15,343 bases of DNA from NCBI GenBank assembly GCA_031411835.1, contig JANOBV010000231.1, positions 1-15,343 of the forward strand, read 5' to 3'. The DNA is from Bacteroidota bacterium. GTDB taxonomy: Bacteria > Bacteroidota > Bacteroidia > AKYH767-A > 2013-40CM-41-45. Under the pieces are notes generated by a model. That model had not been told where the DNA came from and searched no databases. It saw nothing but the letters and a program-made list of their open reading frames with translations. This document shows positions 1 to 15,343 of this stretch, piece after piece. Both the position numbers and the translations under genes were made by a program. Within the stretch, counting starts at the first letter, position 1, and every line of letters starts with the position of its first letter.

Positions 1-155
1 CATTTCATTTCATTTCATTTCATTTCATTTCATTTCATTTCATTTCATTTCATTTCATTTCATTTCATTTCATTTCATTTCATTTCATTTCATTTCATTT
101 CATTTCATTTCATTTCATTTCATTTCATTTCATTCCACTTCACTTCACTTCATTT
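1..155. repeat. Pentanucleotide microsatellite: perfect (CATTT)26 at 1-130, then about 5 degenerate units (CATTC, CACTT x3, CATTT) to ~155. It is truncated by the window edge, so its true length is unknown.
   Basis: Direct reading: catttcattt... runs uninterrupted for 130 nt. The minus-strand unit is AAATG. The degenerate units at 136-151 encode the last codons (E-V-K) and the TGA stop (140-142) of the flotillin-like gene. Confidence 0.95.
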
Positions 156-2053
156 TTATTGTCGTCCTTATTTTTCGGTTCCATCATTTCCATCAACTTC
201 AATCCAAGCAAACCATCCATCGCACTTCCGTTCCCATTTCCACCAATGAGTACATCTGGAATTAATTTCACTTTTCCTTTTGCCAATTCCTCAGTGATCT
301 TATATTTCGTAAAATTTTCACCGCCGATGGCTTTCACTGCTAATTCATAAGATTCAGCGGTCGATTTACCAATTGCTAAGATCTTTCCGGCTTCAGCATT
401 TCCTGTTAAGGAGATCTGTTCTGCTTGTGCTGATGCTTTCATTTTAATTGCTTCTGAATCTGCTTGCGCTCTTGCTTTTGTAGATTCTGCTTCTGCATAA
501 GCGCGAAGTTTAGTTGCTTCGGCCTCTGCACCGACAGCCAATTTCACGCCTGTTGCATCACCTTCTGCTTTCTTAACTGTTGCATTTGCTGTTCGCTCTG
601 CAATCTCAACACTCTGTTGCGCTTTTACAATATCTTTCTGCATATCAGCAATGGCAGTTTCTTTTTCCATTCCCTGACGTGTTTCTTGAGCACGCTTCTG
701 TGTATCGTATGTAACTTTTTGTTCTTCTGCAATTTTTCTATCTGTCAATGTTTTCATCAACGATTCGGGTGGAACGATATCCCCAATCAATGTATCAACT
801 GCATTGACATTATATTCGTCTAAGACTTTTTTAATGTGAGCCTTCGCAGATTCCTGACGTTCTTTACGAGTAGATAAGAAAGCAATCACATCGCTGTCTT
901 GTGCTGAGTTACGGAAGTAGTTTCCAATAGTCGGTTCCAAAACTTGTGAAACTAAATTCACCATGTTCCCAAAACGTGCAATAACTTTTGGTGCTTCTGT
1001 TGTAGGAACGTGAATGATTTGTGCTACATCCAAGTTAAATGGAAATCCATCTTTTGAACGAACTGTAATCGTAGAGAGATTCTTATCTAAGTTATGCGCT
1101 TCACTTCTCGCCGATGCCCAATTCAAAACTAAATTTGTTGTTGGTACCAATTCAACTTTCATAATGTATTTGTTTACCGGATATTTTCCCGGACCTAGCG
1201 GTTCTAACCAAACACCTTTGAAACCTTTTTCTACAATGTTGCCATGTTTAAAATCTGTACCGGTCAGATCATGGCCTTCGCCACCGATGTATGAAATAAC
1301 AACACCAACAAATCCAATTGGGATTTCTGTCATTGGTGTTTCTTCAATTTGAATTGCCCATGGATTTAAGTTGTATGAGCCGGCTAATATCACTTGCGGT
1401 TGTAATCCACGATTACCACCTGCTTTAAGAAACAAATCAAAGTCTTGAAAATTATTGTGACCTTCAATTGGTTTACCTGCTATTTGTCCTGACTCAATTG
1501 GCATTCCATCAAGCGTAGTAATAATTCCAACCATGCTCTCTTGAATCCGAACCATATCAGTCGTAGAAATTTGGAACAGCATTGTATTGATCCTGTATGA
1601 ACCGGCTGTGATGTAAGTCGTCTGTCGACCTCTTTGTCCACCATTCGCTAAAAATTTAATTGCATCTTGGAAATTATCGCAGTCAACATATTTTGCAAGG
1701 ATATTTCCTGTTGGAATTTCAGAACCATCTTTTGAAAGAACTAAACCGATTTTACCTTCAGGGATAACAGTGAATAATTCCATCGTAATTTCATACTGCC
1801 AAAACCATTTTCCGAAATACAAACCGGGTGCTAATGTCTTTGCTTGGAATCCTGCTTCACCTAGCGATGCAATGATGCGCCCATCAGGCAACTCTTTATT
1901 AGCTCCGAATAAAACGAATTTTTTTGTTACCAGTCCAATTCTATCTTCAGGAACGATGACCATTCCGAAAAGAAAACGGAGAATGTATTTATAAAGAACA
2001 ATGCAAAGAATTATTACCAGTACCCACCAGTAATTTAAAAATAAATTTTCCAT
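140..2053 (-). CDS. Flotillin-like SPFH/band-7 membrane protein (YqiK/FloT family)
   Basis: 637 aa with an ATG start at 2053-2051. There is an N-terminal transmembrane helix (YWWVLVIILCIVLY), then an SPFH/PHB-type domain, then a long Ala/Glu/Lys-rich coiled coil (AEAEATKLRAYAEAESTKARAQADSEAIKMKASAQAEQ) typical of bacterial flotillins. The C-terminal tail is charged and Lys/Asn-rich. Confidence 0.85.
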   Translation of the reverse strand: MENLFLNYWWVLVIILCIVLYKYILRFLFGMVIVPEDRIGLVTKKFVLFGANKELPDGRIIASLGEAGFQAKTLAPGLYFGKWFWQYEITMELFTVIPEGKIGLVLSKDGSEIPTGNILAKYVDCDNFQDAIKFLANGGQRGRQTTYITAGSYRINTMLFQISTTDMVRIQESMVGIITTLDGMPIESGQIAGKPIEGHNNFQDFDLFLKAGGNRGLQPQVILAGSYNLNPWAIQIEETPMTEIPIGFVGVVISYIGGEGHDLTGTDFKHGNIVEKGFKGVWLEPLGPGKYPVNKYIMKVELVPTTNLVLNWASARSEAHNLDKNLSTITVRSKDGFPFNLDVAQIIHVPTTEAPKVIARFGNMVNLVSQVLEPTIGNYFRNSAQDSDVIAFLSTRKERQESAKAHIKKVLDEYNVNAVDTLIGDIVPPESLMKTLTDRKIAEEQKVTYDTQKRAQETRQGMEKETAIADMQKDIVKAQQSVEIAERTANATVKKAEGDATGVKLAVGAEAEATKLRAYAEAESTKARAQADSEAIKMKASAQAEQISLTGNAEAGKILAIGKSTAESYELAVKAIGGENFTKYKITEELAKGKVKLIPDVLIGGNGNGSAMDGLLGLKLMEMMEPKNKDDNKNEVK

Positions 2054-2100
2054 TTTCGGTTAGATTTTATTAGCTGAAATTGCCTTTAGTTTTAGCGCTT

Positions 2101-2108
2101 CAAAGCTA
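2101..2108 (-). promoter_or_regulatory. Bacteroidota-type -7 promoter motif TAnnTTTG (TAGCTTTG on the minus strand), ~47 nt upstream of the flotillin start
   Basis: Plus strand reads caaagcta. The Bacteroidetes sigmaA consensus is -33 TTTG / -7 TAnnTTTG (established). Position alone supports this; it is untested. Confidence 0.3.
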
Positions 2109-2157
2109 ATAATATTTCCGAATGTTACTTTAAATCCAATTCAAAAATCCTAGCTTC

Positions 2158-2600
2158 TTAATAGGGGTTATGCCTGTAAGCAGGAATTTCAATAAAACCA
2201 CTATCTACATAAAGTTTGATAGCTGATTTCATAAAATCGGCTGTGTCGAGTTTGACTTTTTCGTAGTGCAATCTCTTTGCAATTTCTATGCAACGAGTGA
2301 GAAGCAGTTTACCAATTCCGAAACCTCTACTTTCCGGCTTGACATACATACGTTTGAATTCGCATTCTGATTCGTTGAATCTTTTGATTCCTGCGACACC
2401 GACAGCTATATTATTTCGGAATACAATGCAGAGACCGCCGTTTGGATTGCCATATGTTTCAGAAATCGTATTTAATTCGTGATTGAAATTTTGAAAGGAT
2501 AGATCAATTCCTTGCTAAGTAACATATTCCAAAATTAAAATCTTAGCTGCTGAAAAATTAGCTGCAGTTTTACCTCTAAGAATTCAATTTTATTTTTCAT
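2158..2600 (-). pseudogene. GNAT-family N-acetyltransferase (YsnE-like), disrupted. The 63-aa ATG ORF (2158-2349) holds only acetyl-CoA motif A onward. The upstream in-frame GNAT-like sequence is cut by TAG at 2515-2517, and the likely N-terminus (ATG at 2600-2598, MKNKIEFLEVK...) is in another frame.
   Basis: Manual translation of the minus strand 2514->2350 gives QGIDLSFQNFNHELNTISETYGNPNGGLCIVFRNNIAVGVAGIKRFNESECEFKR, contiguous with MYVKPESRGFGIGKLLLTRCIEIAKRLHYEKVKLDT... This is the GNAT beta4-alpha3 motif A (R-x-x-G-x-G). No ATG/GTG/TTG occurs between the TAG and M at 2349. Frame 1 from 2600 reads MKNKIEFLEVKLQLIFQQLRF*. Confidence 0.5.
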
Positions 2601-2994
2601 TCTTTTTTCTAAGATATAGTATTGGTTTTCCCGGTGTAAAGAAAGGTGAAAAAGTTATATTAAGCGAATCGTCTGAAATTAATTCTAAATCACAACCCGG
2701 TGGCGGCCACATTGGGAAATAACCGGATGAGTAAATATGTCCGGTTGAATCTTTTGAAAAATAATATGGATTTCTATCTGCACCTTTTAAAGTAATTTGA
2801 TATCCTTCATCAACAAATTCTGCTCTTTGGTGTGTAGAATCTACCATGTACCAATAACCAAGAATTTTTTTTGATTCGAAATAGGAACGTTTAACCCGCT
2901 GGGAAATGCTATCATTTGCTACTTGCGAATTGGCATTGAAACAAAGCAGAGTGCAAGAAAACCAGATTGAAATGATTGGAAATTTTTGAATCAT
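2590..2994 (-). CDS. Small secreted hypothetical protein (signal peptide; possibly a lipocalin-like beta-barrel)
   Basis: 134 aa with ATG at 2994-2992. The N-terminus MIQKFPIISIWFSCTLLCFNANSQ is a classic signal peptide. The mature part is Tyr/Trp/Gly-rich (GYWYMVDST...GYFPMWPPPGCDLEL) with no recognisable catalytic motif. Confidence 0.5.
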   Translation of the reverse strand: MIQKFPIISIWFSCTLLCFNANSQVANDSISQRVKRSYFESKKILGYWYMVDSTHQRAEFVDEGYQITLKGADRNPYYFSKDSTGHIYSSGYFPMWPPPGCDLELISDDSLNITFSPFFTPGKPILYLRKKNEK

Positions 2995-3019
2995 GGAACC
3001 AACTTGTCGACTATTATGC

Positions 3020-3027
3020 CAAAGATA
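3020..3027 (-). promoter_or_regulatory. Bacteroidota-type -7 promoter motif TATCTTTG, ~25 nt upstream of the 2994 start
   Basis: Plus strand reads caaagata. It matches TAnnTTTG, with TTTA ~18-20 nt further upstream (the -33 consensus is TTTG). Confidence 0.35.
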
Positions 3028-3055
3028 ATTAAATTGCCTATGGTAAAGCAGGAAT

Positions 3056-3736
3056 TTAGTTTGATTTTACTGTCATTAAATAATTGCTTTCAAAAATTGC
3101 AATCGGAGAAATGACTGTTTCTTGAGTAGGAATTTTATCTCCATAACGTTCCTTCATAATTTTCTTGACGGATTTATTCGTCAGATCAAAATCGCTAAGC
3201 TTTTGTAGTTTGCCTATTTCTATTCCTGTTGCACGTTGATAAATTTTCCAAATTAGTTCAGAGCAATATATTTTGTCGTCGGACCATTCAAAAGTAAGAT
3301 CGTAATTTTTGCCTTTCAATTGTTCGCCGACATCTTTCATTTTTTGAAGTGAAGCTTCGTTTAATATTTGATCCGCATTTTTTAATCGCTTAATCACATA
3401 TTTCCCTTCTTGTCCACGAGCAATCCACTCATCAAGTGGTGTTCGCTTAACAGGCTGAACCGCTTCGAAAACATAGTAATCATTTCCATCTTTATAGATC
3501 AATCCGCAATGAGAGTATTTAGATCTAGTTGCAAGTTGAATAGCTTTGCTTTGTGATGAAAGAGAAGTTTGGAAGATCAGGTCTCCGTTTTTTAATTCGT
3601 TATTTTCTGTAAGTTGTTTTACTTCTGATTTAGCTGATTCAAGAAATTGATTTCTAGTGTGAGAATTTCGTTTTATGTAAATCCAACCGGTAATTACAAT
3701 AACTAAAAGTCCTAATATGGCTATCTTTTTTTTCAT
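3056..3736 (-). CDS. YiiX/YaeF-family permuted papain-like amidase (NlpC/P60 superfamily, DUF830/peptidase C92-like), membrane-anchored or secreted
   Basis: 226 aa. There is an N-terminal hydrophobic anchor (MKKKIAILGLLVIVITGWIY). Family-typical blocks are GDLIFQTS..SSQSKAIQLATRSKYSHCGLIY, VFEAV..V.RTPLDEWIARG, and a catalytic-Cys block KIYCSELIWKIY. The order matches the circularly permuted YiiX/YaeF family. Confidence 0.8.
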   Translation of the reverse strand: MKKKIAILGLLVIVITGWIYIKRNSHTRNQFLESAKSEVKQLTENNELKNGDLIFQTSLSSQSKAIQLATRSKYSHCGLIYKDGNDYYVFEAVQPVKRTPLDEWIARGQEGKYVIKRLKNADQILNEASLQKMKDVGEQLKGKNYDLTFEWSDDKIYCSELIWKIYQRATGIEIGKLQKLSDFDLTNKSVKKIMKERYGDKIPTQETVISPIAIFESNYLMTVKSN

Positions 3737-3746
3737 TTAAATAATT

Positions 3747-4169
3747 TCACTTTCCGGGATACAACTTCTTCATATGTTTCAAATGATTCACAATCATTTT
3801 CTCTAGAATCACAATGTTTATATCCTCAAGCTTCTTGACATAAACACAGCCTTTCGTTGTTTTATGTTTTCCAAATTTTTCAAGCAACTCTTCTCGTTTA
3901 TCAAAACTGGCACAGAAATAAAATGTAAGAGCAGTTGAACGTGGAGAGAAGGCTGCTAATGGAGCATCACCTTCATGCCCACTTGGATATTTATAATGGT
4001 AGCTTCCAAAACCAATAATGCTGGGGCCCCACATTTTTGGCTCAAGTCCGGTTTGTTTTTTGAAAATCTTTACGAGTTCTAATCCGTCTTTGCGTTTTTT
4101 TTCATCTTCTATGCCATTGATGAAATCTTTTACGCTGACTTTTGTTTCTTCGGTTTTATTTTTTGCCAT
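3747..4169 (-). CDS. DUF1801 (YdhG-like) domain protein
   Basis: 140 aa. MAKNKTEETKVSVKDFINGIED...MWGPSIIGFGSYHYKYPSGHEGD...FSPRSTALTFYF follows the conserved DUF1801 pattern (MWGPSI[IV]GFGSYHYKY.SG.EGD). It sits 10 bp upstream of the YiiX gene start, so the two are probably co-transcribed. Confidence 0.8.
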   Translation of the reverse strand: MAKNKTEETKVSVKDFINGIEDEKKRKDGLELVKIFKKQTGLEPKMWGPSIIGFGSYHYKYPSGHEGDAPLAAFSPRSTALTFYFCASFDKREELLEKFGKHKTTKGCVYVKKLEDINIVILEKMIVNHLKHMKKLYPGK

Positions 4170-4253
4170 GATATTTTATTTAGCAACAAAATTTAGGCAA
4201 TTAAGATAAAGAATAATTTGAAGAATCGAATATTGTTTTTTGAATTAATTAGC

Positions 4254-7200
4254 TTAATTCTTCTTCTCTGAAAATTTAATGATCTTATTATACAATTCAT
4301 TTTCGTCAATTGGTTTGGAAATGTAATCGTTCATTCCAATAGCAATACATTTTTCGACATCCATAGAGGTTACATCTGCCGTAAGTGCAATAATTGGAAC
4401 TGTAGATTTCATCACTTTTCGAATATGTTCGGTCGCCTGAAAGCCATTCATCTCCGGCATTTGTAGATCCATTAATACAATATCATATTCTTTTGAATGC
4501 ATCATTTCAATAGCAAGTTTTCCATTGCCTGCAATATCAAAGTCGAAACCATAGTCCGATAAAATTATTTTTATAAGAAGTTGATTCAATGCAATGTCTT
4601 CTGCTACCAGAACTTTTACATCTTTTAATTTTGATTCGTGAATTTCACCATCTAAAATAATTTTCTTCTCATTTCCATTTTCACGTAAGAGCATCGTTTT
4701 GCCTTTCTTAAAGCGGAAGACAAAGCTAAAAGTAGAACCATAATCTCTTTTACTTTTTACTTCTATAGTTCCACCCTGAAGTTCAACGAGCTTTTTTACA
4801 ATTGAAAGACCCAGGCCGGTCCCTCCATAAAGTCTCGAAGTTTCATATGCTTCTTGTCCGAAGTCCTCAAAAATTCGCCCGAGTTGATTTTTGTGAATAC
4901 CAATTCCGGTATCAGCAATGCTAAATTCAATTGCGATCTTATCTTCGTCTTCATTAAGCGACTTTATTTTAATTGTAATCGATCCCGAAGACGTAAACTT
5001 AACGGCGTTACTTACCAAATTTAGAATGATCTGACGTAGGCGCATCGGATCCCCGATAACTATTGCCGGAATTGAAGCATCATAATCTTTTATTAGTTTC
5101 AGATTCTTTTCTAGAATTTTAGTCTCAAAAAGTTGAAGCGTGCCGGCGATAGAATCCGATAGGTTGAAAGGGATTTGTTCAAAGGTCATTTTCCCGGAAT
5201 TCACTTTGGCTAAGTCAAGGATATCGTTTATTAGAATGATCAAAGCCTCACCGGATTCTTTAACAGCACTTACATATTCTTTTTGTGGAGAGTTTAATTC
5301 TGTTTTAAGTAGGATATTTGTGAAACCAATTATTGAATTCATCGGAGTACGAATTTCATGACTCATATTGGAGAGAAACTGCTGCTTAGATATCACTGCG
5401 TCTTCAGCAATCTTAGTTTTTACGTCTGCATTCTTTTTTGCCTCTATCAAATGTACATTACTTTCTTCAATTTTCTTATTTGCTTTCTTCTCAATTTCCA
5501 ATTGTAACTCTAGGGCTTTATTCTCTTTTACCTGGAGTTCTTTAGCAAGAAGCTTTATTTTTGTAATATCTGAAATAGTAAGAACAATCAGTTCTTCTCT
5601 ACTGCTTTCGTGAACTATTTTATGAGCATTTAACAACATTGTTTTTTGGCCGATATCCGGAAAGGTGTGCTCAACTTCAAAATCTTGAAATTGCTTGTTT
5701 TTAATAAGAATACTCTCTAGAAGATCGCGGAGCTTTGGAATATTCCATTGATTGTTGCCAAGCTTAAAAAGTGATATTCCTACGCTTTCATCTTGCGTAA
5801 CATGAAACATTTTACAAAAGGATTGATTTGCTGATTTGATGCAAATGTCTTTGTCCAAAATTAACATTGGTTCGTGAATTGTAGACAATATCGATTCATA
5901 ATAATTATAGATTTCTTCTACTTGTTGAATTCGTGCTTGCAATTCCTGATTTGTAGTGATCAGCTCCTCATTCGTTGATTCTATTTCTTCTTTTGATGTT
6001 TCAAGTTCTTCATTTAAGCTTTGTAATTCTTCATTACTCGAAACTATTTCTTCATTGGCACTTTGTAATTCTTCATTAGCAGCTTCTTGATCTTGTGTGA
6101 TGGATGCCATATCATAACGGGAAGCTGATATCTCTTCTTCTAGTTTTTTTATTCTGCGGTCTTTTGAAATGGAATTATTTTTTACGCCTTTTGTTGTTTG
6201 TTCAAATATTTCAGGTTGTTCAAGACCTGAAAATACAATCACTAATAAGTCTTCTTCGCCATCGATCTTTATTGGAGTCACATCTAATGAAATTATTCTA
6301 ATTGCATTTCCGGGCTTGTCACGATTCATTTCTATACCGGTTTTTCGTACCGTTTGTTTTGTTTTTATTGCATGATGAATTGCATTTCGTAACTCAAATG
6401 TAATTTCCATATGAGCCATTTTTAAAATATTCAAACTCGCTTTACCTGCTGTATTGAGAAGATATGGCGAAGTATTGCCTCTGAATTGGAGAATCTCCAG
6501 ATCATGGTTTATCACTACGCTGGCCGGAGCATATTCTGCAAGTAAAAATGAATCAAAGTTTGTGCTTAGACTACTTGTAACTATGGATGGAGCTTTACTT
6601 GGTTGAATGATCTCTACATTATTTCCTTTTTGCAAATTAGTTTGCAAAACTCTAGGCGAAATATCTGAAATACTTAGGGCCCTTGTGCTTTTTTTACGAG
6701 TATATATTTTATACTTTTTATTTATCTGCGTACTGAAAAGTTGTATTGAAGCGCCTACAGTTTCAGATTTTCCAAGCATTAAGCACCCGTTTTCATTTAG
6801 AGCGTAATTGAAAGTAGAAATAATTTTTTTCTGCGCAAGTGTATCGAGGTAGATAAGCAGATTTCGGCAACTGATAAAATCCATTCTTGAAAATGGTGGA
6901 TCTGTTAGAATATTATGAATTGCAAAGATACAAACATCTCGAAGTGATTTTGAGATACGATATTTATCTTTTGTCTTTGTAAAAAATCGCTGAAGTCTTT
7001 TGGAAGAAACATTTTTTAATTGATCTTTCGAATATTCTCCATTGCGTGCATTAGTGATCGCTTCAGTACTGAGATCAGACGCAAAGATCTGGAAAGGAAC
7101 GTTGCTGTATTTGCTGTCTTGAACTTCAAGAAGTAGCATTGCAATAGAATAAACTTCTTCACCGGTCGCACAAGCAGGAACCCAAATTCGCAAAGTATCG

Positions 7201-8180
7201 CCTTGTTTTTTATTTTTAAGAAGTTGTGGTAAAACCGATTTTTTTAAGAATAAAAATGAATCCGGATCTCTGAAAAATTCAGTTACATTTATTAGTAGAT
7301 CATCATATAGCGAGTTTACTTCATGGTTATCTTTTTCGCATAGTTGTGTGTATTCTTTAAGGACACTCATTTTATGAATCAACATCCTGCGTAAGATGCG
7401 TCTTTTAATAGTGTTTTTTTTATAATGACTGAAGTCGACACTTTTTTTCTTGTGTAAAAGTTGGATCAATTTATATAGATCGACATCATTATCATCAATT
7501 GAATCTTCAGGAGCTGCTTTTATCTCTTTGCTTTTTATTAGAGGATGTTTACTGATCCAATTTATTTTTTTTCCTATTTCACTTGGCGAAAGAACAAAAT
7601 CAGCTACGCCTGCTGCAATTGCAGATTGAGGCATGCTCTTGAATTTTGAAGTTTCGTTTTGCGCAAAAGTGATACCGCCAACAAGTTTTATATCTTTTAA
7701 TCCTTCAGTTCCGTCAGTACCACTTCCTGAAAGAACTACGCCAATTACATTTTCTTTGTGAGTTTGCGCTAGGGAAGTAAAAAGAACATCGATTGATAGA
7801 GTGAATCCTTTCGCTCGAGGAAGTAATGCTATATGCCCATCTGTCACTTCAATGCCTTTGTTATATGGCATTACATAAACATTGTTGGGCTCCATTTTAT
7901 CCATATCTTCCACATCCTGAACTTTCATAGATGTTACTTTTGATAAAATGGAAGTTAGGATGCTTTTATGATCAGGACTTAAATGCTGGACATAAATAAA
8001 TGCCATGCCTGTAGTAGGTGACAAACTTTTCAGAAATTGAGTAACGGCTTCAAGTCCACCGGCAGATGCGCCAATAGCAACAACAGTGAATGAATTCCAA
8101 TCTGTTTTGATTTTAGAAAGTGGTGCTTTCTTCTTTAAAACAGGTGCTTTCTTTTTTATTTGTGTTGGTTTCTTTTTCAT
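4254..8180 (-). CDS. Hybrid sensor histidine kinase/response regulator with fused CheB methylesterase and CheR methyltransferase domains (CheB-CheR-coiled coil-PAS-HisKA-HATPase_c-REC), soluble
   Basis: 1308 aa with ATG at 8180-8178 and no transmembrane segment. The CheB domain shows VVAIGASAGGLEA...HIALLPRAKG. The CheR domain shows LLINVTEFFRDP...LRIWVPACATGEEVYSIAMLLLE. The PAS region follows. The H-box is NMSHEIRTPMNSIIGF, with the His codon at plus 5358-5360. The G-box is GGTGLGLSIVKKLVELQGG. The C-terminal receiver is KVLVAEDIALNQ...DIVLMDLQMPEMNG. The N-terminal tail is Lys-rich (KKKPTQIKKKAPVLKKKAPLSK). Confidence 0.9.
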   Translation of the reverse strand: MKKKPTQIKKKAPVLKKKAPLSKIKTDWNSFTVVAIGASAGGLEAVTQFLKSLSPTTGMAFIYVQHLSPDHKSILTSILSKVTSMKVQDVEDMDKMEPNNVYVMPYNKGIEVTDGHIALLPRAKGFTLSIDVLFTSLAQTHKENVIGVVLSGSGTDGTEGLKDIKLVGGITFAQNETSKFKSMPQSAIAAGVADFVLSPSEIGKKINWISKHPLIKSKEIKAAPEDSIDDNDVDLYKLIQLLHKKKSVDFSHYKKNTIKRRILRRMLIHKMSVLKEYTQLCEKDNHEVNSLYDDLLINVTEFFRDPDSFLFLKKSVLPQLLKNKKQGDTLRIWVPACATGEEVYSIAMLLLEVQDSKYSNVPFQIFASDLSTEAITNARNGEYSKDQLKNVSSKRLQRFFTKTKDKYRISKSLRDVCIFAIHNILTDPPFSRMDFISCRNLLIYLDTLAQKKIISTFNYALNENGCLMLGKSETVGASIQLFSTQINKKYKIYTRKKSTRALSISDISPRVLQTNLQKGNNVEIIQPSKAPSIVTSSLSTNFDSFLLAEYAPASVVINHDLEILQFRGNTSPYLLNTAGKASLNILKMAHMEITFELRNAIHHAIKTKQTVRKTGIEMNRDKPGNAIRIISLDVTPIKIDGEEDLLVIVFSGLEQPEIFEQTTKGVKNNSISKDRRIKKLEEEISASRYDMASITQDQEAANEELQSANEEIVSSNEELQSLNEELETSKEEIESTNEELITTNQELQARIQQVEEIYNYYESILSTIHEPMLILDKDICIKSANQSFCKMFHVTQDESVGISLFKLGNNQWNIPKLRDLLESILIKNKQFQDFEVEHTFPDIGQKTMLLNAHKIVHESSREELIVLTISDITKIKLLAKELQVKENKALELQLEIEKKANKKIEESNVHLIEAKKNADVKTKIAEDAVISKQQFLSNMSHEIRTPMNSIIGFTNILLKTELNSPQKEYVSAVKESGEALIILINDILDLAKVNSGKMTFEQIPFNLSDSIAGTLQLFETKILEKNLKLIKDYDASIPAIVIGDPMRLRQIILNLVSNAVKFTSSGSITIKIKSLNEDEDKIAIEFSIADTGIGIHKNQLGRIFEDFGQEAYETSRLYGGTGLGLSIVKKLVELQGGTIEVKSKRDYGSTFSFVFRFKKGKTMLLRENGNEKKIILDGEIHESKLKDVKVLVAEDIALNQLLIKIILSDYGFDFDIAGNGKLAIEMMHSKEYDIVLMDLQMPEMNGFQATEHIRKVMKSTVPIIALTADVTSMDVEKCIAIGMNDYISKPIDENELYNKIIKFSEKKN
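5935..6095 (-). repeat. Intragenic 21-bp imperfect tandem repeat (~7 copies, plus-strand unit a(a/t)ttcttcatt-N10) encoding seven heptads ANEELQS/ANEEIVS/SNEELQS/LNEELET/SKEEIES/TNEELIT/TNQELQA in the kinase linker
   Basis: Direct reading of 5960-6095: agttcttcatttaagctttgt / aattcttcattactcgaaact / atttcttcattggcactttgt / aattcttcattagcagcttcttg. Protein: QEAANEELQSANEEIVSSNEELQSLNEELETSKEEIESTNEELITTNQELQARIQQ. Confidence 0.85.
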
Positions 8181-8246
8181 TACAATTAAATTGTGAAAAT
8201 TTAAACGAACACTTTTACTATGATTTTATAGCATCCTATTGTATTT

Positions 8247-8254
8247 CAAAGATA
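8247..8254 (-). promoter_or_regulatory. Bacteroidota-type -7 promoter motif TATCTTTG, ~66 nt upstream of the histidine-kinase start
   Basis: Plus strand reads caaagata at 8247-8254. A sigma70-like TTGAAA-N15-TAAAAT also lies just downstream of it (8226-8250, minus strand). Confidence 0.3.
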
Positions 8255-8493
8255 GCTTAAAAAAGAACAATTATGGGTCAATTTTCATTGGTTGAGATGA
8301 AATTGATGGATACTATCAGAGAATAATGATGTAAAACAGCTCGAAACTTACTTTAATGGGTCTTCAACCAATTTAGAGTATAATCTGCAACTTCTTGCCA
8401 GCCTTTTTCACCACATAAAAAATGACTTCTATTCGCAAATTCTTTGTAGTCAACCTTGCTACCTTTGTCGGAATATTTGGCTGCTCTTTATTC

Positions 8494-9705
8494 CTAATTT
8501 ACTATAGGAATCAACTGTCTTTTTTGCATTCCTTTAACAAGTATAGCGAAGATAATCACAAATACTATCCCAACAATTGCTTCAACAGACAACATCCATT
8601 TGCTATTATATTGATCGTGCATCCAGCCGTTAAAACTTGTCATATATACAACAGCGACATTTCCTAATGATCCCATCAGTGAGAATTTTGTTGCAGCATG
8701 ATTTTTACCGATTGCAAATAATACTACTGCGGTAAATGCAGCATAGATCATTCCTGTTGTGAATGCATAAAATAGAACTCCGCCGATATATACGGAAGAT
8801 TGCATCGGCATTACTGCCATAATAATTGTTACAAGTGAGCATGCAACACCGCTTCCGAGATATGCAAACCAAATTCCTTTCCGGTCTGCAATGTAGCCGC
8901 CAAAAACACAACCTAATGCGCTAACCAATCCACTTAATATTCCCGTGACGAGTGCAACAGTATCTGCATCTGCCTTCCAGTCATCAGCAATTGCTGACCA
9001 TAAGTTTGACATAGCACCTGTTCCAATTGGCATTAGTATTAATGCAATTGCAAATAAGGTTATAGGGATTTTAATCATTGAAAGTAAATCTTTCACAAGT
9101 CCGGAAAATTCTTGCGCCAATGTTTTTCCTTTCTGATGATCGACATCTTTTATTGTTAGTACTATCATTGCAAATGCTAAACATGCAAGGGATAATGTAA
9201 TTCCTGCAACGGATGCGTTATAATGTTCTGCAAGCCACAGACCTGATCCACCGCCTATTCCAATACCTGCTAAACTTCCCGCTTGATACCAACCTGATGC
9301 TTTTCCTTTTTGATTTTCAGCAATACATTTTGCCATGAATGCACCAACAGGCAAGATCATAATGTTGATAGCGACTTGTGAAAGAAATACAATTGATGTG
9401 AGCAATACAATTCCTTTAACAGTAAAAGGAGTGACACAAAGTAATAGTATCGTGGAAATGATGGCTACCAAACTTATCCAATACCATTTACGCAGACTAA
9501 GAGAAACATCGACAACCGGACCTAAGACAAATCGAAATAAACTTGCCGATGCTCCCACTGCAACAATGCCAGCTGTTTGAACAACAGAGAAACCATGATG
9601 AGTAAGTAAGTATGGCAACGTTACAAATGCGAATCCTTGTCCGATACCAACAGGCATCATAAGGAGAAACATGTTGAATGGTTTGGTGAATTGGTGGGTT
9701 TGCAT
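8494..9705 (-). CDS. ampG: MFS permease of the AmpG (anhydromuropeptide permease) family. The track ORF extends to a GTG at 9837, but the ATG at 9705 (MQTHQFTKPFNMFLLMMPVGIG...) fits the family N-terminus.
   Basis: It has about 12 predicted transmembrane helices. Signature blocks parallel E. coli AmpG as recalled from memory, not aligned: GIGQGFAFVTLPYLL..GIVAVGASASLFRFVLGPVVDVSLSLRKWYW (cf. FKFLWSPLMDRY...RRRGW), GGGSGLWLAEHY, and ATKFSLMGSLGNVAVV (cf. ATQFALLSALSAVGRV). The symbol follows from family resemblance only. Confidence 0.65.
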   Translation of the reverse strand: MQTHQFTKPFNMFLLMMPVGIGQGFAFVTLPYLLTHHGFSVVQTAGIVAVGASASLFRFVLGPVVDVSLSLRKWYWISLVAIISTILLLCVTPFTVKGIVLLTSIVFLSQVAINIMILPVGAFMAKCIAENQKGKASGWYQAGSLAGIGIGGGSGLWLAEHYNASVAGITLSLACLAFAMIVLTIKDVDHQKGKTLAQEFSGLVKDLLSMIKIPITLFAIALILMPIGTGAMSNLWSAIADDWKADADTVALVTGILSGLVSALGCVFGGYIADRKGIWFAYLGSGVACSLVTIIMAVMPMQSSVYIGGVLFYAFTTGMIYAAFTAVVLFAIGKNHAATKFSLMGSLGNVAVVYMTSFNGWMHDQYNSKWMLSVEAIVGIVFVIIFAILVKGMQKRQLIPIVN

Positions 9706-9731
9706 CGATTTATGTATGACTTTAATTTTTT

Positions 9732-9739
9732 CAAATATA
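9732..9739 (-). promoter_or_regulatory. Bacteroidota-type -7 promoter motif TATATTTG, 26 nt upstream of the AmpG-like ATG at 9705
   Basis: Plus strand reads caaatata. The spacing to the ATG is typical for this promoter class. It also supports 9705 over 9837 as the true start. Confidence 0.4.
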
Positions 9740-9875
9740 AAAATAAGTTCGAACATAATGAGCTTAAGAAAACGGATCGCAGGTATAAATAATCTGTTCG
9801 AAACAGAGAAAAAAATCGAACCGCCGTTTGAATACACAAATTATTCGAATTCCCTGAATGGTGGTGTAGTTTTAT

Positions 9876-9883
9876 TATATTTG
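9876..9883 (+). promoter_or_regulatory. Bacteroidota-type -7 promoter motif TATATTTG, 23 nt upstream of the epimerase GTG start
   Basis: Plus strand reads tatatttg at 9876-9883, then aaaaactttaatttcgaaactta, then GTG at 9907. Confidence 0.4.
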
Positions 9884-9906
9884 AAAAACTTTAATTTCGA
9901 AACTTA

Positions 9907-10941
9907 GTGTATAAAAATTATTATAAGGACAAGATCATTTTAGTAACGGGAGGTGCAGGTGCGATTGGACGAAATTTAGTTGAAGCATTGGCATTATTCA
10001 ATGCAAAAAAAATCATAGTGCTTGATAATTTGTCCTCGTCATATTTGTGGAATTTCCCAAATTATGAAAACGTGTTATTTGTTAAAGGTGATATAAGAAG
10101 TGATGATGATTTGAAAAGAGTATTTCATCATAGACCCACAATAGTATTCCATTTGGCGGCTTTCTTTGGCAATCAGAATTCTGTTGATTATCCACTTATT
10201 AGTGAAGACGTCAATAGTCGAGGCATACTAAAACTATTGGAATATTGTGTACTTACCGGTAATATTGAACGATTTGTTTATACAAATTCCGAGGGCGGAG
10301 CTTATGGTGATAATTGCTCTATTCCATACAAAGAAGATGAAATATCAATGCAATTGAGTTCACCATATTATATATCAAAAATGTCGGGGGAGTCATATTG
10401 TAATTATTATTACAAATTTTATAATTTACCTATAAGTGTTTTAAGATTATTTAATTCCTATGGTCCGGGAGAAGTTCCCGGGCAGTATAGAAATGTAATA
10501 CCTAATTTTATTTATTGGGCACTTAATAAGCAGCCATTGCCGTTGACCGGTGATAATAGAATTTCAAGAGACTTTGTATTTGTTAGCCAAACCATAGAAG
10601 GAATTTTAAGAGCCGGTTATTTTAAAAAGGCTATTGGTACATCAATTAATATTGCAACAGAAGAAGAAACATTTATTTACGATTTAGCTGAGCTGATAAA
10701 TTCAAAGACGGCAAATCGATCCGGTATAAGAATTCTGAAGCAAAGAAAATGGGATACACGTGTAAAAATTATTGGCAGTAATAATAAATGTCAAGAAATA
10801 TTAAAATTCAAACCTTGCTCAAACCTGGAAGCGGGATTAGATTTGACGATTGATTGGTTTAAAGAAAATATTGCAAGTATTGAAATGAGTGTGGAATTCT
10901 CGCCAGGAATAAATCCTGCTTTAGATATTTCCAATTCCTAA
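9907..10941 (+). CDS. NAD-dependent nucleotide-sugar epimerase/dehydratase (extended SDR family)
   Basis: 344 aa. The Rossmann motif is ILVTGGAGAIGRNL and the catalytic motif is YxxxK (SPYYISKMSGE). The start is GTG at 9907; there is no in-frame ATG before the Rossmann motif, and an upstream stop lies at 9892-9894. The protein is very AT-rich, with a Lys/Asn/Tyr/Ile bias. Confidence 0.8.
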   Translation: MYKNYYKDKIILVTGGAGAIGRNLVEALALFNAKKIIVLDNLSSSYLWNFPNYENVLFVKGDIRSDDDLKRVFHHRPTIVFHLAAFFGNQNSVDYPLISEDVNSRGILKLLEYCVLTGNIERFVYTNSEGGAYGDNCSIPYKEDEISMQLSSPYYISKMSGESYCNYYYKFYNLPISVLRLFNSYGPGEVPGQYRNVIPNFIYWALNKQPLPLTGDNRISRDFVFVSQTIEGILRAGYFKKAIGTSINIATEEETFIYDLAELINSKTANRSGIRILKQRKWDTRVKIIGSNNKCQEILKFKPCSNLEAGLDLTIDWFKENIASIEMSVEFSPGINPALDISNS

Positions 10942-12183
10942 AAGAGTATGATAAAAATCAATCATATTTTTAGCTGAAATATTGTAGTGATAATTTTTCA
11001 TACTTAGCTGTCTTGCATTCTTGCTGGTAGTCATACAGAACTCCTTTGAATTTACGCACTTTATTATTTGGTTTGCAAATTCATCTGGAGTGTCAGCGAT
11101 CAAAATATTTTTCCCGTTTTCGTAATCTATGCCTTGAGCACCAATAGTTGTAGCAATTATTGTTTTTCCTAGAGCCAATCCTTCGATGATCTTTGCCCTA
11201 ATTCCACTTCCTGATAATAAGGGGACAATCATAATTTGTTTTTCTTCTTGAAACTCGACAGGAGAATTTACTTCACCAATAATATCCACTATTTTTGATC
11301 TATGTTGAAATACCCATTTTGGCATTTTTCTCCCGGCAATAATTATTTTTCCATTGAATTGTTTTTTTTCTAGTAAGGGTATCACATTTTTTAAAAACCA
11401 TTCAACGGCTTCAACATTTGGAAGCCAATCCATTGACCCCAAATGATAAACAATGGGTGCGTGATCAAATTGTTTTTCAAAGTTATAATTGTTTAATTTT
11501 TCGTAATCGTAGCCCATTGGAATAATTATTATCGGGGCATTATTGTTGAATGATTTAAAAATATCTGCATCTTCTTTTGTTAGTGCAATTACCCCATCTA
11601 ATTCTGAACCTATTTTTTGTTCATATTTTTTCAAGCGATTGGTCGCAATCCTTAGTGCTATTTTTTTAATTGGATTATTGACATTATTAATGTAACGCTC
11701 CCAGATAATATATTCGATATTTTGTGGGCGGAGAATTATTTTTGCAGTTGAATTATTTTTTATTGTATTGATATATTTACATAGGTATAAATGCTCCAAC
11801 TGAATAATATCGAAACACTCTGTTTGTAAAATGGATTTTAGTTTTTTTTCGAAATTTGAGGAGATGAATCTCTCGATAAAGTATGATTCCGACCGGAGAG
11901 TATTCGAAATTAATCGAGCCGGGTTTATATTCGTATCAACAGTTACACATTCAAATCGTGTACTGACAACATATTCTTTAGGGATTGAATCTAAATTGAC
12001 ATAACTACGAGTAGGATTAATTGCCAGTGTTTTTACATCTACATTATTGGCTAATAATCCCCTTGTTGTAAAGTGCATTACTTGTGCCCCGCCATCAATG
12101 GGAGGGTTTGGCATCTTATTACAAATTTGAAGAACTTTCAATTCCCTTATCTTTAAGAATAAAACCGGATAATTGTTGAGCAA
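10921..12183 (-). CDS. Glycosyltransferase family 4 (GT-B fold, 'glycos_transf_1')
   Basis: 420 aa. The C-terminal donor-binding motif is GSGIRAKIIEGLALGKTIIATTIGAQGIDYENGKNILIADTPDEF (E-x7-E-type GT4 signature). An N-terminal Rossmann strand is LKVLQICNK. The true start is uncertain: M at 12183 lies 65 nt inside the SGNH gene. Confidence 0.8.
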   Translation of the reverse strand: MLNNYPVLFLKIRELKVLQICNKMPNPPIDGGAQVMHFTTRGLLANNVDVKTLAINPTRSYVNLDSIPKEYVVSTRFECVTVDTNINPARLISNTLRSESYFIERFISSNFEKKLKSILQTECFDIIQLEHLYLCKYINTIKNNSTAKIILRPQNIEYIIWERYINNVNNPIKKIALRIATNRLKKYEQKIGSELDGVIALTKEDADIFKSFNNNAPIIIIPMGYDYEKLNNYNFEKQFDHAPIVYHLGSMDWLPNVEAVEWFLKNVIPLLEKKQFNGKIIIAGRKMPKWVFQHRSKIVDIIGEVNSPVEFQEEKQIMIVPLLSGSGIRAKIIEGLALGKTIIATTIGAQGIDYENGKNILIADTPDEFANQIIKCVNSKEFCMTTSKNARQLSMKNYHYNISAKNMIDFYHTLLGIGNI

Positions 12184-12712
12184 CTGTATGGCATCCTTCG
12201 GAATTTAAGTGAACTCCATCATAGAAATCTTCATCTGTTAGATTAAGATCTAAGCACCTTAATTTATTTTCAAATGCTAGTTGCTCTATACATAAATTAA
12301 ACTCACCTACTTGTTCATTCATTGAGTAATTATATGGATAGAATACCTTTTGTGTGAATCGAGGAATTTTAAGAAGTAATATATTTTTCCCAACGGACAA
12401 TAACTCTAGCTTAATAATAAGTTGATTGTATGCAATTTTAAAATCCTTGATACTGACATGATTTTTTATATCGTTGGTTCCAATCATCACCGTTATTAAA
12501 CTTGGGTATATACTCTTGTAATTTTCTAGAAAAGGATTTATTGAACGAATTAAGTCCATAGTCGTATGTCCATTCGTGGAATGGTTTATTACATGCCATT
12601 TTTTATTCAACCTATTGCTAAGTAAATCACCGCAAATTTCAGGATAACCCAAATAGCTTCTTGCGCCATATGTGATGCTATCACCAAAAGTTAATAATGT
12701 TTCCCAGTTCAT
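12119..12712 (-). CDS. SGNH/GDSL-family hydrolase (esterase or acyltransferase/deacetylase-like)
   Basis: 197 aa. Block I is LTFGDSITYG with the catalytic Ser. Block III is GTND. Block V is DGVHLN (D-x-x-H). ATG at 12712-12710 lies 2 bp after the upstream gene's TAA. Confidence 0.8.
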   Translation of the reverse strand: MNWETLLTFGDSITYGARSYLGYPEICGDLLSNRLNKKWHVINHSTNGHTTMDLIRSINPFLENYKSIYPSLITVMIGTNDIKNHVSIKDFKIAYNQLIIKLELLSVGKNILLLKIPRFTQKVFYPYNYSMNEQVGEFNLCIEQLAFENKLRCLDLNLTDEDFYDGVHLNSEGCHTVAQQLSGFILKDKGIESSSNL

Positions 12713-12714
12713 AA

Positions 12715-14151
12715 TTATTCAAAATACATGATGCAAACAAATGTCCCAACGATCACACAAACAAAATCTACTAGCAACATAATGCCGAGCGTATATCTCG
12801 CTTCTTTCACATTTACTGAGCCGAAGTAAAGAGCAAGCACATAAAAAGTTGTTTCAGCTGCGCCTTGGAACAGACATGAAAGTTGCCCGGTCAAACTGTC
12901 GGGACCATATGTTTTCATTGCGTCGAGCATGAATCCGCGTGAACCACCTGCACTGAATGGGCGCATCAAAGCAACGGGAATTGCATTCGTTACTTGCGGA
13001 TCTACATTGAAGACACCCATTGTTGCGCGTATTCCTTTCATCACAATTTCCATCAAGCCGGAATTACGAAAGATGCTCAATGCAACAAGCATGGCAATCA
13101 TGTATGGCAACACTCGTACTGCAGTTGTAAATCCATCTTTCGCACCGGTAACAAATGAATCGAAAATATTTGTCTGATTAAGTTTGAAGACTTTTTCATT
13201 CAACAAACTGTATAGGACAATTGCAAGAATGATAAATAGCAGAACAGCATTACTTAAATTTCCTGTGAAATGCATTTTTTCTATCCCACCAAGTTTGGAA
13301 ATGTAAAATAAAAGCAAGCCAATTATTGCACTCACGCCTGTAACGAAAAATATCACTGCACGGTTGAGAAGATTTATTTTTTGCTTGATGCTGACAAAGA
13401 TCAAGGCTGCAATTGTTCCGACAAAAGAAGTTATAATGCATGGAATCATAATGTCCGACGGATTAGCTGCATGTTGAGCGGCGCGATAACCGATGATCGA
13501 TGTTGGAATGAGCGTCAATCCGGCCGCATGCAAACACAAAAACATGATCTGACTATTCGAAGCAACTTCTTTATTCTTATTTGCCTCTTGCATACTTTCC
13601 ATTGCTTTCAATCCAAATGGCGTTGCAGCATTATCGAGTCCAAGGAAATTCGCTGCGAAATTCATTGTCATAAATCCGTAAGCAGGATGACCTTTCGGCA
13701 ATTCAGGGAAGATCTTCACGAATAGCGGTGTCATGAATCTAGCAAGTTTATCTAATGCATTTGATGCGCTCAATAAATTTAGCAATCCGCAAAAGAATGT
13801 TAGATATCCGATCAATGGCAACCAAATTTCGAGCAGCGTATTTTTACACGTAACAAAAATACCATCAGCCGGTTGTTTGCCGGAAGAGATCTGAACGGTT
13901 CCGGTTTCATTCAACAGATAGAGAGTGTCGCCACTTTGAATTCCTGCTGTCCCGGATTGAAGAAGCGCTGAATAAAATGCAGTATCTCCCGTTTGAAAAT
14001 CCTTTACGGGCTTTTCTGCAATGAGCACAGGATCATTTTGCTTTCCATTTACAACTTGTCCAATCGTATATAAACGACCGGTAGAAAGCATGATGAGCAG
14101 GTAAATTATGCTACCTGCAATAATAAAAGACCAAAAGCGACTGAGGATCAT
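12715..14151 (-). CDS. Membrane protein with two nucleoside-recognition 'Gate' domains (fused SpmA/SpmB-like) plus an ~100-aa N-terminal transmembrane/extracytoplasmic extension
   Basis: 478 aa and multi-pass. The first Gate-like block is RFMTPLFVKIFPELPKGHPAYGFMTMNFAANFLGLDNAATPFGLKAM. The second is VLPYMIAMLVALSIFRNSGLMEIVMKGIRATMGVFNVDPQ...YGPDSLTGQLSCLFQGAAETTFYVLALYFGSVNV. The start is ATG at 14151-14149. Confidence 0.7.
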   Translation of the reverse strand: MILSRFWSFIIAGSIIYLLIMLSTGRLYTIGQVVNGKQNDPVLIAEKPVKDFQTGDTAFYSALLQSGTAGIQSGDTLYLLNETGTVQISSGKQPADGIFVTCKNTLLEIWLPLIGYLTFFCGLLNLLSASNALDKLARFMTPLFVKIFPELPKGHPAYGFMTMNFAANFLGLDNAATPFGLKAMESMQEANKNKEVASNSQIMFLCLHAAGLTLIPTSIIGYRAAQHAANPSDIMIPCIITSFVGTIAALIFVSIKQKINLLNRAVIFFVTGVSAIIGLLLFYISKLGGIEKMHFTGNLSNAVLLFIILAIVLYSLLNEKVFKLNQTNIFDSFVTGAKDGFTTAVRVLPYMIAMLVALSIFRNSGLMEIVMKGIRATMGVFNVDPQVTNAIPVALMRPFSAGGSRGFMLDAMKTYGPDSLTGQLSCLFQGAAETTFYVLALYFGSVNVKEARYTLGIMLLVDFVCVIVGTFVCIMYFE

Positions 14152-14153
14152 AG

Positions 14154-14159
14154 TTCCTC
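14154..14159 (-). promoter_or_regulatory. Shine-Dalgarno-like GAGGAA, 2-4 nt upstream of the Gate-domain gene ATG. This is the only clear SD in the window.
   Basis: Minus strand reads tgtGAGGAActATG. The other starts in the window lack purine-rich SD sequences. Confidence 0.3.
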
Positions 14160-14281
14160 ACAAGAAAACAATAAAAGATGAAATTGAATAGCTTGTTTTG
14201 AAGTCTATCAAAGAACATTTCAACAGCTATAAACTTATAAGTGTAGATGCGTTTCCTCAATACTGAACATTAATTATTAAA

Positions 14282-15343
14282 TCATTTCTTCACTATAACG
14301 ATCTTACTAACCCTATACACCAAAAAAATTGTAAGCAACATAATGCTTGTAGCTACCATTGCTAACGTATCATAATGTTCCAATGGTGAGAAATTATCTT
14401 TTTGTACGATGATCACACCGGCTAACATAGCACCGAATCCACCTGCCATTTGTTGTAAGGATGCATTGATACTCATAAATGCGCCTCTATCTTGCGGTTG
14501 TGGTATTGCTGACGTAAGCGCAACTGCCGGAACCATTCTGCTCATGATACTTGCCATCATCAAAACGTTTGCGACAAGTACGATCCAAAATGGGGTTGCA
14601 GAAAAGTGTGCGTAAATATTTATTAATACTGCCGCCATAAGAGTTGCTCCGGCAAATATTTTGAATTTACTTACACGATCACTTAATCGACCGATTAGTG
14701 GCATCGTTATTAACGTAGCAAGACCGGTGATAAGAAATACTATCGGTAATTGTGATTGTGTAATTTTCAAATTGTTAATTGCAAATGCACTTCCGAAAGG
14801 CATCATCATAAATCCACCAATGGAAAGTAATGCCGTTGCTAAAAATCCAATGCGGTAATTTCGCTTTGCTATCGTATGCCATAAATGTTGAACAGCTGTT
14901 TTCTCTCTTTGTAATGCTAAATGTTCGTTGATCGGTTTTAGTTTTAGATAAATTGTTACAACGATCATGGCTGCCATAACTGCAATCCATAAAAATGGAA
15001 CGTGCCATCCCCATTGATTTGCAATAAATAATCCAATTGGAATTCCTAAAACCTGACTCACGCCAAATCCCATTTGTACAAATCCCATTACTTTACCTCT
15101 TTGTTGTAATGTGAATATGTCGGCAATGATTGCCATAGATATAGAACCGATGACGCCACCGAAAATCCCTGTAATAATTCTCGCTGCTAATAACAAATGA
15201 TAATTTGGTGCTAATGCACAGAATAAAGTTCCTAATACAAATCCGATGTAAAAGAAGAGTAACAGTTTTTTACGATCAAAGCGATCAGCAAAACCTGCTG
15301 TAAGTAATCCGGAAATTCCGGCACTGAATGCATAAGCAGAAAC
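14282..15343 (-). CDS. MFS transporter (DHA/'MFS_1'-type, drug or sugar efflux-like), 5'-partial: the N-terminus lies beyond the window
   Basis: The track ORF starts at a TTG (15196), but the frame stays open to the window edge. Manual translation of 15343->15197 gives VSAYAFSAGISGLLTAGFADRFDRKKLLLFFYIGFVLGTLFCALAPNYH, contiguous with LLAARIITGIFGG. That yields the MFS motif A-like G-x-L-x-D-R-x-G-R-K and about 10 more helices downstream. Confidence 0.8.
   Translation of the reverse strand, partial: VSAYAFSAGISGLLTAGFADRFDRKKLLLFFYIGFVLGTLFCALAPNYHLLLAARIITGIFGGVIGSISMAIIADIFTLQQRGKVMGFVQMGFGVSQVLGIPIGLFIANQWGWHVPFLWIAVMAAMIVVTIYLKLKPINEHLALQREKTAVQHLWHTIAKRNYRIGFLATALLSIGGFMMMPFGSAFAINNLKITQSQLPIVFLITGLATLITMPLIGRLSDRVSKFKIFAGATLMAAVLINIYAHFSATPFWIVLVANVLMMASIMSRMVPAVALTSAIPQPQDRGAFMSINASLQQMAGGFGAMLAGVIIVQKDNFSPLEHYDTLAMVATSIMLLTIFLVYRVSKIVIVKK

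Follow-up and report, generated by a model that had tools for sequence, protein, structure and literature searches.

The window, the whole 15,343-bp contig analyzed here, begins inside a long pentanucleotide repeat that runs directly into the 3′ end of a flotillin-like gene on the minus strand, the only long open reading frame (ORF) near the tract. The features at this end of the window are as follows:

1..130, plus strand: perfect (CATTT)26, equal to (AAATG)26 on the minus strand; pure periodicity continues up to 134, and the start is cut by the contig edge
131..155: five decayed units, cattc cactt cactt cactt cattt, read on the minus strand as AAATG AAGTG AAGTG AAGTG GAATG
140..142, minus strand: TGA stop of the flotillin gene, provided by a decayed unit (AGTGA)
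143..154, minus strand: last four flotillin codons, AAT GAA GTG AAG (N E V K), within decayed repeat units
140..2053, minus strand: SPFH/Band_7 (flotillin / YqiK-like) gene, 637 aa (Pfam Band_7/SPFH, E = 2.8e-24)

The tract fits the definition of a microsatellite, that is, perfect units of 1–9 nt arranged head to tail and far over chance. The 26 uninterrupted CATTT units reported when the DNA was first read without database searches (the sequence-only reading) are present at 1–130, and pure period-5 identity extends over 134 nt. TRF describes the array at 1–155 as 31.0 copies of period 5 with 97% matches (score 282). The unit 15-mer has 27 matches against 0.49 expected, a count reached in none of 200 dinucleotide-preserving shuffles (0/200). 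Every minus-strand frame of (AAATG)n meets a TGA within five codons and all three plus-strand frames of (CATTT)n are open (HFISF, ISFHF, and FHFIS), so that both earlier statements on reading frames hold on direct reading. Neither single strand of the tract is predicted to fold (MFE 0 kcal/mol for both), and on this ground we rejected hairpin-driven instability; the prediction is consistent with plain slippage instead.

The flotillin-like gene ends within the decayed part of the array, with an overlap of 15–16 nt. Homologues of its product are named flotillin family or YqiK by some sources. The window protein ends in ...KNKDDNKNEVK*, whereas orthologues at 90–92% identity end in ...KKDDKK*, ...KNDKK*, or ...KNNE*, about four codons shorter and without a tract. 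The proposal that decayed repeat units supply the tail and stop of flotillin is thus borne out, for four codons and not the three first counted. The NEVK tail and the stop are the sole demonstrable effect of the tract on flotillin, and the consequence is minor: four residues are added to a C-terminus that is already variable, the tail after LKLMEMM(E/D)P differing throughout the family. The orthologues (L002–L007) have no tract and have other genes downstream, and no comparison of tract length is possible with them. In L006 and L007, the 92%-identical orthologue has AATGAATAGAAGTGG as its end at the corresponding place, similar to AATGAAGTGAAGTGAAGTGG in the window; given this likeness, AATGA/AAGTG may be native sequence at the flotillin end. 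We found no intrinsic terminator 3′ of flotillin. Neither the window flotillin nor P0001 had a record when looked up by exact product, and a look-up by the GNAT neighbour returned one extra contig only, 1.2 kb long and ending within flotillin.

That neighbour, a GNAT acetyltransferase ORF at 2158–2349 (minus strand), matches only the C-terminal half of its Pfam profile (65–116 of 116). Its frame is open to about 2540, the upstream part has no ATG, GTG, or TTG start, and the same 63-aa call is made in a second strain, L001 (below); the ORF may be a truncated gene or have an unusual start. Further along, 4254–8180 (minus strand) encodes a 1,308-aa hybrid sensor kinase fused to chemotaxis-adaptation domains; it comprises CheB methylesterase, CheR methyltransferase, PAS, HisKA, HATPase_c, and receiver domains.

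AAATG tracts and their cassette in Saprospiraceae

Long AAATG tracts are rare. We scanned one genome per species (185,579 species, 596 Gb) for (AAATG)8 and found 30 loci with at least eight perfect units, the longest perfect run among them being 105 nt vs. at least 134 nt in the window, in agreement with the first impression that the tract is extreme for a bacterial genome. Nine of the 30 loci come from six Saprospiraceae MAGs, three of which have two loci each (counting tracts of at least eight units). The AtpD encoded at the locus shared by L001 and another sequence, L029, matches proteins named Saprospiraceae, and these homologue names, together with the link to L001, would place the window organism in or near Saprospiraceae (Bacteroidota). 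The labels BUSI22, GFS_, and GL44_UP suggest an origin in glacier-fed-stream biofilm metagenomes, which are short-read data assembled with MEGAHIT (PMC9021309). A text search of the literature for AAATG repeats in bacteria returned nothing relevant.

Tracts of the same unit take other forms elsewhere. In two MAGs named Bacteroidetes bacterium (L025, 932–1080, and L037, 220–452), AAATG blocks alternate with GAATG or interrupted units, and these compound arrays suggest unit mutation followed by re-expansion. CATTT tracts of one Metamycoplasmataceae MAG (L015, 2431–2488, and L032, 1561–1665) lie in open frames that extend 640–1,558 nt upstream and may be true coding repeats, the sole such cases among the 30 genome loci. 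IMG/VR contains 27 viral contigs (L052–L078) with at least eight AAATG units, several of which are giant-virus MAG contigs (GVMAG).

The Saprospiraceae tracts are embedded in a conserved cassette. Its order in the CATTT direction is a TAnnTTTG box, a leader, (CATTT)n, a spacer of about 25 nt, a TATTGA-N7-TCAATA palindrome, a 20-nt box (GCTCATGCA[G/A][A/C]CGAAGCGTA), and a gene that starts 130–190 nt past the tract. The palindrome and the 20-nt box adjoin the tract in 7/8 Saprospiraceae loci that are readable there (L019, the ninth, breaks off at the tract), and both are also found in six more loci (L044–L047, L049, and L050). None of the cassette elements was found within the window. The cassette loci, with the lipoprotein-type genes of five of them, are:

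L011: cassette 6848–7275; lipoprotein-type gene 5895–6875, minus strand
L016: cassette 95–340; lipoprotein-type gene ~280–1522, plus strand
L024: cassette 5944–6420; lipoprotein-type gene 6355–7608, plus strand
L031: cassette 2852–3330; lipoprotein-type gene 1942–2917, minus strand
L036: cassette 4039–4294; lipoprotein-type gene 3040–4104, minus strand
L017: cassette 3500–3790
L029: cassette 1960–2250
L044: cassette 7690–8000

The side of the cassette ahead of the tract has a promoter-like appearance. TAnnTTTG is found exactly at −88 from the tract in three flank types (atpD type, L019, and L031), and by our own count on the alignment, L011 and L024 have CAnnTTTG at about −90. TAnnTTTG is the Bacteroidetes-type −7 consensus known from Bacteroides and Flavobacterium promoters. 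Judged by its match to this consensus, the −88 box would be a promoter-like element pointing into the tract. Nine loci with the atpD/relA-type flank share an identical 31-nt leader, AACAATCATTTTCAACTAAAACTAAAAACAC (100%); the flank around it in L044/L045 and L017 is only about 83% identical. Neighbours on this side are unrelated housekeeping genes, namely atpD, NUDIX plus uppS, an OmpA-family gene, gcvP, and a class-V aminotransferase.

The genes downstream of the cassette are of three kinds: lipoprotein-like genes (MKKL...C[KQ][KQ][DE]), a gene for a signal-peptide protein (L021, a locus without the box), and a 73–76-aa ORF at the head of a small operon. The C-[KQ]-[KQ]-[DE] sequence after the lipoprotein cysteine resembles what we take to be the Bacteroidetes surface-lipoprotein export signal. 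No Pfam domains were found in the cassette-linked proteins. Compared with the closest homologue of each, two of the five lipoprotein genes are broken up by +1 frameshifts (at GGGGACCCCC in L016 and at GACAACTATT in L031), and the five lipoprotein loci have a second, GC-rich hairpin (GGGCT...AGCCC) ahead of the ATG.

We considered an RNA structure for the post-tract element and dropped the claim, since RNAalifold gave an unvarying palindrome stem without covariation (0 compensatory pairs), and no Rfam match reached the gathering score in 74.6 kb of sequence. Such a stem is no evidence for or against an RNA structure, and it could equally well be a DNA site bound by protein. Signs of a phage or mobile element were likewise not seen: the cassette box has 0 matches in the viral contigs of IMG/VR, including the 27 that bear AAATG tracts, and the genes neighbouring tracts contain no mobile-element Pfam domains, with no adjacent transposase or integrase.

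Two further observations concern sequence near these loci. L017 and L029, which come from independent MAGs and are 95.7% identical, have contig ends (4236 and 2692, respectively) at the same point within 3 nt, about 590 nt past the tract and just after the small gene, suggesting another repeat or assembly breakpoint at this place. Repeats of 32–36 nt that are about 94% identical and occur in both orientations across MAGs (L017, 1479–1558; L024, 687–718 and 1352–1387) may be REP-like intergenic elements.

Whole-unit length changes and exchange of flanks

Tract length differs among members of the family. In the orthologous small-gene module, the tract measures 19 nt in L046, 44 nt in L017, L049, and L050, 49 nt in L029, 54 nt in L044, and 79 nt in L045, a range of 3.8 to 15.8 units; at the atpD locus, lengths are 19, 44, and 49 nt. 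L044 and L045, which are k141 MEGAHIT contigs from different samples, match at 100% across the 300 nt that flank the tract on either side, and L045 has exactly five units (25 nt) more in its tract. With k longer than either tract, the length polymorphism is a clean one. Copy-number variation is thereby demonstrated for family members, and the hypermutability that the sequence-only reading ascribed to the tract is supported in kind; the window's own tract is cut in both assemblies that contain it.

Combinations of flanks also differ between loci. L046 agrees with L029 in its atpD-side flank (99.3%), but its downstream side is that of L044 (94%) and not of L029 (79%); we place the switch within roughly 160 nt of the tract and no closer. 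The L044/L045 module is located after relA/spoT, not beside atpD. L011 and L031 have the lipoprotein side in common and different housekeeping neighbours. These flank mosaics map to the cassette.

A second strain and the sequence past position 1

An independent ENA scaffold, L001 (BUSI22-1_SAMN19433720 scaffold_48361), represents a second strain, with 98.1% identity over 3,235 nt (60 mismatches and no gaps). The decayed units that form the flotillin-side boundary of the array are identical in it. The L001 assembly likewise fails in the tract, giving 7 units, 100 N, and 11 units. This break, and the fact that the window is an entire contig, bear out the view that the window starts inside the tract at an assembly break.

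L001 is the only sequence that continues past the window tract, with ~500 nt of noncoding DNA followed by atpD on the flotillin strand; this far side also carries the promoter-leader flank of the cassette. On the atpD side, identity to L001 is 100% over 1,064 nt in L029, about 99% in L046, and about 92% in L017. Where L001 has flotillin, however, L029 has the small gene, which it joins to the atpD flank through its 49-nt tract, and L017 and L046 likewise join the small gene. What ties the window tract to the atpD flank is a single scaffold join over 100 N in L001 and, given the small-gene joins in the three other sequences, the window tract could be a separate locus. We nonetheless think it fairly probable that flotillin–atpD and small gene–atpD reflect a strain rearrangement at the tract rather than a wrong join in L001, because the atpD-side tract of L001 (at least 55 nt) differs from the 49-nt allele of L029 and because cassette mosaics exist elsewhere. 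Scans of metagenome contigs for the flotillin-side and atpD-side junctions gave 0 matches, and no spanning contig was recovered.

The tract lies outside the conserved region upstream of atpD. AtpD relatives at 97% and 93% identity (L038–L042) have no tract, and their homology to L001 begins 340 nt beyond it; tract and flank are thus accessory DNA, outside the conserved atpD promoter region. The gene has a conserved TAnnTTTG box of its own, about 55 nt from the ATG and about 455 nt from the tract, which the tract-less relatives keep. Regulation of atpD by the tract was ranked low, as the conserved promoter region of the 97% and 93% relatives does not include it. Upstream of atpD, the 97% AtpD relative L038 has a C-5 cytosine DNA methyltransferase-like ORF (1–846, motif QIGNAVPP); this position is a variable accessory-gene hotspot in the group.

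Origin and possible roles of the window tract

The tract is real and noncoding, it belongs to a lineage-specific family with whole-unit length changes, and the flotillin ORF ends in its decayed units. Taking the evidence together, we favor with moderate confidence the explanation that this genuine noncoding, slippage-prone (AAATG)n·(CATTT)n microsatellite is a copy of the Saprospiraceae family, orphaned or recombinant at flotillin. The gene side of the cassette copy would have been replaced by the convergent flotillin 3′ end, which in the window occupies the position of the relatives' downstream gene. Recombination or a deletion, with its end point either in the tract or in AATGA/AAGTG microhomology, probably brought the replacement about. 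The flotillin ORF would then enter the decayed units for four codons and stop, because TGA is present in every AAATG frame. Slippage would have expanded the tract past 134 nt, more than short-read assembly could bridge, so that the contig would end there. A regulatory role may be supposed in addition, with the tract possibly affecting transcripts through 5′-UTR tuning in intact cassettes and, at the window, through an antisense or read-through transcript.

The tract could instead be a solo microsatellite, born locally from an AATGA/AAGTG proto-repeat at the flotillin end and unrelated to the cassette, in which case the join in L001 would be a scaffolding error brought about by several AAATG tracts in one genome. 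Several observations fit such an origin: decayed AAGTG units occur at the flotillin junction only, cassette junctions being sharp; the 92%-identical orthologue has its similar ending at the homologous spot; the window lacks cassette elements; and L029, L017, and L046 join the atpD flank to the small gene, not to flotillin. Yet an independent birth would make it a coincidence that so rare a unit recurs in the same lineage (9/30 loci genome-wide), and the atpD-side tract of L001 is a different long allele from that of L029, which is consistent with a real join. On balance, a solo origin seems unlikely.

An improbable alternative is that the tract acts at the window as a functional length-dependent switch or rheostat, either on read-through from flotillin to the atpD operon or on an antisense RNA to the flotillin 3′ end made from the cassette promoter. 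The promoter-like −88 box directed into the tract and the lack of a detected intrinsic terminator after flotillin are in keeping with it, as are known 5′-UTR repeats that set expression level, such as the AGAT repeat of uspA2 in the account of PMC4679880. Against it, atpD has its own box, retained in relatives without the tract, and ATP synthase is an unlikely target of stochastic switching.

The sequence-only reading itself had proposed a plus-strand gene entering from beyond position 1, with the tract as a frame-shifting coding repeat of the opa type or as a promoter spacer. Although the three CATTT frames are all open, the far side in L001 has only the noncoding stretch and atpD on the opposite strand to such a gene, and no ORF of at least 25 aa runs into the tract from there. 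The plus-strand frames leaving the window tract stop 112–213 nt beyond it, in flotillin antisense, and open frames on the CATTT strand end within tens of nucleotides of the tract at all Saprospiraceae loci; neither in the window, nor in L001, nor at any Saprospiraceae locus does the repeat lie inside a long ORF. A spacer role fares no better: tract lengths from 19 to more than 134 nt exceed any spacer between −33 and −7 elements, the promoter-like box sits 88 nt upstream of the tract, and the gene in relatives begins 130–190 nt downstream. We therefore regard this model as highly improbable. It is very unlikely indeed that the tract is an artefact of assembly or chimerism, with low-complexity sequence added to the contig that the genome itself lacks. 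The tract does sit where the contig stops, and short-read assembly can extend repeats wrongly; however, the junction recurs in L001, which was assembled independently from a strain with 60 differences in 3,235 positions, and fully spanned AAATG tracts exist in MEGAHIT k141 contigs and in isolate genomes such as those of Shewanella, Nitrosospira, and Methanosarcina.

The favored explanation, a family copy orphaned or recombinant at flotillin, can be set beside known repeat systems. Contingency-locus simple sequence repeats (SSRs) in bacteria adapted to hosts, such as the Haemophilus influenzae tetranucleotides and the CTCTT of Neisseria opa, are likewise perfect short-unit tandem arrays that slip by whole units; AAATG copy number differs between near-identical sequences in the same way, and the relatives' tracts are linked to secreted-protein and lipoprotein genes. 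Unlike them, the AAATG tract is outside a coding region, is no promoter spacer, and occurs in free-living stream-biofilm Saprospiraceae; the window tract moreover abuts the 3′ end of a gene. The (TAAA)n tract of Neisseria meningitidis nadA lies upstream of the promoter and acts through regulator and IHF binding. It too is an AT-rich SSR outside the core promoter, with length modulating expression and not frame; for AAATG, no such proteins or sites were identified.

Among the known systems, the family cassette would seem to resemble most closely the 5′-UTR repeat of Moraxella catarrhalis uspA2, where (AGAT)n is present in 6–23 copies (Attia and Hansen 2006, as cited in PMC4679880). The cassette would have a 5′-UTR layout, with the box at −88, the gene start 130–190 nt after the tract, and a transcription start that is predicted from consensus. 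As far as that citing account describes uspA2, both have a tract that follows a promoter-like box or promoter and lies well ahead of the start codon, in copy numbers that vary by strain (3.8–15.8 or more in the AAATG family). They differ in that AAATG is a pentamer, that the cassette transcription start is deduced from a consensus, and that the window copy has no correctly oriented downstream gene. Another likeness is to the TAACTGA heptamer arrays, which are intergenic and restricted to certain lineages (Beggiatoaceae, Cyanobacteria, and some Bacteroidetes; MacGregor 2015, PMC4679880). The arrays are long in Bacteroidetes, contigs end in them, and their neighbours differ between close relatives, which led to a proposed role in rearrangement (PMC4679880). 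AAATG is similarly one oligomer that recurs as intergenic tandem arrays in few lineages, its nine loci in six Saprospiraceae MAGs all being noncoding. By contrast, the unit is different, it is embedded in a cassette with a palindrome and a 20-nt box, and start codons lie 130–190 nt from the tract and not the few nucleotides seen downstream of TAACTGA arrays.

A broader reading, which we offer tentatively as possible though rather doubtful, would make the family a portable 5′ regulatory cassette (promoter box, strictly conserved leader, hypermutable tract, and palindrome plus box) that controls accessory lipoprotein, secreted-protein, and small-protein genes in cold-stream Saprospiraceae. The tract would then be both a heritable rheostat of expression, through its length, and a recombination site, with long identical tracts serving as sites of ectopic recombination that reshuffle the pairing of genes and promoters, and the window would be one such recombinant, in which a cassette has been joined to the end of flotillin.

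These tracts have a practical consequence: they break short-read MAG assemblies and can mislead scaffolders, and gene order near them needs long reads. Long perfect SSRs have mostly been studied in host-adapted pathogens, and here an AAATG pentamer recurs in free-living cold-stream Bacteroidota, in a conserved cassette beside secreted-protein and lipoprotein genes, with whole-unit polymorphism and with gene neighbourhoods that change where it occurs. Should the cassette be regulatory, stochastic surface variation (e.g., against phages or grazers) would extend to environmental biofilm bacteria, and if the broader reading of a portable cassette is true, a free-living environmental bacterium would possess population heterogeneity like that generated by contingency loci.

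Follow-up and report, generated by a model that had tools for sequence, protein, structure and literature searches.

What does a helix of seven acidic heptads do in a sensor kinase that carries CheB and CheR domains of its own? The question was raised by a gene in the window analyzed here, that is, the whole stretch of 15,343 nt of contig JANOBV010000231.1 from a Bacteroidota bacterium (assembly GCA_031411835.1). Methylation-based adaptation by CheR and CheB is usually seen as a property of chemoreceptor arrays. A preliminary description of the DNA had proposed that the fused enzymes modify the protein's own heptads, and that the underlying 21-bp repeat lets whole heptads be gained or lost.

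Domain anatomy of the protein

The domain order of the 1308-aa product is CheB-CheR-PAS-like-helix-PAS-HisKA-HATPase-REC, and Pfam confirmed the CheR and CheB domains that had been named (Table 1). An identical protein is on record (P0121). The CheB part starts about 30 residues from the N-terminus and has no N-terminal receiver domain (Pfam). It aligned with the structures 1CHD, 1A2O and 6YMZ, the motifs GAS*GG, QH and GxDG all being matched, and the CheR domain aligned with the CheR structures 5FTW, 5XLY and 1AF7. All features of a hybrid histidine kinase were present: PF00512 with the H-box SHEIRTP, PF02518 and a C-terminal PF00072.

Table 1. Features of the gene and its product, with positions in the window
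Feature	Residues (aa)	Positions	Strand	Basis or remark
Whole gene	1308 aa	4254..8180	-	Hybrid sensor kinase; ORF list and translation; Pfam
CheB methylesterase catalytic domain	34-206	7563..8081	-	Pfam PF01339, E 3.7e-53
CheR methyltransferase	CheR_N 235-284; SAM-binding 298-483	6732..7478	-	PF03705, PF01739
CheR-to-PAS-like linker	484-536	6573..6731	-	Poorly conserved
PAS-like domain	537-653	6222..6572	-	AlphaFold2 fold and Foldseek
Long alpha-helix, 97 residues	671-767	5880..6170	-	AlphaFold2; continuous, joins two PAS-fold domains
Seven heptads, candidate methyl-accepting Glu pairs	702-750	5931..6077	-	
PAS domain right behind the helix	760-874	5559..5903	-	Pfam PF00989, E 4.1e-11
Output module	HisKA 931-996; HATPase_c 1043-1157; receiver 1190-1300	4281..5390	-	Pfam

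The linker behind CheR is probably flexible, with an AlphaFold2 pLDDT of 40-47 and an enrichment in K, P, A, S and R. Among relatives its length varied from 41 to 83 aa, and its mean top-residue frequency was 0.22. The PAS-like domain matched nothing in Pfam (E up to 10) or in the NCBIfam copies searched. Its AlphaFold2 fold consists of a helix, two strands, helices and three strands, and Foldseek aligned the model over about 340-390 columns with the tandem-PAS proteins DosP, FixL, PpsR and LOV-PAS-HK.

The long helix (model residues 188-284) was predicted with a pLDDT of 95-98 in a monomer model. The heptads occupy its middle and give this helix, which connects two PAS-fold sensor domains, an acidic and exposed face. 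Thus, the segment does not link CheR to the PAS/kinase core, as had been thought, although the interval given for it (5935-6095) largely coincides with that in Table 1.

Distribution of the protein family

We scanned genomes with a 70-aa alignment of the helix alone, i.e. the heptad segment. Genomes were scanned because the protein homologue search seemed to favour matches of similar length; with a 277-aa query, it missed the identical full-length protein. The scan gave at least 559 confirmed loci from more than 10 phyla, of which 80 were kept for close examination. These 80 came from Bacteroidota, Proteobacteria, Cyanobacteria, Acidobacteriota, Verrucomicrobiota, Gemmatimonadota, Planctomycetota, Chloroflexota, Myxococcota and others. 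The helix and the PAS-like domain were present in all of them, with the heptads at about residue 680-730 and preceded by CheB, CheR and the PAS-like domain. Wherever the contig extended far enough, CheB and CheR were encoded upstream of the helix, save at one locus, L059. Five of six seeming exceptions were split or frameshifted genes with CheB and CheR immediately upstream; the sixth was L059, where tblastn revealed a partial CheR and no CheB. Locus L017 is truncated by the end of its contig.

The module of residues 1-760 aligned as one stretch in the best 150 representatives. Behind the helix, a domain of the PAS family was found in 55 of 61 relatives, and in 41 of these it was PAS_10. HisKA/HATPase followed in about two thirds of the relatives and REC in about one third, while about one third had no kinase at all. 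A role as kinase linker, which had been assumed for the helix, is therefore not general. The family has a constant core that runs from CheB and CheR through a flexible linker to the PAS-like domain, the helix and PAS. The helix is the signature of this large multi-phylum family. Its near-invariant motif NEELQSxNEE[ILV]xSxNEELQSxNEELET[SA]KEE is a specific family marker, and all 80 loci examined belong to the family. The protein is 64-72% identical to proteins from Ferruginibacter, Aurantibacillus, Emticicia and Taibaiella, which are annotated as CheB/CheR fusion proteins or under similar names. Relatives carry the Pfam accessions PF28159, PF28256 and PF24161 in their annotation.

Heptads and the underlying DNA repeat

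The heptads read NEELQSA, NEEIVSS, NEELQSL, NEELETS, KEEIEST, NEELITT and NQELQAR. All seven had been assigned to one consensus; six fit E-E-x-x-[ST]-[ASTL], or more fully x-E-E-[LI]-x-[ST]-[ASTL], and the exception is the seventh, N-Q-E-L-Q-A-R, which ends in A-R. An in-register run of six E-E-x-x-[ST]-[ASTL] never occurred when the whole protein was shuffled 5000 times or a sequence with the composition of the helix 20000 times; in both sets, the longest run was 2.

The 21-nt periodicity of the DNA was also recovered, with an identity of 58-62% at lags 21, 42 and 63 compared with about 30% elsewhere. It had been read as the mark of a contingency locus, in which slipped-strand mispairing would vary the number of heptads and thereby of modifiable sites. 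This reading can also draw on an exact in-register repeat of 18 nt, the longest one, at an offset of 42 nt, and on a few length variants of the helix, which include +7 and -14 residues together with non-multiples of 7. However, neighbouring 21-nt units share just 48-71% identity, and Tandem Repeats Finder reported no array in 5700-6400. This implied that the repeat exists at the protein level and is no tandem array of DNA. In addition, among 133 relatives from many phyla (representatives of 50%-identity clusters), 131 had a heptad span of 49 residues. Each heptad keeps its own conserved identity across phyla, as in NEELET[SA] for heptad 4 and KEE[LI][QE]S[TSA] for heptad 5, and thus gives no hint of homogenisation. 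Given the diverged units, the fixed span and the lack of an array, a contingency repeat is effectively refuted, and we leave it hardly any probability.

Conservation of the helix and genomic context

The preliminary description had suggested an alignment of orthologues as a check, and its expectation was borne out. Among all 21-residue windows in the N-terminal 900 aa, the two most conserved were 720-740 (0.88) and 698-718 (0.79), compared with 0.78 for the best catalytic window (n = 133). Mean conservation was 0.81 for the heptads and 0.63 for both CheB and CheR in the same set. The E-E pairs of heptads 2-6 were kept in 131-133 of the 133 relatives, and the helix spanned 102 aa in 123 of them. 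Members with degenerate heptads do exist, P0245 and P0324 being examples. Thirty-eight of the 49 heptad columns were invariant among 49 orthologues of the same architecture. Comparatively, the PAS-to-HisKA signalling helix, our internal control, had 2 invariant columns out of 53 in these orthologues. The Glu pairs and the number of heptads are therefore conserved across phyla beyond the active sites of the enzymes, which makes it more credible that these fused enzymes have their own helix as a target.

Within the heptad columns, N, E, E, L and S/T were invariant, while positions 5 and 7 varied. The invariant positions include ones that are solvent-exposed in either coiled-coil register, so it seems that something reads this surface. 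A coiled coil of purely structural function would show the opposite pattern. Both enzymes look active, with near-invariant catalytic Ser, His and Asp in CheB (129-133 of 133) and SAM-motif residues in CheR (G340, D369, N440 and Y444, all 133). The arginines of the basic CheR_N helix (Arg260, 261 and 264) were likewise retained in 130-133 of 133.

These data bear on another interpretation, in which the helix is a structural, signal-transmitting coiled coil and the fused CheB and CheR, regulated by PAS, act in trans on chemoreceptors or unknown targets. Helices that join PAS domains, or PAS domains to outputs, are commonly dimeric coiled coils, and the nearest folds of our model are the tandem-PAS proteins listed above. 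The third of the relatives that consist of CheB-CheR-PAS-helix-PAS with no kinase would fit a PAS-regulated modifying enzyme. Chemoreceptors are present in many host phyla: many host lineages in Proteobacteria, Myxococcota and Cyanobacteria own them, which makes them possible substrates in trans, and they exist in some Bacteroidetes too. Furthermore, a receiver-less CheB, the auxiliary F3 class, is known in genuine chemotaxis systems (PMC9239204). However, one would expect a structural coiled coil to keep its core positions while the surface drifts, and here the Glu-Glu and Ser/Thr of the surface are invariant across phyla. That the heptads outrank the active sites in conservation and that the PAS-to-HisKA helix is far less conserved also speak against it.

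The genomic context points in the same direction. A search of about 8 kb around the 80 loci revealed no MCP signalling domain, no CheW and no other che gene. In the window, neither an MCP signalling domain nor CheW was found, and tblastn with the cytoplasmic domain of Tsr gave no match. Where its regulation or clustering has been reported, the CheB/CheR chimera stands apart from the che genes: it is not co-regulated with them in Phaeobacter and sits outside the che clusters in R. centenum. We consider a purely trans-acting enzyme pair rather unlikely.

A possible built-in methyl-accepting helix

As the heptads have their 7-residue spacing and, in part, their residue context in common with the methylation sites of Tsr and FrzCD, we favour the interpretation that the helix is a built-in methyl-accepting segment, which the protein would methylate by itself for adaptation. 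In our judgement, the chances for and against this are about balanced. From the observed anatomy, conservation, co-occurrence, intact catalytic residues and lack of nearby receptor genes, we infer the following course, including the methylation itself, the residues concerned, the choice between cis and trans, and the effect on output. The fused CheR would place methyl groups on the second Glu of each in-register pair, i.e. of the six invariant pairs and some weaker flanking ones, and the receiver-less CheB would strip them off again. The 41-83-residue flexible linker might allow this in the same chain or between the two chains of a dimer. Each methyl group would cancel one negative charge in the 49-residue stretch, which has a median net charge of -13 among relatives. 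The loss of charge should alter the packing or twist of the helix in the dimer, and the altered helix would then affect the passage of signals between the PAS domains and the output, in this case a hybrid histidine kinase. Against this stand the differences from receptors described below and the third or so of the relatives that have no kinase to be tuned.

The same surface could also have been conserved for docking. As a pseudo-substrate, the acidic helix might bind the basic helix of CheR_N together with the active clefts, or else the basic linker; it would then hold or inhibit the enzymes and itself be left unmodified. Co-occurrence and surface conservation would be the same as for a substrate. 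The arginines of CheR_N are invariant, the linker from CheR to the PAS-like domain is rich in Lys and Arg, and the core pairs are nearly devoid of Gln, unlike true receptor sites. Nevertheless, both enzymes keep full catalytic sets, which implies a real substrate, and no other one is encoded nearby. Six to ten identical repeated sites also exceed what docking appears to need. Docking and substrate are inseparable by sequence analysis; we regard docking without modification as improbable.

If the helix does accept methyl groups, the family might represent a self-contained methylation memory that is built into widespread cytoplasmic PAS sensors and histidine kinases of more than 10 phyla, outside the chemotaxis gene clusters. 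This broader proposition is plausible, but we hold it with slightly less than even confidence. One polypeptide may then unite a CheR writer, a CheB eraser and a helix of 6-10 sites, and two-component signalling may gain adaptation or memory with no chemoreceptor, CheA or CheW. Adaptation by methylation would be a portable module, working in histidine kinases and in kinase-less PAS proteins alike. This would account for CheB and CheR genes outside the che clusters, and would offer a compact one-protein system for how charge neutralisation on a helix becomes a change in signalling. The predicted self-methylation is directly testable with one purified protein.

Comparison with known systems

CheB/CheR fusion proteins are a known kind. 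A full-text literature search with motif strings and the names of CheB/CheR fusions retrieved passing mentions and no study dedicated to the family. In the literature searched, there was no paper on the heptad helix or on a substrate of the family and no biochemistry of helix methylation. The protein is a full-length member of the JGI family 'two-component system, chemotaxis family, CheB/CheR fusion protein', which we take to be KEGG K13924 and whose name covers the two enzyme domains only. It has a receiver-less CheB, CheR_N and CheR after CheB, and the series of PAS-like domain, NEEL-type helix and PAS, the last being a criterion that we defined here from the family itself.

In chemoreceptors, sites 297, 304 and 311 of Tsr are 7 residues apart (PMC1079850), and E168, E175 and E182 of FrzCD have the same spacing (PMC2535941). 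The second residue of a receptor pair is the usual methyl acceptor (PMC1079850), although HE and TE pairs are methylated too (PMC1079850; PMC2535941). The small residues of the receptor consensus are Ala and then Ser/Thr, and Gln as the first residue of the pair at Tsr site 4 lowers methylation about 35-fold (PMC1079850). Our family resembles the MCPs (Tsr/Tar and FrzCD) in having Glu/Gln pairs every 7 residues on one helix face, followed by x-x and two small residues, and in the involvement of the CheR and CheB enzyme families. Thus, the likeness to MCP sites that had been claimed holds for the Glu pair and the spacing. It does not extend to the small residues, which are Ser/Thr and then Ala/Ser/Thr ([ST]-[AST]), and the upstream small pair lies one residue nearer than in receptors.

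Classically, CheR and CheB act on an antiparallel bundle of four helices. For our protein, one helix of 97 residues was predicted (monomer model) in place of a hairpin or such a bundle, and in a dimer it presumably forms a parallel coiled coil of two strands. It offers six to ten candidate sites in a row, compared with three on methylation helix I of Tsr, and no receptor consensus includes the Asn that is invariant at heptad position 1. Receptors often encode their sites as Gln, including Tsr 297 and 311, where it is the second residue of the pair, the one that is modified; the six core pairs of our family almost never contain Gln. The single Gln-Glu of heptad 7 had been compared with these receptor sites. 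The parallel is weak, since this Gln is the first residue of its pair and its position varies among relatives (E46, Q38, D31, H6).

The family lacks an MCPsignal domain, and its sequence shows no detectable homology with MCPs. PF00015 did not match the full protein and was not among the families listed for residues 484-760 (E up to 10), a PDB sequence search with residues 484-760 gave weak generic coiled-coil matches and no receptor, and the helix returned only generic coiled-coil noise from Pfam (E up to 10) and NCBIfam. Moreover, the enzymes share the polypeptide of the helix, and the output runs through PAS and HisKA rather than CheA/CheW.

The S-helix is a coiled coil of about 40-50 residues directly before an output domain, with a central polar motif E-R-T. 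We rejected this identity because the heptad helix has a PAS-fold domain on either side instead of preceding the output, and contains no E-R-T. The linkers of PpsR, FixL and LOV-PAS-HK, the best fold matches, are more similar, as they are also helices between PAS-fold domains of proteins expected to be dimeric. Compared with them, the family helix is far longer (97 residues), acidic (about -13 over 49 residues) and invariant across phyla at its solvent-exposed positions. The PAS-to-HisKA linker of the same protein resembles ordinary PAS-sensor linkers.

Among the enzymes of chemotaxis, the F3-class CheB likewise has no N-terminal receiver domain. Chemotaxis CheR and CheB bind a C-terminal pentapeptide that receptors carry on a flexible arm. 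In our family no pentapeptide is involved, and the tether would be covalent, namely the 41-83-residue linker; in both cases, however, a flexible tether keeps the enzymes near their sites, which in our family are presumed ones.

The heptads in a predicted PAS-to-PAS helix

Pfam and NCBIfam gave no match for the approximately 280 residues of the hybrid kinase that separate CheR from the annotated PAS domain. We modelled residues 484-880 with AlphaFold2, using an alignment of 120 homologous fragments (mean pLDDT 84.6). In the model, a low-confidence linker leads to a PAS-like alpha/beta domain and a short loop. Residues 671-767 then form a single unbroken helix of 97 residues (pLDDT 95-98), which contains the heptads and is followed by the PAS domain. 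Foldseek aligned the model across 340-390 columns with the tandem-PAS proteins DosP, FixL, PpsR, LOV-PAS-HK and NifL. Contrary to the preliminary description, the heptads thus do not link CheR to the kinase; they are predicted to be the centre of a helix that connects two PAS domains in a PAS-helix-PAS module. Relatives are annotated with the newer Pfam accessions PF28159 and PF28256. Across relatives, the post-CheR linker has 41-83 residues, is rich in Lys, Pro, Ala, Ser and Arg, and has a conservation of only 0.22. This Lys/Arg-rich segment could be a flexible tether, opposite in charge to the neighbouring very acidic helix.

Features of the hybrid kinase gene and nearby reading frames
Feature	Window position	Residues	Strand	Basis
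Whole gene, 1308 codons	4254..8180		minus	ORF list and translation
N-terminal tail ahead of CheB, MKKKPTQIKKKAPVLKKKAPLSKIK...	8081-8180	1-33	minus	
CheB_methylest		34-206	minus	Pfam
CheR_N		235-284	minus	Pfam
CheR		298-483	minus	Pfam
Linker, CheR to PAS-like domain	6573-6731	484-536	minus	low-confidence in AlphaFold2 model
PAS-like domain	6222-6572	537-653	minus	AlphaFold2 model
PAS		760-874	minus	Pfam
Second helical linker, PAS to HisKA, LAKELQVKENKALELQLEIEKKANKKIEESNVHLIEAKKNADVKTKIAEDAVI	5390-5550	878-930	minus	
HisKA		931-996	minus	Pfam
HATPase_c		1043-1157	minus	Pfam
Receiver domain		1190-1300	minus	Pfam
Epimerase ORF	9907-10941		plus	
Glycosyltransferase ORF (TTG start as listed)	10921-12183		minus	
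GDSL-esterase ORF	12119-12712		minus	

Conservation of the heptads

Residues 702-750 (window positions 5931-6077) read NEELQSA, NEEIVSS, NEELQSL, NEELETS, KEEIEST, NEELITT and NQELQAR. The array was confirmed, although only six of the seven units fit the consensus E-E-x-x-[ST]-[ASTL]; the last is Q-E-L-Q-A-R. When the whole protein or the helix alone was shuffled, the longest run of matching heptads was two.

A HMMER search of 1.84 billion cluster representatives gave 150 proteins of 40-72% identity, most of which align over residues 1-760 as a single stretch. An anchor in heptad 4 picked 132 relatives. The 18 left out were truncated or varied only at heptad-4 positions 5-7, with the Glu pairs kept; the exception was protein P0245, whose short, degenerate helix has one EE pair and runs directly into the HisKA H-box. 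In the alignment of 133 sequences, the first 900 residues had their conservation peaks, measured in 21-residue windows, at 720-740 (0.88) and 698-718 (0.79), and the best window with a CheB or CheR catalytic motif reached at most 0.78. The mean top-residue frequency was 0.81 in the heptads, 0.63 in both CheB and CheR, 0.39 in residues 490-680 and 0.41 in PAS. Conservation of the pairs and of heptad number, on which the earlier proposal depended, was borne out: heptads 2-6 keep their Glu-Glu pairs in 131-133 of the 133 sequences, and the heptads span 49 residues in 131 (the whole helix, 102 residues in 123). The pair of heptad 1 is Glu in 123 and 128 sequences at its two positions. Heptad 7 has E46/Q38/D31/H6 and then E125. 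Most relatives have further in-register pairs at the flanks (Q/E-E at 682-683, E-E/D at 696-697 and E/D-E/Q at 752-753).

The DNA has a 21-nt periodicity, which the preliminary description took as prone to slippage. Adjacent units are only 48-71% identical, however, with a single exact repeat, 18 nt long and offset by 42 nt, and Tandem Repeats Finder detected no tandem array in the heptad DNA. Individual heptads also retain distinct identities across phyla. Together with the constant span, this effectively excludes slippage, and the periodicity is a mere consequence of the peptide repeat.

Conservation within the heptad is uneven: N, E, E, L and S/T at positions 1-4 and 6 are fixed, but 5 and 7 are variable. 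As judged from the sequence, neither the Glu pair nor the Ser/Thr belongs to the core in either register (Leu at 'a' and position 7 at 'd', or Asn at 'a' and Leu at 'd'). Among 49 same-architecture orthologues, 38 of 49 heptad columns were invariant versus 2 of 53 in the PAS-HisKA helix, a Lys/Glu-rich internal control without the EE-heptad pattern. It is rather unlikely that the heptads serve only as a structural linker under unusual constraint while the enzymes act in trans. Their predicted place is indeed between two PAS domains, but in a coiled coil with a purely structural role the class of the core residues would be conserved while the surface drifts. Here the surface is invariant, which argues that something reads it.

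The CheB and CheR domains and a proposed mechanism

The CheB domain aligned with 1CHD, 1A2O and 6YMZ and retains the GASxGG Ser, QH His and GxDG Asp, which correspond to the Salmonella CheB triad Ser164-His190-Asp286. The CheR domain aligned with 5FTW, 5XLY and 1AF7 and retains the SAM-motif residues. The CheB Ser, His and Asp were present in 129, 132 and 133 of 133 sequences, CheR G340, D369, N440 and Y444 in all 133, and Arg260, 261 and 264 of the basic CheR_N helix in 130-133. Therefore, both enzymes are under selection to function, which implies that a substrate exists. In classical CheB a receiver domain gates the esterase; here, none precedes CheB. Its place is occupied by the low-complexity, very basic N-terminal tail. 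The CheB His is replaced in just one sequence, P0324 (by Pro), whose heptads are also the most degenerate (DE, RE, EE, EE, EE, EK, AE), with three EE pairs left, although this is a single anecdotal case. P0324 and P0245 are possible natural experiments on the co-dependence of enzymes and helix, each as a single case.

We infer, with about even confidence, that this family carries a methyl-accepting segment of its own in the helix. From their flexible basic tether, the CheR and CheB domains would respectively methylate and demethylate the second Glu in six to ten pairs in register, either in cis or between the dimer subunits. Neutralizing charge on this stretch of about -13 would alter helix packing and, in turn, the coupling of the PAS domains and output. 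A docking or pseudo-substrate element seems improbable to us; sequence analysis does not separate substrate from pseudo-substrate.

Distribution and gene context

The protein is identical to one metagenome-assembled NCBI entry and 64-72% identical to proteins of Ferruginibacter, Aurantibacillus, Emticicia and Taibaiella (Bacteroidota), which JGI names 'two-component system, chemotaxis family, CheB/CheR fusion protein'. Databases annotate the fusion family, and papers name it in passing. Full-text searches, literal motif strings included, found the heptad helix or a substrate nowhere described, although most subscription journals lie outside their coverage and prior work is possible.

Scanning one genome per species with the 70-residue helix alignment (A1) alone confirmed at least 559 loci. 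The 80 kept for inspection came from Gamma-, Beta-, Alpha- and Deltaproteobacteria, Bacteroidota, Cyanobacteria, Acidobacteriota, Verrucomicrobiota, Gemmatimonadota, Planctomycetota, Chloroflexota, Actinomycetes, Myxococcota, Elusimicrobia and Ignavibacteriales. Wherever upstream DNA sufficed, the heptads lay near residue 680-730, behind CheB, CheR and the PAS-like domain. In six apparent exceptions (L005, L008, L012, L040, L043 and L059) the gene is split across reading frames; five have CheB and CheR just upstream in other frames or ORFs than the helix, and in L059 CheR was found in part only. These are either assembly frameshifts of metagenome-assembled genomes or genuine pseudogenes or split genes. 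L017 is interrupted by the contig end.

Of 61 loci, 55 had a PAS-family domain downstream of the helix. Only 38-39 had HisKA/HATPase, 22 had a receiver domain and one had a SpoIIE phosphatase; a few had GAF domains, and about one third lacked a recognizable output. Loci ending after the PAS domain(s) include L021, L029, L035, L037, L042, L044, L047, L055, L057, L062, L063, L065, L066 and L078, among others. Thus, the constant unit is CheB-CheR-linker-PAS-like-helix-PAS and the kinase is optional; judging by domain content, the unit seems to work alone or with a separate partner. A homologue in the eukaryote Physarum polycephalum, HK19, has been reported as a CheB/CheR-type histidine kinase, and the module may have crossed into Amoebozoa.

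The other genes of the window encode SPFH/Band 7, DUF1801 and Gate-domain proteins, a C92 amidase, two MFS transporters, an epimerase, a glycosyltransferase and a GDSL esterase; none is a chemotaxis gene. The glycosyltransferase ORF shares 65 nt with the upstream GDSL-esterase ORF and 21 nt with the convergent epimerase ORF, and its TTG start is probably set too far upstream. Tblastn with a Tsr cytoplasmic domain and CheW as queries, run with no positive control, found no match in 976 kb around the 80 loci and the window. In Phaeobacter inhibens, expression of a CheB/CheR chimera was unchanged while all eight che genes dropped up to 32-fold, and the R. centenum hybrid is not located in the che clusters.

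Comparison with receptor methylation sites

Neither an MCPsignal domain nor sequence homology to receptors was detectable in the protein, which places it outside the MCP family. Sites 297 and 311 of Tsr are encoded as Gln, whereas Gln is virtually absent from the six core heptad pairs. Heptad 7, with its Q-E, is a poor parallel to such amide-encoded sites: the amide is at the modified second residue in Tsr but at the first in heptad 7, where relatives vary. At Tsr site 4, Gln in the first position cut methylation about 35-fold (PMC1079850).

Sites 297, 304 and 311 of Tsr lie on one helix at 7-residue spacing (PMC1079850); E168, E175 and E182 of FrzCD have the same spacing, and HE and TE pairs are also methylatable (PMC2535941). 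The claimed receptor-site context stands for the residue pair, the spacing and the small residues behind x-x, but not for their order, which is [ST]-[AST] in the heptads and Ala-Ser/Thr in the receptors. Unlike receptor sites, the heptads have an invariant Asn at position 1, and their array is predicted to lie on a single long helix instead of a hairpin bundle. By analogy, the helix may work like an MCP methylation region, so that methylation-based adaptation, a known principle, would here apparently be built into PAS sensors and kinases.
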